Shown here: positions 1-31,283 of the stretch, one piece after another
Layout of the letters: every line of letters starts with the position of its first letter
How positions within the stretch are numbered: position 1 is the first letter of the stretch
IMG/VR virus record: IMGVR_UViG_2579778786_000007
Reading direction: 5' to 3' (one strand)
DNA: 31,283 nt
Source of the DNA: a virus
Taxonomy: Duplodnaviria > Heunggongvirae > Uroviricota > Caudoviricetes
The notes under the pieces: model-generated
Seen by the model: the letters and a program-made list of their open reading frames with translations, nothing else
Databases searched by the model: none
Told to the model about the DNA's origin: nothing
Translations under genes and position numbers: made by a program

Positions 1-1032
1 TCAAAAACTTGCTATTGATGTTGGTAGTGTTGCCAGCGGATTAAACCGTAATGCAGTTTCCAGGTGATCCGGTGCCAGATGTGCGTAACGCATAGTCATT
101 TTTATATCGTGATGCCCGAGAATTTTTTGTAAGGCCAGGATATTTCCACCCGACATCATGAAGTGCGCCGCAAACGTATGGCGCAGAACGTGTGTCAGTT
201 GACCGCGAGGGAGCACGATAGACGTTTTTTCCATCACGGATAAAAATTGAAAATAGCAGTCTGTAAAGAAATTGAACCCATCAAGCGCCATGATCTCTTC
301 GTAAAGCTCTTTACTGATAGGGATGCTTCTGTTTTTCTTCCCCTTCGTTCTTACAAAGGTAATTCGGTATTTGGTCACCTGTGAGCGGGTAAGATTTACG
401 GCTTCACGCCAACGTGCGCCTGTGCTTAAGCATATCTTAACTACCAGTGCCAGAATTGGGTCCTGACGTTTGCAATCAGCCAGCAATTCAACAATCTGCT
501 CATGGGTAAGCCATGCCATCTCTTTTTCTGCGATGGTGAATTTTCGCATGTTCTCCAGTGGGTTCGGATACGACCATTCGCCCAGGCGGGATAGTTCGCT
601 AAAAACACTACTTAGATAGCTTTGCTCCAGGTTAATGGTGACCGGGCTTGCTCCTTTCTTCCATTTCTCGCTGAAGTAGATCTCACCTGTCAGGCGTTTA
701 TCTCGATAGTGGGCAAACATTTTAGATGTGAGATCAGTTGCAAGGGGATTGCCCAGAGCGTCAACCATCAGCAGCAATTTGTCATAGACATGCTGCCCAG
801 CAGTCAGTGATTTACCATGTAGTTTGAACCATAGCTCAACCACGTCTTTCAGTGTTCGACGATCCACTGATTCACCCAGCCAGGGCTTTGCTTCGGTTTC
901 TTCCATCGTGTGACGCTCAAAAGCCAGTGCTTCGCCTTTGGTGGCGAATTGTTTACGCACACGACGCCCACTACGTCCGGCGGGGTAACATTCGCAAAGC
1001 CATTTTCCTGTGGTGAGTTTTCGTACAGCCAT
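1..1032 (-). CDS. int: P2-type tyrosine integrase (site-specific recombinase)
   Basis: Minus-strand ORF ending with TGA at 1-3. C-terminal half carries the tyrosine-recombinase signature (LSTGARWREA, HVLRHTFAAHFM, MRYAHL). Start chosen at ATG 1032, preceded by GGAGGG, giving 343 aa close to P2 Int (337 aa, from memory); the ORF track extends to 1188. Confidence 0.85.
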   Translation of the reverse strand: MAVRKLTTGKWLCECYPAGRSGRRVRKQFATKGEALAFERHTMEETEAKPWLGESVDRRTLKDVVELWFKLHGKSLTAGQHVYDKLLLMVDALGNPLATDLTSKMFAHYRDKRLTGEIYFSEKWKKGASPVTINLEQSYLSSVFSELSRLGEWSYPNPLENMRKFTIAEKEMAWLTHEQIVELLADCKRQDPILALVVKICLSTGARWREAVNLTRSQVTKYRITFVRTKGKKNRSIPISKELYEEIMALDGFNFFTDCYFQFLSVMEKTSIVLPRGQLTHVLRHTFAAHFMMSGGNILALQKILGHHDIKMTMRYAHLAPDHLETALRFNPLATLPTSIASF

Positions 1033-1051
1033 AAAAAATGCCCTCCAATAG

Positions 1052-1071
1052 AGAGCATTTTTACTGTATGT
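1052..1071. promoter_or_regulatory. LexA-box-like palindrome (taCTGtatgtataacCAGtg) about 20 bp upstream of the int start
   Basis: CTG-N10-CAG spacing matches the SOS box consensus TACTGTATATATATACAGTA at about 16 of 20 positions; closely resembles the stronger box at 7286-7305. Confidence 0.3.
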
Positions 1072-1220
1072 ATAACCAGTGTCAATGTATGAAATCCTGC
1101 GACCATACATCTCACTGAAGCCATAATGAAGTAGGCTATTCTTTTTGCTATGTGAGCATGTAACTTTTGCGGTTAACCTGTGGCTCATTTTTATTTTAGG
1201 CGCAGATATAAAAGCAAAAG

Positions 1221-1412
1221 TTATCGTGAGTTTTTAGTACAGATTTTTTTGGATTTACTAATAGTTCCATCATTGCAAACGAATTTGCCATCAGAGGTAC
1301 AGTGAGAAACACCTCCCTTTTTCCCTGAGCAGGGATAATTTCTAGCATAGGTAGCTAGTGGGTTTAATAACAAAGAACATGACAAAACCACAAAAAATAC
1401 CTTACCAAGCAT
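1221..1412 (-). CDS. Small exported basic Cys-containing protein (63 aa), unknown function; possible lysogenic-conversion moron between cI and int
   Basis: Strong RBS (GGGAGG) 6 nt before the ATG; N-terminal hydrophobic signal-peptide-like segment ([23 protein letters not shown]); mature part Lys-rich with 4 Cys; locally AT-rich. Confidence 0.5.
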
Positions 1413-1427
1413 AATTTCCTCCCGGTA

Positions 1428-2003
1428 CTATTTAACATACTTGACTGTTAAGCTTATAATTTTACCAATTATTTCAATGTCTTCTATCTTGCATTCGAAG
1501 GCTCTGTTTCCACCCTCGACGAAGATTCTTCCACCGGGTAAACGAGTAATGTCACGGATCGTTATTTCGCCATCAATACTTATTACCCATTTACCATCAC
1601 GTATATCATCAAATTCCTTATCACAAATAAATTCAGAATTATTATCTGTGATTACAAAAAGATTCTTGAATGCCGACGGTAGAAATTCTCTATCGAAAAT
1701 ATAAAAACCGTCTTCACACAAGGCCCCATCAGATAATACATATTTAGCAACTTCCATAGTATTTGTATTACCTGAAGTTTGCTTTGAACCATGCCCGGTT
1801 GTGAGCCAATTAAGCGAGGTGCCTGTTTCAAGGGCGCACTGGATTACCCATTCTGCTGGGAATGAGTCACGCATGTAGCGTGTGGCGAGTGTACTTTTAG
1901 AGATTCCTAAATGATCGCACAACGCCTGTCGAGTCTTGAATCCATAAGCTTCTACCATGCGCTCTATAGCGCCTCGTCCGCCTTTCTCCAAATTCATGGT
2001 CAC
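1428..2003 (-). CDS. cI: Immunity repressor CI, phage-186 type (HTH DNA-binding)
   Basis: 191-aa ORF divergent from the Apl/CII genes; size matches 186 CI (about 192 aa) rather than P2 C (99 aa); N-terminal HTH-like segment (LCDHLGISKSTLATRYMR). Start is GTG 2003 or ATG 1997. Confidence 0.7.
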   Translation of the reverse strand: MTMNLEKGGRGAIERMVEAYGFKTRQALCDHLGISKSTLATRYMRDSFPAEWVIQCALETGTSLNWLTTGHGSKQTSGNTNTMEVAKYVLSDGALCEDGFYIFDREFLPSAFKNLFVITDNNSEFICDKEFDDIRDGKWVISIDGEITIRDITRLPGGRIFVEGGNRAFECKIEDIEIIGKIISLTVKYVK

Positions 2004-2021
2004 TCCAAGTGAACTTTTATC

Positions 2022-2050
2022 TTGACGATTTCACTGTGCGATCGTATGTT
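2022..2050 (+). promoter_or_regulatory. Candidate rightward early lytic promoter (pR-like): TTGACG-17 nt-TATGTT
   Basis: -35 TTGACG at 2022-2027, 17-nt spacer, -10 TATGTT at 2045-2050, in the cI/apl intergenic region; flanked by inverted GTGAAC (2010-2015) / GTTCAC (2057-2062) half-sites that could be operators. Confidence 0.4.
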
Positions 2051-2122
2051 TATGGTGTTCACAAAATACAAACGATCCGTATTCGTCCTGATTAATCATC
2101 ATTAAACGAGGAATGTTGCATC

Positions 2123-2344
2123 ATGAGACCTAACATTTCAATCACTCTTACCACGCCTCATGTGACTATTGAACGCTATAGCGAGCTGACAGGGCTATCC
2201 ATCGATACCATCAATGACATGTTGGCTGATGGACGCCTTATCCGTCACCGTCTGCGCAAAGATAAAAAACGCGAAAAAGTGATGATCAACATAGCAGCAA
2301 TGACCGTTGATGCGCTTTCAGAATGCAATCTAAACCTTAATTAG
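2123..2344 (+). CDS. Apl/Cox-position small HTH protein (excisionase/switch regulator-like)
   Basis: 73-aa ORF immediately right of the switch region, first gene of the rightward early operon; HTH-like stretch ([21 protein letters not shown]). Confidence 0.5.
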
Positions 2345-2376
2345 TTCGATTCTGAGATACATCAGAGGCATTGACC

Positions 2377-2886
2377 ATGTTTGATTACCAAGTTTCCAAA
2401 CATCCACATTTTGATGAAGCCTGTCGTGCATTCGCATTGCGCCACAACCTGGTGCAACTGGCAGAACGTGCTGGCATGAATGTGCAGATTCTGCGGAACA
2501 AGCTGAACCCAGCTCAACCTCATTTATTAACCGCACCAGAAATCTGGCTGCTTACCGATCTGACTGAAGATTCAACGCTGGTAGATGGTTTTCTGGCACA
2601 GATTCATTGTCTGCCATGTGTACCGATTAATGAGGTGGCAAAAGAGAAACTGCCACATTACGTCATGAGTGCAACCGCAGAGATCGGGCGTGTTGCTGCA
2701 GGTGCGGTATCTGGCGATGTAAAAACCTGTGCCGGTCGTCGTGATGCTATCAGCAGCATTAACTCTGTAACACGACTGATGGCGCTGGCGGCTGTTTCAT
2801 TGCAGGCCCGTTTACAGGCTAATCCTGCGATGGCGAGTGCAGTTGATACCGTGACTGGCCTCGGTGCTTCATTCGGTTTGCTGTGA
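2377..2886 (+). CDS. cII: CII-like lysogeny-establishment activator (phage 186 CII family)
   Basis: 169 aa from ATG 2377 (the ORF track uses TTG 2371); size and position match 186 CII; GAGG RBS 7 nt upstream. Confidence 0.6.
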
Positions 2887-2893
2887 GGTGCTT

Positions 2894-3094
2894 ATGCTGA
2901 CGAAAGAACCATCATTTGCATCGCTGCTGGTAAAACAAAGCCCGGCAATGCACTACGGTCACGGCTGGATCATGGGTGAGGATGGTAAACGCTGGCATCC
3001 GTGCCGTTCACAAGATGAATTGCTGGCAGAACTATCTACGAAAAAACGGGGGAACAAATGGCTATTGAAGGCACTGCGGCGACTGTTCCATTAA
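2894..3094 (+). CDS. Hypothetical early protein (Fil-position small ORF)
   Basis: ATG 2894 preceded by GAGGTG; small ORF after cII in the same orientation. Confidence 0.4.
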   Translation: MLTKEPSFASLLVKQSPAMHYGHGWIMGEDGKRWHPCRSQDELLAELSTKKRGNKWLLKALRRLFH

Positions 3095-3399
3095 GCCCCG
3101 GTGAACGCCTGAATGGACTTAATCACATTGCGGAATTAAGGGCGAAAGTTTTTGGCCTGAATATTGAGTCAGAGCTTGAGCGGTTTATTAAAGATATGCG
3201 TGATCCATGGGATATCAATAATGAACAAAATAAAAGGGCACTGGCTGCCATATTCTTTATGGCAAAAATTCCAGCTGAACGTCATAGCACCAGCATTAAT
3301 GAGCTGACCACTGACGAAAAGCGGGAGTTGATTAAAGCAATGAATCATTTTCGTGCAGTGGTGAGCTTATTTCCCAGACGGCTAACCATGCCGAATTAA
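3058..3399 (+). CDS. Hypothetical early protein (113 aa)
   Basis: ORF in the early operon; no recognisable motif. Confidence 0.45.
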   Translation: MAIEGTAATVPLSPGERLNGLNHIAELRAKVFGLNIESELERFIKDMRDPWDINNEQNKRALAAIFFMAKIPAERHSTSINELTTDEKRELIKAMNHFRAVVSLFPRRLTMPN

Positions 3400-3460
3400 C
3401 CAACTAATGAAATTAATGGCGTAAACCCGCCGGGCATCCCTTTATCTAAATTCAGGAGAA

Positions 3461-3700
3461 TTGATTATGCGTAATATTGAAATCCTCACGACTAAAACCG
3501 GACCGGATGACGCAGGGCTTAATATTTTACTGACAGAGGCTCGTCTGGAAGAACGCCGGGCAAGGGCTGAAGCAATGGCAGCTCGCCTTGATAGCCTGGC
3601 GTGTCATATCACATCCCGCCAGCTAAACCACGTCGAAGCAGCAGAACTGCTGCGTGTGACTGCTGAAGCAATCCAGAGCGAAGCGCAGGAGATCCACTAA
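3461..3700 (+). CDS. Hypothetical early protein (79 aa)
   Basis: AGGAG RBS upstream; stop overlaps the start of the next gene. Confidence 0.45.
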   Translation: MIMRNIEILTTKTGPDDAGLNILLTEARLEERRARAEAMAARLDSLACHITSRQLNHVEAAELLRVTAEAIQSEAQEIH

Positions 3701-3927
3701 TGGCTGATGCAATGGATCTCGTACAGCAGCGCGTTGAAGAAGAACGCCAGCGCCATATCCGTGCTGCCCGTGCCAAAACACCGGGCGTGTCTCGCGTGCT
3801 TTGTATTGAATGTGAAGCGCCAATTCCGCCAGCACGCCGCCGCGCCATTCCGGGTGTGCAGCTTTGCATTACCTGTCAGGAAATCGCAGAGCTGAAAGGC
3901 AAACATTACAACGGAGGTGTTGTATGA
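3700..3927 (+). CDS. TraR/DksA-family C4 zinc-finger protein
   Basis: 75 aa with CxxC...CxxC (CIECEAP...CITCQE), typical of phage TraR-like proteins. Confidence 0.7.
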   Translation: MADAMDLVQQRVEEERQRHIRAARAKTPGVSRVLCIECEAPIPPARRRAIPGVQLCITCQEIAELKGKHYNGGVV

Positions 3928-4781
3928 GCACCATCCTGAAATGGGCGGGAAATAAAACCGCCATTATGTCCGAACTGAAAAAACATCTTCCTGCTGGCCC
4001 GCGACTGGTTGAACCTTTCGCGGGGTCCTGTGCTGTGATGATGGAGACGGATTATCCCAGCTATCTGGTTGCGGATATTAATCCTGATTTAATCAACCTC
4101 TATAAAAAGGTTGCCGCTGATTGTGAATCGTTTATATCTCGCGCCAGAGTTTTATTTGAGATCGCAAACAGGGAGGTGGCTTATTACAACATAAGGCAGG
4201 AGTTTAATTACTCAACTGAAATTACTGATTTCATGAAAGCGGTATATTTCCTGTATCTCAATCGTCACGGTTACCGTGGTTTATGTCGCTATAACAAGAG
4301 CGGGCATTTCAACATTCCCTACGGTAATTATAAAAATCCGTATTTCCCTGAAAAAGAAATTCGCGCATTTGCAGAAAAGGCCCAGCGAGCAACGTTTATC
4401 TGCGCCAGCTTTGATGAAACGCTGGCGATGTTGAAGGCGGGAGATGTGGTGTATTGCGATCCGCCGTATGACGGTACGTTTTCCGGCTATCACACTGATG
4501 GTTTCACTGAAGATGACCAGTATCACCTGGCATCCGTTCTTGAACATCGGTCATCAGAAGGACATCCGGTCATTGTTTCTAACAGTGACACATCCCTGAT
4601 CCGTTCGCTGTATCGCAATTTTACTCACCACTATATCAAGGTAAAACGCAGCATCGGTGTGGCAGCTGGCGAGGGTAAATCAGCAACAGAAATCATTGCT
4701 GTTTCCGGGCCGCGCTGCTGGATGGGATTTGATTATTCGCGTGGCGTGGATAGTTCTGCCGTGTACGGAGTACGTGCATGA
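3924..4781 (+). CDS. dam: DNA N6-adenine methyltransferase (Dam-like)
   Basis: ATG 3924 with GGAGG 6 nt upstream, overlapping the TraR stop (ATGA); N-terminal ILKWAGNK AdoMet-binding motif and catalytic DPPY (CDPPYDGTF). Confidence 0.85.
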
Positions 4782-7192
4782 GTCATGCCGATATGAACAA
4801 CTGCTGCGGCTTTAACGAGGCTGCCGCAGCGTTCTCATGGAACAGCCCGAAAAAGGCCATTAACCCTTATCTGGACCCGGCGGAAGTTGCGCCGGTTTCT
4901 ACGCTTTCAAACCTGATCACTCTGTACGCTGCCGATAACGAGCAGGAACAGTTGCGCCGCGAGGCACTGAGTGATCAGGTCTGGGAGCGTTATTTCTTTA
5001 ATGAATCACGTGATCCTGTCCAGCGCGAAATGGAGCAGGATAAGCTCATTAGCCGGGCAAAGCTGGCGCATGAGCAGCAGCGTTTTAATTCAGACATGGT
5101 CATTCTGGCGGACGTCAACGCCCAGCCTTCCCATATCAGCAAGCCGCTGATGCAACGTATTGAATACTTCAGCAGCCTGGGCAGGCCAAAGGCTTATTCC
5201 CGCTATTTACGTGAGACGATTAAGCCATGTCTGGAACGACTGGAGCATGTACGCGACAGTCAGCTATCTGCATCTTTTCGCTTTATGGCAAGCCATGAAG
5301 GGCTGGACGGCCTGCTGATCCTGCCTGAAATGAGTCAGGATCAGGTGAAACGCCTGTCCACCTTGGTAGCTGCGCATATGAGTATGTGCCTTGATGCAGC
5401 TTGTGGTGATTTGTATGCCACCGATGACGTTAAGCCAGAAGAAATCCGCAAGACATGGGAAAAGGTGGCAGCGGAAACCCTGCGTCTGGATGTCATCCCG
5501 CCTGCGTTTGAGCAACTCCGTCGGAAAAGAAACCGCCGTAAACCCGTGCCCTATGAACTCATTCCGGGTTCGCTGGCGCGTATGCTGTGCGCCGACTGGT
5601 GGTATCGGAAATTGTGGAAGATGCGTTGCGAATGGCGGGAAGAGCAGTTGCGTGCTGTCTGCCTGGTCAGCAAAAAAGCATCTCCCTATGTCAGCTATGA
5701 AGCCGTGATGCATAAACGTGAGCAGCGCCGTAAGTCACTGGAGTTTTTCCGTTCTCATGAACTGGTGAACGAAGACGGAGACGCGCTGGATATGGAAGAT
5801 GTGGTAAACGCCAGCAGCAGCAACCCGGCGCATCGTCGCAATGAGATGATGGCCTGTGTTAAAGGTCTGGAGCTTATCGCGGAAATGCGCGGTGACTGCG
5901 CCGTTTTCTACACCATTACCTGTCCGTCACGTTTCCATTCCACGCTCAATAACGGCAGACCCAACCCGACATGGACAAATGCGACGGTAAGACAAAGCAG
6001 CGATTATCTGGTCGGTACGTTTGCTGCATTTCGTAAGGCGATGCACAAAGCCGGGTTGCGCTGGTATGGCGTGCGGGTGGCTGAGCCGCATCATGACGGC
6101 ACAGTTCACTGGCACCTGTTGTGTTTCATGCGCAAAAAAGACCGCCGCGCCATTACTGCATTGTTGCGTAAGTTTGCTATCCGTGAAGACCGTGAGGAGC
6201 TGGGCAATAACACGGGGCCGCGCTTTAAGTCTGAGCTGATTAACCCGCGAAAAGGAACGCCGACAAGCTACATCGCGAAATACATCAGTAAGAACATTGA
6301 TGGGCGTGGTCTGGCTGGCGAAATCAGCAAGGAAACGGGTAAATCCCTGCGTGATAACGCTGAATACGTTAATGCCTGGGCGTCTCTGCATCGTGTTCAG
6401 CAATTTCGCTTCTTTGGTATTCCGGGGCGTCAGGCGTACCGTGAATTGCGATTGCTGGCTGGTCAGGCGGCAAGGCAACAGGGTGACAAAAAAGCAGGTG
6501 CGCCGGTACTGGATAACCCGCGCCTTGATGCCATTCTGGCTGCTGCTGATGCTGGTTGTTTTGCCACCTACATTATGAAGCAGGGCGGCGTACTGGTTCC
6601 CCGCAAATATCACCTTATCAGAACAGCTTATGAAATTAACGAAGAGCCGACCGCCTATGGCGATCACGGTATTCGTATTTATGGCATCTGGTCACCCATT
6701 GCAGAGGGCAAGATTTGTACTCATGCAGTGAAGTGGAAAATGGTTCGTAAGGCCGTTGACGTTCAGGAGGCGGCAGCCGACCAGGGCGCTTGCGCCCCTT
6801 GGACTCGTGGCAATAACTGTCCCCTTGCTGAAAATTTGAACCAACAGGAGAAAGATAAATCAGCTGATGGGGACCCCAGAACGGACTTTACCCGCATGGA
6901 TGACAAGGAGTTGCACGATTACCTGCACAGTATGAACAAAAAGGAGCGCCGGGAACTGGCTGCAAGGTTACGTCTGGTGAAACCGAAACGGCGTAGAGAC
7001 TACAAACAGCGAATTACAGACCATCAACGACAGCAGCTCGTCTATGAACTGAAATCCAGAGGATTTGATGGCAGCGAGAAAGAGGTCGATTTACTCCTTC
7101 GCGGCGGCAGTATTCCGTCAGGAGCAGGCCTGCGTATCTTCTATCGGAACCAGCGTTTGCAGGAAGATGATAAGTGGCGGAACCTGTATTAA
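4778..7192 (+). CDS. A: Replication initiation protein A (rolling-circle replication endonuclease, P2 gpA family)
   Basis: 804-aa ORF, start overlapping the dam stop; size and position match gpA of P2/186. Confidence 0.85.
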
Positions 7193-7285
7193 TTACGCTG
7201 GTTAACAATTCGTGCTCTTAATAATACCAGGCATATCAAGCTGATAAGCGTAAAAAAAACGTTTTACATCAGTAAGATTATTATA

Positions 7286-7305
7286 TACTGTAAATATAAA
7301 CAGTG
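7286..7305. promoter_or_regulatory. LexA (SOS) box taCTGtaaatataaaCAGtg
   Basis: 17 of 20 matches to TACTGTATATATATACAGTA with correct CTG-N10-CAG spacing, in an AT-rich promoter-like region about 40 bp upstream of the orf62/DinI-like operon. Confidence 0.6.
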
Positions 7306-7346
7306 GTTATACATACAGTATTTCTTGTGGTGTCATAGGAGGAAAG

Positions 7347-7535
7347 ATGCAGGACTATTTTTTGGAGTCTTTGAAGCTCCAGCGCATTGATTTTTTTCTT
7401 AAGCTTGTAGCGGCTAGTGAGTGTAGTGATGAAGAGAAGGGGCTGGCTCTGCAGTGGGTTTCTGAATTGACTGATGAACTCATGGCAAAAATCAGAAGCC
7501 ACGAATACAACCGCTCAATGGATGTCATCAGCTGA
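7347..7535 (+). CDS. Small hypothetical protein (62 aa), first ORF of the putative SOS operon; possibly the N-terminal part of a split Tum-like gene
   Basis: Strong RBS AGGAGG 6 nt before the ATG; downstream frame overlaps the upstream-open frame of the DinI-like gene (7471-7535). Confidence 0.45.
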   Translation: MQDYFLESLKLQRIDFFLKLVAASECSDEEKGLALQWVSELTDELMAKIRSHEYNRSMDVIS

Positions 7536-7545
7536 GGTGACTTTT

Positions 7546-7779
7546 ATGCGCATTGAAATAATGATCGATAAAGAGCAGAAGATTAGCCAGTCTACCCTGG
7601 ACGCCCTTGAATCCGAGCTTTACCGCAATCTGCGCCCCCTGTATCCCAAAACGGTAATCCGTATCCGTAAAGGTAGCTCTAACGGTGTGGAACTGACCGG
7701 ACTGCAACTGGACGAAGAAAGAAAACAAGTGATGAAAATTATGCAGAAGGTGTGGGAAGACGACAGCTGGCTGCATTGA
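7546..7779 (+). CDS. DinI-family protein (phage 186 Tum antirepressor-like)
   Basis: 77 aa; MRIEI...DALESEL...WEDDSW aligns with E. coli DinI (MRIEV...DALAGEL...WESADDW); GAGGTG RBS; location after A matches the 186 SOS operon. Confidence 0.75.
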   Translation: MRIEIMIDKEQKISQSTLDALESELYRNLRPLYPKTVIRIRKGSSNGVELTGLQLDEERKQVMKIMQKVWEDDSWLH

Positions 7780-7892
7780 TTTTGTCAATAGACGCTTGTT
7801 TTTACTAATCAAAAAGGGTTACATATGAGTGAGAGGCGATGTCAATCGGATATCGCCTTGTTTTTTGTCAAGAAAAGAATAATAGGCTAAAA

Positions 7893-8570
7893 ATGAAAAT
7901 TAATAATGTAGCGTTACCAATATCTCTTGCTGTAATCCTAACTGGTTGCGTGCCACATGCTTCTAACCGAAATATCACTGCTATTGAAGTGGTGAAGCCT
8001 GCTATTGGGCAAAGTGCTACCGCCTACATGGGCGATCCCATTATCACATCTGCTACTGGATTTAAAACGGACGTACTAGAACTTGGTGCGGCTAATGGTG
8101 CATTGTCTTCTATCGCTGCTGGTACATATTGCAGTGAGGGGAATGGAATTTACCGCAATTATCATAACCCTCAAGCTGTTGCGTTAAAAAATCTCTATGG
8201 GCAAATCGGTAACTATGTTGATTATGTTAGTTACGATGCTGCAAAAAATGAGATATCACCGCCAAATGGTACTTCTTATACTGCATCAGAAATTTCTATC
8301 AAACGTGTTCCTGATGGGCTGTGTCGAGTTAGTAACTCATTGGTTAAGACTATCGAATACAATGGAAATGCAGGCGGTGTAATGAAGTTCACCTATCGTG
8401 AATTTGCAAACGATATGGCTCGTGCAGCATTTACAACAGATTTTTCTGTAGATTCTAAGGGAAGTGACGTTATCGCTTACAAAGGTGCCAAGTTCAAAGT
8501 GAACAAGGCTGATAACTCGTCTATTTCTTATACAATTATTTCTGGCTTTGACAAGGCTGTCACGTTCTAG
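7893..8570 (+). CDS. Predicted outer-membrane lipoprotein, unknown function (cargo gene)
   Basis: Signal peptide with lipobox (AVILTG|C) and no Asp at +2; AT-rich relative to the phage backbone; no recognisable catalytic motif. Confidence 0.6.
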   Translation: MKINNVALPISLAVILTGCVPHASNRNITAIEVVKPAIGQSATAYMGDPIITSATGFKTDVLELGAANGALSSIAAGTYCSEGNGIYRNYHNPQAVALKNLYGQIGNYVDYVSYDAAKNEISPPNGTSYTASEISIKRVPDGLCRVSNSLVKTIEYNGNAGGVMKFTYREFANDMARAAFTTDFSVDSKGSDVIAYKGAKFKVNKADNSSISYTIISGFDKAVTF

Positions 8571-8674
8571 TTTTCACGCTTACTGAGTATGTTACGATTT
8601 TGCACATTCTGCATAAGCGCGCATGTCTATGCTGCATGAGATCGCATGATCGTTTGAGGATCTTTTGTGTTAAG

Positions 8675-8698
8675 GCCCGCCAGTTCTGGCGGGCTTTT
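8675..8698 (+). terminator. Rho-independent terminator candidate (GC-rich hairpin plus T-tract)
   Basis: gcccgcc-agttct-ggcgggc followed by TTTT, about 105 bp downstream of the lipoprotein gene. Confidence 0.5.
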
Positions 8699-8743
8699 GC
8701 GTAGATCATGCAGGTGCATGAAAACCACTACATAAAGCGGGCA

Positions 8744-8762
8744 GGCGTGGCGGGGATACGAG
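8744..8762. other. cos-like sequence (candidate cohesive-end site)
   Basis: GGCGTGGCGGGGATACGAG shares its first 13 nt with the 186/P2 cohesive end as I recall it (GGCG(T/A)GGCGGGGAAAGCA); positionally consistent with cos lying between the right-end accessory genes and Q. Confidence 0.3.
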
Positions 8763-8829
8763 CGCGCGCAACGGGTTGTCATTCAAACTCCAATGCTATA
8801 AAACTGTGTAATACAAACAACTAAAGTAG

Positions 8830-10584
8830 GTGGCCTCAGTGGAACTGCAAGCAAATGCTCGAACCTTAACAAACGTGTTATCTGTAAATAAAAAATATAT
8901 AGTCCCTAGATTCCAAAGAGAATATTCTTGGGGGAAGGAACAAGTAAGTGAACTTTGGCATGATATAGTTTCCAATATTCATTACCAGGAGGATGGGCAG
9001 TATCAATATGATGAGTATTTCATCGGTGCTCTCGTTTTGGTCGGGCAGGAAACTAGCTCTGAGCTGATGATTGTAGATGGTCAACAACGTCTTACGACTC
9101 TTACTATATTGTTATCAGCATTATGTGATAAATTTAAGTTGATAAATGAGTTGGCTGTAGCTCAATCAATATATAATAATTATATATCTGGTATGGATGA
9201 CGATGGCAGACCTTTTTTTAAATTAGTTAATGAAACTCCTAAGCCATACTTTCAAAACAACATTCAGCATATTGATAAGAGAAATGAAGGACCGGAGTCC
9301 CTTGAAGAAAGAAACTTGCAATCTTCATATAATGATTTAACTGAGTATCTTTCAGAAGATAATCTTTGCCAGACATTAGGAGTAGATAGAGAGAAATTTA
9401 TCTACTTGGAAGCGTTGAAGGCTGTGCGGGATCAAGTTCTACGGTATCTGAAAGTGATTTATATTACAGTTAATGATGAAGATGAAGCTTATACAATCTT
9501 TGAAACTCTGAATGCTAGGGGATTAAACTTAAGTTATGTAGATCTTATAAAAAACAAATTATTTAAGAAACTGAATGGCACACATCCTGATGATGATGCA
9601 AAAACTAAATGGAATAAAATTAGGCAAATAATTGCTAGTCGTAATGGTGTCGGTTCTATCGAAACATTTATCCGTCATTGGTGGGTGTCAAAATATTCTT
9701 ATGTAAGTAGTGACACTCTTTATAAAGCTTTTCTGGATAAGTGGAAAAAAGGCGACATTGATGCTTCAGCGTTCATTGATGAGCTACTTTCAGATGCCGA
9801 GATATATGTGAAAATATCATCGCCTACAGAACAGGATTTTCCTGAACTGGAAATGAAACCAGTTTATCGAGGTTTGCAGGCATTAAGGCTGTTTAACATA
9901 TCTCAGAATAAACCATTTTTGTTATCTTTATTTAAGGCAAGAGCAAGAGGAACGCTAAAACTTGTTGATATGAATAATGCAGTGCTGTCAATTGAACGCT
10001 TTCATTTTATGTTTAATGCTATTTGTTCATTGCGACCATCAGGTATTGAAAGTGCGTATGCTAAAGCTGCTAGGGCTTTAGTGGATGAAGGTTCTACTAA
10101 AGCTAGTAATAGACAAGTAATAAAGTCTTTGCTTGAAATGTTGGTGAAGAGAAAACCAGACATTAATATGTTTGTTGAAAAGTTTGTTATGCTTAAATTT
10201 TCAAATCAAGAGTTGAAAAATAAAAGGTTGATTCAGTACATTTTTAATAGACTTGAGTTACATCACATGAAAACGGGGGAGTATATGCCTGATTCATTAA
10301 CATTAGAGCATATTCAGCCTCAGAGTGTGGGGGATTCTGAAGTATATAGCATGATAGGAAATTTATTACCACTTTCAAAAGAATTAAATGAAAAAGCTGG
10401 AAATAAGTCTGTTGTGGATAAGCTTGAAATTTATAAACAATCACAATATGCGCTAGTTAAAATTTTTATTGATGAATTTGAAAATAAATATCAAGGAGAA
10501 TGGACGCCCGATCATATGAGGTCAAGAGCTGCTGAACTAAGTATTTTATCGTATAATTCAGTATGGAAATTGGGGCGTGAGTAA
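8830..10584 (+). CDS. DUF262/DUF1524 two-domain nuclease, GmrSD-like (candidate type IV restriction / anti-phage defence protein)
   Basis: 584 aa. N-terminal DUF262/ParB-like motifs (PRFQREYSW; DGQQR at 9076-9090; FETLNARG); C-terminal DUF1524/His-Me-finger-like motifs (TLEHIQPQ about 10306-10320; GNLLPLSKELNEKAGNKS). Strongly AT-rich; GTG start. Confidence 0.75.
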   Translation: MASVELQANARTLTNVLSVNKKYIVPRFQREYSWGKEQVSELWHDIVSNIHYQEDGQYQYDEYFIGALVLVGQETSSELMIVDGQQRLTTLTILLSALCDKFKLINELAVAQSIYNNYISGMDDDGRPFFKLVNETPKPYFQNNIQHIDKRNEGPESLEERNLQSSYNDLTEYLSEDNLCQTLGVDREKFIYLEALKAVRDQVLRYLKVIYITVNDEDEAYTIFETLNARGLNLSYVDLIKNKLFKKLNGTHPDDDAKTKWNKIRQIIASRNGVGSIETFIRHWWVSKYSYVSSDTLYKAFLDKWKKGDIDASAFIDELLSDAEIYVKISSPTEQDFPELEMKPVYRGLQALRLFNISQNKPFLLSLFKARARGTLKLVDMNNAVLSIERFHFMFNAICSLRPSGIESAYAKAARALVDEGSTKASNRQVIKSLLEMLVKRKPDINMFVEKFVMLKFSNQELKNKRLIQYIFNRLELHHMKTGEYMPDSLTLEHIQPQSVGDSEVYSMIGNLLPLSKELNEKAGNKSVVDKLEIYKQSQYALVKIFIDEFENKYQGEWTPDHMRSRAAELSILSYNSVWKLGRE

Positions 10585-10610
10585 ATGCCGGGGGGGGCCC
10601 AGCATATTTA

Positions 10611-11657
10611 TCAAAAAGAATCGTTTGTGAAATTTAGGGAGTAGGCATCAAAGCGTATTGCTTCTTCGCCTAGCCAATAGTTAAGTTCTTGTAGCTGTTT
10701 CTGCAGGGGCATCAGTTCGTTGCGGACAAAAACACGACTAGCCTTCTCCACATCACCAAAGCCCCCAACATTATTAGGCATTATCCCCATCATTTGCGGC
10801 GGCACACGGTGTGCCGCCATCATGTCGTCCCGGCTCACGTTCTTGATATTCAGAAACTCATCCTTCGCCGCGACTTCTGACAACGGGATAATCTGAAGCC
10901 CGTCCTTTTTGCCGTTAGGAGAGTACATAAACAGGTTGCGGAAGTTGCCTGGCCCTTTGGCACTTTTCATTGCATTGCGGAGGTTGTTCACATCCTCCTG
11001 GTTCTGCGCGGCATCGGTCATGTACATGATGAAGCCTGCATGACTGCCGTTAATATAATACTTCCGGCGGAACAGCGTGGCGGACTCGTTGAGCAGGGCT
11101 GATGGAATGGCAGAAAGATAACCTGGCAGGCCGTAGATCTCCTGGTTGATGTCCGGTTCCATCAGATGAAAAATGCTGCCTTTCGTGAACTGATACGGCT
11201 GGGTTGTCATACCGTATTGCACAAACCAGTAGGTATCCAGGTCTAACCCGCGTCGGGTGTATTTTGCCAGAGCAGGCTCAAGGGCGATAACTTCACCGAA
11301 GCGGTTCGTGCGTTTCTCCAGGTAGGCGTTACCAAATACCAGATAGTCCTGCACAAAACGTGAAAAAGCCTGCTGGCTGAGCAGCGGGTGAGGGATGTAG
11401 GTACTGGTCAGAATGTTGCATTTCACCGCAATTGGTGAGCTGTGATGCACGGCGGCGCGGAAGGTTCGTGCCAGTCCGTCAAAGCTGACGGGCGGCTCAT
11501 ACCAGCGGTCCATCTGTACGCATTCCACATAGTCCAGCAGTTCTCGGCGGTCCAGAACAGGAACGGGATCGCCGAAGCTGAATGCTTCGGCTGTAGTCTG
11601 GCTTTTAAGCTGGATCTGTTTCGTCGCCGCAGCGCGGTTCTTCTTACTCTTTCCCAT
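10611..11657 (-). CDS. Q: Portal protein (P2 gpQ family)
   Basis: About 348 aa, minus strand, start ATG overlapping the P stop (TGATG); size and position match P2 Q. Confidence 0.9.
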   Translation of the reverse strand: MGKSKKNRAAATKQIQLKSQTTAEAFSFGDPVPVLDRRELLDYVECVQMDRWYEPPVSFDGLARTFRAAVHHSSPIAVKCNILTSTYIPHPLLSQQAFSRFVQDYLVFGNAYLEKRTNRFGEVIALEPALAKYTRRGLDLDTYWFVQYGMTTQPYQFTKGSIFHLMEPDINQEIYGLPGYLSAIPSALLNESATLFRRKYYINGSHAGFIMYMTDAAQNQEDVNNLRNAMKSAKGPGNFRNLFMYSPNGKKDGLQIIPLSEVAAKDEFLNIKNVSRDDMMAAHRVPPQMMGIMPNNVGGFGDVEKASRVFVRNELMPLQKQLQELNYWLGEEAIRFDAYSLNFTNDSF

Positions 11658-13252
11658 CAAAAAATCTCCACAATATTGCTGGTATTGGCGGATTCGCCCT
11701 GCAGCGGTTCGTTAAACAATGCGTGCATCGTTGCCCAGGCCAGATCGGCGTGGCTGGCTTCTTCGCTGCGGCTGGCTTCATAGGTCGGGCGGTTGCCGCT
11801 GGCGGTGGTTGCGCGACGGATTGCCATGAATGACTGCGCAATGTCGGTGTGTCCGGCGTCAAACTCCAGACGGCGGTGGCTGATAATGTCGTAGGCCTTG
11901 AGTACCAGAGCGTTTTTAACGTTGGGGTTGTAGACAAACTCCCGGACGGCTGGAAAAAACGCTTTCACGTTCTCGTAAACCCCGTGGCCGACACCTGTCG
12001 AGTCGATGCCGATGTAGGTCACGTTGTACTGCTCGGTCAGTTTTTTGATGGCGTCAGCCTGGGCGCGGAAGTCCATCCCGCGCCACTGGTGACGCTCAAG
12101 AATGCGGAACTTACCACCCGGCACGGCTGGCGGTGCCACCACCACGCATCCGGCACTGTCGCCGTTCTGCGTACCTTTTGCCGGGTCATAACCGATCCAC
12201 ACTTCGCGCCAGCCAAACGGGCGCAGGGCCAGTGCATGAAAGTCGGTCCAGACTTCCCAACTGTCCACCATGCACGCTTGCAGCTCGCTGAGCGGGAACA
12301 CGGACGCGAGATCGTCCACAAACTCACACATCAGCAGGTTCTGGTATTCGTCCGGGCTGTACTCCATGCGCAACTGGTCGAGGTCGAACAGGTTACAGCC
12401 GCCCCGCACCGCATCTTCCACGGTGACTATCTGGCGGTACTGCCCGTCTGCGCACAGCAGGCCGGGGGACAGATTGCTGTGGGACAGGTCGATGTCCACC
12501 TTATCGGCTTTGTTGCGCCCTCGGTTGAACAGCGCACCGGACCAGAACGGATAAGCACTGTGTGTCAGACTGGATGGTGTGGAAAAATAGGTCTGTCGCC
12601 ATTTTTTGTGAATAGCCATACCGGAAGCCACTTTGCGCAGCTCCTGGAATTTCGGTATCCAGAAATATTCATCCAGATACAGGTTGCCGTGGTAACTCTG
12701 GGCCGTGCGGGCATTGGTGCCGAGGAAGTAAAGCGTGGCCCCGTTAGGAAGCACCATCGGATCACCTTTCAGCTCCACCTCGACTTCTTTGGCGAAATCG
12801 ATGATGTACTGCTTAAAGACGTGAGCCTGTGCCTTACTGGCAGAAAGGAAAATCTGGTTACGTCCGGTAAGCAGGGCGTCAATCAGGGCTTCACGGGCAA
12901 AATAGAAGGTCGCGCCGATCTGGCGTGACTTTAGCAGGTTGCGGATGCGGTTGGTTTTTCCGGCTTCCCACCAGTGGCGCTGGTAGTTGAACATGGAGGA
13001 ATGGAAAATTTCTTCCAGCTTCTCAATCTGTTCATCGGTGAAAACATTCTTTTCAGGCTGACGGCGCGGGCCTTTGTTGCGGTTGGCGACGTTAGGGTTT
13101 AAGTCGGCTTCGTTGCCGCCATTGTTAAACTTGCCGATCCGCGCGTGGCGCTCAGACTGGCGCGCCAGCAGGTCAATCTCTTTGAAATCTTTCCCTTCTT
13201 TGTGCTCCTTCATAATGAGCTGGCAGTAGCGTGCGGCGGTGGTGAGCTGCAT
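11657..13252 (-). CDS. P: Terminase ATPase (large) subunit, P2 gpP family - the 531 codons downstream of an in-frame TGA
   Basis: Long minus-strand ORF divergent from O, with conserved terminase blocks; P2 gpP is about 590 aa, so the N-terminus is missing from this ORF. Confidence 0.85.
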   Translation of the reverse strand: MQLTTAARYCQLIMKEHKEGKDFKEIDLLARQSERHARIGKFNNGGNEADLNPNVANRNKGPRRQPEKNVFTDEQIEKLEEIFHSSMFNYQRHWWEAGKTNRIRNLLKSRQIGATFYFAREALIDALLTGRNQIFLSASKAQAHVFKQYIIDFAKEVEVELKGDPMVLPNGATLYFLGTNARTAQSYHGNLYLDEYFWIPKFQELRKVASGMAIHKKWRQTYFSTPSSLTHSAYPFWSGALFNRGRNKADKVDIDLSHSNLSPGLLCADGQYRQIVTVEDAVRGGCNLFDLDQLRMEYSPDEYQNLLMCEFVDDLASVFPLSELQACMVDSWEVWTDFHALALRPFGWREVWIGYDPAKGTQNGDSAGCVVVAPPAVPGGKFRILERHQWRGMDFRAQADAIKKLTEQYNVTYIGIDSTGVGHGVYENVKAFFPAVREFVYNPNVKNALVLKAYDIISHRRLEFDAGHTDIAQSFMAIRRATTASGNRPTYEASRSEEASHADLAWATMHALFNEPLQGESANTSNIVEIF

Positions 13253-13423
13253 CTGATCCAGCGGCCCATAGTCACCTCACTTGTCGCGTTTTTTCCAGCT
13301 GTGAACGGTTGCAACTTTCTCGCCCAGCATTTCAGCAATGCGGGCTACGCGGTATCCCTGAAAGTACAGCAGCATGGCCTGCCGACGGGGATCGAGATCT
13401 GCGGGTGTCAGTGTGGTGTTCAT
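11657..13423 (-). pseudogene. P: Terminase ATPase gene interrupted by an in-frame TGA (minus-strand codon at 13277-13279); 48-codon N-terminal fragment 13280-13423
   Basis: Minus-strand translation from ATG 13423 gives MNTTLTPADLDPRRQAMLLYFQGYRVARIAEMLGEKVATVHSWKKRDK, then TGA, then in the same frame GDYGPLDQ-MQLTT..., continuing into the 531-aa ORF. 48 + 1 + 8 + 531 is about 588 codons, the size of intact gpP. Confidence 0.5.
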
Positions 13424-13469
13424 GGCACAAACCTACAGCCTTGAATGAAGGCTTTCCCCGCCTGCGGTT

Positions 13470-13487
13470 TGTGTGGTTGTCGGTACA
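13470..13487. promoter_or_regulatory. TGT-N12-ACA dyad (Ogr-type late-promoter activator site) in the P/O divergent region
   Basis: TGTgtggttgtcggtACA, 79-96 bp upstream of the O start; P2 late promoters carry a TGT-N12-ACA element near -55. Confidence 0.45.
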
Positions 13488-13565
13488 AATACCGCGCATT
13501 GTTTCACTGCCCCCATCACCGCAACCATAAGGCTCCAGTAAGTTTTTTCTAACGGAGCACGGCTC

Positions 13566-14399
13566 ATGACAGTGAAAGCAAAGCGTTTTCGCATCGGGGT
13601 GGAAGGTGCCACCACCGACGGACGCGAAATCCAGCGTGAATGGCTGGAACAGATGGCAGCCAGCTACAACCCGGCGGTGTATACCGCGCTGATTAACCTT
13701 GAGCACATCAAGTCTTATCTGCCGGACAGCACCTTTAACCGCTACGGCAAGGTGACGGCGCTGTTTGCTGAAGAAATCACGGAAGGTCCGCTGGCAGGCA
13801 AGATGGCACTGTATGCCGACGTTGAGCCAACGGAGTCCCTGGTGGAACTGGTGAAAAAAGGCCAGAAATTATTCACCTCTATGGAAGTCAGCCCGAAGTT
13901 CGCTGATACGGGCAAAGCCTACCTGGTCGGCCTGGCTGCCACTGATGACCCTGCCAGTCTGGGTACGGAAATGCTGACATTCAGCGCCAGTGCAGCCCAT
14001 AACCCACTGGCAAACCGCAAGCAGAATCCTGCCAATCTCTTTACCGCTGCAGAGGAAACGGTGATCGAACTGGAAGAAATCCAGGACGATAAACCGTCCC
14101 TGTTTGCCCGTGTCACGGCGCTGTTTACCAAAAAAGAGCAGTCCGATGACGCCCGGTTCTCTGATGTGCATAAGGCCGTGGAGCTGGTCGCCACTGAGCA
14201 GCAGAACCTGAGCGCACGCACCGAAAAATCCCTGTCTGAGCAGGAAGAACGCCTGTCTGATCTGGAGACAGCCCTGCAGACACAGCAAACCGCCTTTAAC
14301 GAACTGGTGGACAAGCTGAGTCATGAAGACAGCCGCCAGGACTACCGCCAGCGTGCAACAGGCGGTAACGCCCCCGTTGACACTCTGACCAATTGCTGA
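13566..14399 (+). CDS. O: Capsid scaffolding protein (P2 gpO family)
   Basis: 277 aa, first gene of the rightward head operon; size and position match P2 O. Confidence 0.9.
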   Translation: MTVKAKRFRIGVEGATTDGREIQREWLEQMAASYNPAVYTALINLEHIKSYLPDSTFNRYGKVTALFAEEITEGPLAGKMALYADVEPTESLVELVKKGQKLFTSMEVSPKFADTGKAYLVGLAATDDPASLGTEMLTFSASAAHNPLANRKQNPANLFTAAEETVIELEEIQDDKPSLFARVTALFTKKEQSDDARFSDVHKAVELVATEQQNLSARTEKSLSEQEERLSDLETALQTQQTAFNELVDKLSHEDSRQDYRQRATGGNAPVDTLTNC

Positions 14400-14415
14400 T
14401 GGAGCACAAAACCCG

Positions 14416-15474
14416 ATGAAGAAGAATACCCGCTTTGCTTTTAACGCTTACCTGCAGCAGCTGGCGCGTCTGAACGGTGTGGCAGTTGAAGAACTGTCCA
14501 GCAAGTTCACCGTGGAGCCGTCTGTGCAGCAGACGCTGGAAGACCAGATCCAGCAGTCCGCCGCTTTCCTGACGCTGATTAATGTCACCCCGGTGACTGA
14601 GCAGTCCGGTCAGCTGCTGGGGCTGGGTGTTGGCAGCACCATTGCCGGAACCACTGACACCACCGCGAAAGAGCGTGAGCCTGTCGATCCGACGCTGATG
14701 GTCGATGTGGAATACAAATGCGAGCAGACCAACTTTGATACGGTGCTGACCTACGCGAAGCTGGACCTGTGGGCGAAATTTCAGGATTTCCAGGTGCGTA
14801 TCCGTGACGCCATCGTGAAACGTCAGGCACTGGACCGCATCATGATCGGCTTTAACGGCGTGAAGCGTGCGAAAACCTCCAACCGTAGTGAAAACCCGCT
14901 GCTGCAGGATGTGAACAAAGGCTGGCTGCAGAAAATCCGTGAAGATGCACCGGATCACGTCATGGGCAGCACCACCACGGGCGGTGAAACCACACCGGGC
15001 GCGGTGAAAGTCGGCAAAGGTGGCGAATATGCCAACCTGGACGCCGTAGTGATGGATGCCGTTAATGAGCTTATCGACGTGGTCTACCAGGACGATGACG
15101 ATCTGGTGGTGATTTGCGGTCGTGAACTGCTGTCTGACAAGTATTTCCCGCTGGTCAACAAAGAGCAGGAAAACAGTGAAAAACTGGCTGCCGATATGAT
15201 CATCAGCCAGAAACGCATGGGGGGCCTGCAGGCCGTGCGTGCGCCGTTCTTCCCGCCGAATGCGCTGCTGATCACCCGTCTGGATAACCTGTCCATCTAC
15301 TGGCAGGAAGACACCCGCCGCCGTTCAGTTATCGACAACCCGAAACGTGACCGGATTGAAAACTTTGAATCCGTTAACGAAGCCTACGTGGTTGAGGACT
15401 ACCGCTGCGCCGCACTGGTGGAAAACATCCAGATTGGCGATTTCAGCGCCGCCGCAGCAGAAGCCGGAGCGTAA
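14416..15474 (+). CDS. N: Major capsid protein (P2 gpN family)
   Basis: 352 aa following O; size and order match P2 N. Confidence 0.9.
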   Translation: MKKNTRFAFNAYLQQLARLNGVAVEELSSKFTVEPSVQQTLEDQIQQSAAFLTLINVTPVTEQSGQLLGLGVGSTIAGTTDTTAKEREPVDPTLMVDVEYKCEQTNFDTVLTYAKLDLWAKFQDFQVRIRDAIVKRQALDRIMIGFNGVKRAKTSNRSENPLLQDVNKGWLQKIREDAPDHVMGSTTTGGETTPGAVKVGKGGEYANLDAVVMDAVNELIDVVYQDDDDLVVICGRELLSDKYFPLVNKEQENSEKLAADMIISQKRMGGLQAVRAPFFPPNALLITRLDNLSIYWQEDTRRRSVIDNPKRDRIENFESVNEAYVVEDYRCAALVENIQIGDFSAAAAEAGA

Positions 15475-15477
15475 CCT

Positions 15478-16128
15478 ATGAGCCTGAGTCCCGCACGGCA
15501 GCATCGCCTGCGCGTTCAGGCTGAACAGGCCGCCCGTGAGGGCGGCAGCGTTCGCCACGCGTCGGGCTATGACCTGATGCTGCTGCAACTGGCGGAAGAC
15601 CGCCGCCGTCTCAAGGGCGTTCAGTCCACGGTCAAAAAAGCGGAAATCAAAGTGGAGCTGCTGCCGAAGTACGCCGCCTGGGCGGAGGGGGTCCTGGCTG
15701 CCGGAGGCGCGCAACAGGATGACGTGCTGATGTACGTGATGCTGTGGCGTATTGATGCCGGAGATTATGCCGGGGCGCTGGAGATCGGGCGTCATGCCCT
15801 GCGTCATGGCTGGGTGATGCCGCTGGGTAACCGCAACGTGCAGACCGTGCTGGCAGAGGAAATGGCAGACGCCGCGCAGAGCGCAATGCTTGCCGCCACC
15901 GGCTTTGATGCCGATCCGCTGCTGCAGACGCTGGAGATGACAGACGGTCTGGATATGCCGGATCAGTCACGGGCGCGACTGCATAAAGCCATTGGTGCGG
16001 TCCTGAGCGAAAGCAACCCGGCCTCCGCCCTGAACCACCTTACCCATGCGCTGCAACTCGATCCCCGCTGTGGCGTGAAAAAAGACAAACAGCAGCTGGA
16101 GCGCAGACTGCGCAATGACAGCCGCTGA
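15478..16128 (+). CDS. M: Terminase endonuclease (small) subunit (P2 gpM family)
   Basis: 216 aa after N; conserved order O-N-M-L. Confidence 0.85.
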   Translation: MSLSPARQHRLRVQAEQAAREGGSVRHASGYDLMLLQLAEDRRRLKGVQSTVKKAEIKVELLPKYAAWAEGVLAAGGAQQDDVLMYVMLWRIDAGDYAGALEIGRHALRHGWVMPLGNRNVQTVLAEEMADAAQSAMLAATGFDADPLLQTLEMTDGLDMPDQSRARLHKAIGAVLSESNPASALNHLTHALQLDPRCGVKKDKQQLERRLRNDSR

Positions 16129-16223
16129 CAGAACGTGCCCCCGCGCACGGGCGGCACGGGGTGGCGAAAGGCACTGCCACATCAAAACCCCGTCCACCGC
16201 CCTCTATTTCAGGAGAAAGCAGC

Positions 16224-16688
16224 ATGAAGTTTGTTGCGCCAGAACAGGCACCGGAACAGGCGGAAATCATCAGAAATACGCCGTTCTGGCCTGATGTGGA
16301 CCTGTCGGAGTTTCGCAGTGTGATGCGCACTGACGGCACGGTGACGCAGCCGCGTTTAAAGCAGGTTGCGCTGTCGGCAATTTCGGAGGTCAACGCAGAG
16401 CTGTATGAGTTTCGCAGACGCCAGCAGATGCTGGGGTATGCCTCGCTGGCAGAGGTTCCGGCGGAACAGCTGGACGGGAAAAGTGAGCGCATTCAGCACT
16501 ATTTCAACGCGGTTTACTGCTGGGCACGCGCCATGCTCAACGAGCGTTATCAGGACTATGACGCCACGGCATCCGGTGTGAAGCGGGGCGAGGAACTGGC
16601 GGAAGCCAGCGGTGATTTGTGGCGTGACGCCCGCTGGGCCATCAGCCGGGTGCAGGACGCGCCGCACTGCACAGTGGAGCTTATCTGA
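16224..16688 (+). CDS. L: Head completion/stabilisation protein (P2 gpL family)
   Basis: ATG 16224 with AGGAG RBS; about 154 aa; position after M. Confidence 0.8.
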   Translation: MKFVAPEQAPEQAEIIRNTPFWPDVDLSEFRSVMRTDGTVTQPRLKQVALSAISEVNAELYEFRRRQQMLGYASLAEVPAEQLDGKSERIQHYFNAVYCWARAMLNERYQDYDATASGVKRGEELAEASGDLWRDARWAISRVQDAPHCTVELI

Positions 16689-16891
16689 TGAAAGTGCGAG
16701 CGCATCAGTATGACACGGTGGATGCACTTTGCTGGCGTCATTACGGGCGCACGCAGGGTGTCACGGAGCAGGTACTGAAGGCAAATCCGGGGCTTGCCGA
16801 ATACGGCCCCTTTTTACCTCACGGGCTGCAGGTGGAGCTGCCGGACATTCCGACAACCACCACCGTGCAGACCGTCCAGCTATGGGACTGA
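16688..16891 (+). CDS. X: Tail protein X (P2 gpX family)
   Basis: 67 aa; start overlaps the L stop (ATGA); size and position match P2 X. Confidence 0.8.
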   Translation: MKVRAHQYDTVDALCWRHYGRTQGVTEQVLKANPGLAEYGPFLPHGLQVELPDIPTTTTVQTVQLWD

Positions 16892-16894
16892 ATT

Positions 16895-17110
16895 ATGACG
16901 CTTGAGCGAATCAGCGCCTTTATCACGTATTGCATCGCCGTCGTGCTGGCCTGGCTGGGCGATTTGTCCATCAAGGATGCCTCAACGCTGGGCGGCCTGA
17001 TGATCGGTGTGCTGATGCTGGCTATCAACTGGTACTACAAACACAAAGCCTACCAGCTTCTGCGCGACGGGCAGATCTCGCGGGAGGACTATGAATCCAT
17101 CAATCGTTAA
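16895..17110 (+). CDS. Holin (two-TMD, pinholin-like)
   Basis: 71 aa with two hydrophobic helices and a charged C-terminus, immediately upstream of the endolysin. Confidence 0.6.
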   Translation: MTLERISAFITYCIAVVLAWLGDLSIKDASTLGGLMIGVLMLAINWYYKHKAYQLLRDGQISREDYESINR

Positions 17111-17603
17111 ACGCTGCCTTGTCGGGGCTGTGCTGGCTATTGCTGCCACGCTGCCGGGTTTTCAGCAGCTTCACACCTCCGTGGAGGGACTGAAACTGAT
17201 CGCCGATTACGAAGGCTGTCGTCTGCAGCCGTATCAGTGCAGCGCGGGTGTCTGGACCGACGGCATTGGTAATACATCGGGCGTCATTCCCGGCAAAACA
17301 ATCACGGAACGACAGGCAGCAGAAGGGCTGATCTCCAACGTGCTGCGTGTGGAGCGGGCGCTGGAAAGGTGTGTGAAGCAACAGCCACCGCTGAAGGTGT
17401 ATGACGCTACGGTGTCGTTTGCCTTCAACGTGGGGACGGGCAATGCCTGCAGTTCCACGCTGGTGAAATTGCTCAATCAGCGGCGCTGGGCAGATGCGTG
17501 CCGACAGTTGCCGCGCTGGGTTTATGTGAAAGGTGTTTTTAATCAGGGGCTGGATAACCGCCGTGCGCGGGAGATGGCCTGGTGCTTACAGGGAGCAAAC
17601 TGA
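17091..17603 (+). CDS. K: Endolysin, lysozyme-like with N-terminal signal-anchor (SAR-type)
   Basis: N-terminal hydrophobic stretch (LVGAVLAIAATLPG) followed by LEGLKLIADYEGC...GVWTDGIGNT, resembling P21 R-type SAR endolysin. Confidence 0.8.
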   Translation: MNPSIVKRCLVGAVLAIAATLPGFQQLHTSVEGLKLIADYEGCRLQPYQCSAGVWTDGIGNTSGVIPGKTITERQAAEGLISNVLRVERALERCVKQQPPLKVYDATVSFAFNVGTGNACSSTLVKLLNQRRWADACRQLPRWVYVKGVFNQGLDNRRAREMAWCLQGAN

Positions 17604-17604
17604 A

Positions 17605-17982
17605 ATGAAAAAGAAAGTAATCAGCGGGCTGTTTCTGATGTTATGGATAGATCTGTTAATCGCCGTAATGGTGTATCCGCAGGGGATTTTTCCGGTACTG
17701 GCAGCATCTGGTGTCTGGGTAGCCTGTCTGCTGACATGGGCAGTAATTCCGGTATCACTGGCTGTGTTAATTAAGAACGGCCCGCTCTGGCAGGAGTTGA
17801 GGGCATCTTTGCTGAAGACAATTACCCGAAAAGAAAACGTATTTATCAGCTGGATGATGCGATTGCTGATTGTCGTCAGTCTCGCCTGGACGGGGTGGGC
17901 TATTACCCTGGTCTTTTTTCTGCTGACCGTTATTGCCTTTTGGATGACCCGTAATCAGATTGCGCAACAGGTATCAGCATGA
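17605..17982 (+). CDS. lysA: LysA-like membrane protein (lysis timing)
   Basis: ATG one base after the endolysin stop; about 125 aa with several TM helices. Confidence 0.6.
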   Translation: MKKKVISGLFLMLWIDLLIAVMVYPQGIFPVLAASGVWVACLLTWAVIPVSLAVLIKNGPLWQELRASLLKTITRKENVFISWMMRLLIVVSLAWTGWAITLVFFLLTVIAFWMTRNQIAQQVSA

Positions 17983-18407
17983 ACCGGTTGCTGCTGGTTG
18001 TGCTGGCGTTATTACTGGCGGCGCTGGGCTGGCAGACGTGGCGGCTGGCTGATGCCAGCCAGACCATCAGCACGCAGGCAGACGAGCTGCAGAGCAAAAG
18101 CCAGGCACTGGCAAAGAGCAACAGCCAGCTTATCAGCCTGTCCATTCTGACTGAAACCAATAACCGGGAGCAGGCGCGGCTCTATGCCGAAGCAGAACAG
18201 ACCAGCGCGCTGCTGAGACAACGACAACACCGGATCGAGGAACTGAAACGTGAGAACGAGGATTTACGCCGCTGGGCTGATACTACTTTGCCTGCTGACA
18301 TTATCCGGCTGCGGGAACGTCCGGCACTCACCGGAGGTACGGCTTACCGTCAGTGGTTGTCCGCGAGTGACGCCGTGTCGGCTGGATCAGGCAACGCCGC
18401 GCACTAA
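17979..18407 (+). CDS. lysB: LysB, Rz-like inner-membrane spanin
   Basis: N-terminal TM helix then coiled-coil-like Q/E/R-rich region; start overlaps the lysA stop. Confidence 0.65.
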   Translation: MNRLLLVVLALLLAALGWQTWRLADASQTISTQADELQSKSQALAKSNSQLISLSILTETNNREQARLYAEAEQTSALLRQRQHRIEELKRENEDLRRWADTTLPADIIRLRERPALTGGTAYRQWLSASDAVSAGSGNAAH

Positions 18408-18540
18408 CGGTGATCTGAACGCGTTGCTGGATGAAACGGAGGCCGCCTGGGCGGTCTGTGCAGACAAAGTGGACATGATTATTGCGTGTCAGGAGCGAAA
18501 CAGTGAACAAACCACAATCCCTGCGCCACGCACTCAATAA
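18250..18540 (+). CDS. lysC: LysC, Rz1-like outer-membrane lipoprotein spanin, embedded out of frame in lysB
   Basis: Lipobox LTLSG|C; ORF starts inside lysB in another frame and extends past its stop. Confidence 0.6.
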   Translation: MRTRIYAAGLILLCLLTLSGCGNVRHSPEVRLTVSGCPRVTPCRLDQATPRTNGDLNALLDETEAAWAVCADKVDMIIACQERNSEQTTIPAPRTQ

Positions 18541-18934
18541 AGCAGTGCCTTATGTCCGCAATAACCCGGACAAACTGCATCTGTTTGTGGATAACGGTTC
18601 GCTGGTTGCCACGGGGGCCAGCTCCATGTCATGGGAGTACCGTTACACACTGAACGCGGTGATTGAGGATTTCAGCGGCGACCAGAATCTGCTGATGGCC
18701 CCGGTTTTGCTGTGGCTGAGGGATAACCAGCCCGATGCCATCAATAACCCGGCGTTACGGGAAAAACTATTCACCTTTGAGGTGGATATTCTGCGCAACG
18801 ATGTCTGTGATATCAGCTTGAACCTGCAACTGACGGAACGTGTGCTGGTCAGCACTGACGGCAGTGTGTCGAGCGTTGAAGCTGTAGCGGAACCCGATGA
18901 ACATGAAGAAATGTGGACGGTGAAACGTGGCTGA
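18503..18934 (+). CDS. R: Tail completion protein (P2 gpR family)
   Basis: GTG 18503 with AGGAG 7 nt upstream (the ORF track uses TTG 18482); conserved FVDNGS motif. Confidence 0.75.
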   Translation: MNKPQSLRHALNKAVPYVRNNPDKLHLFVDNGSLVATGASSMSWEYRYTLNAVIEDFSGDQNLLMAPVLLWLRDNQPDAINNPALREKLFTFEVDILRNDVCDISLNLQLTERVLVSTDGSVSSVEAVAEPDEHEEMWTVKRG

Positions 18935-19373
18935 ACTGCAGAAAGTGGACGACTGGCTGAGTGCCTTGCTGGCGAATCTGGAACCAGCCGCCAGAAGCCG
19001 CATGATGCGCCAGCTGGCGCAGGAACTGCGCCGGACACAGCAGCAGAATATCAGGATGCAGCGCAACCCTGACGGCAGCAGCTATGAACCGCGACGGGTA
19101 ACAGCACGAAGTAAAAAAGGGCGCATCAAACGTCAGATGTTTGCAAAGCTGCGCACCACAAAATACCTGAAAACCGCCGCCAGCGCGGATTCTGCCAGCG
19201 TACAGTTTGAAGGTAAGGTGCAGCGCATTGCCCGTGTTCACCATTACGGCTTGCGCGATCGCGTCAGTAGCAAAGGACCTGAGGTCCGTTACGCAGAACG
19301 CCGCCTTCTGGGTGTAAATGATGATGTTGAGGCAATGACCCGCGACATGATTCTGCAATGGCTGGCGGGGTGA
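18927..19373 (+). CDS. S: Tail completion protein (P2 gpS family)
   Basis: 148 aa; position after R; size matches P2 S. Confidence 0.8.
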   Translation: MAELQKVDDWLSALLANLEPAARSRMMRQLAQELRRTQQQNIRMQRNPDGSSYEPRRVTARSKKGRIKRQMFAKLRTTKYLKTAASADSASVQFEGKVQRIARVHHYGLRDRVSSKGPEVRYAERRLLGVNDDVEAMTRDMILQWLAG

Positions 19374-19376
19374 TCT

Positions 19377-19394
19377 TTGTATCAGCACTGATAC
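19377..19394. promoter_or_regulatory. Perfect 18-bp palindrome TGTATCAGcaCTGATACA fitting TGT-N12-ACA (late-promoter activator site for the V operon)
   Basis: Lies directly after the S stop and about 50 bp before the V start. Confidence 0.45.
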
Positions 19395-19441
19395 AAGTTG
19401 CAGCACTGCCGCCTTTCTTCCCCTGATGGCAACCTTTCCCT

Positions 19442-20020
19442 ATGAACGCACAATTAACCGAAATCATGCGCCTTATCACCAACCTGATCCGCACAGGTGT
19501 AGTCACCGAAGTGGACAGGGCAAACTGGCTGTGTCGGGTGAAAACTGGCGACCTCGAAACCAACTGGATTAACTGGCTGACACTGCGCGCGGGCAAATCG
19601 CGCACCTGGTGGAAACCGTCTGTGGGTGAGCAGGTTGTGCTGTTCAGTCTTGGCGGCAATCTGGAAACCGCGTTTGCCCTGCCTGCGGTCTACTCAAACC
19701 AGTTTCCGCCACCTTCAGGCTCTGAGGACGGCAACGTGACGGAATACCCGGACGGCGGCTGGTTTGAATACGAACCCGCCACCGGGCGCTGGTATGTCAG
19801 GGGCATCAAATCAATGGTCATTGAGGCCGCTGACAACATCACCATGAAAACCAGTGAGTTTGTACTGGAGGCTGACCGCACGCGCATTAACAGCGAAGTG
19901 GTGATCAATGGTGGCGTTACCCAGGGCGGCGGAGCGATGAGTTCTAACGGGATCGTGGTTGATGCGCATCAGCATACTGGCGTCCTGAAAGGCGGCGATA
20001 CAACCGGAGGCCCGGTATGA
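19442..20020 (+). CDS. V: Baseplate spike/assembly protein (P2 gpV family)
   Basis: 192 aa with conserved gpV blocks (RTWWKPSVGEQV..., SSNGIVVDAHQHTG). Confidence 0.85.
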   Translation: MNAQLTEIMRLITNLIRTGVVTEVDRANWLCRVKTGDLETNWINWLTLRAGKSRTWWKPSVGEQVVLFSLGGNLETAFALPAVYSNQFPPPSGSEDGNVTEYPDGGWFEYEPATGRWYVRGIKSMVIEAADNITMKTSEFVLEADRTRINSEVVINGGVTQGGGAMSSNGIVVDAHQHTGVLKGGDTTGGPV

Positions 20021-20376
20021 CGCTTTATATCGGGATGAACAATACCAGCGGTAAAGCCATTACTGATATTGACCATCTGCGTCAGTCGGTGCGGGACATT
20101 CTACTGACACCGCAGGGTAGCCGCATTGCCCGTCGTGAATATGGTTCCCTGCTGTCGACACTGATAGACCAGCCACAAAATCCGGCATTACGCCTGCAGG
20201 TCATGTCGGCAGTGTATGTGGCGCTGAGTCGCTGGGAGCCACGGCTGACGCTGGATTCCATCACCATTAAAAGCAATTTTGACGGTTCAATGGTGGTGGG
20301 GCTGACCGGGCGGCGTAATAACGGTGTGCCTGTTTCCCTTTCCGTATCAACAGGAGCAGAGAATGGCAGTGATTGA
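20017..20376 (+). CDS. W: Baseplate protein (P2 gpW / gp25-like)
   Basis: 119 aa; start overlaps the V stop. Confidence 0.85.
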   Translation: MTLYIGMNNTSGKAITDIDHLRQSVRDILLTPQGSRIARREYGSLLSTLIDQPQNPALRLQVMSAVYVALSRWEPRLTLDSITIKSNFDGSMVVGLTGRRNNGVPVSLSVSTGAENGSD

Positions 20377-21271
20377 CCTTTCGCAGTTGCCTGCGCCGCA
20401 GATTGTCGATGTGCCGGACTTTGAGACGCTGCTTGCCGAACGCAAGGCCGAATTTGTTGCGCTTCATCCGAAAGATGAGCAGGAAGCCGTGATCCGCACG
20501 CTGGAACTGGAATCTGAACCCGTCACCAAATTGCTGCAGGAGAACGCTTACCGTGAGTTGCTTCTGCGCCAGCGCATTAACGAAGCCGCGCAGGCTGTGA
20601 TGGTGGCTTACGCGATGGGCGGCGATCTTGACCAGCTCGCTGCCAACTACAACGTGAAACGCCTGACGGTGACGCCTGCTGATAATGACGCTGTGCCACC
20701 CGTTGCGGCTGTGATGGAAAGCGATGAAGCGTTACGCCTGCGTGTGCCCGCAGCCTTTGAAGGGCTTTCTGTTGCGGGGCCAACTGCCGCTTATGAATTT
20801 CATGCCCGAAGCGCCGACGGTCGGGTGGCGGATGCCAGTGCAACCAGTCCGGCACCTGCAGAGGTGGTACTGACTGTCCTGAGTCGTGAAGGCGACGGAA
20901 CAGCAGAAAAAGACTTGCTGGATGTGGTGGAGAAAGCCCTGAACAGTGAGAACGTCCGCCCGGTGGCTGACCGTCTTACGGTTCGCAGCGCAGAAATCAT
21001 TCCGTATCGCGTGGAAGCCACCATTTTTCTCTATCCGGGACCGGAAGCAGAGCCGGTAATGGCAGCGGCAAAAGCCAGTCTGCAGAAGTACATTGCCAGC
21101 CAGACGAGGCTTGGTCGGGATATTCGCCGTAGCGCCATCTTTGCTGCCCTGCATGTTGAGGGTGTTCAACGTGTGGAACTGGCTTCTCCGCTGGCGGATG
21201 TGGTCCTGAACAAAACACAGGCGGCATCATGTACGCAGTGGAGCGTAACCAACGGAGGAACGGATGAATAG
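20363..21271 (+). CDS. J: Baseplate assembly protein (P2 gpJ family)
   Basis: ATG 20363 with AGGAG upstream; 302 aa, the same length as P2 J. Confidence 0.85.
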   Translation: MAVIDLSQLPAPQIVDVPDFETLLAERKAEFVALHPKDEQEAVIRTLELESEPVTKLLQENAYRELLLRQRINEAAQAVMVAYAMGGDLDQLAANYNVKRLTVTPADNDAVPPVAAVMESDEALRLRVPAAFEGLSVAGPTAAYEFHARSADGRVADASATSPAPAEVVLTVLSREGDGTAEKDLLDVVEKALNSENVRPVADRLTVRSAEIIPYRVEATIFLYPGPEAEPVMAAAKASLQKYIASQTRLGRDIRRSAIFAALHVEGVQRVELASPLADVVLNKTQAASCTQWSVTNGGTDE

Positions 21272-21869
21272 TCTGCTGCCACCGGGCTCAACTTCACTGG
21301 AGCGCCGACTGGCGCAAACCTGTAGCGGGATTTCTGATTTGCAGGTGCCGCTGCGTGACTTGTGGAATCCGGCTACCTGTCCGGTCAGTTTCCTGCCTTA
21401 TCTCGCCTGGGCGTTCTCTGTGGATCGCTGGGACGAGGGCTGGACAGAAAGCGTCAAGCGCCAGGTGGTGAAGGATGCTTTTTATATTCATCAGCATAAA
21501 GGGACCACCAGTGCCGTGCGGCGGGTGGTGGAGCCGTTCGGCTTTCTGATCCGCATTATTGAGTGGTGGCAGACCGGAGAAACACCCGGCACGTTTCGCC
21601 TGGATATCGGCGTGCAGGACCAGGGCATCACTGAAGATACCTATCTGGAACTTGAGAGGCTGATAAGCGATGCCAAACCATGTAGTCGTCACATGATCGG
21701 CATGTCCATCAATCTGCAGACCAGCGGCCCGTATTGGTTGGGGGCAGCCAGTTATCTTGGTGAAGAAATCACGATCTTTCCGTATATCAACGAAACAATT
21801 ATTTCCGGCGGCACCGCGCATGAAGGCGGGGCGGTCCATGTTATTGACACAATGAGAGTGAATCCATGA
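21264..21869 (+). CDS. I: Baseplate protein (P2 gpI family)
   Basis: 201 aa; start overlaps the J end. Confidence 0.8.
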   Translation: MNSLLPPGSTSLERRLAQTCSGISDLQVPLRDLWNPATCPVSFLPYLAWAFSVDRWDEGWTESVKRQVVKDAFYIHQHKGTTSAVRRVVEPFGFLIRIIEWWQTGETPGTFRLDIGVQDQGITEDTYLELERLISDAKPCSRHMIGMSINLQTSGPYWLGAASYLGEEITIFPYINETIISGGTAHEGGAVHVIDTMRVNP

Positions 21870-23617
21870 GCACAAAATTTTATACCCTGCTGACGGATAT
21901 TGGCGCGGCGAAACTTGCCAGCGCCGCCGCGCTCGGTGTGCCGTTAAAAATTACCCATATGGCGGTCGGCGATGGCGGCGGAACATTACCAACGCCGGAC
22001 GCAAAGCAGACAGCACTGGTAAATGAGAAACGCCGGGCTGCGCTGAATATGCTCTATATCGACCCGCAGAACAGCAGCCAGATTATTGCTGAACAGGTGA
22101 TCCCTGAAAACGAGGGCGGTTGGTGGATACGTGAAGTGGGCCTGTTTGATGAGTCCGGGGCATTGATTGCCGTGGGCAACTGCCCGGAAAGCTATAAGCC
22201 GCAACTGGCTGAAGGCAGCGGGCGTACCCAGACCGTGCGTATGGTGTTGATTACCAGCAGCACGGACAATATCACCCTGAAAATCGACCCTGCCGTAGTG
22301 CTGGCAACCCGCAAGTATGTGGATGACAAAATATCAGAGCACGAACAGTCACGACGTCACCCGGACGCCTCGCTGACCGCAAAGGGTTTTACTCAGTTAA
22401 GCAGTGCGACCAACAGTGAATCCGAAATACTGGCCGCAACACCGAAGGCTGTGAAGGCTGCATATGATCTTGCAGCAGGTAAAGCATCCGCCAGTCACAC
22501 ACACCCGTGGAATCAGATAACGGATGTGCCTGCAGCTTCACTGACGGTAAAAGGCACCGTGCAACTCAGCAGCGCCACTAACAGCACGTCAGAAACGCAG
22601 GCTGCCACACCAAAGGCAGTGAAGGCGGCATATGACCTTGCAGCAGGTAAGGCACCTGTCAGTCACACGCACCCGTGGAGCCAGATAACAGATGTGCCTG
22701 CAGCTTCACTGACGGTAAAAGGCACCGTGCAACTCAGCAGCGCTACTAACAGCACGTCAGAAACGCAGGCTGCCACACCAAAAGCCGTGAAGGCTGTATA
22801 TGACCTTGCCAATGGAAAACAACCTGCCGACGCCACACTGACCGCACTGGCAGGCCTTGCCACTGCGGCAGACAAACTTCCGTATTTTACGGGGAATGAT
22901 ACAGCCAGCCTGACAACCCTGACTAACGTTGGACGGAATATTCTGGATAAAGCAAGCACACAGGCGGTTATTCAATATCTTGGTCTGAGCGATGCAAGTG
23001 GATACGTTGGACGCTGGCTGAATACCCGGGTTTTCACGTCATCAGGTACGTACACCCCGACGCCAGGAACAAAACGGATCAGGGTCACAATAACGGGCGG
23101 CGGTGGCGGAGGGGGCGGCTGCAAGGCTATATCCAATAATGAAACGTTTTTCGGTGCTGGCGGCGGGGCAGGTGGGACAGTAATCACCACGCTGATCCTG
23201 ACGAAGGATAGTTATCCTGTCACTATCGGCGCAGGTGGGGCCGGCGGCGTTAGTGCGACGAACGGCCTCAAGGGCGGTGATAGCTCGTTCGGATCGGTAA
23301 TAGCCCCTGGTGGTGAAGGTGGTGGAAAATCAGGAGTCACAAACACGAACGGTGGTAACGGCGGTGTGCCAAGTACTGGCGGTATCAACATCATTGGTGG
23401 AAATGGAGGCGACGGTCAGTCCGGAAATATCGGCGTCAGCGGTGAAGGCGGAACATCGCACTGGGGTGGCGGTGGACGCGCAGGCGCTGGCGGTGGTGTT
23501 AGTGGTAAGGCATATGGTTCAGGTGGCGGTGGCGCATACGATGCCGGTTATAGCGGAACCAGTATGACAGGCGGGAAAGGTGCCGCTGGGATTTGTATTA
23601 TCGAGGAGTTTGCATAA
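21866..23617 (+). CDS. H: Tail fibre protein (P2 gpH family) with internal tandem repeats and a Gly-rich C-terminal domain
   Basis: 583 aa; conserved N-terminus (MSTKFYTLLTDIGAAKLA); repeated LSSATNSTSE..AATPKAVKAAYDLA units; C-terminal 170 aa is Gly-rich. Confidence 0.85.
   Translation: MSTKFYTLLTDIGAAKLASAAALGVPLKITHMAVGDGGGTLPTPDAKQTALVNEKRRAALNMLYIDPQNSSQIIAEQVIPENEGGWWIREVGLFDESGALIAVGNCPESYKPQLAEGSGRTQTVRMVLITSSTDNITLKIDPAVVLATRKYVDDKISEHEQSRRHPDASLTAKGFTQLSSATNSESEILAATPKAVKAAYDLAAGKASASHTHPWNQITDVPAASLTVKGTVQLSSATNSTSETQAATPKAVKAAYDLAAGKAPVSHTHPWSQITDVPAASLTVKGTVQLSSATNSTSETQAATPKAVKAVYDLANGKQPADATLTALAGLATAADKLPYFTGNDTASLTTLTNVGRNILDKASTQAVIQYLGLSDASGYVGRWLNTRVFTSSGTYTPTPGTKRIRVTITGGGGGGGGCKAISNNETFFGAGGGAGGTVITTLILTKDSYPVTIGAGGAGGVSATNGLKGGDSSFGSVIAPGGEGGGKSGVTNTNGGNGGVPSTGGINIIGGNGGDGQSGNIGVSGEGGTSHWGGGGRAGAGGGVSGKAYGSGGGGAYDAGYSGTSMTGGKGAAGICIIEEFA
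22355..22810 (+). repeat. About 2.7 copies of a 168-bp (56-aa) tandem repeat inside the tail-fibre gene
   Basis: Copy starts at 22523 and 22691 are nearly identical at DNA level; the copy from about 22355 is more diverged. Confidence 0.8.
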
Positions 23618-24030
23618 TGAATGCGTCATATGCAGTTATTGAAAATGGGATGGTTGTGAATGTCATTGTCTGGGATGGCGAGGCTGAATTCACAGTGCCG
23701 GATAATCAGCAGCTCATTAATATTTCTGATATCAGTGAGCAGCCCGGAATCGGCTGGGTTTATTCAGACGGGGGATTTACTGCACCACCCACCCAGGAAC
23801 GTTCTCATGATGAACTGGTAGCTGACGCTGAACAGAAAAAACAGTCGCTGTTAGACGCAGCAATGGCCAATATCAGCGTGATTCAGTTAAAGCTGCAGGC
23901 CGGGCGCAAACTGACGCAAGAGGAAACTACCCGACTTAACGTTGTGCTGGATTATATCGAGGCTGTGACGGCAACAGATACCAGCACCGCACCTGATATC
24001 ATTTGGCCTGTTTTCCCTGCAAGCAGATAA
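23617..24030 (+). CDS. G: Tail fibre assembly chaperone (P2 gpG / Tfa family)
   Basis: ATG 23617 overlapping the H stop; C-terminal ...PDIIWPVFP motif typical of Tfa proteins. Confidence 0.7.
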   Translation: MNASYAVIENGMVVNVIVWDGEAEFTVPDNQQLINISDISEQPGIGWVYSDGGFTAPPTQERSHDELVADAEQKKQSLLDAAMANISVIQLKLQAGRKLTQEETTRLNVVLDYIEAVTATDTSTAPDIIWPVFPASR

Positions 24031-24042
24031 ATACCGTCATTT

Positions 24043-24060
24043 TGTGTGAATAACGGTACA
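24043..24060. promoter_or_regulatory. TGT-N12-ACA dyad (late-promoter activator site for the FI operon)
   Basis: TGTgtgaataacggtACA, about 80-95 bp upstream of the FI start in the G/FI intergenic region. Confidence 0.45.
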
Positions 24061-24136
24061 ACTGCGCTTAGCTGCTTGTCAGACACAATCACTTCAACAT
24101 AGGGCGAAGCCTAATCCAATCAGGAGGTTCGCCACT

Positions 24137-25309
24137 ATGGCTCAGGATTACCACCACGGAGTGCGCGTTGTTGAAGTCAACGAAGGCACTCGATCCATTA
24201 CTACGGTGAGCACCGCCATCGTGGGCATGGTCTGCACGGGCGATGATGCCGATGCAAAAATGTTCCCTCTTAATAAACCCGTGCTGATCACTGATGTGCT
24301 TACTGCCAGCGGTAAAGCGGGTGAGTCAGGTACGCTGGCCCGTTCGCTGGATGCCATCGCTGACCAGGCAAAACCCGTGACCGTTGTTGTGCGTGTGCCG
24401 CAGGGTGAAACGGAAGAAGAAACCACGACCAATATCATCGGCGCAGTGACTGCTGAAGGTAAAAAAACTGGTATGAAAGCCCTGTTATCTGCCCAGTCAC
24501 AGCTCGGTGTTAAACCGCGCATTCTCGGCGTGCCGGGGCACGATAACAAAGCCGTTGCTACTGAGTTGCTGGGCGTGGCGCAAAGCCTGCGTGGGTTTGC
24601 TTACCTGTCAGCGTATGGTTGCAAGACGGTGCAGGAAGCAATCACTTACCGTAAAAACTTCAGCCAGCGTGAAGGGATGCTGATCTGGCCCGACTTTACT
24701 GGCTGGGACACGGTGCTGAATGCCGAAGCAACGGCATATGCCACCGCCCGTGCGCTTGGTCTGCGCGCCAAAATTGATGAGCAGACCGGATGGCACAAAA
24801 GCCTGTCCAACGTGGGCGTGAACGGTGTCACCGGAATTTCTGCTGATGTATTCTGGGATCTGCAGGACCCGGCAACTGATGCGGGACTGCTTAACCAGAA
24901 CGATGTTACCACACTTATCCGCAAAGACGGCTTTCGCTTCTGGGGTTCCCGCTGTCTGAGTGATGACCCACTCTTTGCCTTTGAAAACTACACCCGCACG
25001 GCGCAGGTGCTGATGGACACGATGGCAGAAGCGCCAATGTGGGCGGTCGACAAACCGCTGAATCCGTCGCTGGCCCGCGACATTATCGAAGGTATCCGCG
25101 CCAAAATGCGCAGCCTGATCAGTCAGGGCTATCTCATTGGTGGCGATTGCTGGCTGGATGAGTCGGTGAACGACAAAGACACTCTGAAAGCTGGAAAACT
25201 CACCATCGACTACGACTACACACCAGTGCCGCCACTTGAAAACCTGATGCTGCGTCAGCGCATCACCGATCAGTACCTGGTGAATTTCGCCAGCCAGGTC
25301 AGCGCGTAA
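24137..25309 (+). CDS. FI: Contractile tail sheath protein (P2 gpFI family)
   Basis: 390 aa; AGGAGG RBS; size matches P2 FI. Confidence 0.9.
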
Positions 25310-25318
25310 GGGGACAAC

Positions 25319-25834
25319 ATGGCTTTACCACGCAAATTAAAACACCTGAACCTGTTTAACGACGGGAACAACTGGCAGGGGATCGTTGAGTCGCTGACGC
25401 TGCCGAAATTCACCCGCAAATATGAGAAGTATCGCGGCGGCGGAATGCCGGGAGCAGTGGATGTGGATCTGGGGCTTGATGACAGTGCGCTGGACACAGA
25501 ATTTTCCATTGGTGGTACTGAACTGCTGCTGTTTAAGCAGATGGGCAAAGCCACGGTGGATGGCATCCAGTTGCGCTTTACCGGCTCTATCCAGCGTGAT
25601 GATACCGGGGAAGTGCAGGCCGTGGAGCTTGTGGTGCGTGGACGTCACAAAGAAGTGGATTCCGGCGAGTGGAAGACGGGCGAAAGCAACACCACCAAAG
25701 TGACCAGTACCAACAGCTACGCGAAGCTGACTATCAATGGTGAGGTGCTCTATGAAGTGGACCTTATCAACATGGTGGAAATTGTGGACGGTGTGGACCT
25801 GATGGAAGCGCACCGCAACGCCCTCGGCCTCTGA
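25319..25834 (+). CDS. FII: Tail tube protein (P2 gpFII family)
   Basis: 171 aa; follows the sheath gene. Confidence 0.9.
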   Translation: MALPRKLKHLNLFNDGNNWQGIVESLTLPKFTRKYEKYRGGGMPGAVDVDLGLDDSALDTEFSIGGTELLLFKQMGKATVDGIQLRFTGSIQRDDTGEVQAVELVVRGRHKEVDSGEWKTGESNTTKVTSTNSYAKLTINGEVLYEVDLINMVEIVDGVDLMEAHRNALGL

Positions 25835-25888
25835 TGTATCTGAACGGCGCGGAATGCCGCGCCAGAACCTAATTTACAGGACAGCAAA

Positions 25889-26191
25889 ATGAGCGATAAG
25901 CAGACTGAAAAGACCATTCAACTGGATACCCCCATCATGCGTGGTAAAACTGAAATCACCGAAATTGTGCTGCGTAAACCGCAGTCCGGTGCGCTGCGCG
26001 GTACACGCCTGCAGGCCATTATGGATATGGATGTGAACGCGATGATGACCGTGATCCCCCGCATCTCCAGCCCGGCGCTGACTGCACAGGAAATTGCAGA
26101 GATGGACCCGGCAGATCTCACTGCCATGTCGGTTGAGGTTGTCACTTTTTTGTTGAAGAAGTCGGTGCTTGCCGGTTTACCGACAGCCTGA
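25889..26191 (+). CDS. E: Tail assembly chaperone (P2 gpE family)
   Basis: 100 aa upstream of the tape measure gene; contains the slippery site near its 3' end. Confidence 0.85.
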   Translation: MSDKQTEKTIQLDTPIMRGKTEITEIVLRKPQSGALRGTRLQAIMDMDVNAMMTVIPRISSPALTAQEIAEMDPADLTAMSVEVVTFLLKKSVLAGLPTA

Positions 26192-26325
26192 CGGTTGATG
26201 ATCTGGTGGCAGATATCGCCACCATTTTTCACTGGCCGCCATCCGTTACTGACGTTATGCCGCTGACCGAAGTGCTGGAATGGCGGTATAAAGCGATTCA
26301 GAGAAGCGGGGCCAACGATGAGTGA
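25889..26325 (+). CDS. E+E' fusion produced by programmed -1 ribosomal frameshift
   Basis: Hand translation of the -1 frame from 26152 runs open to TGA 26323-26325 and gives ...ADIATIFHWPPSVTDVMPLTEVLEWRYKAIQRSGANDE, resembling P2 E'. Confidence 0.75.
26146..26152 (+). other. Slippery heptamer T TTT TTG for -1 frameshifting in E
   Basis: T.TTT.TTG in the E reading frame (codons TTT 26147-26149, TTG 26150-26152). Confidence 0.7.
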
Positions 26326-29300
26326 TAATAACCTGCGCCTGCAGGTCATTCTTAATGCGGTTGACAAACTCACCCGCCCATTCCGTGCTGCACAGGCCAG
26401 TTCGAAAGAGCTGGCTGGCGCAATCAGAAACTCCCGTGACGCATTAAAGCAACTCAATCAGGCGGGTAACAGCCTGGAAAAATTTCGCAAGCTGCAGGCC
26501 GATAACAAAAAGTTAGGCGACAGGCTGAACTATGCCAGACAGAAGGCAAATTTGCTTAGTTCTGAGCTGGAAGCGATGGAACAACCATCACAAAGGCATC
26601 TTGTGGCTTTAGGTCGGCAAACGCTGGCAGTCCAACGCCTGGAAGAACAACAAAAATATTTGCAGAAGCAAACGGCGCTTGTGCGTGCAGAACTGTACCG
26701 GGCGGGAATTTCTGCGAAAGATGATGCGGGAGCAACTGCCCGTTTAGCCCGTGAAACATCACGTTATAACCAGGAACTTTCGAAACAAGAGGCGCGGCTG
26801 AAGCGACTGGGGGAAGCTCAGCGCAGGATGAATGCGGCGCGTGCCAGTTATGCCCGTTCGCTGGAGGTGCGTGATCGTATTGCAGGTGCCGGAGCCACCA
26901 CCACGGCTGCAGGGCTGGCAATGGGCGCACCAGTGATGGCGGCAGTAAAAAGCTATACCAGCATGGAAGATGCCATGAAAGGTGTGGCAAAGCAGGTCAA
27001 TGGTCTGCGTGACGATAATGGCAACCGCACTGCACGTTTTTATGAAATGCAGGATGCCATCAAGGCTGCCAGCGAACAGTTGCCGATGGAAAACGGTGCG
27101 GTGGACTTTGCCGCACTGGTTGAAGGTGGTGCGCGCATGAACGTCGCAAACCCTGACGACAGCTGGGAAGACCAGAAACGTGACCTGCTGGCCTTCGCCA
27201 GTACGGCAGCAAAGGCGGCAACAGCCTTTGAGCTGCCAGCGGATGAACTGTCAGAAAGTCTGGGGAAAATCGCCCAGCTCTACAAAATACCAACCCGCAA
27301 TATTGAACAGCTCGGCGATGCGCTGAACTATCTGGATGATAACGCCATGTCGAAAGGGGCGGACATCATTGATGTGATGCAACGTCTGGGCGGTGTGGCT
27401 GACCGTCTGGATTATCGTAAAGCGGCGGCACTGGGTTCCACCTTTCTGACACTGGGCGCTGCGCCGGAGGTTGCAGCCAGTGCAGCAAACGCGATGGTGC
27501 GTGAATTGTCCATTGCCACCATGCAAAGCAAGAGTTTCTTTGAAGGAATGAATCTGCTGAAACTCAATCCTGAAGTGATTGAAAAGCAGATGACGAAGGA
27601 TGCGATGGGAACTATCCAGCGCGTGCTGGAGAAGGTGAACGCACTGCCGCAGGACAAGCGTCTGTCTGCCATGACCATGTTGTTTGGTAAAGAGTTTGGC
27701 GATGACGCGGCGAAACTGGCAAACAACCTGCCGGAACTGCAGCGCCAGCTAAAACTGACAGCGGGCAATGATGCGCTCGGTTCCATGCAGAAAGAATCCG
27801 ACATCAACAAAGACTCACTTTCTGCTCAGTGGTTGCTGGTCAAAACCGGAGCGCAGAACACCTTCAGCAGCCTGGGCGAAACGCTGCGCCAGCCGCTGAT
27901 GGATATTCTGTACACGGTGAAAAGCATCACGGGGGCGTTGCGCCGCTGGGTGGAAGCTAACCCGGAACTGACAGGCACACTGATGAAAGTAGCGGCTGTT
28001 GTGGCTGCGGTTACCGTAGGCCTCGGCACCTTAGCGGTGGCGCTGGCTGCAGTTCTGGGGCCGCTGGCAGTGATCCGTCTGGGATTCTCTGTGCTGGGTA
28101 TCAAAACGTTACCTTCCGTTACGGCAGCAGTAACTCGAACCAGCAGCGCGTTGTCCTGGCTGGCTGGCGCACCACTGGCACTGCTGCGACGCGGGCTTGC
28201 TTCATCGGGCAACGCCGCAGGTTTACTTACTGCGCCGTTGTCGTCTTTGCGCCGCACGGCATCACTGACGGGAAATGTCCTGAAAACTGTAGCAGGTGCG
28301 CCGGTTGCACTGTTGCGGTCTGGATTATCCGGTTTACGTGCGGTTGCTGTGATGTTTATGAATCCACTGGCAGCAATACGCGGCGGGCTGGCTGCCGCAG
28401 GCACGGTGCTGCGAGTACTGGCATCTGGTCCACTGGCGATGTTGCGCGTTGCCCTGTATGCCGTATCTGGTCTGTTAGGTGCTCTGCTCAGTCCGATAGG
28501 TCTTGTGGTTACTGCACTGGCGGGTGTGGCACTGGTTGTCTGGAAATACTGGCAACCCATCACCGCATTTCTCGGTGGCGTGGTGGAAGGATTCAAAGCG
28601 GCGGCAGGTCCCATCAGTGCAGCGTTCGAACCGCTTAAGCCTGTGTTCCAGTGGATTGGTGACAAAGTGCAGGCGCTGTGGGGCTGGTTTACTGATCTGC
28701 TGACGCCCGTTACGTCGACCTCTGCCGAACTGCAGAGCGCAGCGGCAATGGGGCGACAATTCGGGGAGGTACTGGCGGAAGGGCTGAATAAGGTTATGCA
28801 TCCGCTGGACTCCCTGAAATCTGGCGTTTCCTGGTTGCTGGAGAAACTCGGCATTGTCAGTAAAGAGGCTGCAAAGGCGAAACTGCCGGAAAGCGTGACG
28901 CGTCAGCAACCTGCGACGGTGAATGCAGACGGTAAAGTGATGATGCCATCGGGTGGTTTTCCGTCATGGGGATATGGCTTTGCGGGGATGTATGACAGCG
29001 GCGGCTATATCCCGCGCGGGCAGTTTGGCATCGTCGGTGAAAACGGGCCGGAAATTGTTAACGGCCCGGCAAATGTGACCAGCCGGAGAAATACAGCTGC
29101 ACTGGCTGCCGTTGTTGCCGGAATGATGGGCGTTGCTGCCGCGCCTGCAGAGCTTCCACCGTTGCACCCTTTGGCACTTCCCGCGAAAGGCGGCGAAGCG
29201 ATGGTGAGTCGTGCAGCCACTGTGCCGCCCGTTCAACGGATTGAGGCACCGATGCAGATCATCATTCAGACGCAGCCAGGACAAAGTGCGCAGGATATTG

Positions 29301-29395
29301 CGCGGGAGGTGGCCCGCCAGCTTGATGAACGTGAACGCAGGCTGAAGGCAAAAGCCAGGAGTAACTACAGTGATCAGGGGGGATACGACGCATGA
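26318..29395 (+). CDS. T: Tail tape measure protein (P2 gpT family)
   Basis: 1025 aa; N-terminal coiled-coil region, central hydrophobic Ala/Leu/Gly repeats; follows E/E'. Confidence 0.9.
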   Translation: MSDNNLRLQVILNAVDKLTRPFRAAQASSKELAGAIRNSRDALKQLNQAGNSLEKFRKLQADNKKLGDRLNYARQKANLLSSELEAMEQPSQRHLVALGRQTLAVQRLEEQQKYLQKQTALVRAELYRAGISAKDDAGATARLARETSRYNQELSKQEARLKRLGEAQRRMNAARASYARSLEVRDRIAGAGATTTAAGLAMGAPVMAAVKSYTSMEDAMKGVAKQVNGLRDDNGNRTARFYEMQDAIKAASEQLPMENGAVDFAALVEGGARMNVANPDDSWEDQKRDLLAFASTAAKAATAFELPADELSESLGKIAQLYKIPTRNIEQLGDALNYLDDNAMSKGADIIDVMQRLGGVADRLDYRKAAALGSTFLTLGAAPEVAASAANAMVRELSIATMQSKSFFEGMNLLKLNPEVIEKQMTKDAMGTIQRVLEKVNALPQDKRLSAMTMLFGKEFGDDAAKLANNLPELQRQLKLTAGNDALGSMQKESDINKDSLSAQWLLVKTGAQNTFSSLGETLRQPLMDILYTVKSITGALRRWVEANPELTGTLMKVAAVVAAVTVGLGTLAVALAAVLGPLAVIRLGFSVLGIKTLPSVTAAVTRTSSALSWLAGAPLALLRRGLASSGNAAGLLTAPLSSLRRTASLTGNVLKTVAGAPVALLRSGLSGLRAVAVMFMNPLAAIRGGLAAAGTVLRVLASGPLAMLRVALYAVSGLLGALLSPIGLVVTALAGVALVVWKYWQPITAFLGGVVEGFKAAAGPISAAFEPLKPVFQWIGDKVQALWGWFTDLLTPVTSTSAELQSAAAMGRQFGEVLAEGLNKVMHPLDSLKSGVSWLLEKLGIVSKEAAKAKLPESVTRQQPATVNADGKVMMPSGGFPSWGYGFAGMYDSGGYIPRGQFGIVGENGPEIVNGPANVTSRRNTAALAAVVAGMMGVAAAPAELPPLHPLALPAKGGEAMVSRAATVPPVQRIEAPMQIIIQTQPGQSAQDIAREVARQLDERERRLKAKARSNYSDQGGYDA

Positions 29396-29877
29396 TGATG
29401 GTGCTGGGATTGTACGTGTTTATGCTGCGCACCGTGCCGTATCAGGAACTGCAGTATCAACGCAGTTGGCGACATGCGGCAAACAGCCGGGTAAACCGTC
29501 GTCCGTCCACGCAGTTTCTGGGACCGGAAAACGACATGCTGACGCTTTCCGGTGTTCTTATGCCGGAGATAACAGGCGGCAGGCTGTCGTTGCTGGCACT
29601 TGAGCAGATGGCAGAACAGGGGAAAGCATGGCCTCTGATTGAAGGCAGCGGCACGATTTACGGCATGTATGTGATTGAGGGACTGAATCAGACTAAAACG
29701 GAGTTTTTCCGCGACGGTATGCCGCGCCGGATTGAGTTCACCCTGTCGCTCAAACGGGTGGATGAATCCCTGTCCGATATGTTCGGTGATCTCAGTGCGC
29801 AGCTGAATAATCTGCAGGGAACGGCAACATCTGCCTTAAGCGATATCAGTAAAACGGTGGGAGGGCTTCTGTCGTGA
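29392..29877 (+). CDS. U: Tail protein (P2 gpU family)
   Basis: 161 aa; start overlaps the T stop (ATGA). Confidence 0.85.
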   Translation: MMMVLGLYVFMLRTVPYQELQYQRSWRHAANSRVNRRPSTQFLGPENDMLTLSGVLMPEITGGRLSLLALEQMAEQGKAWPLIEGSGTIYGMYVIEGLNQTKTEFFRDGMPRRIEFTLSLKRVDESLSDMFGDLSAQLNNLQGTATSALSDISKTVGGLLS

Positions 29878-30974
29878 ATTTCAGCTCTGAACTGCTTAAC
29901 AAAGGCAACAAAACTCCGGCATTCAGCATCAGTATTGAAGGCAGGGATATCACCACTGTGCTGGACAACCGCCTGATTGGGCTGACGCTGACGGATAACC
30001 GGGGATTTGAAGCGGACCAGCTTGATCTGGAACTGGACGACGCCGATGGAAAAATCGTGCTGCCGCGCCGTGGTGCGGTCATTACGCTGGCGCTGGGCTG
30101 GAAGGGGCAGCCGCTTTTCCCGAAAGGGGCATTCACGGTGGACGAGATTGAACACACTGGCGCACCGGACCGCCTGACTATCCGGGCGCGAAGTGCTGAT
30201 TTTCGGGAAACCCTGAATACCCGCCGTGAAAAATCGTGGCATAACACCACCATCGGGGAAGTGGTGAAGGAAATAGCAGCGCGGCACAAGCTGAAGATGG
30301 CACTGGGTAAAGAGCTGTCGGATAAGCCCGTGGAGCATATAGACCAGACTAATGAGAGTGACGGCAGTTTTCTGATGCGACTGGCGCGACAGTACGGTGC
30401 CATCGCGTCGGTGAAAAATGGCAATCTGTTATTCATCCGGCAGGGGCAGGGCAAAAGCGCCACTGGTAAACCACTGCCAGTGATCACTATCACACGCAAG
30501 GATGGCGACAGTCACCGATTTACCCTGGCAGATCGCGGAGCCTACACGGGCGTAATTGCCAGCTGGTTGCATACCCGTGAACCCGCGAAGAAAGAAAGCA
30601 CCACGGTGAAGCGTAAGCGCAGAACTAAGAAGCAGAAGAAAGAGCCGGAAGCGAAGCAGGGCGATTACCTGGTGGGTACGGATGAAAACGTGCTGGTACT
30701 TAATCGCACCTATGCCAACCGGGGCAACGCTGAACGGGCAGCGAAAATGCAGTGGGAACGTCTGCAACGCGGCGTTGCGTCATTCTCGCTACAACTGGCG
30801 GAAGGGCGGGCAGATCTCTACACGGAAATGCCTGTGAAGGTCAGTGGTTTTAAACAGCCGATAGATGATGCGGAATGGACCATTACGACTCTGACACATA
30901 CCGTCAGCCCGGATAACGGTTTTACGACCAGTCTGGAGCTTGAAGTGAGGATTGATGATTTCGAAATGGAATGA
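29874..30974 (+). CDS. D: Tail protein / late control gene D (P2 gpD family)
   Basis: 366 aa; GTG start overlapping the U stop; last gene of the tail operon. Confidence 0.85.
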   Translation: MNFSSELLNKGNKTPAFSISIEGRDITTVLDNRLIGLTLTDNRGFEADQLDLELDDADGKIVLPRRGAVITLALGWKGQPLFPKGAFTVDEIEHTGAPDRLTIRARSADFRETLNTRREKSWHNTTIGEVVKEIAARHKLKMALGKELSDKPVEHIDQTNESDGSFLMRLARQYGAIASVKNGNLLFIRQGQGKSATGKPLPVITITRKDGDSHRFTLADRGAYTGVIASWLHTREPAKKESTTVKRKRRTKKQKKEPEAKQGDYLVGTDENVLVLNRTYANRGNAERAAKMQWERLQRGVASFSLQLAEGRADLYTEMPVKVSGFKQPIDDAEWTITTLTHTVSPDNGFTTSLELEVRIDDFEME

Positions 30975-31064
30975 TTCTTCGCAATGGAGAACTTTTAAGT
31001 TTGCAAAATGGAATAATGCGGTATCATTATTGTGAATTTAGCAAAAATGGGGAGAACTCGAAAA

Positions 31065-31283
31065 ATGATGATTTGCCCACTGTGTGGAAGTGCCGCCCAT
31101 ACTCGCAGCAGTTTTCAGGTATCTTCATTGACCAAAGAGCGTTACAACCAGTGCCAGAATATTAACTGCAGCCATACTTTTGTAACCCATGAAACTTTTG
31201 TTCGTTCGATTGCAACGCCAAAAGAGTCAAATCCGGTTCAGCCGCATCCAATGAAATCAGGACAGGTGGCGCTCTCTCTTTGA
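31065..31283 (+). CDS. ogr: Late-gene transcriptional activator Ogr (zinc finger; equivalent of 186 B)
   Basis: 72 aa from ATG 31065, the same length as P2 Ogr, with CPLC...CQNINC Cys4 arrangement and HTFVTHE; ends at the window edge. Confidence 0.85.
   Translation: MMICPLCGSAAHTRSSFQVSSLTKERYNQCQNINCSHTFVTHETFVRSIATPKESNPVQPHPMKSGQVALSL

What the first reader, a model, noticed from the sequence alone, without database searches (positions are those of the whole stretch)
1221..1412. Small exported Cys-containing protein encoded between cI and int
A 63-aa ORF with a strong RBS, a signal-peptide-like N-terminus and a Lys-rich mature region with four Cys sits on the lysogenic transcript between cI and int, so it would be expressed in the lysogen. 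P2 has no gene at this position as far as I recall, and the region is AT-rich. It could be a periplasmic or secreted conversion factor or toxin-like peptide.
Basis: partly seen in the sequence, partly recalled or inferred. Interest (0 to 1): 0.45.

Follow-up and report, generated by a model that had tools for sequence, protein, structure and literature searches.

The report
Exported YdcA-family mini-protein beside prophage repressor
The 63-codon ORF is a real gene for a small exported, disulfide-bonded, lysine-rich protein of the uncharacterised YdcA family; it follows the cI repressor gene in many 186-like prophages, is far better conserved than cI, and has no known function.

Summary
Window 1221-1412 (-) encodes a 63-aa protein, 15 nt after the cI stop, behind a GGGAGGA ribosome-binding site. 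It has a Sec-type signal peptide (cleavage TYA|RN inferred) and a 40-aa basic mature part with four Cys. It is already annotated as a "YdcA family protein" (NCBIfam NF007463, Pfam PF27300, PHROG 6000; function unknown).

New context:
- Phage 186 has nothing between cI and int. The cI-ydcA-(cargo)-int order recurs in 186-like prophages of E. coli, Klebsiella, Hafnia, Yersinia and Enterobacter. It is also present, unannotated, in Haemophilus phage HP2.
- The mature core is under very strong purifying selection (pN 0.02-0.06 with pS near saturation). Neighbouring cI falls to 32-70% identity.
- Family members are accessory genes in several other temperate phage types.
- The domain is also found fused to three unrelated secreted nuclease families and to a T6SS VasL domain.
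- Its only structural neighbour is Legionella Dot/Icm Dis2, which the literature calls Legionella-specific.

Best reading: a periplasmic lysogenic-conversion protein made with cI that binds a conserved polyanionic envelope-space ligand, DNA being the first guess. The phenotype is inferred only. A toxin or a lipoprotein is unlikely.

The parts
1221..1412 (-). ydcA-family CDS (63 codons plus TAA stop at 1221-1223)
   Evidence: ORF list. NCBIfam NF007463 at 114.6 bits, above the cut-off of 93. PHROG 6000 at 3e-34. The identical protein P0001 carries Pfam PF27300 'YdcA'. Purifying selection.
1344..1412 (-). Signal-peptide coding part (residues 1-23, [23 protein letters not shown]); cleavage after Ala23 is inferred
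   Evidence: Ala23 is invariant in a 28-sequence alignment. Of 191 family proteins, 188 have a small-x-small motif within 7 residues upstream of the 'PC' motif (in 174 of them 2-3 residues upstream), 188 have a hydrophobic stretch and 175 have K/R in the first 10 residues. The signal peptide is only 17-33% identical between prophage variants while the mature part is 88-97% identical. No dedicated predictor was available.
1224..1343 (-). Mature peptide coding part: 40 aa, [40 protein letters not shown], 4 Cys, pI 9.7
   Evidence: Family motif PCSGxKGG..C..FxCxDGxxSxSKKxC. AF2 model with core pLDDT 83-90 and a beta-hairpin. pN 0.02-0.06 against pS 0.8-0.95.
1417..1423 (-). Shine-Dalgarno GGGAGGA, 4 nt before the ATG and 4 nt after the cI stop
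   Evidence: Read from the sequence. Conserved in E. coli variants.
1428..2003 (-). cI repressor (186 type); RefSeq starts it at the ATG at 1997
   Evidence: Pfam Phage_CI_repr 2.8e-33 and Phage_CI_C 2.7e-27. RefSeq annotation.
1122..1228 (-). Empty cargo slot between ydcA and the int module
   Evidence: blastn homology to sister prophages runs from cI through ydcA and stops at about 1229. It resumes at about 1121. In the sister prophages a KAP NTPase (PADLOC PDC-S20, 1e-171) fills the gap.
1034..1062 (-). 13-bp hairpin followed by a U-run. It contains the int Shine-Dalgarno (GGAGGG) and ends 1 nt before the int ATG. Possible terminator or translational block for read-through from cI-ydcA
   Evidence: RNA fold -19.4 kcal/mol, z = -5.06. 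Whole spacer z = -4.3. Function not tested.
1057..1085 (-). Sigma-70-like promoter match (TTGACA-17-AAAAAT) upstream of int
   Evidence: Consensus scan, 10 of 12 matches. The number of such sites in the region is what chance gives.
1..1032 (-). Integrase, cut by the window edge
   Evidence: Pfam Int_N 3e-32 and Phage_integrase 6.8e-22. RefSeq annotation.

Best explanation
The ORF is a genuine accessory gene of the prophage's immunity module.

Shown or strongly supported:
- It encodes a pre-protein of the YdcA family.
- Its position (15 nt after cI, strong ribosome-binding site, no terminator between) means it should be translated from the same lysogenic mRNA as the repressor, so it should be made continuously in the lysogen.
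- It carries a Sec-type signal peptide.
- The mature 40-aa peptide (4.3 kDa, pI 9.7) is a disulfide-stabilised beta-hairpin mini-domain. Its sequence is held almost constant while cI and the signal peptide diverge freely.

Inferred:
- The pre-protein is cleaved after Ala23 and released into the periplasm, and the four Cys form two disulfides.
- So strongly conserved a core must recognise something invariant rather than a co-evolving phage protein.
- The same domain is placed between the signal peptide and the catalytic domain of three unrelated secreted nuclease families. It often carries extra lysine-rich tails and has a glycine/lysine-rich invariant loop (PCSGxKGG). I therefore take it to be a small binding module for a polyanionic ligand of the envelope space, nucleic acid being the first choice.
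- As a free periplasmic protein in the lysogen it would act at the envelope, most likely by interfering with DNA coming in from outside (superinfecting phage, conjugation or transformation). That would make it a lysogenic-conversion or exclusion function.

Confidence by step: about 0.9 for 'real, exported, cI-linked YdcA-family protein made in the lysogen'; about 0.35 for polyanion/DNA binding; about 0.25-0.3 for a DNA-entry or exclusion phenotype.
For: Gene and family.

Operon position: and the 186 reference map.

Conserved cI-ydcA-(cargo)-int order:
- E. coli (two variants), Klebsiella, Hafnia, Yersinia and Enterobacter prophages.
- Haemophilus HP2, where the ATG overlaps the cI stop and the ORF is unannotated.
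- Homology to sister prophages covers cI plus ydcA and breaks only after ydcA.

Selection: core pS 0.8-0.95 and pN 0.02-0.06; core identity 88-97% against cI 32-70% and signal peptide 17-33%.

Export signal across the family.

Fold: AF2 pLDDT 79 overall and 83-90 in the core.

Fusions and neighbours:
- Fusions to Endonuclease_NS (3-4 proteins), SNase (2) and PLDc_2 (1) among 31 long members.
- A GIY-YIG nuclease next to a family member in a T6SS cluster.
- A family member on a 3.9-kb MOBQ mobilisable plasmid next to TraD.
- Lys-rich tails, with a PBCV_basic_adap hit.

Recurrent accessory-gene positions in lambdoid, P2-like, Moraxella and Acinetobacter prophages.
Against: - No experiment on any family member shows DNA binding, exclusion or even localisation.
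- K-12 YdcA is only 'predicted periplasmic'.
- There is no PADLOC hit.
- The domain also occurs in Dis2, a structural protein of the Dot/Icm outer-membrane cap that contacts lipoproteins rather than DNA. It also occurs fused to a T6SS VasL domain. Both fit an envelope-docking role at least as well.
- Non-prophage chromosomal copies exist: K-12 ydcA, and P0050 next to housekeeping genes. The function is therefore not phage-specific.
- Injected phage DNA is normally shielded in the periplasm.
- The C-terminal Lys pair is not invariant.
- Nuclease fusions are 6-7 of the 150 representatives I could inspect. This is a hint, not a rule.
Confidence: 0.4

Rival explanations
1. Envelope-docking adaptor. 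[quoted passage not shown] In fusions it tethers nucleases and secretion-system parts to the envelope. As a free prophage protein it occupies or remodels such a site, for example blocking an envelope-spanning machine or a phage entry step.
For: - The only structural neighbour is Dis2 (Foldseek prob 0.97, 39% identity, next hit prob below 0.1). Sequence support: phmmer 3e-5 and hhalign 85%. A Dis2-like protein carries PF27300.
- Dis2 sits next to the outer membrane and contacts the lipoproteins DotC, DotD and DotK (PMC8486379 and PMC12716638).
- A VasL fusion and a T6SS cluster member exist.
Against: - The Dis2 lobes lack the Lys-rich character.
- The Dis2 link is weak with a domain-only profile (E 0.03, the same level as LDL-receptor repeats).
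- It does not explain why three different nuclease families, rather than other periplasmic enzymes, dominate the recognisable fusions.
Confidence: 0.25
2. Host-fitness factor. The prophage copy simply adds a dose of the same (unknown) physiological activity as chromosomal YdcA, for example tolerance to acid or organic-acid or envelope stress, making lysogens fitter without any role in phage exclusion.
For: - It is 57% identical to K-12 YdcA.
- A ydcA deletion makes E. coli W sensitive to 3-hydroxypropionate, and ydcA is reported as acid-induced under YdcI (PMC7642389).
- Chromosomal, non-prophage copies exist.
Against: - The one phenotype is weak and unexplained.
- The score against the K-12 equivalog model is below its cut-off (68.5 against 118), so this is a paralogue.
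- Tight, ancient linkage to cI in many prophages, and accessory-gene positions in four other phage types, point to a phage-relevant benefit.
Confidence: 0.15
3. Partner of a neighbouring defence gene. ydcA is the sensor or accessory subunit of the cargo that follows it in sister prophages (KAP NTPase, PADLOC PDC-S20). Here it would be a leftover after loss of that cargo.
For: The order cI-ydcA-KAP NTPase-int occurs in E. coli and Klebsiella prophages. The KAP protein matches PDC-S20 at 1e-171.
Against: - PDC-S20 is catalogued as a single-gene candidate.
- ydcA occurs without it here, in about 590 E. coli genomes, and in Yersinia, Enterobacter, Hafnia (different cargo) and HP2.
- It is still under strong purifying selection without it.
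- One protein is periplasmic and the other has no signal peptide annotation.
Confidence: 0.05
4. Secreted toxin, bacteriocin or antimicrobial-peptide-like product.
For: It is small, cationic, disulfide-rich and has a signal peptide. There are weak, non-significant similarities to Cys-rich plant proteinase inhibitors (E 0.2-1.8).
Against: - There is no immunity gene and no dedicated exporter.
- Sec export ends in the producer's own periplasm.
- The domain is a module of larger proteins and is tandemly repeated.
- It is a stably kept chromosomal gene in K-12.
- The proteinase-inhibitor hits misalign one Cys and are at chance level.
Confidence: 0.05
5. Outer-membrane lipoprotein of the Cor/Llp type, using Cys12 in 'VVLSC' as the lipidated residue, that blocks a phage receptor.
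For: 'VLSC' fits the loose PROSITE lipobox pattern (my own reading of the sequence). One UniRef entry in the family is called 'Lipoprotein'.
Against: - Cys12 lies too close to the N-terminus and the hydrophobic run continues after it.
- It is not conserved. Variants have ICL, VCA or no Cys at all in the signal peptide.
- The invariant Ala-X cleavage context lies 11 residues further on.
Confidence: 0.03

Closest known systems
YdcA family (E. coli K-12 YdcA b1419; NCBIfam PRK10040 models NF007462/NF007463; Pfam PF27300; PHROG 6000)
   Same: It has the same architecture: a signal peptide followed by one about 31-aa four-Cys motif, PCSGxKGG(I/V)xxC..FxCxDGxxSxSKKxC. It is 57% identical to K-12 YdcA. 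It scores above the cut-off for NF007463.
   Different: It is a prophage-borne paralogue, below the cut-off of the K-12 equivalog model NF007462. It is embedded in the lysogenic operon next to cI rather than at the cybB-rydC-hokB locus. The family has no established function.
[quoted passage not shown]
   Same: It is the only solved structure that resembles the model. It shares the motif C-S-x-x-GG-(I/V)-x-x-C ... (V/L)-C-N-(D/N)-G-x-x-S. It is disulfide-pinned, exported and located in the periplasm near the outer membrane. A Dis2-like protein carries the same precomputed Pfam family.
   Different: Dis2 has two lobes with five disulfides, is not Lys-rich, and is a stoichiometric (13-copy) part of a secretion machine. 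The window has one lobe and no secretion-system genes. Statistical support is moderate: E 3e-5 with the full length, 0.03 with the domain-only profile, and hhalign probability 85%. The literature calls Dis2 Legionella-specific.
Prophage superinfection-exclusion and conversion proteins acting in the envelope (P1 Sim, T4 Imm/Sp, phi80/N15 Cor, T5 Llp, TP-J34 Ltp). This comparison is from my own knowledge and was not tested here.
   Same: These are small exported or membrane proteins, expressed from the prophage, dispensable for lytic growth, and often sited in accessory-gene slots.
   Different: There is no sequence or fold similarity to any of them and no PADLOC match. This protein is not a lipoprotein. 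It is far more conserved across hosts than typical exclusion proteins. No exclusion phenotype is known.
Cargo/defence hotspots of P2-like prophages (Rousset et al. 2022, PMC9122126; 2026 NAR study, PMC13586616)
   Same: The integrase-to-primase interval is listed as a minor defence hotspot of P2-like prophages. Sister prophages carry a PDC-S20 KAP NTPase exactly between ydcA and int.
   Different: ydcA itself is on the conserved, cI-linked side of the breakpoint. It is not mentioned in that paper (0 occurrences).

Membership tests
YdcA family (NCBIfam NF007463 / Pfam PF27300) | Profile match above the curated cut-off | tested here: met
   NF007463 scores 114.6 bits against a cut-off of 93, E 1.3e-33. 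The identical protein P0001 carries precomputed PF27300, named 'YdcA'. The local Pfam copy lacks this model.
YdcA family (NCBIfam NF007463 / Pfam PF27300) | Four conserved Cys and the PCSGxKGG...FxCxDGxxSxS motif | tested here: met
   Invariant P27, C28, S29, G33, G34, C38, F44, C46, D48, G49, S52, S54, K55 and C58 in 28 sequences. The same core appears in 65- and 136-sequence alignments.
YdcA family (NCBIfam NF007463 / Pfam PF27300) | N-terminal Sec signal peptide directly before the domain | tested here: met
   Comparative test: 188 of 191 have a hydrophobic stretch, 188 of 191 have small-x-small before the domain, and Ala at -1 is invariant in the close set. No SignalP/LipoP run was possible.
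Orthologue of E. coli K-12 YdcA (NCBIfam equivalog NF007462) | Score above the equivalog cut-off and the same chromosomal locus | tested here: not met
   68.5 bits against a cut-off of 118. K-12 ydcA lies between rydC and hokB; this gene lies in a prophage between cI and int.
Dis2 (Lpg0823)-type T4BSS outer-membrane-cap component | Significant sequence or fold similarity to the Dis2 lobes | tested here: inconclusive
   phmmer E 3e-5 with the full length. Profile including the signal peptide 1.4e-4. Domain-only profile 0.029, level with LDLR-A repeats. hhalign probability 85%. Foldseek top hit at prob 0.75 and then 0.97 but E 0.07-0.3.
Dis2 (Lpg0823)-type T4BSS outer-membrane-cap component | Two tandem lobes and association with Dot/Icm genes | tested here: not met
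   There is a single domain. The window is a 186-like prophage with no secretion-system genes.
Bacterial lipoprotein (Cor/Llp-type exclusion proteins) | Conserved lipobox Cys at the end of the signal peptide | tested here: not met
   Cys12 is not conserved among variants and the hydrophobic core continues after it.
Known or candidate anti-phage defence systems (PADLOC-DB 2.0) | Match to a defence-protein model | tested here: not met
   No family at E <= 0.01 for this protein or for the P0013-type variant.
Prophage accessory ('moron') / lysogenic-conversion gene | Absent from the reference phage, deviant composition, placed so as to be expressed from the prophage | tested here: met
   Absent in 186. 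35% GC. In the cI operon here. On the opposite strand after Q in lambdoid prophages, and in tail or terminal accessory-gene slots elsewhere. Expression itself was not measured.
Prophage accessory ('moron') / lysogenic-conversion gene | A phenotype conferred on the lysogen | not testable with these tools
   It needs deletion or expression experiments.

The most novel reading that the evidence does not exclude
The YdcA domain is a previously unrecognised minimal, disulfide-locked, periplasmic binding module for nucleic acid (or another phosphate-rich polyanion). Secreted nucleases, T4SS and T6SS parts reuse it. 186-like, HP1-like, lambdoid and Moraxellaceae prophages express it constitutively, in 186-like phages as a fixed partner of the cI repressor. 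It would act as a second, envelope-level layer of immunity that hinders foreign DNA from crossing the periplasm.
Probability: 0.2. Interest if true: 0.7.

Novelty: new member of a known kind. Interest (0 to 1): 0.45.

Why it matters
The gene itself is catalogued, so finding it is not new. Three things give it value.

1. A 40-residue exported peptide is kept almost invariant next to a fast-evolving repressor in prophages from E. coli to Yersinia. It sits in the same place in a Haemophilus phage, and about one complete E. coli genome in nine carries it. The lysogenic operon of 186-like phages therefore appears to carry an envelope function as well, alongside the repressor and integrase genes already known there.

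2. The fusions to three nuclease families give a concrete, cheap biochemical hypothesis for a family (including E. coli K-12 YdcA) that has had none.

3. The link to Dis2 contradicts the published view that Dis2 is Legionella-specific. It also offers a solved structure for the fold.

If an exclusion or DNA-entry phenotype were found, it would add a very small, widespread class to prophage-encoded defences.

Tried and rejected
- megablast of the region against sequenced phages found no match. The close relatives exist only as prophages.
- Pfam-A (local copy) gave only a chance hit, GULLO2-like, E 0.076.
- PADLOC gave nothing for YdcA, for the CFT073 cargo or for HP2 orf1.
- Rfam gave nothing for 900-2200 at E <= 1.
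- Foldseek against BFVD gave nothing significant.
- The PDB sequence hits to plant Pin-II proteinase inhibitors, LDL-receptor class A repeats and lysozyme were judged to be Cys-pattern noise. Their E-values are 0.01-2, they cover only part of the domain, and one Cys is misaligned.
- Bridging the Dis2 link through two-domain family members failed to raise significance: P0081 gave E 0.037 and P0082 gave nothing.
- A search with a reconstructed Dis2 fragment returned only two truncated homologues.
- A domain-only alignment was too short for the large protein search.
- The wider search (848 clusters) listed almost only short single-domain proteins and added no new architectures.
- The lipoprotein, toxin, KAP-NTPase-partner and chance-ORF readings were considered and rejected (see rivals).
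- The Moraxella prophage paper on 'hyperconserved' genes concerns integrase, terminase and portal, not this gene.
- Papers that use the name 'ydcA' for Bacillus rhomboid, gonococcal island or F-plasmid genes were not followed. I assume these are name coincidences and did not check.
- The UniRef label 'Conjugal transfer protein' has no support beyond adjacency to TraD on small MOBQ plasmids.

Full report
**1. The observation**

Window 1221-1412 (- strand) holds an ATG-started ORF of 63 codons: [63 protein letters not shown].

Read directly from the sequence:
- cI ends with TAG at 1430-1428.
- After TACC comes GGGAGGA (1423-1417), then AATT, then the ATG (1412-1410).

The pattern scan finds no terminator-like site on the - strand between cI and the ORF. 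GC content is 35-38% across about 1000-1800, against 45-52% in int and about 50% further right. Every descriptive element of the finding is therefore correct.

**2. The surrounding element**

The neighbours are as follows.
- An integrase, cut by the window edge (1-1032).
- A 186-type CI repressor (Phage_CI_repr plus Phage_CI_C).
- A Cox/Apl-like protein and a CII (Phage_CP76) on the other strand.

The segment is 100% identical to a prophage of E. coli HS integrated next to rcdA. The element is 186-like rather than P2-like in its control region. In the annotated genome of phage 186 the cI stop and the int start share a base, and nothing lies between them. The ORF here occupies extra DNA of 395 nt (1033-1427).

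**3. It is a real gene of a catalogued family**

- The protein scores 114.6 bits on NCBIfam NF007463 (PRK10040.1-2; cut-off 93). It scores 68.5 bits on NF007462, the 57-residue model of this family, taken here to be the K-12 YdcA equivalog; this is below that model's cut-off of 118.
- It matches PHROG 6000 (function unknown) at 3e-34.
- The identical protein is in the large protein collection with precomputed Pfam PF27300, named 'YdcA'. Newer RefSeq records call it 'YdcA family protein'.
- It is 57% identical to E. coli K-12 YdcA (b1419).
- About 590 of 5,426 complete E. coli genomes carry the whole 395-nt segment at 92-100% identity.

**4. Export**

No dedicated predictor was available, so I used comparison.
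- In 28 homologues the N-terminal 20-25 residues vary freely but keep a charged start and a hydrophobic core. An invariant Ala lies just before the conserved (K/R/A)-N-Y-P-C start of the mature part.
- Among 191 family proteins with an N-terminal domain, 188 have a hydrophobic 8-mer, 175 have K/R in the first ten residues, and 188 have a small-x-small motif within 7 residues upstream of 'PC' (in 174 of them 2-3 residues upstream).
- Cleavage after Ala23 would give a 40-aa peptide of 4.29 kDa, pI 9.7, with 9 basic and 2 acidic residues and four Cys.
- Cys12 in the signal peptide fits a loose lipobox. It is not conserved and is followed by more hydrophobic residues, so a lipoprotein is unlikely.

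**5. Selection**

Among E. coli copies that differ by up to 7% in DNA, all substitutions in the conserved 34-codon core are synonymous. The three amino-acid changes lie in the signal peptide (N17S, A20T) or at the inferred first mature residue (R24K).

Across prophages of different genera I computed Nei-Gojobori values for the 34-codon core.

| Region | Measure | Value |
|---|---|---|
| Mature core | pS | 0.8-0.95 (saturated) |
| Mature core | pN | 0.02-0.06 |
| Mature core | amino-acid identity | 88-97% |
| Signal peptide | amino-acid identity | 17-33% |
| Adjacent CI repressor | amino-acid identity | 32-70% |

The mature peptide is thus much more constrained than the repressor next to it. 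This argues for a conserved target rather than a co-evolving one.

**6. Conserved position**

For five further variants I fetched the encoding contigs: E. coli P0013, Klebsiella P0028, Hafnia P0024, Yersinia P0036 and Enterobacter P0019.
- In every case the gene is the first gene after cI and lies before int in a 186-like prophage.
- Three arrangements occur: ydcA directly followed by int; ydcA-KAP NTPase-int; and ydcA-unknown 347-aa protein-int.
- The KAP NTPase matches the PADLOC candidate single-gene system PDC-S20 at 1e-171.
- blastn shows that homology between the window and the KAP-carrying prophages runs from cI through ydcA and stops at about 1229. It resumes at about 1121. The variable cargo slot (empty here, 1122-1228) therefore lies between ydcA and int, and ydcA belongs to the cI side.
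- A prophage at the same attachment site in CFT073 has a different, longer cI and a 323-aa cargo instead.
- In Haemophilus phages HP2 and S2 an unannotated 60-codon homologue starts on the last base of cI (ATGA overlap). It precedes orf1(S) and int.

**7. The family elsewhere**

A full HMM scan found 466 clusters (at 50% identity) at E <= 1e-3. The word-indexed search found 848 clusters at 90% identity. Most members are 54-110 aa.

Family members sit in classic accessory-gene positions of other temperate phages:
- between the tail chaperone or tube gene and the tape-measure gene in Moraxella and Acinetobacter siphophages;
- on the opposite strand between antiterminator Q and the antirepressor/lysis genes of a lambdoid prophage;
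- beside ogr at the end of a Proteus P2-like prophage.

Others are chromosomal and outside prophages. Others lie on plasmids, including a 3.9-kb MOBQ plasmid next to TraD and a T6SS cluster next to a GIY-YIG nuclease.

**8. Domain fusions**

Among 31 longer representatives, the domain always directly follows the signal peptide. It is fused to Endonuclease_NS (3, plus one fragment), SNase (2), PLDc_2 (1) and VasL (1). Tandem double and triple repeats also exist. Three unrelated secreted-nuclease folds sharing this N-terminal module is the main functional clue.

**9. Structure**

- AlphaFold2 with 113 homologues gives mean pLDDT 79 (core 83-90). The model has a signal-peptide helix and a short beta-hairpin.
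- Against the PDB the only meaningful neighbour is chain AN of 7MUC/7MUD: probability 0.97, 39% identity over 38 columns, E 0.07. The next hits have probability below 0.1 (an earlier model gave 0.75).
- That chain is Dis2 (Lpg0823) of the Legionella Dot/Icm system. It has two similar lobes pinned by five disulfides, sits next to the outer membrane, is present in 13 copies and contacts DotC, DotD and DotK (PMC8486379, PMC12716638).
- Sequence support is moderate: phmmer E 3e-5 with the full-length query; 1.4e-4 with a profile that includes signal peptides; only 0.029 with a domain-only profile, the same level as LDL-receptor repeats; hhalign probability 85% against a Dis2-like protein. That Dis2-like protein carries PF27300 in the precomputed table.
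- I regard homology as probable but not proven. The literature describes Dis2 as Legionella-specific.

**10. How it most likely works**

Shown:
- It is a selected protein-coding gene.
- It is a member of the YdcA family.
- Its position is fixed after cI.
- It has the features of a Sec signal peptide.

Inferred:
- It is co-transcribed with cI from the lysogenic promoters, by analogy with 186 where pL and pE drive cI-int.
- It is cleaved at Ala23, forms two disulfides and is located in the periplasm.

Hypothesis: the domain binds a conserved polyanion. DNA is favoured by the nuclease fusions, the Lys-rich tails and the links to DNA-transfer elements. An envelope component is favoured by Dis2 and VasL. 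The free protein in the lysogen would then act on the envelope, most plausibly against incoming DNA.

No family member has a demonstrated function. The published data are a 3-hydroxypropionate-sensitive ydcA deletion in E. coli W and the statement that YdcA is a predicted periplasmic protein. Later papers still call it poorly characterised.

**11. Novelty and score**

The gene is annotated and the family is named, so this is a new member of a known but uncharacterised kind.

The added findings are the cI-ydcA synteny across genera, the extreme conservation relative to cI, the nuclease fusions and the Dis2 link. I did not find these described in the library searched.

Interest is moderate, 0.45. 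It is a good, cheap experimental lead with an open mechanism, not a surprise in kind.

Noticed in passing
window 1034-1062 (- strand), just upstream of the int ATG at 1032: A 13-bp hairpin (AAAAAUGCUCUCU/GGAGGGCAUUUUU) is followed by a U-run. It scores -19.4 kcal/mol with z = -5.06. It sequesters the int Shine-Dalgarno and looks like an intrinsic terminator. A sigma-70-like promoter match (1085..1057) has its -10 element inside the 5' arm, so transcripts started there could not form the hairpin. This may uncouple int from the cI-ydcA transcript.
   Followed up: partly
L001 2944-3126 (Haemophilus phage HP2, NC_003315.1 about 2486-2668, complement): An unannotated 60-codon YdcA-family ORF has its ATG overlapping the cI stop. 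The next gene, orf1(S), is an exported protein with a tRNA_anti-like OB-fold (Pfam 2.8e-13).
   Followed up: partly
window 1122-1228; L013 5198-6529; L024 4198-5529: The window has an empty cargo slot between ydcA and int. Sister prophages in E. coli and Klebsiella carry a 443-aa KAP NTPase there, matching the PADLOC candidate defence system PDC-S20 (1e-171) and, more distantly, PifA. Hafnia carries an unknown 347-aa protein there.
   Followed up: partly
window 1244-1250 (A7 on the coding strand, codons Lys55-Lys56): There is a homopolymer run inside ydcA. The copy in E. coli NCTC9966 (L009) has A6, which shifts the frame and removes the fourth Cys. This may be a sequencing error or a real inactivating or phase-type variant.
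   Followed up: no
window 8830-10584 (+) and 7839-8570 (+): The interval between replication gene A (4778-7192) and the portal gene (10611-11660) is the main known defence hotspot of P2-like phages. It holds a 584-aa GmrSD-type (type IV restriction-like) protein (Pfam GmrSD_N 1e-38; PADLOC HEC-06 3.8e-90) and an unknown 243-aa ORF with no Pfam or PADLOC match.
   Followed up: partly
window 3924-4781 (+): A Dam-like D12-class adenine methyltransferase (Pfam 2.7e-76) lies in the early operon, just before the replication gene.
   Followed up: no
L012 2587-4497 (E. coli CFT073 prophage at the same rcdA site): It has the same integrase module but a 308-aa CI with two Phage_CI_repr stretches and a 323-aa unknown cargo (weak DUF2207_C hit) in place of ydcA. 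The cI-int junction is therefore a site of module exchange.
   Followed up: no
L023 4926-5327 (Citrobacter plasmid NZ_CP053574.1) and protein P0119: A subfamily (RxPCSGxKGGIxHCTSDGRFVCNDGxLSQSKRFCSG) is linked to type VI secretion. One member sits between tssE and a GIY-YIG nuclease gene, and another is fused to a VasL C-terminal domain (4e-18).
   Followed up: partly
L021 728-904 (Acinetobacter pittii 3.9-kb MOBQ plasmid pApiMCR53a): A YdcA-family gene is one of only five genes on a tiny mobilisable plasmid, directly after a TraD-like gene. This may be the source of the 'Conjugal transfer protein' label in UniRef.
   Followed up: no

Follow-up and report, generated by a model that had tools for sequence, protein, structure and literature searches.

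Introduction

In P2-like phages, the gpA-gpQ interval adjacent to cos was described as a defence hotspot (old/tin, 'TO') by Rousset et al. 2022 (PMC9122126), where, as cited there, it is ascribed also to Odegrip et al. 2006. In P2 itself, old and tin fill the slot on the A side, the only one in use, and cos and Q are some 170 nt apart. The cosL-Q position was likewise called a hotspot in PMC5694545, citing Dodd & Egan 1996; according to that account, foreign DNA at this site (retrons Ec67 and Ec86) replaces the short cos-terminator/Q-stop segment. In cos sites of the P2 family, about 55 bp form a conserved core (PMC9594776). In phage 186, the SOS operon downstream of A comprises the p95 promoter with a LexA operator over its -10 element, the single protein Tum with a DinI-like domain, the partial terminator t95a, the accessory gene orf97, and the terminator t95b before cos. 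The defence gene HEC-06 (Payne et al. 2024) combines DUF262 and DUF1524 in one chain of about 580 aa with a DGQQR motif and an EH-x-x-P HNH motif, and was described as embedded in an Hma system. In the preprint on this family, a representative is reported to work alone as a defence gene and phage resistance to be lost in the Q79A, R80A, E471A and H472A mutants (bioRxiv 10.1101/2024.01.29.577857).

Here, the A-Q region (7193-10610) of the viral record IMGVR_UViG_2579778786_000007 was analysed; the whole stretch of 31,283 nt is referred to as the window. With a probability of about 0.88, the region is the cos-proximal variable A-Q locus of a 186/Fels-2-type P2-like prophage, consisting of two backbone modules and two cargo slots. 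The host of the prophage is probably E. coli.

Results

Composition and layout of the A-Q region

The region is flanked by replication gene A on the left (4778-7192, plus strand; PF05840, E 1.3e-127), which is homologous to A of Fels-2, 4LV2017 and E. coli prophages, and by portal gene Q on the right (10611-11660, minus strand; PF04860). The GC content of 7193-10610 was 0.382 compared with 0.54 elsewhere in the window. In sliding-window analysis, the lowest-GC segment of 3418 nt in the whole sequence was 7154-10571 (0.379), which nearly coincides with the region, while the same-size windows elsewhere had a mean of 0.544 (sd 0.035, minimum 0.444). The AT-richness reported in the initial annotation was thereby confirmed, and all the features that it had named were found in the region. 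The dip was uneven, with 8620-8771 at 0.546 between AT-rich blocks of 0.396 and 0.347.

The region consists of four modules, in which two conserved backbone modules alternate with two cargo slots that are exchanged independently of each other. These are the conserved SOS-induction module (7193-7779), variable slot 1 with the right-end cargo (7780-8619, GC 0.396, delimited by alignments of 7 loci), the conserved cos module (8620-8771, GC 0.546), and variable slot 2 with the left-end cargo (8772-10740, GC 0.347 for 8772-10610), which includes the diverged 3' end of Q. Both this anatomy and the pattern of conservation and variability were observed directly.

Independent distribution of the segments

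Fels-2, 4LV2017, RE2010 and others shared 98% identity with the locus from 7193 to about 8770, followed by complete divergence. Among the 5426 complete E. coli genomes, 7193-7777 with tumA/dinI was present in 1147 (95-99% conserved), the lipoprotein allele of slot 1 in 50, and the GmrSD cargo of slot 2 in 6, which contradicts a universal conservation of the lipoprotein or the GmrSD gene. The six genomes with the GmrSD cargo had five different A-to-Q spans, none of them with the lipoprotein gene (0/6). The identical GmrSD protein was elsewhere paired with DUF8087 in slot 1, and in Table S5A of Rousset et al. (PMC9122126) it stands beside a 141-aa ORF or without an extra gene. At least 7 states of slot 1 and at least 8 cargos of slot 2 were counted among loci with 92-100% identical flanks. 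The slot cargo at the A-Q loci was enriched in anti-phage systems, represented by HEC-06 here and by AbiU, retron II-A, bSEFIR and PDC-S49 in relatives.

SOS-induction module

A p95-type promoter was predicted on the plus strand at 7263-7305 (TTTACA at 7263-7268, a 17-nt spacer and TACTGT at 7286-7291). A predicted LexA box, TACTGTAAATATAAACAGTG (7286-7305, plus strand), overlaps its -10 element, the same layout as annotated for p95 downstream of A in 186. Across the window, the LexA consensus matched only here, against a chance expectation of 0. The promoter is followed by a TumA-like ORF of 62 aa (7347-7535, plus strand; phrog_698, E 5.9e-38) and a DinI-family, TumB-like gene of 77 aa (7546-7779, plus strand; PF06183, E 6.6e-23). 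For the latter, a start at 7474 was rejected, the real start being 7546. The TumA-like ORF was located upstream of dinI in all relatives compared; a Pfam search with it gave no match, and no similarity to residues 1-70 of 186 Tum, the N-terminal antirepressor half, was detectable. The DinI/TumB-like protein was 41% identical to Tum residues 71-145. Tum, a single protein in 186, is here divided between two ORFs, an arrangement shared with the Fels-2 annotation, which cites PSP3 TumB. The tumA/dinI pair, with its predicted LexA control, is core equipment of 186/Fels-2-type phages.

Slot 1 and the lipoprotein gene

In the alignments of 7 loci, homology to alternative alleles ended at the dinI stop codon and returned at about 8620. 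The alternatives found in relatives were an empty slot (strain 2011C-3911), DUF4145, a 141-aa ORF, a KAP/PDC-S49 NTPase, HEPN_LA2681 and DUF8087. The terminator scan returned a hairpin with a T-run between dinI and the lipoprotein gene (7833-7859, plus strand; -16.6 kcal/mol, z -3.4), which by its position is a putative analogue of the partial terminator t95a of 186. The lipoprotein gene (7893-8570, plus strand) encodes 225 aa of the family phrog_1353, and its real start is ATG 7893. The signal peptide, MKINNVALPISLAVILTGC, ends in the lipobox LTGC, in agreement with the pattern L-x-G/A-C, and G18 and C19 were invariant across 22 homologues. Searches for a functional annotation and for a structural relative of the lipoprotein found neither. 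The gene occupies the place of 186 orf97 and has no detectable similarity to it (BLASTP E 4.7), both long ORFs having 243 codons.

The cos module

The cos module of 152 nt, with its backbone-like GC content, separates the two cargo slots. It was kept in all 8 close loci whatever the cargo, and was matched by 88 phage records. An intrinsic terminator hairpin was found just before cos (8672-8699, plus strand; -23.6 kcal/mol, z -4.87); none of 200 shuffled sequences was as stable, and the hairpin was kept in the aligned relatives. It is the analogue of t95b of 186.

The predicted cos cleavage region with the 19-nt cohesive-end sequence GGCGTGGCGGGGATACGAG was assigned to 8744-8762 (plus strand) by homology to 186 and P2. 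The 19-mer fits the P2-family type GGCG(A/T)GGCGGGGA..., and its 13-nt core, identical to that of 186 at 13/13 positions, occurred once in the window, with 0.07 occurrences expected. The neighbourhood from -40 to +26 had 52/66 identity to the annotated site of 186 and 48/66 to that of P2; the former value equals the identity between 186 and P2. The cohesive end departs from that of 186 at four of its 19 bases. The identical 19-mer with its flanks was present in Fels-2 and in many E. coli and Klebsiella prophages, and the SEN8 record opens at the same base of the site, annotated there as putative cos. The site is at the canonical position between the terminator and portal gene Q, and the terminase genes are intact. 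Position, uniqueness, identity to 186 and conservation in every relative thus agree with the initial assignment of cos.

Slot 2 and the GmrSD-like gene

Homology to relatives ended 7-9 nt past the cohesive end and returned, depending on the relative, at 10669-10741. The right boundary, which had been placed at the Q stop codon, is located inside Q according to the blastn breakpoints. The AT-rich variable DNA also covers roughly the 3'-terminal 60-130 nt of Q (GC 0.423 at 10611-10740), and the last 20-43 codons of Q were diverged in the C-terminal comparison of 10 Q proteins and by the blastn breakpoints; these codons travel with the slot-2 cargo. The second P2 variable site, between G and FI, is empty as initially annotated; a Caudo_TAP gene and the tail-sheath gene are separated there by 106 intergenic nt (24031-24136).

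The slot is occupied by an intact HEC-06-type GmrSD-like gene of 581 aa (8839-10584, plus strand), identical to WP_000422658. The start at GTG 8839 was fixed by the 100% identical 581-aa protein and by an ATG at this place in homologues. Domains and motifs were observed to be intact. In the 584-aa translation from GTG 8830, PF03235 (DUF262, GmrSD_N) matched residues 15-245 with E 1e-38 and PF07510 (DUF1524, GmrSD_C) residues 457-570 with E 1.2e-11, and the PADLOC profile HEC-06 (PDLC04154) matched over its full length (residues 1-581 against profile positions 1-566 of 569; E 3.8e-90). In the 581-aa protein, DGQQR is located at residue 80 and the (D/E)H motif, EHIQP, at residue 490, followed by NLLPLSKELNEKAGN. 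The SspE and mREase_IV (5.6e-16) profiles matched at the N-terminus only, and none of the NCBIfam models was reached. The closest solved structure was DndI, with the likeness mainly in the N-terminal domain. Within the wider GmrSD/BrxU/SspE/DndI family, the protein fits the HEC-06 profile rather than BrxU, SspE or canonical GmrSD, and it is only distantly related to the canonical type IV GmrSD models, SspE and DndI. The DNA of the gene was 99.8% conserved across the six E. coli genomes, and homologues with 52-56% identity were spread across phyla.

A putative cargo promoter was read from the sequence at 8776-8802 on the plus strand (TTGTCA, a 15-nt spacer and the extended -10 TGcTATAAA), and its layout was retained in the locus with an 86% homologue (L012). 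A generic promoter scan gave no more sites than chance and detected neither proposed promoter (7263-7291, 8776-8802); the cargo promoter is therefore offered as a candidate. No convincing plus-strand terminator was found after the GmrSD-like gene. An 86%-identical copy of the gene was also observed in Klebsiella lambdoid prophages, where its flanks still contain a decayed cos of the P2 type together with the upstream terminator and some 150 nt of Q.

Discussion

Comparison with the described hotspots

The locus resembles the gpA-gpQ hotspot in its position between A and Q and by cos, in its hypervariability and in the kinds of its cargo. In Rousset et al., A-Q is treated as one locus 'adjacent to cos', whereas here two slots are split by the cos module. 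The segment replaced at the cos-Q site of Dodd & Egan 1996, as that work is cited, corresponds to slot 2. The 186-related site carries retrons, as does slot 2 of the relative 4LV2017 (type II-A); in contrast, a GmrSD-like nuclease is present here and the exchanged segment also takes the last Q codons. HEC-06 was described within an Hma system, whereas this gene is in the cos-Q slot of a prophage. Both slots are known from earlier work (Dodd & Egan 1996; Rousset et al. 2022), and the exact GmrSD-like protein is already catalogued at the A-Q locus, as WP_000422658 (DUF262/DUF1524) is listed with DinI and a 62-aa ORF in Table S5A of P2 loci (PMC9122126). The region is a real but ordinary known cos-flanking cargo hotspot. 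It does not add a novel type of system; each of its elements, from the hotspot and the cos-Q insertion site to the SOS operon and the HEC-06 family, has been published before.

Alternative explanations

The initial annotation took the whole 3.4 kb as a single accessory island, and an acquisition as one unit between A and Q would agree with a GC content uniformly below that of the flanks at 500-nt resolution and with all the genes being on one strand. However, tumA/dinI and the cos module are far commoner than either cargo, the cos module has backbone GC, and both cargo segments occur in differing combinations across relatives. Since the four segments are distributed independently, the single island is refuted and its probability is next to negligible; the tumA/dinI pair and the cos module with its terminator are conserved backbone. 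The other parts of the annotation stood, namely cos, the empty G/FI site and the cargo on both sides of cos. The last is correct because close relatives swap slots 1 and 2 independently, and in phages that are otherwise 95-100% identical the lipoprotein segment and the GmrSD segment each give way to unrelated genes or are simply missing. Counting the lipoprotein as a core member of the SOS operon, a functional equivalent of orf97, is very improbable. Its position and long-ORF length do match orf97, and it is 98% conserved in Fels-2, RE2010 and many Klebsiella phages, but sequence similarity to Orf97 is absent, some 96% of the E. coli prophages with the same tumA/dinI lack the gene or have another in its place, and the slot can be empty.

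It is exceedingly improbable that the phage packages elsewhere or is defective and that its cos-like motif is a relic or has arisen by chance. Relics are conceivable because a decayed P2-type cos exists in an unrelated lambdoid prophage, and the four differing cohesive-end bases would suit one. The single copy, an identity to 186 as high as that between 186 and P2, the identical 19-mer and flanks in Fels-2 and in E. coli and Klebsiella prophages, and the canonical place beside Q with intact terminase genes all speak against a relic. Alternatively, the product of the GmrSD-like gene might lack activity or target the DNA of the host or the prophage, or the gene might be a selfish nuclease gene; the missing NCBIfam match and the nearest structure coming from a phosphorothioate-sensing system would be compatible with this. 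A role outside defence is nevertheless very improbable given the full-length HEC-06 match with both catalytic motifs intact, the conservation across the six genomes, the homologues across phyla, HEC-06 acting alone in defence, and the recognised defence genes, including AbiU, retron II-A and bSEFIR, that occupy slot 2 in relatives. The slot-2 gene is read as encoding a putative single-gene GmrSD-like type IV restriction enzyme of HEC-06 type.

Proposed function of the locus

For the A-Q element, the virion ends and the transcription, as well as LexA binding and restriction activity, are inferred from homology; its regulation, expression, cleavage positions and enzymatic specificity are proposed in the same conditional sense. 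By analogy with 186, LexA would repress the p95-type promoter, and upon DNA damage the TumA-like and DinI/TumB proteins would be made and act against the CI repressor, leading to prophage induction. The lipoprotein gene is probably expressed by read-through of the partial terminator or from its own weak promoter, its most likely role being lysogenic conversion or exclusion at the cell envelope. The terminator at 8672-8699 would end the rightward SOS/cargo transcript. Terminase would nick around 8744-8762, generating 19-nt 5' cohesive ends, and because of this nicking position the lipoprotein gene would be at the right virion end and slot 2 at the left. In the lysogen, a promoter of its own probably drives the GmrSD-like gene. 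The C-terminal His-Me/HNH nuclease (EH...N), under the presumed control of the N-terminal DUF262 NTPase (DGQQR), would destroy foreign phage DNA that enters the cell and is probably base-modified, thereby protecting host and prophage alike. Cargo exchange would proceed by homologous recombination between related phages via the conserved flanks dinI, the cos module and Q.

Two further readings are speculative and, taken jointly, rather doubtful. The Enterobacterales-restricted phrog_1353 lipoprotein may represent a novel factor for exclusion or conversion at the level of the envelope, and the cos module may serve as a fixed anchor for recombination, through which foreign genes would land preferentially at both virion ends. 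If the anchor reading is true, cassettes would travel with pieces of the cos module, and the Klebsiella copy would document the direct capture of a P2-hotspot cassette by an unrelated phage family. The A-Q region provides a clean, well-bounded case of a P2-like prophage with exchangeable defence genes at both ends of the packaged genome, and its breakpoints are useful for annotating P2-like prophages and for designing cosmids and cargo swaps.

Phage identity and base composition

The phage in the window belongs to the P2-like phages and is of the 186/Fels-2 type. The window starts within the integrase gene, which is followed by a 186-type CI repressor, Apl/CII/Fil-like genes, a TraR/DksA gene, a Dam methylase gene and replication gene A (4778-7192, PF05840). 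The portal gene Q (10611-11660, minus strand) is followed by the terminase gene P and the P2-type late genes. The host was probably E. coli, because the 7000-8771 segment matched a prophage of E. coli RM14721 with 100% identity. The Dam-type N6-adenine methylase gene (3864-4781, plus strand, PF02086) lies directly upstream of A, overlaps it and was present in all Fels-2-type relatives. In the interval between the integrase and the CI repressor, a minus-strand ORF of 63 aa (1221-1412) with a hydrophobic, signal-peptide-like N-terminus is surrounded by an AT-rich patch (GC about 0.36). Its same-position counterpart in strain KE47 carries the annotation 'YdcA family', and the patch may be a further small cargo position.

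The initial annotation had described 7193-10610, between the stop codons of A and Q, as an AT-rich composite island with cargo on both sides of a cos-like site. The AT-richness and all the features named were confirmed: the GC content of the region in the windowed analysis was 0.382, while the same-sized windows elsewhere had a mean of 0.544 (sd 0.035). The lowest-GC stretch of this size in the window was 7154-10571, with a GC content of 0.379. Inside the region, the segment with the cos site (8620-8771) had a backbone-like GC content of 0.546, whereas those of the flanking blocks on the A and Q sides were 0.396 and 0.347, respectively. The gap between genes G and FI, described as empty, was 106 nt long, with a tail-fibre assembly gene on one side and a sheath gene on the other.

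Conserved cos and SOS modules

The putative 19-nt cohesive-end sequence at 8744-8762 was compared with the cohesive ends annotated in the P2 and 186 phage records. From -40 to +26 around the first cohesive-end base, the window was identical to 186 at 52 and to P2 at 48 of 66 positions; 186 and P2 also share 52/66. The 13-nt core GGCGTGGCGGGGA, which occurs once in the window, is identical in 186. The same 19-mer and flanks were found in Fels-2 and every fetched E. coli relative, and with one base different in Klebsiella phage 4LV2017. The conservation stops 7-9 nt past the cohesive end, just after (C/T)GCGCGC, a motif kept in P2, 186 and 18 P2-like loci of other species, a few of them with a single-base change. 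The scan of the genome collection with an 18-nt cos pattern resulted in 18 usable loci, 12 of which had Q in range; most of the pattern matches were due to chance in GC-rich genomes, or possibly to P4-like satellites, and the loci are not centred on the matches. The proposed cos at 8744-8762 was upheld and is accepted by homology to the annotated P2 and 186 sites. Phage SEN8 was rejected as experimental support, since its record merely opens at a 'putative cos site', which is the same site. Within the module, a strong terminator hairpin spans 8672-8699 (-23.6 kcal/mol, z -4.9). Several GCATG/CATGC repeats (GCATGTCTATGCTGCATGAGATCGCATGATCG ... ATCATGCAGGTGCATGA) at 8620-8720, upstream of the cohesive end, were kept in all the relatives and could be putative terminase-binding elements.

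On the A side, a LexA box (7286-7305) was the sole match in the window, where none was expected by chance. It begins at the -10 element of a promoter composed of TTTACA, a 17-nt spacer and TACTGT, the same layout as in the annotated p95/LexA arrangement of 186. The product of the DinI-family gene (true start 7546, PF06183) shared 41% identity with the C-terminal half of 186 Tum. The 62-aa ORF upstream (phrog_698) is always the companion of the DinI-like gene; no similarity was found between this ORF and the N-terminal half of Tum. By analogy with 186, the SOS module would trigger prophage induction upon DNA damage. The segment 7193-7777, comprising the promoter, the tumA-like ORF and dinI, was detected in 1147 of 5426 complete E. 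coli genomes, and the module is core phage equipment rather than accessory cargo.

Cargo of the two variable segments

The variable segment from 8772 into the 3' end of Q (slot 2) carries the GmrSD-like gene, which encodes 581 aa with GmrSD_N and GmrSD_C domains. The assignment of its start to GTG 8839 is based on a database protein of 100% identity and on homologues that have an ATG in this position. The protein matched the HEC-06 models of PADLOC over the full length (3.8e-90) and contains the motifs DGQQR (residue 80) and EHIQP (residue 490). According to a preprint (10.1101/2024.01.29.577857), a HEC-06 representative protects E. coli against phages and requires the same motifs; related GmrSD enzymes cut glucosyl-hmC or otherwise modified DNA (PMC11411939). 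The PDB sequence search resulted only in distant DUF262 relatives, e.g. DndI (9JFL) and SspE. Full-length homologues with 52-56% identity (P0038-P0116) were abundant in cyanobacteria, among them Leptolyngbya, Nostoc, Anabaena and Calothrix, an unusually wide and well conserved spread for a single-gene defence protein. A plausible candidate promoter of the cargo, with TTGTCA, 15 nt and TGcTATAAA (extended -10), adjoins cos at 8776-8802, and its layout is retained in an 86% homologue. The generic sigma-70 scan remained at chance level (12 sites, 10.6 expected) and missed both proposed promoters. No plus-strand terminator was found 3' of the GmrSD-like gene; a lone weak minus-strand hairpin past the gene could serve Q.

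The 86%-identical gene copy was located in Klebsiella lambdoid prophages (loci L012-L015, cassette at about 4839-6937), with replication genes on one side and an Arc/antirepressor module on the other. In blastn, window 8674-10766 aligned with 4839-6937 of L012 at 76% identity. The flanks of this GmrSD/HEC-06 cassette comprise a P2-type terminator, a decayed cos (GGCGTGGCGGGGGTATGTG) and a stretch of about 150 nt with homology to the 3' end of Q. An unrelated phage family evidently acquired the cassette, flanks included, from a P2-like phage.

The segment between dinI and the cos module (7780-8619, slot 1) carries the lipoprotein gene, with the true start at ATG 7893 and the lipobox LTGC, in which glycine and cysteine were invariant in 22 homologues. 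Although the lipoprotein ORF and 186 orf97 both have 243 codons, homology between their products was rejected (E 4.7). The comparison of genomes indicates that this segment is likewise variable, because the lipoprotein allele was detected in 50 of the 5426 E. coli genomes versus 1147 with the SOS segment. In strain 2011C-3911, slot 1 consists of a 204-nt spacer only, and in other relatives it contains a DUF4145 gene, a 141-aa ORF, a KAP/PDC-S49 NTPase, a HEPN_LA2681 protein or a DUF8087 protein.

Relation to the known hotspot

The region is the same locus as the classic old/tin hotspot between A and Q of P2-like phages, which has been analysed systematically with 1,650 gene arrangements counted; WP_000422658, which is exactly the protein of this window, is entered in Table S5A of that study along with DinI and the 62-aa ORF (Rousset et al. 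2022, PMC9122126). PMC5694545 describes the cos-to-Q position as a pick-up place for foreign genes and cites the replacement of DNA between cos and a terminator of a 186-related prophage by retrons Ec67 and Ec86 (Dodd & Egan 1996). A small survey covered 12 P2-like prophages of different species: in six of them the cos-Q gap was empty and about 170-220 bp long, as it is in P2 and 186, and in the other six it held 1-3.6 kb of cargo. The initial annotation therefore correctly recognised a feature that is already known from the literature.

Separate exchange of the cargo segments

The sequence from 7193 to about 8770 was common to Fels-2, RE2010 and many Klebsiella prophages at 98% identity, and the megablast homology to the deposited phages ended abruptly just beyond cos. 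With blastn in 'distant' mode, the slot 2 DNA (8763-10620) had no match at the DNA level among 50,697 deposited phage records. The cos-Q cargo was an AbiU homologue in Fels-2, a type II-A retron in 4LV2017, a 463-aa ORF with function unassigned in E. coli RM14721, a bacterial SEFIR protein in strain 2011C-3911, a DUF4145 protein in isolate F95 and a RES-domain protein in strain KE47. The proposed placement of cargo on either side of cos was thus corroborated, both segments being variable among the relatives.

Four alignment breakpoints were determined: at the dinI stop codon (7779/7780), at about 8620, at 8769-8771, and, with a position that varies between relatives, inside Q at 10669-10741. 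The C-terminus of Q is homologous at the protein level yet strongly diverged and travels with the slot 2 cargo; this co-variation places the recombination breakpoints inside Q. The last 20-43 codons of Q (10611-10740, minus strand) were AT-richer, with a GC content of 0.42.

The GmrSD cargo was present in six of the 5426 E. coli genomes (99.8% identity), which had five different A-to-Q spans and in no case the lipoprotein. The identical GmrSD protein was also paired with DUF8087 and with DUF4145 in slot 1, and the published tables of Rousset et al. 2022 (PMC9122126) show it alongside a 141-aa ORF or without any additional gene. The partners of the lipoprotein allele were AbiU, a retron, the 463-aa ORF or the GmrSD gene. 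The different pairings show that slots 1 and 2 are exchanged separately, most simply via homologous recombination, for which dinI, the cos module and Q would provide the shared sequence. The observation of the initial annotation was confirmed and its interpretation stood in part: cos and the two-sided cargo were retained. The framing as a single island was rejected, as the slots are exchanged separately and the SOS module is core, and so were the stated boundaries, as the right-hand breakpoint lies inside Q.

Follow-up and report, generated by a model that had tools for sequence, protein, structure and literature searches.

Does the DNA directly behind replication gene A of a P2/186-family prophage hold a tum gene broken by a one-nucleotide insertion, or an intact operon of two genes? 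The question is raised by a locus in a 31,283-nucleotide stretch of viral DNA (IMG/VR record IMGVR_UViG_2579778786_000007; the whole stretch is called the window here), in which a LexA box is followed by a 62-codon reading frame, orf62, and then by a frame for a DinI-family protein. A first-pass annotation made from the sequence alone had read these as a Tum-type, LexA-controlled antirepressor module after gene A in a phage with a 186-type CI repressor, and that main reading is supported. It had also proposed that the two frames might be one tum gene disrupted by a homopolymer insertion, with a genuine two-gene arrangement or a sequencing error as alternatives, and here the outcome is different: the two-gene alternative is correct, and it is the one found in the literature and in GenBank (PMC3121763; AY135486).

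The locus is very probably a native operon for SOS induction, belonging to a prophage of the Fels-2-like kind (P2/186 family) and built from two genes, tumA and tumB. This two-gene form of the 186-type SOS operon is already known (PMC3121763; GenBank AY135486), and accounts of the biology in 186, PSP3 and Fels-2 go back more than 20 years. The main result is accordingly a correction, in that the region should be annotated as an intact SOS operon of tumA (antirepressor) and tumB (DinI-like) and not as a frameshifted tum pseudogene. In public annotation the 62-aa protein is still called 'hypothetical' or 'levan regulatory protein', and a correct label helps to predict SOS-inducible P2-like prophages, the module being found in 1125 of 5426 complete E. 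coli genomes (about one fifth). The anatomy of the locus, its homologies, its conservation and its reading frames were determined directly in the present analysis; SOS induction and antirepressor activity of the operon would follow by analogy from the literature on its orthologues in Fels-2, PSP3 and 186.

Prophage context of the locus

The window is a P2/186-family prophage of the Fels-2-like kind. Its cI gene, on the minus strand at 1428-2003, encodes an immunity repressor of the 186 type (Pfam Phage_CI_repr and Phage_CI_C) that is the presumed target of TumA, and its replication gene A (gpA, Pfam Phage_GPA) occupies 4778-7192. A Dam methylase gene is also present in the window, and the portal and other late genes are predicted to lie downstream from their position and the Fels-2 annotation. 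The tum module begins at 7263, directly 3' of gpA, in a gene order shared with 186, PSP3, Fels-2 and metagenomic relatives. Over 651 nt the module region is 96.9% identical in DNA to Salmonella phage Fels-2, and the same region is 97-98% identical in many Klebsiella and E. coli P2-like phages; in the complete genomes of E. coli HS and at least five further, independently assembled strains the module sequence is 100% identical.

One gene or two

An ancestral tum of 143-146 aa, broken recently by insertion of one nucleotide in a run of A residues, would have left a pseudogene and a prophage that had lost SOS induction; the same appearance would arise if the extra A were a sequencing error. The run of five A's exists, although at 7487-7491 and not at 7486-7490 where it had been placed, and removal of one A does fuse the two frames into a conceptual ORF of 143 aa, a length near that of 186 Tum. 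Rare database variants, such as P0128 with its altered tail, moreover show that slippage at the run occurs. The overlap of the two ORFs across 7471-7535 is only apparent, however, the DinI frame being merely open upstream as far as an ATG at 7474 while the real start is at 7546; with that start tumA and tumB are 10 nt apart and do not overlap.

Comparison with relatives weighs heavily against a broken gene. In ten phages of roughly 70-98% DNA identity, every one has two complete ORFs, of 60-62 aa and 77 aa, with a stop for the first and a spacer, ribosome binding site and start for the second. Across these ten the spacers run from 3 to 13 nt and the frame offsets are 0, 1 and 2. The window, Fels-2 and Cartapus share a 10-nt spacer and an offset of +1, and a Klebsiella phage has 13 nt and the same offset; the two frames coincide in a Yersinia phage (12 nt) and in PSP3, SEN1 and SW9 (3 nt), and SEN8 and another Klebsiella phage have an offset of +2 (11 nt). 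Homologous phages thus consistently carry two genes, the nearest relatives with the frame relationship and spacer of the window and the distant ones with others, so that all three possible frame relationships are found.

The part of orf62 that an insertion would have turned into a spurious tail is itself conserved. Behind the A run orf62 encodes 15 residues (AKIRSHEY.RSMDV.S) that recur, unchanged or as close variants, in almost all of the best 120 homologue clusters, a few of which have truncated or read-through tails; the named clusters come from Escherichia, Salmonella, Enterobacter, Raoultella, Kosakonia, Pectobacterium, Lonsdalea, Pseudescherichia and Citrobacter. The DinI-fused form was found neither among these best 120 clusters nor among 87 distant representatives (about 200 clusters in total). 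When tail codons 48-62 were compared with four divergent relatives, the synonymous and non-synonymous changes in the tumA frame numbered 8/2, 6/2, 5/3 and 5/5, and the same stretch read in the DinI frame gave 0/9, 0/7, 1/7 and 0/9. Judged from these substitution patterns, the orf62 tail is under purifying selection in the tumA frame and not in the DinI frame. Depending on the phage, the open stretch of the DinI frame reaches only 12-75 nt back from the tumB ATG, and in the more distant relatives the frame of the would-be linker is closed 12-66 nt upstream of tumB. The linker that the fusion would contain, SEATNTTAQWMSSAEVTF, has no counterpart in 186 Tum, and the A run is A4 with a synonymous interruption in Kp phi12.1 and A6 in MLG42. 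Two-ORF relatives, conservation of the tail, the synonymous pattern and the lack of fusions among the clusters together refute the insertion, and since the same sequence recurs in complete E. coli genomes assembled independently from at least six strains, a sequencing error is excluded as well; the probability left to a recently broken tum is virtually negligible.

It might still be supposed that the two frames are joined by recoding, with +1 ribosomal frameshifting or transcriptional slippage at A5 yielding a fused, Tum-like protein alongside TumA and TumB. P2-like phages use programmed frameshifting in their tail genes E and E', the frames here do differ by +1, and the A run lies within a stretch that is open in both. 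The evidence that refutes a frameshift mutation nevertheless argues against programmed +1 frameshifting and transcriptional slippage too: the frame offset is 0, 1 or 2 according to the relative, the A run is not conserved in the two phages just mentioned, and the would-be linker changes almost only non-synonymously and acquires stops in relatives. A run of five A's is also short for efficient transcriptional slippage, and tumB has a ribosome binding site and start of its own that coincide with the DinI N-terminus. Recoding at this site is accordingly very improbable, and the two-gene reading is the one followed below.

TumA and its relation to 186 Tum

The first gene, tumA (orf62), lies on the plus strand at 7347-7535 and encodes a predicted antirepressor of 62 aa with homology to the N-terminal part of 186 Tum. 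The strong ribosome binding site claimed for it was confirmed as AGGAGG at 7337-7342 (plus strand); six of seven relatives have AGGAGG at this place and Kp phi4.1 has CAGGAGG, GGAGG being invariant in all seven. The protein is 97-98% identical to Fels-2 STM2728 and to the Cartapus protein.

Homology of orf62 to the non-DinI part of 186 Tum is evident only with a broader profile and with PHROG families, and alignment to 186 Tum, which had been proposed for each frame and for their conceptual fusion, was in this respect of mixed success. The DinI gene matches Tum residues 71-145, orf62 is connected with Tum by profile and not by BLASTP, and the linker of the fusion has no counterpart in Tum. Pairwise BLASTP of orf62 against 186 Tum returned no alignment, and hhalign with a narrow profile of 44 sequences gave a probability of only 23.5%. 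Yet orf62 matches phrog_698 (E 5.9e-38) and phrog_8554, and 186 Tum matches the same two families, over residues 7-44 (E 2.4e-5) and 4-44 (1.4e-11), respectively, as well as phrog_1993, the family of PSP3 TumA. When a profile of the orf62 family was run against 1.84 billion protein representatives, 87 small proteins were recovered that share a motif of roughly x-D-hh-E-x-h-x-LQRI-x-L-h-x-RLVA-x-x-x-C-x-x-x-DKELAL-x-WIAEL, and a broad profile built from these 87 (hmmsearch) scored 33 bits on 186 Tum residues 5-43; its scores for Tum-like proteins from Erwinia phage ENT90 and the Yersinia YenM phages were 30-57 bits. PSP3 TumA scores only 3 bits against the orf62-centred profile and is connected with orf62 by way of 186 Tum and phrog_1993. 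On these sequence comparisons, orf62 and the N-terminal, non-DinI part of 186 Tum are homologues.

An AlphaFold model of TumA is a two-helix hairpin with a pLDDT of 89. So simple a fold makes structure searches uninformative, and a Foldseek comparison of the model with viral models gave nothing with E below 0.001. NCBIfam holds no model for TumA, and a literature search for TumA and TumB by name yielded nothing relevant.

The small N-terminal module recurs in several arrangements. In nearly every relative examined a TumA-like gene follows gpA directly, with a LexA box 35-67 nt ahead of it (96 nt in Kp phi12.1). The TumA-like part is fused to DinI in 186 and its close relatives, stands beside a separate dinI in the window, Fels-2, PSP3 and a metagenomic contig, and occurs without any dinI in ENT90, the YenM phages and two metagenomic prophages. 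From its occurrence with or without dinI, the small N-terminal module is an autonomous unit to which DinI is accessory, and such autonomy, as read from these gene arrangements, is consistent with an antirepressor role.

TumB and the end of the operon

The second gene, tumB, extends on the plus strand from the ATG at 7546 to 7779 and encodes a DinI-family protein of 77 aa, as had been supposed for the downstream ORF. Its match to Pfam DinI (PF06183) covers the full-length domain, with E 6.6e-23 and 81.3 bits against a cut-off of 24.2. Against the NCBIfam equivalog model for host DinI it scores 42.7, below the cut-off of 111, which makes it a paralogous phage DinI and not the host protein. TumB is 41% identical to 186 Tum residues 71-145, the alignment starting at the annotated internal GTG of 186, and the Fels-2 TumB protein is identical to it, with five synonymous differences in the DNA. 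From membership in the DinI family, TumB may be predicted to bind RecA filaments and to modulate co-protease activity.

The start at 7546 is well placed, the 77-aa product aligning with DinI models from residue 1 and the ATG agreeing with the annotated starts in Fels-2, PSP3, E. coli HS and seven other phages. It lies 10 nt beyond the tumA stop and is preceded by a ribosome binding site, GAGGTG (7534-7539, plus strand), that overlaps the stop codon TGA of tumA (7533-7535). A 101-aa ORF beginning at ATG 7474 was considered as the DinI gene and set aside as a mechanical upstream extension; the DinI and Tum alignments and the GAGGTG support 7546. A hairpin over the tumB ribosome binding site (7524-7541) was considered as a coupling element and dropped, as it is not conserved in distant relatives.

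The tumA-tumB operon ends at an intrinsic-terminator-like hairpin with a T run at 7833-7869 (plus strand), with an 11-bp stem and a folding z of -3.0 against shuffles, placed like t95a of 186. The next gene start after the terminator is at 7893 (PGAP, PHROG). A 243-aa ORF at 7839-8570 was examined as a homologue of 186 orf97, which has the same length, and rejected (E 4.7); it is a lipoprotein-like cargo gene (phrog_1353), with its likely start at 7893.

LexA operators and the tum promoter

The SOS box that had been noted upstream of orf62, TACTGTAAATATAAACAGTG, was confirmed at precisely 7286-7305; it agrees with the LexA consensus in 17 of its 20 positions and is the sole CTGT-N8-ACAG site in the 31-kb window. 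No match to the consensus with three or fewer mismatches appeared in 100 shuffles or in 300 simulated sequences, and a LexA box is present at the equivalent position in all 15 related loci checked. A probable -35 hexamer, TTTACA, is found at 7263-7268 (plus strand) and was assigned, by homology, to an SOS promoter equivalent to p95 of 186. A spacer of 17 nt divides it from TACTGT, the hexamer with which LexA box 1 begins, and it is kept in all six relatives whose aligned stretch reaches the hexamer (a seventh extract is shorter). By likeness to annotated p95, the -10 element of the promoter would overlap box 1. A consensus promoter scan of the window did not call the tum promoter hexamers.

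A second LexA box, absent from the first-pass annotation, was observed at 7301-7320. This site, CAGTGGTTATACATACAGTA, is degenerate (GTG-N10-CAG), matches the consensus at 15 of 20 positions and overlaps box 1 by 5 nt, so that two 20-bp boxes with three and five mismatches stand in overlapping register. Only three 20-mers of the window lie within five mismatches of the LexA consensus, against 0.017 expected by simulation, and the right half of box 2, TACAG, is invariant in seven of seven Fels-2-like relatives despite variable flanks. Binding of LexA at box 2 is predicted. Over 40 nt the pair of boxes shares 35 positions, and its 15-nt register, with a sequence that lies about 40 nt ahead of colicin-like bacteriocin genes (ColRNAI plasmids; L017). 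In colicin operators, two overlapping SOS boxes bind two LexA dimers and give tight repression (PMC2994835).

Proposed course of induction

In the undamaged lysogen, LexA on box 1 (7286-7305) would cover the -10 element and keep the promoter after gene A silent, and LexA probably also occupies the weaker, overlapping box 2 (7301-7320). On DNA damage, active RecA would bring about LexA self-cleavage, and tumA-tumB would be transcribed as far as the terminator at 7833-7869. TumA, the 62-aa two-helix protein, would then bind the non-cleavable, 186-type CI and stop it from binding its operators, allowing the lytic promoter to fire, and TumB, the 77-aa DinI-like protein, would act on RecA filaments and modulate both the SOS signal and induction.

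Several observations on relatives bear on such a course. Tum of 186 blocks DNA binding by CI (PMC3121763). In Fels-2 and PSP3 tum is split in two, and the upstream gene of PSP3 has antirepressor activity (PMC3121763, citing Bunny et al. 2002). In a microarray study of Fels-2+ Salmonella treated with the mutagen MX, STM2727 was induced 5.5- to 14.8-fold and grouped with the LexA regulon, and STM2726-STM2727-STM2728 responded as an operon (PMC2225428).

Comparison with known systems

The closest counterpart is Fels-2 (STM2728, 62 aa, and STM2726.1, DinI family), in which, as in the window, ORFs of 62 and 77 aa are separated by a 10-nt spacer at an offset of +1, are preceded by dual LexA boxes, lie after gpA and are followed by a 243-aa ORF. 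The two differ in that TumA diverges at two residues and CI is only 41% identical, in that a small inserted ORF and a LexA-box promoter stand between cI and int in the window, and in the downstream cargo gene. In PSP3 (AY135486), gene A is likewise followed by a LexA box and two genes, the first of about 60 aa and the second a DinI-like gene of 77 aa. Its annotation describes tumA as 'similar to 5' end 186 tum; UV induction of prophage' and tumB as 'similar to dinI and 3' end of 186 tum'. PSP3 TumB is about 80% identical to that of the window, as estimated by eye from alignments; its TumA, however, belongs to another subfamily (phrog_1993), its two genes are in the same frame with a stop and one codon between them, and it has a single LexA box.

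Phage 186 resembles the window in the LexA box over the -10 element of p95 after gene A, in the type of its CI and in the terminator after tum. Tum itself had been described as a protein of about 146 aa with a DinI-like C-terminal part, encoded after A, and the 186 record and the alignments agree: its N-terminal residues, about 45, are homologous to TumA and its C-terminal 76 residues to TumB. In 186, however, a single fused ORF of 146 aa is found, from which a DinI-like short product begins at an annotated internal GTG, codon 71; 186 also has a single LexA box, and the 243-aa downstream ORF of the window is not a homologue of its orf97. With two ORFs that have their own stop, ribosome binding site and start, the window belongs to the split tumA/tumB variant and not to the fused form of 186.

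Outside the P2-like phages, the dinI-gfoA/gftA operons of Gifsy-1 and Gifsy-2 are also LexA-repressed and combine a small antirepressor with a DinI homologue (PMC3121763), but there dinI comes first, the antirepressor and repressor families are unrelated and the phages are lambdoid. The resemblance to double SOS boxes of the colicin type (7286-7320; 35/40 identity and the 15-nt register) is one of operators, with the difference that the predicted double boxes of the window control a prophage antirepressor.

CI and the target of TumA

The repressor had been classed as the long 186 type without an autocleavage domain, and this stands. CI aligns with 186 CI over its full length at 33% identity (E 9e-38), both Phage_CI_repr and Phage_CI_C are present, and Peptidase_S24 reaches only 16.3 bits, below its cut-off of 23.3. 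By its domain matches, then, CI appears to lack the RecA-dependent autocleavage domain, and by analogy with its relatives TumA may act on the prophage's own CI. The two proteins have diverged very unequally among related phages: against Fels-2 and Cartapus, identity is 97-98% for TumA and only 41% for CI, and CI is only 41-56% identical to that of any phage whose TumA is 84-98% identical. Given these figures, the match of TumA to its own CI is a presumed one.

This divergence allows a different outcome, in which the operon is SOS-induced and TumA is ineffective on its own CI after exchange of the immunity region by recombination, leaving perhaps a poorly inducible prophage, an action mainly in trans on other P2-like prophages or some other role. 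The cI-int region is indeed mosaic and carries an inserted small ORF between its two genes, and antirepressors that act in trans have been documented for Gifsy and Fels-1 prophages (PMC3121763). Such a mismatch is unlikely, however, on two grounds. Among phages with a TumA of this type the N-terminal DNA-binding domain of CI is far better kept (64-78% identity) than the C-terminal domain (26-41%), making a shared docking surface plausible, and the module is intact and under purifying selection in the one fifth of complete E. coli genomes that carry it. The domain pattern of CI, as seen in these alignments, fits the targeting of its N-terminal domain by TumA.

An extension of the preferred reading, in which TumA acts on its own CI, is possible, though doubtful: TumA might be an antirepressor of broad specificity that docks on the conserved N-terminal domain of CI and induces, or cross-induces, heteroimmune P2-like prophages, in a phage with a small LexA regulon of its own (tum and int). 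If so, one nearly invariant protein of 62 aa could induce and cross-induce prophages with divergent 186-type CI proteins, the colicin-like double operator would give tight, late firing of tum, and the LexA-gated promoter would serve int. The double LexA operator, the LexA-gated int promoter and the conservation of TumA against the divergence of CI offer modest leads for those who work on prophage induction.

A LexA-like box at the int promoter

Apart from the two boxes at tum, the window contains a single LexA-like 20-mer, CACTGGTTATACATACAGTA, on the minus strand at 1081-1062, which agrees with box 2 at 19 of 20 positions. Around it lies a near-consensus promoter (minus strand), TTGACA at 1085-1080 and TAAAAT at 1063-1058, with a 16-nt spacer that the 20-mer fills; this promoter stands about 27 nt ahead of the ATG at 1031 (MAVRKLTTGKW...), the likely true start of int. 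A literature search for a LexA-controlled int promoter in P2-like phages found nothing. The CTG and CAG bases of the box and the first four bases of the -35 element (TTGA) are conserved in three other phages in which int is separated from cI.

LexA-type boxes at the tum and int promoters

The tum promoter carries, in addition to the LexA box at 7286-7305 (box 1), a second, degenerate LexA box at 7301-7320 (box 2) that overlaps the first by 5 nt. This overlapping second box is present in 7 of 7 Fels-2-like relatives, whereas 186 and PSP3 are without it. The 40-nt box pair of the window matches, at 35 of 40 positions, the double SOS operator that precedes colicin-like bacteriocin genes on ColRNAI plasmids. 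Box 2 is in turn identical at 19 of 20 positions to a LexA-type box, CACTGGTTATACATACAGTA, on the minus strand at 1081-1062, which fills the spacer between the two hexamers of a sigma-70 promoter close to consensus, upstream of int (1057-1085, minus strand; TTGACA at 1085-1080, 16 nt, TAAAAT at 1063-1058). About 27 nt downstream of the promoter comes what is likely the true start of int, at 1031 (minus strand), where the RBS GGAGGG is followed by MAVRKLTTGKW...; the 5' end of the 395-aa ORF at 1-1188 has probably been extended too far. The CTG and CAG of the box are kept in Klebsiella phage 4LV2017, E. coli phage 813R9, and KP12, and this conservation, together with the position of the candidate box within the int promoter, suggests that integrase expression may be SOS-gated.

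TumA and its presumed target

TumA, the predicted 62-aa antirepressor, is 97-98% identical to TumA of Fels-2 and Cartapus, whereas CI, the 186-type repressor that is its presumed target, is only 41% identical in the same phages, and no CI more than 56% identical to the product of cI (1428-2003) was found among phage records. By domain, CI conservation is 64-78% in the N-terminal and only 26-41% in the C-terminal portion. A conserved TumA beside a divergent CI would reflect either a mosaic immunity region or recognition by TumA of a conserved N-terminal CI surface.

In a rare database variant of tumA, P0128, the tail is shifted directly after the A run (…ELMAKNQNPRIQPLNGCHQLR), as fits one extra A in that run (A5 at 7487-7491), where the first-pass annotation had suspected a 1-nt insertion. 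The product is an altered TumA with no DinI fusion; from P0128, the run is evidently subject to occasional slippage or read error. Many distant TumA-like proteins (P0146, P0157, P0158, P0176, P0184 and others; loci L029, L030) have a glycine-rich tail ending in LQ or FQ (e.g., ...KNPQNGGESGRGALQ), which TumA of the window lacks.

Accessory genes

In Fels-2, Cartapus and MLG42 the gap from cI to int is 2-3 nt, whereas here the two are separated by an inserted ORF of 63 aa (1219-1410, minus strand), a probable moron whose product has a signal-peptide-like N-terminus. After the tum terminator, a lipoprotein-like ORF at 7839-8570 (probable true start 7893; phrog_1353) has the lipobox MKINNVALPISLAVILTGC; it equals 186 orf97 in length, but with an E value of 4.7 the two are not homologous. 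A GmrSD-type (DUF262/DUF1524) restriction-endonuclease-like gene at 8830-10584, located after the tum operon and before the portal gene, is likely anti-phage defence cargo, and its position is a variable cargo site: E. coli HS has a different, shorter gene there.

Follow-up and report, generated by a model that had tools for sequence, protein, structure and literature searches.

The gene at positions 7893 to 8570 of the window (the whole 31,283-nt stretch of DNA that was analysed) is very probably a stand-alone accessory cassette of the 'moron' type in a P2/186/Fels-2-like prophage, encoding a secreted, lipid-anchored all-beta protein of ~22 kDa. As to its function, we tentatively regard envelope-level exclusion of incoming phages as the most likely role. 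The host element of the cassette is a P2/Fels-2-like prophage, in which the lipoprotein gene lies at the right end as the last gene before cos. The features of this region are as follows:

7288..7303, + strand: LexA box (CTGTAAATATAAACAG) preceding the orf62/DinI operon; the window has no other CTGT-N8-ACAG match
7347..7535, + strand: 62-aa ORF (orf62, phrog_698), first gene of the SOS operon, equivalent to Fels-2 STM2728
7546..7779, + strand: DinI-like (TumB-like) gene, 78 aa, Pfam DinI E 1.2e-22, annotated so in Fels-2 and E. coli
7778..8620, + strand: lipoprotein cassette ('slot A'), 843 bp, 39.7% GC, a presence/absence unit
7833..7867, + strand: terminator-like hairpin and T-run, 11 bp stem, dG -16.5 kcal/mol, z -4.0, containing ATG 7839
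7893..8570, + strand: lipoprotein gene, 225-aa precursor, signal peptide residues 1-18, Cys19 codon at 7947-7949
8621..8771, + strand: conserved right flank, common to prophages with and without the cassette
8675..8698, + strand: Rho-independent terminator, GGCCCGCCAG-UUCU-GGCGGGC-UUUU, dG -22.8 kcal/mol, z -4.7
~8743..8761, no strand: cos cleavage region (GGCGTGGCGGGGATACGAG), ends of linear P2-like phage records
8830..10584, + strand: slot B cargo, GmrSD-type (DUF262/DUF1524) nuclease, between cos and the portal gene
10611..11660, - strand: portal protein gpQ (Pfam Phage_portal and Fels-2 synteny), right boundary of the cos-proximal variable region

The start at the Met of 7893 is found in 21 of 21 aligned homologues, and PGAP annotates the 225-aa form for the copy in E. 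coli HS. The earliest in-frame ATG (7839) lies within the terminator-like hairpin (7833-7859); a 243-aa form starting there was ruled out, since the ATG sits inside the hairpin and no homologue reaches that far. Comparison of the coding sequence with the Buttiauxella copy gave pN 0.095 and pS 0.81, and for more distant copies dN/dS was ~0.15-0.2. The ORF is a genuine gene under purifying selection and not a chance ORF.

The signal peptide (MKINNVALPISLAVILTG, followed by Cys) exhibits K2 in the n-region, a hydrophobic core, and the lipobox L-T-G-C19, after which Val stands at +2. All 93 family members compared have the lipobox Cys, with Gly before it in 87%; at +2 these relatives have A, V, T, K, I or S, and not one of the 93 has Asp. 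Both readings made at the outset, a lipoprotein signal peptide and a +2 residue other than Asp, i.e. a sorting signal of the outer-membrane type by the +2 rule, are thereby corroborated. With this lipobox the gene product is predicted to be a bacterial lipoprotein. In enterobacteria Asp at +2 is the Lol-avoidance signal, and by this rule the Lol system should deliver the predicted lipoprotein to the outer membrane. Exactly two further Cys were counted in 76 of the 93 relatives, and C80 and C144 co-occur (both present in 25, neither in 66, only one in 2). One C80-C144 disulfide should be expected in the mature lipoprotein (~206 aa, ~22 kDa), which should therefore work in the periplasm or at the cell surface. 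The predicted fold is all-beta (pLDDT 87.8), and a polar cluster is conserved across the 93 homologues, with a Tyr/Arg/Glu/Asp/Asn cluster in the C-terminal module. A Foldseek search with the predicted structure against BFVD gave no match at E <= 0.001, a solved structural analogue of the all-beta fold was not found, and the profile search of PDB sequences returned the signal peptide of TrwH as its sole match.

For the lipoprotein neither Pfam (no family at E <= 0.1) nor NCBIfam yielded a match, and no family at E <= 0.1 was obtained from the 5027 defence-protein models of PADLOC-DB 2.0; Pfam searches with 10 distant relatives produced sub-threshold noise only, none of it above a family cut-off. 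Pfam contains Bor and TraT families, and phage proteins fall within the scope of PHROGs. The only significant match in PHROGs was phrog_1353 (annotated as unknown function), a full-length profile match with E 3.1e-105 (residues 1-223 align to all 230 positions of the profile), phrog_6360 being non-significant. The original prediction of an orphan gene has to be abandoned in the sense of a gene without relatives, as the family comprises at least 1456 clusters at 50% identity. The statement that no motif could be assigned stands for Pfam, NCBIfam and PADLOC, although phrog_1353 includes the protein over its full length. The remote-homology and structure check proposed at that time gave this family and a confident all-beta model without a BFVD match at E <= 0.001.

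STM2726 of Fels-2 is 99% identical to the window lipoprotein, and WP_000700647.1 of E. coli HS is the same gene; together with phrog_1353 they form a set at 99-100% amino-acid identity with a full-length profile match, annotated only as 'hypothetical protein' or 'unknown function'. The identical protein occurs in ~24 Klebsiella P2-like phages, and copies at 99-100% identity were seen in E. coli and Salmonella prophages as well as in those of K. pneumoniae clinical clones (ST11, ST258, ST512 and others by the host records). In the searchable literature STM2726, WP_000700647 and EcHS_A0921 led only to a 2007 microarray paper, and to no phenotype.

The phrog_1353-type family is large, uncharacterised and repeatedly captured by mobile elements. 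Its members occur on chromosomes and large non-mobilizable plasmids, in islands and an integron-like array, and in siphophages and a lambdoid-type prophage. One relative lies near an OLD-family nuclease in a prophage that has a serine integrase and a lambda-type terminase; others were located in a Klebsiella island alongside a weak putAbiC match, inside the tail module of Acinetobacter and Moraxella siphophages (the Acinetobacter relative adjoining a toxin-antitoxin pair), on large non-mobilizable plasmids resembling phage-plasmids and within an integron-like cassette array. Distant relatives reside at stable chromosomal loci in Brevundimonas, Jeongeupia and Pseudoalteromonas (in Brevundimonas between a TauE gene and ispG, in 3 assemblies), a distribution that suggests an ancestral role in the cell envelope with no connection to phages. 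No recurring partner gene emerged across the contexts inspected, and the idea of a conserved partner was rejected, the neighbours being different in every context.

Alignment of the window with E. coli prophages that lack the cassette or carry other cargo is limited to 7600-7777 and 8621-8771, the left break at 7777 falling by the stop codon of the DinI-like gene. E. coli D3 has nothing in slot A, and KL53, BL21-derived Rosetta2 and CFT073 have different cargo there; one of the alternative occupants resembles the validated defence gene PD-T7-4. The lipoprotein gene was present in 50 of the 1281 E. coli genomes having the flank (absent from ~96%). Two features of a Hendrix-type moron were found, presence/absence between collinear close relatives and a deviant GC content (40.7% for the coding sequence and 39.7% for the cassette, against 51.9% for the window). 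The proposal that the gene is AT-rich cargo placed between the SOS operon and cos has held up: an 843-bp presence/absence cassette of deviant GC, with flanks breaking at 7777 and 8621, is bordered by the LexA box (7288-7303) and the DinI-like gene on its left and by cos (~8743-8761) on its right. The claim that it has its own terminator did not survive. The terminator at 8675-8698 falls inside the right flank (8621-8771), which empty-slot phages have too; as part of a flank conserved even in prophages without the gene, it is shared and not the gene's own. The hairpin at 7833-7867 is brought by the cassette and stands immediately 5' of the ribosome-binding site of the gene; Buttiauxella retains it, apart from one wobble and a double change of one G-C pair to U-A. 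An Rfam search over 7000-9000 gave nothing meaningful.

The LexA box is conserved in the Buttiauxella P2-like prophage (L031, 2632-2647). The linear records of phages SEN8, Midge and SI22 have their ends at or within a few bases of ~8743-8759, and GGCGTGGCGGGGA occurs at this position of the window, where linear P2-like records end; we take this cos region to be similar to the cohesive end of phage 186. Slot A is situated left of cos and is distinct from the variable slot B between cos and the portal gene, whose nuclease matches Pfam GmrSD_N (E 1e-38) and GmrSD_C (E 1.2e-11) as well as PADLOC HEC-06 (E 3.8e-90).

The lipoprotein gene is located directly downstream of, and co-oriented with, the LexA-controlled orf62/DinI operon, with the hairpin and T-run between them. 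In Fels-2 the operon STM2726-27-28 was up 2.6- to 14.8-fold after treatment with the mutagen MX, all three genes with p <= 0.01 (PMC2225428 Table 2). These published data, obtained for a 99%-identical copy, show that lipoprotein mRNA in Fels-2 lysogens rises with DNA damage; the induction could reflect prophage replication instead of LexA control. A scan for a consensus-grade sigma-70 promoter usable for the start at 7893 found none, and a weak candidate (TTTACT-17-TATGAG at 7801-7829) was noted by eye. A promoter-like site at 7865-7894 was rejected, its -10 element overlapping the start codon, as was an Ogr-type late promoter, no TGT-N12-ACA being visible by eye upstream of the gene.

The cos-proximal region of P2-like phages is a known defence region with tin, old, retrons and others as cargo (Rousset 2022 PMC9122126; Vassallo 2022 PMC9519451). 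The lipoprotein cassette resembles this cargo in being AT-rich and swappable, in its location between gpA and gpQ and in adjoining validated or predicted defence genes (the GmrSD-type nuclease in the window, a retron in phage 4LV2017 and in BL21-derived Rosetta2). It differs by its slot left of cos behind the DinI-like gene, whereas the classical Fels-2-like variable block extends from cos to gpQ, by having no PADLOC match and by encoding a predicted envelope protein instead of a cytoplasmic nuclease or abortive-infection module. Vassallo et al. (PMC9519451) name 'a lipoprotein' among their systems, and no PADLOC model matches the window lipoprotein; in the P2-hotspot paper PMC9122126 no mention of a lipoprotein was found.

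The location in this defence region, the slot A alternative resembling PD-T7-4 and the use of the same single gene as cargo in several other contexts support exclusion, together with the lipoprotein features, the cassette status, the purifying selection and the damage-inducible expression of the Fels-2 operon. The lipoprotein would act alone, at the envelope of a lysogen or of a cell undergoing induction. There the C-terminal Tyr/Arg/Glu/Asp/Asn cluster may attach to some conserved part of the envelope, be it a glycan or an outer-membrane protein, and adsorption or the entry of DNA would thereby be prevented for other phages or phage-like weapons. The logic would be that of Llp, Cor, TraT, Ltp and Sim, executed by an unrelated protein. 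Against exclusion count the missing similarity to any known exclusion or defence protein in PADLOC, Pfam and PHROGs, the distant relatives at stable chromosomal loci and the failure to find a convincing promoter of the gene's own. The lack of linkage to the receptor-binding genes also counts against it. The gene is ~13 kb away from the tail-fibre gene H, and phages of E. coli, Klebsiella and Salmonella that carry the same protein (99-100%) have three different C-termini of H (the H of Fels-2 aligns over residues 1-158 only, that of 4LV2017 is 54% identical). Because the identical protein rides with three tail-fibre tips, it cannot mask the phage's own primary receptor.

The nearest models for exclusion are phage lipoproteins that inactivate FhuA, Llp of T5 and the Cor proteins of phi80, N15 and HK022. 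Like the window protein these are single, phage-encoded accessory lipobox proteins with a predicted outer-membrane location, and envelope exclusion serves as the working model. Sequence and profiles reveal no relationship, however (phrog_1353 alone in PHROGs, none in Pfam), and at ~206 aa the mature window lipoprotein is ~3x larger than Llp and Cor (~60-80 aa). Furthermore, llp is linked to the receptor-binding protein of T5, whereas the window gene neither adjoins nor co-varies with the genes for receptor binding or tail fibres, and some of its relatives are chromosomal and not phage-borne. TraT, the ~25 kDa surface-exclusion and serum-resistance lipoprotein of F-like plasmids, is comparable as an outer-membrane lipoprotein (predicted here) of similar size that is found on mobile elements and acts alone at the surface. 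It differs in that the window protein has no Pfam match at E <= 0.1 (TraT is PF05818), is found on phages and integron-like cassettes instead of in a transfer operon, and is predicted to be all-beta without a solved analogue.

A lysogenic-conversion or host-fitness factor, like Bor/Iss, TraT or Lom/Ail, that would not target phages and would give the lysogen an altered envelope property such as resistance to serum or complement, stress tolerance, adhesion or permeability, is conceivable though rather doubtful. Bor of lambda (~97 aa) and Iss, which are linked to serum resistance, are likewise encoded as a prophage moron for an outer-membrane lipoprotein (predicted here). Such a role would agree with distant members at non-mobile chromosomal loci in alpha-, beta- and gammaproteobacteria, with the member in an integron-like array, a setting typical of adaptive functions, and with 99-100% identity across E. 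coli, K. pneumoniae and Salmonella prophages regardless of tail-fibre type. However, Pfam detected similarity neither to Bor (Lambda_Bor, PF06291) nor to TraT at E <= 0.1, the searchable literature holds no phenotype, and cos-proximal defence placement with damage-inducible expression fits phage conflict better than a constitutive host benefit.

An orphan immunity protein or inhibitor, i.e. a periplasm-facing lipoprotein neutralising an envelope-targeting toxin or enzyme (T6SS or CDI effector, colicin, lysozyme-like hydrolase), appears unlikely. The format would be fitting, a secreted, stand-alone ~200-aa lipoprotein with one predicted disulfide, carried by mobile elements and an integron-like array; T6SS amidase/lipase immunity proteins and MliC/PliC-type inhibitors are built in this way, and mobile elements often carry orphan immunity genes. 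But none of the ~14 contexts inspected contained an adjacent effector or toxin gene, and no relative among known immunity or inhibitor families was detected in Pfam or PDB.

Still less probable is that the gene serves the lytic growth of its own phage, in lysis, in egress or in keeping progeny from re-adsorbing to debris, and is switched on with the SOS antirepressor operon. T5 Llp provides the precedent of a lytic-phase lipoprotein protecting progeny. The position directly downstream of the co-oriented LexA-controlled operon and the DNA-damage induction in Fels-2 would be in line with it, but the terminator-like hairpin separates the gene from that operon, and the gene is dispensable because ~96% of flank-sharing E. 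coli prophages lack it. Homologues also occur in non-phage contexts, the lipoprotein is independent of tail-fibre type, and by synteny with Fels-2 the endolysin and the LysB/LysC set are encoded elsewhere (LysB/LysC at ~17979-18540). An o-spanin of the Rz1/LysC type is a small Pro-rich lipoprotein encoded in or next to the i-spanin gene of the lysis cassette, and this assignment was ruled out for a 225-aa all-beta protein next to cos. Finally, a non-functional or decaying ORF, a passenger of AT-rich hotspot DNA, might be suspected from the failure to find a recognisable domain or a clear promoter, but it is effectively refuted because of the strong purifying selection (pN 0.095 versus pS 0.81), and the invariant lipobox Cys and conserved polar cluster in 93 homologues, the confident fold prediction (pLDDT 87.8) and the transcription of the Fels-2 copy also stand against it.

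P2-like prophages have a major reservoir of anti-phage genes next to cos, and nearly all of its validated cargo is cytoplasmic (nucleases, retrons and abortive-infection modules). Functional screens such as PMC9519451 deliberately dropped clones affecting adsorption, and envelope-acting cargo is therefore systematically under-studied. The lipoprotein cassette is a single, compact and highly conserved gene that occurs in E. coli and Salmonella prophages as well as in those of epidemic K. pneumoniae clones, and is therefore an inexpensive first test case. If exclusion is false, it would be an ordinary hypothetical moron; if exclusion is true, the host range of phage therapy in Klebsiella would be affected, and a function would be assigned to a family of >1400 sequence clusters without a Pfam entry.

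The window is a P2/186/Fels-2-type (Peduoviridae) prophage, which shares 96-97% nucleotide identity with Klebsiella phage 4LV2017 across most of its length; the two differ in the immunity region, between cos and the portal gene, and at the tip of the tail fibre. As originally predicted, the lipoprotein gene lies between the SOS operon with its LexA box on the left and cos on the right.

Genes and sites around the lipoprotein gene (window positions)
4778-7192, gpA replication endonuclease (Pfam Phage_GPA)
7288-7303, perfect LexA box CTGTAAATATAAACAG, the sole one in the window
7347-7535, 62-aa ORF heading the SOS operon (orf62; phrog_698)
7546-7779, DinI/TumB-like gene
7833-7867, terminator-like hairpin with T-run, between the SOS operon and the lipoprotein ribosome-binding site (equivalent in the Buttiauxella P2-like prophage L031: 3153-3186)
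7893-8570, plus strand, lipoprotein gene (225 aa)
8675-8698, terminator
~8743-8761, cos, from the ends of linear records of related phages
8830-10584, plus strand, GmrSD-type nuclease (Pfam and PADLOC)
10611-11660, minus strand, portal gene Q (Pfam)

The LexA box, orf62 and the DinI/TumB-like gene (7288-7779) resemble the SOS induction module of the tum type in phage 186; no known domain was found in the 62-aa protein, which may be an antirepressor. Just upstream of gpA, and overlapping it, a Dam-like DNA adenine methylase gene (3864-4781, plus strand) may have a part in restriction protection or regulation; the Fels-2 record notes the likeness of its own Dam-like methylase to the retron Ec67 methylase. 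The main structural region unlike both 4LV2017 and Fels-2 is the gpH tail-fibre C-terminus with its assembly gene (22329-24136), which looks like a host-range cassette swap; Fels-2 carries an additional invertible-segment DNA invertase there.

The cos-proximal hotspot of Fels-2-like phages consists of two independent variable slots (7778-8620 and 8772-10610), parted by a conserved 151-bp block (8621-8771) that contains a strong terminator and cos. Slot A, behind the DinI-like gene, holds the lipoprotein here. The orf62/DinI flank occurs in 1281 of 5426 complete E. coli genomes and the lipoprotein in only 50; in E. coli without it, homology to the window ends at 7777 (the DinI stop codon) and restarts at 8621, which defines a cassette of 843 bp (7778-8620). 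Other occupants are 82 bp without a gene (E. coli D3), a DUF4145 protein encoded on the other strand (KL53, locus L015 3206-3946), a 111-aa ORF (BL21-derived Rosetta2) and two ORFs (CFT073). Defence-like genes can thus occupy slot A too, the KL53 protein matching the PADLOC model of the validated defence gene PD-T7-4 (E 2e-5). Slot B, between cos and the portal gene, is the better known of the two. The window has GmrSD there, 4LV2017 and Rosetta2 have a retron, Buttiauxella has a TIR/SEFIR protein and Fels-2 an unknown 565-aa protein. The GmrSD-type protein (584 aa, DUF262 and DUF1524, 34.4% GC; PADLOC HEC-06, E 3.8e-90) probably acts as a modification-dependent (type IV) restriction or defence nuclease; its stop codon and that of the portal gene are only 26 bp apart.

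The terminator at 8675-8698 (dG -22.8 kcal/mol, z -4.7) had been taken for the lipoprotein gene's own; this did not hold, because it sits in the conserved right flank outside the cassette and is therefore the shared terminator of the right chromosome end. The linear records of SEN8, Midge and SI22 have their ends at ~8743-8759 or a few bases away, which locates cos there and makes the lipoprotein gene the last one at the right end of the virion chromosome. Between its stop codon and the terminator, the stretch 8571-8672 contains several GCATG/TGCAT repeats (e.g. gcacattctgcataagcgcgcatgtctatgctgcatgagatcgcatgatc), falls partly inside the conserved flank and could be part of the cos terminase recognition region.

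Comparison with Fels-2 yielded just 76-90% nucleotide identity for the backbone genes dam, gpA, gpQ and gpP versus 96.7-100% for the orf62/DinI operon, the cassette and the sequence up to cos, suggesting a recent exchange of the right-end module. In the Buttiauxella prophage the cassette (74%) is as diverged as the backbone (66-80%), and LexA box, orf62, upstream hairpin and lipoprotein gene are all retained, which suggests that the cassette has long been resident there.

In the ORF listing the reading frame begins at an ATG at 7839 and spans 243 aa; this start was rejected, since the ATG lies within an 11-bp hairpin (7833-7859) with a T-run and 21 of 21 aligned homologues start at the 7893 Met. 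The PGAP annotation of the E. coli HS copy (WP_000700647.1) is also the 225-aa form. The N-terminal sequence MKINNVALPISLAVILTG|C makes a classic lipoprotein signal peptide, in agreement with the original prediction; in all 93 relatives the lipobox Cys is kept and the +2 residue is other than Asp, so that outer-membrane sorting is predicted from the enterobacterial Lol rule. Exactly two further cysteines are present in 76 of the 93; in the subfamily of this protein C80 and C144 go together (25 relatives have the two, 66 lack both and 2 have just one), a pattern that would fit one disulfide and thus an oxidising compartment. The gene is indeed AT-rich (40.7% GC vs 51.9% for the window) and is under purifying selection (pN 0.095 and pS 0.81 against the Buttiauxella copy; dN/dS ~0.15-0.2 against 57%-identical copies).

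Pfam, NCBIfam and PADLOC gave no match, and the full-length PHROGs match, phrog_1353, is a family of unknown function, bearing out the earlier statement that no motif could be assigned. An exhaustive HMMER search (E <= 1e-3) retrieved 1456 cluster representatives at 50% identity, mostly of 215-240 aa, from sources including Vibrio, Pseudoalteromonas, Alkalimarinus, Jeongeupia, Brevundimonas, Sphingomonadaceae and a Planctomycetes MAG; a C-terminal module of ~75 aa is also present in longer proteins. The AF2 model (93 sequences; pLDDT 87.8, pTM 0.69) predicts an all-beta mature protein with 17 strands, for which no solved structural analogue was found. The C-terminal module contains the residues conserved family-wide (Y156, G158, Y168-R169-E170, R177, D187, Y196-K197, N208, Y213), most of which have polar or aromatic side chains, a composition typical of a putative ligand- or glycan-binding site.

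No neighbour recurs from one context to the next, and the gene stood by itself in each one inspected. Relatives were found near an OLD-family nuclease in a serine-integrase prophage with lambda-type terminase, at the edge of a small serine-recombinase island of K. pneumoniae with a weak putAbiC match, in an island next to CS1-type fimbrial genes, and within the tail module of Acinetobacter and Moraxella siphophages, the Acinetobacter copy adjoining a toxin-antitoxin pair. Others reside on non-mobilizable plasmids of ~95-128 kb (E. coli, Citrobacter, Shigella, Edwardsiella), which look like phage-plasmids as one carries tail-fibre, DnaB and ParA genes, or at apparently stable chromosomal loci (Brevundimonas, Jeongeupia, Pseudoalteromonas). 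In Alkalimarinus sediminis (CP101527.1, L036 1-10666) the family member sits in an array with attC-like repeats of ~100 nt ending in GCAAGGCGTTAG on both sides; these repeats part small same-strand ORFs, and the array, which holds RelB/ParE and DMP19 cassettes as well, is thus probably a chromosomal integron.

The upstream hairpin (dG -16.5 kcal/mol, z -4.0) is kept in Buttiauxella with one compensatory G-C to U-A double change and one wobble. It looks like a terminator insulating the lipoprotein gene from the SOS operon, and it may terminate, attenuate or be bypassed by a promoter firing inside it. A promoter scan found no consensus-grade promoter for the gene, the sole match ending on the start codon; a weak, poorly conserved candidate read by eye (TTTACT-17-TATGAG, 7801-7829) would begin transcription in the hairpin's 5' arm. 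In Salmonella TA100 (Fels-2+), the mutagen MX induced the predicted operon STM2726-STM2727-STM2728 2.6- to 14.8-fold, with p <= 0.01 for all three genes alike (PMC2225428, Tables 2 and 3). STM2726 is the lipoprotein gene of Fels-2; consequently, the gene is damage-inducible in a lysogen, be it via read-through, its own promoter or prophage replication.

The evidence fixes the predicted place of action as the envelope, on its periplasmic or surface side; it also fixes that the lipoprotein acts alone, is valued by many kinds of mobile element and, in P2-like phages, comes from a damage-responsive gene within a cos-proximal conflict region. A junk ORF is refuted by the selection on the gene and can practically be dismissed. 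The best-supported class, which we put forward tentatively, is envelope-level exclusion: the lipoprotein would block incoming phages or phage-like weapons in the manner of Llp, Cor, TraT, Ltp and Sim. It cannot serve to mask the primary receptor that the phage itself uses, because phages from three host genera combine the identical protein with three kinds of tail-fibre tip; if it excludes, it must target something conserved throughout the Enterobacteriaceae, or else a DNA-entry step. A host-fitness or conversion factor, which the relatives on chromosomes and in the integron-like array favour, is rather less probable. It is improbable that the lipoprotein is an orphan immunity or inhibitor protein, as an effector gene was never adjacent in the contexts inspected, and very unlikely that it takes part in the lytic cycle of the phage itself, its gene being dispensable in 96% of relatives. 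The remaining probability belongs to functions outside these readings.

Under envelope exclusion, the way of working would be like that of the known mobile-element-borne outer-membrane lipoproteins, and nothing in the analysis shows an unusual mechanism; by Pfam, PHROGs, gene position or size, however, the protein belongs to none of the Llp, Cor, Bor, TraT and spanin families. Databases already list it as a hypothetical protein (STM2726, WP_000700647.1, phrog_1353), and it is not discussed in two P2-hotspot studies (PMC9122126, PMC13586616). As a candidate for hotspot cargo acting at the envelope, the lipoprotein, which has neither a Pfam model nor a solved structural analogue, is clean and testable.

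Follow-up and report, generated by a model that had tools for sequence, protein, structure and literature searches.

A divergent HEC-06-family, GmrSD-like nuclease gene as probable antiphage cargo between cos and the portal gene of a P2-family prophage

Analysis of a 31,283-nucleotide stretch of Caudoviricetes DNA (IMG/VR record IMGVR_UViG_2579778786_000007; hereafter the window) allowed us to examine a single AT-rich gene lying between the cos site and the portal gene Q of a P2-family prophage. Sequence comparison puts the product in the HEC-06 family, as a divergent member, and it is very probably a stand-alone GmrSD-like antiphage nuclease. The reading as a whole, in which a stand-alone antiphage enzyme of the HEC-06 family is carried as cos-Q cargo and acts in a modification-dependent manner, we consider likely. 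We read the gene as a stand-alone defence because of its domains, its match to the HEC-06 family, its invariant catalytic residues, the lack of a conserved partner gene, the selection acting on it and the slot that it occupies. A first-pass annotation of the window had already taken the gene for a prophage-borne defence nuclease, and both the full-length HEC-06 match and the published status of the hotspot support that view. Table 1 lists the features of the locus.

Table 1. Features in and around the cos-Q interval of the window. Positions are nucleotides of the window unless marked aa (581-aa numbering).
Feature	Position	Strand	Basis or remark
Replication gene A	4778-7192		Phage_GPA, 1e-127
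Intrinsic terminator, hairpin plus U-run	8674..8698	+	-22.3 kcal/mol, z -4.46; inside conserved cos block
cos cohesive-end sequence, GGCGTGGCGGGGATACGAG	8744..8762	.	In register, with flanks, on annotated P2 cosL/cosR and 186 cos
Exchangeable cos-Q cargo module	8772..10740	+	Promoter, gene, hairpin and diverged 3' end of Q; breakpoints versus E. coli HS and L010
Candidate extended -10, TGcTATAAA	8794..8802	+	Putative; TGcTATAGA in lambdoid copy, surrounding bases diverged
Ribosome-binding site, AGGTGG	8828..8833	+	5 nt 5' of GTG 8839
CDS, GmrSD-like / HEC-06-family protein	8839..10584	+	581 aa plus stop; 100% identical to P0001 (581 aa)
N-terminal DUF262 / GmrSD_N (ParB-like NTPase) domain	8872..9564	+	Pfam PF03235, E 1e-38, 133.9 bits
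PRFQREYSW	aa 23-31, 8905-8931	+	Motif scan
DGQQR (D80-R84)	aa 80-84, 9076..9090	+	Invariant in 44 homologues; equivalent Q and R of HEC-06 essential for defence
FETLNARG	aa 221-228, 9499-9522	+	Motif scan
C-terminal DUF1524 / GmrSD_C His-Me-finger nuclease domain	10198..10539	+	Pfam PF07510, E 1.2e-11, 45.2 bits
Nuclease motif, TLEHIQPQ ... GNLLPLSKELNEKAGNKS	10300..10410	+	E490, H491, N508 and N517 invariant; E471/H472 of HEC-06 align here and are essential
TLEHIQPQ	aa 488-495, 10300-10323	+	Motif scan
GNLLPLSKELNEKAGNKS	aa 507-524, 10357-10410	+	Motif scan
GC-rich hairpin in 26-nt gap between convergent gene and Q	10585..10605	.	Minus strand z -2.04; plus strand z -0.33
Portal gene Q	10611-11660	minus	ORF list, Pfam

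The two domains proposed in the first-pass annotation both pass their Pfam gathering cut-offs, GmrSD_N over residues 15-245 (cut-off 33.2 bits) and GmrSD_C over residues 457-570 (cut-off 23 bits), with scores well above what chance would give, so the absence of DUF262/DUF1524 matches that would have spoken against its proposal is not what we observe. All five motifs that it quoted occur in the protein. In an alignment of 44 sequences, the invariant positions include R24, F25, Q26, R27, Y29, S30, W31 and D80 to R84, together with F221, E222, L224 to G228 and the four nuclease residues listed in Table 1. The (D/E)H...N...N motif of DUF1524, a feature of the GmrSD-like superfamily, is present on a beta-beta-alpha core, which the AF2 model builds from strands 488-491 and 509-512 and a helix at 514-520. 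The overall fold likewise resembles that of solved members of the superfamily; the model is of low confidence near the NTPase pocket, over residues 1-23 and 206-231.

Searches with the PADLOC models place the protein in a named family. The best matches, all at full length, are to three HEC-06 models (E 3.8e-90, 1.7e-87 and 4.4e-84), followed by models named 'Orf5'. The first of these, PDLC04154, aligns residues 1-581 with positions 1-566 of a 569-position profile, and PDLC04157 and PDLC04155 likewise fall below 1e-83; matches were judged by E-value and coverage and not by the PADLOC inclusion thresholds. On PDLC04154 the experimentally tested HEC-06 protein scores 733 bits and the window protein 301 bits, and on the 'Orf5' model they score 582 and 258 bits, the ranking of the models being alike for both. 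Since tested HEC-06 itself scores that highly on the 'Orf5' model, the two names denote one family. A search of NCBIfam with the protein returned no match.

HEC-06 is a validated single-gene GmrSD-like defence (Payne et al., bioRxiv 10.1101/2024.01.29.577857; tested protein WP_096851903.1). It is protective by itself in E. coli K-12 and blocks T4. The substitutions Q79A and R80A in DGQQR, and E471A and H472A in EHICP, abolish defence (10.1101/2024.01.29.577857). We took the accession of the tested protein from Table S2 of Payne et al. and used the full-length copy present in E. coli S3 (locus L012). BLASTP of the window protein against it gives 26% identity (E 2e-35), collinear from end to end, and the pairwise alignment sets DGQQR on DGQQR and TLEHIQP on TLEHICP, so that the residues essential in HEC-06 are conserved. 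Both proteins are encoded by single genes, have a DUF262-linker-DUF1524 layout of about 560-580 aa, and share the motifs YIVPRFQR(E/D)Y, DGQQR, FETLNARG and TLEHI.P. Both also come from E. coli prophages and have about 34% GC, the tested HEC-06 allele residing in a Rac-like prophage. They differ in where they were met: HEC-06 was first found inside Hma systems, whereas the window protein occupies the cos-Q slot of a P2-family prophage. In view of the 26% identity, and of 301 against 733 bits on the same model, the window protein forms a branch separate from HEC-06.

The family is large and is maintained by selection. In a search of 5.8 billion proteins, 2494 relatives were found at E<=1e-10; among the matches listed, every one has the two domains and a length of about 575-581 aa. 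An E. coli cluster holds 100 members at least 90% identical to the window protein, with a representative (P0001) that is 100% identical. Among the matches listed, relatives in Enterobacter, Klebsiella and Serratia are 75-89% identical, and many cyanobacterial ones 52-56%. No close relative is present in the INPHARED phage collection, where tblastn gives at best 27% identity, in Listeria phages. By the Nei-Gojobori method, the Klebsiella allele gives pN 0.08 against pS 0.75 (saturated), and an allele of 55% identity gives pN 0.29 against pS 0.745. With pN far below pS in both comparisons, strong purifying selection is indicated.

The open reading frame given in the first-pass annotation (8830..10584, plus strand, 584 aa, GTG start) is present exactly so in the ORF list. 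Translation, however, almost certainly starts 9 nt further 3', at another in-frame GTG (8839); the GTG at 8830 would be an alternative start that is probably unused. We moved the start because three lines of evidence agree, namely the ribosome-binding site, the 581-aa length assigned by RefSeq/PGAP to the identical protein in E. coli MB51 (WP_000422658.1), and the ATG starts of the homologues at L006 and L010, which come from two other contexts and line up with 8839 in the alignment.

The AT-richness that had been remarked on is real, with 34.7% GC across 8772-10610 versus 55.5% across the structural genes on the right side (10611-31283), but its use as a sign of recent acquisition does not stand. 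Every allele has 33-35% GC, and the cyanobacterial relative 29%. Because the alleles keep to 33-35% although their synonymous sites are saturated, we reject base composition as evidence of a recent arrival; a low GC content is a lasting property of this gene family. Recent spread of the window allele is better supported by the identity of at least 99.8% among six E. coli genomes whose neighbouring cargo differs.

Gene order and domains assign the window to the 186/Fels-2 type within the P2 family. Its genes run from an integrase, cut by the window edge, through CI, CII, DUF5347, TraR/DksA, Dam methylase and gpA to the hotspot, and on through gpQ and gpP to the tail fibre, tape measure and gpD. 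The first-pass annotation correctly put the gene between A and Q; its likening of the site to that of old/tin does not hold, as cos separates the gene from A. In P2, old/tin lie between A and cos and point leftward, whereas the window gene lies between cos and Q and points rightward, and the protein families are unrelated. What old/tin and other hotspot cargo share with the window gene is their character as variable, AT-rich, non-essential defence cargo near cos. A search with the P2 cos 19-mer, allowing up to 3 mismatches, found no match in the window, and cos was placed via the annotated ends of P2 and 186. The distance from cos to the gene, on its right, is 77 nt, which puts the gene at the very left edge of the packaged genome. 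The cos-Q interval of P2 and 186 measures 170-190 bp and contains no genes, only the tQ/tW terminator.

A generic promoter scan listed no promoter upstream of the gene, and its counts equalled the shuffled expectation. The candidate extended -10 element is a consensus-level call, and its conservation in the lambdoid copy suggests that it may be the promoter of the gene; a -35-like TTGTCA stands 5' of it at 8776-8781, and transcription would then be expected to start at about 8808-8812. The intrinsic terminator lies in a cos block (8560-8771) for which Fels-2 and Klebsiella phages show about 98% conservation, and would end A-side transcription just before cos and insulate the defence gene. Past the stop codon, the hairpin is likely a terminator common to the gene and Q that works better on the minus strand: the plus-strand hairpin does no better than shuffled sequences, and the minus strand is marginal (z about -2.0). 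Homologues have other hairpins at the same position. Searches of the window found no Rfam family and no tRNA, and no direct or inverted repeats, as a sign of transposition, were found flanking the cargo.

That the gpA-gpQ interval is a known site of P2 defence genes, as the first-pass annotation held, agrees with the literature: the interval is the cos-adjacent hotspot defined by Rousset et al. 2022 (PMC9122126). Table S5A of that paper enters WP_000422658 as 'DUF262/DUF1524', and one of its arrangement examples reads 'hypothetical + DinI + hypothetical + DUF262/DUF1524'; the protein lies outside the set of systems tested there. WP_000422658 is absent from the main text of any paper that we found. 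A 2026 NAR study of P2/P4 defences reports that hotspot cargo is swapped rapidly and exchanged with other mobile elements, and its main text makes no mention of GmrSD, HEC or type IV. With old/tin on the A side of cos and the window gene on its Q side, we regard the latter as occupying a separate sub-slot of the hotspot.

Comparing the locus across P2-like prophages, as had been suggested, showed that the cos-Q slot carries alternative cargo in relatives. E. coli HS has an unrelated 463-aa protein there, and three phages have cargo in the same orientation: a 565-aa hypothetical protein in Fels-2, a reverse-transcriptase pair in Klebsiella phage 4LV2017 and an AIPR protein in Salmonella phage RE-2010. 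In a further E. coli P2-like prophage, the slot is filled by a family allele of 55% identity. The gene itself is found in 6 of the 5,426 complete E. coli genomes, each time at least 99.8% identical and adjoining the portal gene, while the A-side cargo varies among the six. The window is a mosaic: over 4701-8771 it matches the prophage of E. coli HS at 100% identity, and from 8621 on it matches the MB51 prophage at 98.7%; because these tracts overlap at 8621-8771, the crossover is placed in the conserved cos block. An A-side module spans 7778-8620 and a Q-side module runs from 8772 to about 10740, identity to E. coli HS stopping at 8771 and restarting at 10741, and identity to L010 restarting at 10697. 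The conserved cos block is the crossover point between two cargo modules, and the Q-side sub-slot is distinct from the old/tin side.

Elsewhere the family is found in other surroundings. In Klebsiella lambdoid prophages, an allele of 86% identity has the replication genes on one side and the nin genes on the other. A cyanobacterium carries a relative of 54% identity in its chromosome as a solitary gene, with a Fic/MazE pair next to it. No partner gene common to the P2-like, lambdoid and cyanobacterial chromosomal contexts was found. As no partner recurs in all four kinds of context, and the A-side cargo differs among the six E. coli genomes, the gene probably acts alone.

Among characterized enzymes, GmrSD (E. 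coli CT596) and BrxU (PDB 7P9K) have the same two Pfam domains as the window protein, the domains being named for GmrSD. The likeness extends to a single polypeptide, a prophage- or island-borne gene and, likely, the same attack on hypermodified phage DNA. Sequence relatedness to GmrSD/BrxU proper over both domains was not found: the PADLOC type IV model mREase_IV matches residues 9-246 only, the PADLOC SspE model is also confined to the N-terminal domain, and BrxU gave no match at E<=1 in a PDB sequence search with the window protein. The nearest solved structures and PDB sequences are instead DndI (9JFL) and SspE (6JIV/7DRI), to which structure-based sequence identity is only 14-18%, and BrxU is the fourth-best structural match. 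The proximity to DndI and SspE and the N-terminal reach of mREase_IV, together with the 26% identity to tested HEC-06, count against the main reading. So do the low confidence of the AF2 model near the NTPase pocket and the consensus-level basis of the promoter call, which the promoter scan did not list. It is from its relatives that we would extend the label 'type IV, modification-dependent' to the window protein.

A mechanism can be proposed on this basis. The lysogen would express the gene from its own extended -10 promoter, with the upstream terminator shielding it from neighbouring cargo. The protein is probably a homodimer, as are BrxU, SspE and DndI. Its N-terminal ParB-like DUF262 domain would bind and hydrolyse NTP, in keeping with the need for DGQQR in HEC-06, and would place the His-Me nuclease under NTP-dependent control. 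The C-terminal DUF1524 His-Me finger (E490, H491, N508, N517), whose EH pair is essential in HEC-06, would then nick or cleave incoming phage DNA. Self and non-self would most probably be told apart by modification, with hypermodified-cytosine DNA (T-even hmC and glucosyl-hmC) attacked and unmodified host and prophage DNA spared. For the window protein, modification dependence is most probable by analogy with HEC-06 and HEC-06_Bact, the latter restricting T-even phages but not the unmodified-cytosine mutant T4-GT7.

There are other possible explanations for the gene. The protein could be a GmrSD-like defence nuclease with a trigger other than hydroxymethyl- or glucosyl-cytosine, and a target range unlike that of its T-even-restricting relatives; we think this unlikely. 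The trigger could be a different modification of phage DNA, with 7-deazaguanines and modified adenines or thymines as examples, or else some feature of the structure or replication of the invading DNA. The identity to tested HEC-06 is low, BrxU ranks only fourth among the structural matches, and the defence profiles of HEC-06 and BrxU differ (Payne et al., 10.1101/2024.01.29.577857). The family is also wide, and includes cyanobacteria, where T-even-like hmC phages are not an obvious threat. Moreover, as the closest solved structures of the family are phosphorothioate sensors, the specificity of this branch should not be assumed. Nothing points to any specific alternative trigger, however, and HEC-06 and HEC-06_Bact, at 22% identity to each other, both act on T-even phages, one of them in a modification-dependent manner. 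The structural proximity to DndI and SspE raises a further alternative, that the protein is the effector half of a mark-and-sense system in which phosphorothioate marks self and unmarked DNA is nicked. Both DndI and SspE read the phosphorothioate mark of the host and act on DNA that lacks it, which reverses type IV logic, and they need dnd or ssp modification genes, which the window gene does not have as neighbours and which would have to be located elsewhere in the host. No dndBCDE or sspBCD genes were found in the window or in loci L001, L002 and L006-L011, and dnd/ssp neighbours are absent from the P2-like, lambdoid and cyanobacterial contexts examined. The phosphorothioate-sensing tyrosine (Y25 in DndI, Y30 in SspE; P.YQR.YSW) is replaced by F25 in the window protein, a phenylalanine that is invariant in its family and is present in HEC-06 too. 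Because DndI harms cells without the mark and SspE is inactive in them, a phage-borne orphan of this type would be toxic or useless in most hosts, and HEC-06 is autonomous in E. coli K-12. We consider this alternative improbable.

The gene might also have no part in defence, being a passenger, a nuclease of the prophage's own (acting, for example, on host or competitor DNA in lytic growth) or a silenced AT-rich insert. Horizontally acquired AT-rich genes are often silenced in E. coli, and the gene is rare among complete E. coli genomes. Yet it is under strong purifying selection with invariant catalytic residues, does not belong to the conserved genes of P2, is replaced at its slot in relatives by recognised defence genes, has related proteins validated as defences and belongs to a cluster of 100 close members with an identical representative, all of which makes a role outside defence very improbable.

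With the family validated, the hotspot published and a PADLOC label of HEC-06 in place, the gene is ordinary in kind and is already known as an object, since the exact protein stands in Table S5A of PMC9122126 and is recognised by PADLOC. Its value is as a clean, well-delimited case of a prophage with a single-gene nuclease defence. A lysogen would probably be resistant to modified-DNA phages, much as Tin of P2 blocks T-even phages, and if T-even phages are restricted the window protein would be a functional analogue of Tin. This bears on host range in phage therapy and on strain-level differences in phage sensitivity. Modest additions to previous knowledge are the sub-slot on the Q side of cos, the phosphorothioate sensors as structural neighbours and the footprint of a transfer from a P2-like to a lambdoid phage.

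That footprint was observed in the Klebsiella lambdoid locus L006, where positions 6839-8916 match window positions 8674-10745 at 76% nucleotide identity, reaching past the gene on both sides. Upstream, the similarity takes in a P2-type terminator and cos block with the cos-like sequence GGCGTGGCGGGGGTATGTG, the cos relic lying at about 6880-6940 of L006. Downstream, it takes in a fragment of the portal gene that an in-frame stop codon interrupts, GGFGDIKKVSLVLVRNKLMTLQKRLQELNNWLGE*ATRFEKYTL, aligned with the C-terminus of Q in the window. We read this similarity as the footprint of a whole cos-gene-Q' module moving from a P2-like to a lambdoid phage. It also enters a joint reading that we find quite doubtful, in which a branch nearer to DndI/SspE than to type IV would have a new recognition logic or target range (another modification or a non-modification cue), and the Klebsiella lambdoid module would be the direct footprint of cargo departing from the P2 hotspot by illegitimate recombination, perhaps leaving a functional P2-type cos in an unrelated phage. 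Illegitimate recombination was proposed, and not documented, in the 2026 NAR study, and the L006 footprint fits that proposal.

The window is a recombinant of two types of prophage sequence, one represented by E. coli HS and the other by MB51, an E. coli strain that carries an identical defence protein. The HS prophage is 100% identical to the window up to 8771, and the MB51 prophage matches it at 98.7% identity from 8621 onward. Because one identity ends at 8771 and the other starts at 8621, the conserved cos block between these positions is the crossover point of two independently exchangeable cargo modules, one lying towards gpA (the A side) and the other towards the portal gene (the Q side). 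The combination of an HS-type A side with an MB51-type Q side is absent from the complete E. coli genomes of our collection.

Other prophages carry alternative cargo in the slot between cos and Q (see table). The proteins found here in E. coli HS and Fels-2 are both uncharacterised, and we regard them as defence candidates. The cargo gene on the A side is common to the window, Fels-2 and E. coli HS. Its product matches phrog_1353, gives no match in Pfam or PADLOC, and is predicted to be a lipoprotein (MKINNVALPISLAVILTGC, lipobox LTGC), which might act at the cell surface or in superinfection exclusion. Further upstream, directly 5′ of gpA, a Dam-type methyltransferase gene forms part of the backbone conserved among related prophages and has no obvious connection with the defence gene.

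Coordinates of cargo modules, genes and protein segments in the window and in related loci
Feature	Sequence	Position	Strand	Remarks
D12-class N6-adenine (Dam-type) DNA methyltransferase gene	window	3864-4781	+	Pfam 3.4e-76
A-side cargo module	window	7778-8620
A-side cargo gene	window	7893-8570	+	225-aa predicted lipoprotein; longer ORF begins 7839
Q-side cargo module	window	8772 to about 10740
Lowest-confidence segment, aa 1-23	window	8839-8907
Lowest-confidence segment, aa 206-231	window	9454-9531
P2-type module in Klebsiella lambdoid prophage	L006 (also L007-L009)	6839-8916		counterpart: window 8674-10745
cos-Q cargo, E. coli HS	L002	7657-9048		463-aa protein, phrog_34659
cos-Q cargo, Fels-2	L013	3779-5476		565-aa hypothetical protein
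cos-Q cargo, Klebsiella phage 4LV2017	L014	3786-5769		hypothetical protein and reverse transcriptase pair
cos-Q cargo, Salmonella phage RE-2010	L015	3825-5489		AIPR protein
Tested HEC-06 allele, E. coli S3	L012	6001-7683

An allele of the defence gene with 86% identity is found in Klebsiella lambdoid prophages, where it is accompanied by P2-type relics. On its 5′ side lies a P2-type terminator and cos block (GGCGTGGCGGGGGTATGTG), and on its 3′ side a C-terminal piece of the portal gene Q, interrupted by an in-frame stop. The presence of such relics on both flanks indicates transfer of the entire cos-gene-Q′ module from a P2-like to a lambdoid phage. The index of the contig collection lists the protein in 262 blocks, so modules arranged in this way may be frequent.

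Among the matches listed, relatives with 52-56% identity (P0038-P0116 and L011) are abundant in filamentous cyanobacteria, including Nostoc, Anabaena, Leptolyngbya, Calothrix and Moorena. This connects the cargo of enterobacterial prophages unusually closely with chromosomal genes of cyanobacteria, and suggests that the clade has spread widely by horizontal transfer.

In the AlphaFold model of the defence protein, two segments have the lowest confidence (pLDDT below 50), and the most conserved DUF262 motifs, PRFQREYSW and FETLNARG, lie partly inside or adjoining them. The NTP pocket may become ordered only in a dimer or with ligand, similar to what is reported for BrxU, SspE and DndI.

The experimentally tested HEC-06 allele is present in 30 complete E. 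coli genomes, as counted by 100% identity over a 399-nt query fragment. In E. coli S3 it lies within a Rac-like lambdoid prophage, with recET, kilR and sieB as neighbours; Hma systems are not its sole setting. The PADLOC sets ‘HEC-06’ and ‘Orf5’ (PDLC04154-04157, PDLC02686-02702) overlap, with the tested protein scoring 733 bits on one of the HEC-06 models and 582 bits on one of the Orf5 models.

Follow-up and report, generated by a model that had tools for sequence, protein, structure and literature searches.

The closest described counterparts of the gene studied here are the intact P2/186-type gpP large terminases, represented by WP_001098431.1 in E. coli HS and mip270_04 and by the allele in CP176890.1. 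We compared them with the P gene in a 31,283-nucleotide stretch of DNA, called the window throughout, which extends from the int stop codon to the ogr stop codon of a complete 186/P2-type prophage. The window gene has the same length and the same three domains as these intact alleles, occupies the same place between the portal gene Q and the scaffold gene O, and shares 99.8-99.94% nucleotide identity with them, but it has TGA where they have TGG at codon 49, which splits the frame into 48 and 531 residues.

Classical opal and amber mutants in late genes, which are conditional-lethal and, in the case of opal, often leaky, likewise have a stop codon, created by one base change, in an essential morphogenesis gene; unlike them, the window lesion arose, or was recorded, in a natural lysogen and not by laboratory selection. 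Prophage decay by point mutation likewise inactivates a gene required for lytic spread alone, and some other public copies of P contain similar lesions, namely TAG at the same codon, a frameshift in a G run (P0020) and a 5' truncation. Compared with such decay, the process has barely begun here, the stop being the sole lesion in about 42 genes and window P showing no further change from its intact parent allele. Large terminases without the helix-turn-helix (HTH) region are also found (P0144, P0192 and P0193, 35-41% identical); they start near the position of Met58 and retain both the ATPase and the nuclease domain. These lineages are distant and natively lack the HTH, whereas all close relatives of window P keep the HTH, Trp43 and Trp49.

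We interpret the window as probably carrying a recent single-base nonsense mutation, a G-to-A change at position 13277, in an otherwise undamaged 186/P2-type prophage, and assign this reading a probability of roughly 0.8. The event is of a known kind and not a new recoding mechanism, and under annotation rules the P gene is a pseudogene. Transitions from G:C to A:T are the commonest spontaneous change, a point in favour of a real mutation.

The sequence derives from an E. coli draft assembly (GCA_000503275.1; contig AYQK01000044.1, 39,098 bp), in which the window corresponds, from its coordinates, to approximately positions 4051-35333. A literature search turned up no paper that names the AYQK01 assembly. 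The prophage has a 186-type CI/Tum-like switch. It contains int, CI, Apl, CII, Fil, Dam, a replication endonuclease, a DinI-like gene and a cargo slot, as well as Q, P, O, N, M, L, lysis genes, tail genes, D and ogr. The gene order typical of gpP is present, with P divergent from O-N-M-L and portal Q next to it with overlapping stop and start codons. The closest whole relative is the prophage located between rcdA and ybjL in E. coli HS. The other 41 HS genes that match a window gene aligned over essentially their full length with 90-100% protein identity and no stops or gaps in any of these matched genes; the terminase alone carries a stop. The features of the locus are as follows.

11657..13423, minus strand: the whole P gene (P2 gpP-type large terminase, ATPase subunit), with 588 sense codons and one internal opal stop.
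13280..13423, minus strand: the N-terminal 48 codons, the HTH part of Terminase_5 (Pfam Terminase_5 covers residues 11-68).
13277..13279, minus strand: the in-frame TGA in place of the Trp49 codon TGG, with the mutated base at 13277.
13253..13276, minus strand: the eight codons GDYGPLDQ (gpP codons 50-57) from the stop to Met58, translated only after readthrough.
11657..13252, minus strand: the 531-aa ORF that begins at Met58 and contains both Terminase_6N (ATPase) and Terminase_6C (nuclease) in full.
10611..11657, minus strand: the portal gene Q, with a full-length match to portal proteins (Phage_portal).

The initial annotation had described a minus-strand ORF of 48 residues from an ATG at 13423, a TGA at 13277-13279 and continuation of the same frame into a 531-aa ORF, and we confirmed all of these coordinates. 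The N-terminal piece opens at ATG 13423-13421; beyond the TGA (13279-13277), the frame has no further stop until the TGA at 11659-11657, which overlaps the ATG of Q (11657-11655) as ATGA, and the first in-frame ATG past the internal stop lies at 13252-13250, codon 58. The uninterrupted frame of about 588 codons expected of a gpP-type TerL is therefore replaced by one with a TGA at codon 49, although the sense codons still total 588. This equals the length of the intact homologues (588 aa) and bears out the earlier estimate of an intact-sized gene. Codons 50-57 are the same in the aligned relatives. In the source assembly, the two pieces are called as separate genes of 48 and 531 aa.

With Trp49 restored, the 588-residue product contains the domain set of a gpP-type TerL: Terminase_5 at residues 11-68 (E = 3e-27), Terminase_6N (ATPase) at residues 162-382 (E = 3e-65) and Terminase_6C (RNaseH-like nuclease) at residues 410-571 (E = 2e-49). 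Because this restored product matches three Pfam families, the homology of P spans the stop, and the split frame is, judged from Pfam matches that extend across it, not a chance pattern of ORFs. The terminase N-terminus with an HTH-like segment that had been recognized earlier corresponds to the Terminase_5 match and to a weak match to Sigma70_r4_2 (residues 13-46); the 48-aa region also gave weak NCBIfam matches to small-terminase and IS630 HTH families. By the Pfam domain limits, the stop falls exactly where the HTH ends.

Several comparisons showed what codon 49 had been. The codon is TGG in three relatives (E. coli CFSAN064036, phage 500465-1 and phage Cartapus), and in a 241-nt alignment the codon-49 base was the window's sole difference from two of them. 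An intact allele in CP176890.1 (locus L142), which we located through the neighbouring portal protein, is identical to window P at 1766 of 1767 nt; the sole difference is at gene nt 147 (window 13277), where the coding strand reads G in CP176890.1 and A in the window (on the plus strand, C becomes T). Window P can therefore be described as an intact allele in circulation that has acquired one G-to-A transition, in agreement with the single change from TGG to TGA proposed initially. In the collection of complete E. coli genomes, the nearest P gene was that of strain mip270_04, with 4 nt differences consisting of the stop, two synonymous changes and one Ser/Ala change. Among 36 near-full-length relatives, each standing for one cluster at ≤50% identity, Trp49 is invariant (36/36) and Trp43 is kept in 35. 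The residue that the stop replaces in the window is thus the invariant tryptophan expected in the N-terminal domain of gpP, as the initial annotation had proposed; the motif given there was slightly off, the sequence being HSWKKRDKW and not HSWKRRDKW.

The TGA allele is rare. Searches with an exact 37-mer found no copy in GTDB species representatives, IMG/VR or JGI metagenome contigs. Nor did it occur at any of 1113 places in 1075 complete E. coli genomes or in plasmids (best match 70/71 in both, 71-nt query), or in 58 phage records (best match 380/381, 381-nt query). The exact 531-aa product of the window occurred on 1 contig from 1 source, compared with 53 contigs (NCBI, Logan, ENA) for the exact Trp-restored 588-aa protein. 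Complete IMG/VR copies of P encode 588 residues in 95 of 96 cases, and the exceptional copy has a rearranged 5' end. Among the copies listed from complete genomes, the frame was likewise uninterrupted. From these counts, we conclude that the TGA allele is a rare and very recent derivative that has undergone no further decay. Window P is thus both one nonsense change from an intact allele and the carrier of a rare allele.

The alternative that survives best, although we consider it unlikely, is an error of base calling or assembly, in which the strain truly has TGG and the consensus of a WGS draft of about 2013 miscalled one base in TGGGGT. Such an error would account for an allele that is a singleton, present on 1 contig from 1 source without any other occurrence in the collections, and that differs in just one base from an intact allele in circulation. 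However, a consensus seldom contains substitution errors, and faults in homopolymers are usually indels, as in P0020, and not G-to-A changes. The assembly also does not appear error-prone here, because the other matched genes of the 31-kb window have neither a stop nor a frameshift. Moreover, genuine stops at codon 49 exist in nature, as the same TAG allele was seen in two separate sequencing runs (L006/L009). The ends of several contigs from other assemblies one base ahead of the changed position might mark a troublesome site, but these cases were selected by the design of the look-up.

Seven of the contigs inspected end at gene nt 146, one base ahead of the mutated base, and one further contig ends at gene nt 144. 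Those ending at nt 146 come from assemblies with k = 31, 119 and 141. The nearness of these ends to the stop arises by construction, because the look-up picks those whose end falls within codon 49, but the clustering at nt 146 goes beyond this selection. We rejected an insertion or junction recurring at nt 146/147, as no 'AAGTG + non-G' was found in IMG/VR, GTDB representatives or JGI metagenomes. A physical DNA end (cos) near the site was also rejected, with no match to a P2/186 cos query sequence, and convergence of the assembly graph at k-1 caused by known polymorphism does not fit L013. Truncated copies are uncommon in complete genomes, with only 4 of 1089 E. coli records covering this region partially.

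A second alternative, which we regard as far less probable than a sequencing error, is that the split is tolerated or functional: the 48-aa HTH peptide and the Met58 protein would cooperate, or readthrough would suffice, so that DNA might still be packaged, and Trp49 stops would recur and persist as a means of turning the terminase down. If this were true, a tolerated Trp49 stop would mark a down-tuned, semi-domesticated prophage and not a dead one. The evidence in its favour includes other stops at this codon. The exact 48-aa N-terminal product was found on at least 23 contigs, and a true internal stop was present in 6 of the 24 of these contigs that we inspected: TGA in the window's source contig and TAG at codon 49 in the five others (SRR6006734, SRR26895020, SRR28760583, SRR8541321 and ENA scaffold ERZ28623126). 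The P genes of SRR6006734 and SRR26895020 are 1 nt apart. Overall, the six contigs represent at least 5 backgrounds, at least 4 of them carrying TAG, with P alleles 41-114 of 1767 nt apart and different neighbouring cargo genes. These data show that genuine Trp49 nonsense alleles arise repeatedly and that one of them lasted long enough to be sampled twice. A functional split would also be in line with the natural lack of Terminase_5 in three distant relatives and with the position of the stop exactly at the end of the HTH.

The control truncations argue against giving this codon a special status. Products ending at other codons were about equally frequent (Trp43*, 23 contigs; Lys48*, 19; Tyr52*, 27; Gln57*, 22; Gln59*, 25; Gln89*, 19; compared with 23 for Trp49*), and most of them were labelled partial. 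Likewise, 18 of the 24 inspected contigs with the 48-aa product were partials at contig ends. We therefore rejected a hotspot at codon 49; since the look-up finds only stops at this codon, the apparent recurrence is largely a matter of ascertainment. Codon 49 was neither TAG nor TGA in any of the 1113 copies from complete genomes, nor in the IMG/VR copies that were found, at least 120 in number. Every stop allele is itself rare and branches off an intact allele that is common (1 versus 53, 1 versus 95 and 1 versus 221 contigs for stop and intact parent), which led us to reject an inherited lineage with a functional stop; for the commonest allele, the 531-aa fragment was present on 46 contigs, a count that would favour tolerance, as against at least 1000 intact. 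Trp49 and its domain are also kept in all close relatives. The initial annotation had named homologues that start at the internal ATG and lack the N-terminus as evidence that would count against an interrupted gene, and such proteins do exist, in 3 of about 40 near-full-length relatives, all three of them distant (35-41% identity), and in no close relative.

Programmed recoding of the UGA, whether by selenocysteine, a dedicated suppressor or structure-stimulated readthrough, has a negligible probability: UGA is the leakiest E. coli stop and decoding by the near-cognate tRNA would put back the wild-type Trp, but the stop is kept in no relative, the sequence downstream of it is identical in TGG alleles, no Rfam family, SECIS included, matched within 12900-13600 (E up to 1), a 96-nt segment starting just ahead of the stop folded no better than shuffles (z = +0.61), and the window has no tRNA gene that could act as a suppressor.

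Returning to a recent nonsense mutation in P, we infer that most ribosomes would terminate after Lys48 and release the 48-residue HTH peptide, so that full-length terminase would largely be lost. The prophage is thus predicted to be either defective in packaging or strongly attenuated, while excision, replication, the building of capsids and tails, and lysis of the cell could still take place. Expression of portal Q may also fall by polarity, because Q lies downstream in the same transcription unit.

Some terminase function might persist by either of two routes. The stop lies in the context AAG UGA G, with Asp at -2; a G after UGA favours termination, UGA-G being a relatively good terminator, and natural isolates are generally less leaky at UGA than K-12. 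In K-12 BW25113, readthrough of a UGA reporter was approximately 2% at 37 C and approximately 4% at 25 C, and the mechanism was competition of Trp-tRNA(Trp) with RF2 (PMC10570021). Readthrough by this tRNA would restore the native Trp and could yield a few percent or less of the full-length protein. Alternatively, translation could restart at Met58 (AUG 13252), located 24 nt downstream. The resulting product, possibly the 531-aa ORF, would keep the ATPase and nuclease domains and would be missing the HTH.

Restart of terminating ribosomes at a nearby downstream AUG is classical reinitiation. The Terminase_5 module is missing in three, possibly four, of about 40 near-full-length relatives (35-41% identity) and in none of the close relatives; because three distant relatives are naturally without it, the core enzyme can exist without this module. 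For the N-terminal HTH domain of gpP, we found no solved structure and no specific paper.

With all modules and about 42 good genes, this prophage would be scored as intact by software and yet probably packages DNA inefficiently. Given poor packaging, an induced lysogen may lyse and yet release no infectious phage; nor could it act as a helper for P4-type satellites. The locus would offer a natural and simple test case for opal leakiness in an essential phage gene. Its value lies mainly in an annotation flag and in the experiments it suggests, and it raises no new biological question.

The same base change also alters a heptamer at 13278-13272, converting GGGGUGA to GAGGUGA, a stronger Shine-Dalgarno-like sequence. 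The heptamer is 19 nt from AUG 13252, too distant for normal use, and sits directly ahead of an out-of-frame AUG.

Besides the window, which has TGA at codon Trp49 of the terminase gene P, five further public contigs have a stop there, in each case TAG. They comprise 4 Logan run assemblies and 1 ENA metagenome scaffold. The positions at which TAG was read in these contigs are as follows:

3145-3147 in L006, L008, L009 and L010, TAG at the Trp49 codon
1002-1004 in L011, TAG at the Trp49 codon

The P alleles of the five contigs are 41-114 nt apart, with differing cargo neighbours. L006 and L009 represent one lineage, 1 nt apart, recovered in two separate runs.

Contigs originating from different samples and assemblers stop at gene nt 146 of P, 1 base short of the nucleotide that is changed in the window. 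The assemblies ending there were made with k = 31, 119, and 141, and the ends are located as follows (L155 being the same contig as L012):

3146 in L012, L013 and L014, contig end at gene nt 146
396 in L153, L154, L155 and L156, contig end at gene nt 146

Searches in three collections for a continuation past gene nt 146 other than the known one found none. These contig ends may be due to heterogeneity within the samples, to a difficult site, or to the way in which the look-up selects contigs.

Other copies of the gene show further lesions. In a protein relative from S. Typhi (P0020; SUI38549.1, 70 aa), the residues past Trp49 (VTMGRWIRC...) fit a one-G deletion in the TGGGGT run, which makes this G-run, at codons 49-50, the site of a frameshift in a further assembly as well. 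The sole broken copy of P among the IMG/VR copies (1/96) is that of L033 (IMGVR_UViG_2713896773_000017), where unrelated sequence takes the place of the 5′ end of the gene up to approximately codon 26:

roughly 140 nt upstream of the 6900-6925 match in L033, replacement of the P 5′ end

Comparison with the E. coli HS prophage revealed 100% protein identity across the early region, from int to a 243-aa ORF (window 1-8570), and 90-100% identity in the late genes (window 10611-31283). The block of P, the portal gene Q, and a GmrSD gene is nearest to other prophages (mip270_04 and CP176890.1). The window prophage is a recombinational mosaic. The cargo region contains the following genes:

7839-8570, plus strand, 243-aa ORF
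8830-10584, plus strand, GmrSD cargo gene, flanked by the DinI-like gene and Q

The cargo site between the DinI-like gene and Q is a typical P2 defence hotspot. The GmrSD gene encodes a type IV restriction-like protein, which matches Pfam GmrSD_N (1e-38) and GmrSD_C (1e-11) and the PADLOC candidate system HEC-06 (3.8e-90). It takes the place of an unrelated 463-aa hypothetical protein present at this location in the E. coli HS prophage. The 243-aa ORF is kept in E. coli HS (annotated there as 225 aa); this ORF gave no significant match in Pfam, PADLOC, or NCBIfam. In the relative L144 (GCA_029887975.2, 3675-5421), the GmrSD gene is broken into two ORFs of 299 and 290 aa, so that the defence gene itself is probably a pseudogene in that genome.

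In the RefSeq record of phage 500465-1 (L002; NC_049342.1, 4824-6381), the annotation divides the Q region into a 531-nt "terminase large subunit" and, apart from it, a "portal protein", suggesting that the portal gene is disrupted or mis-annotated there.
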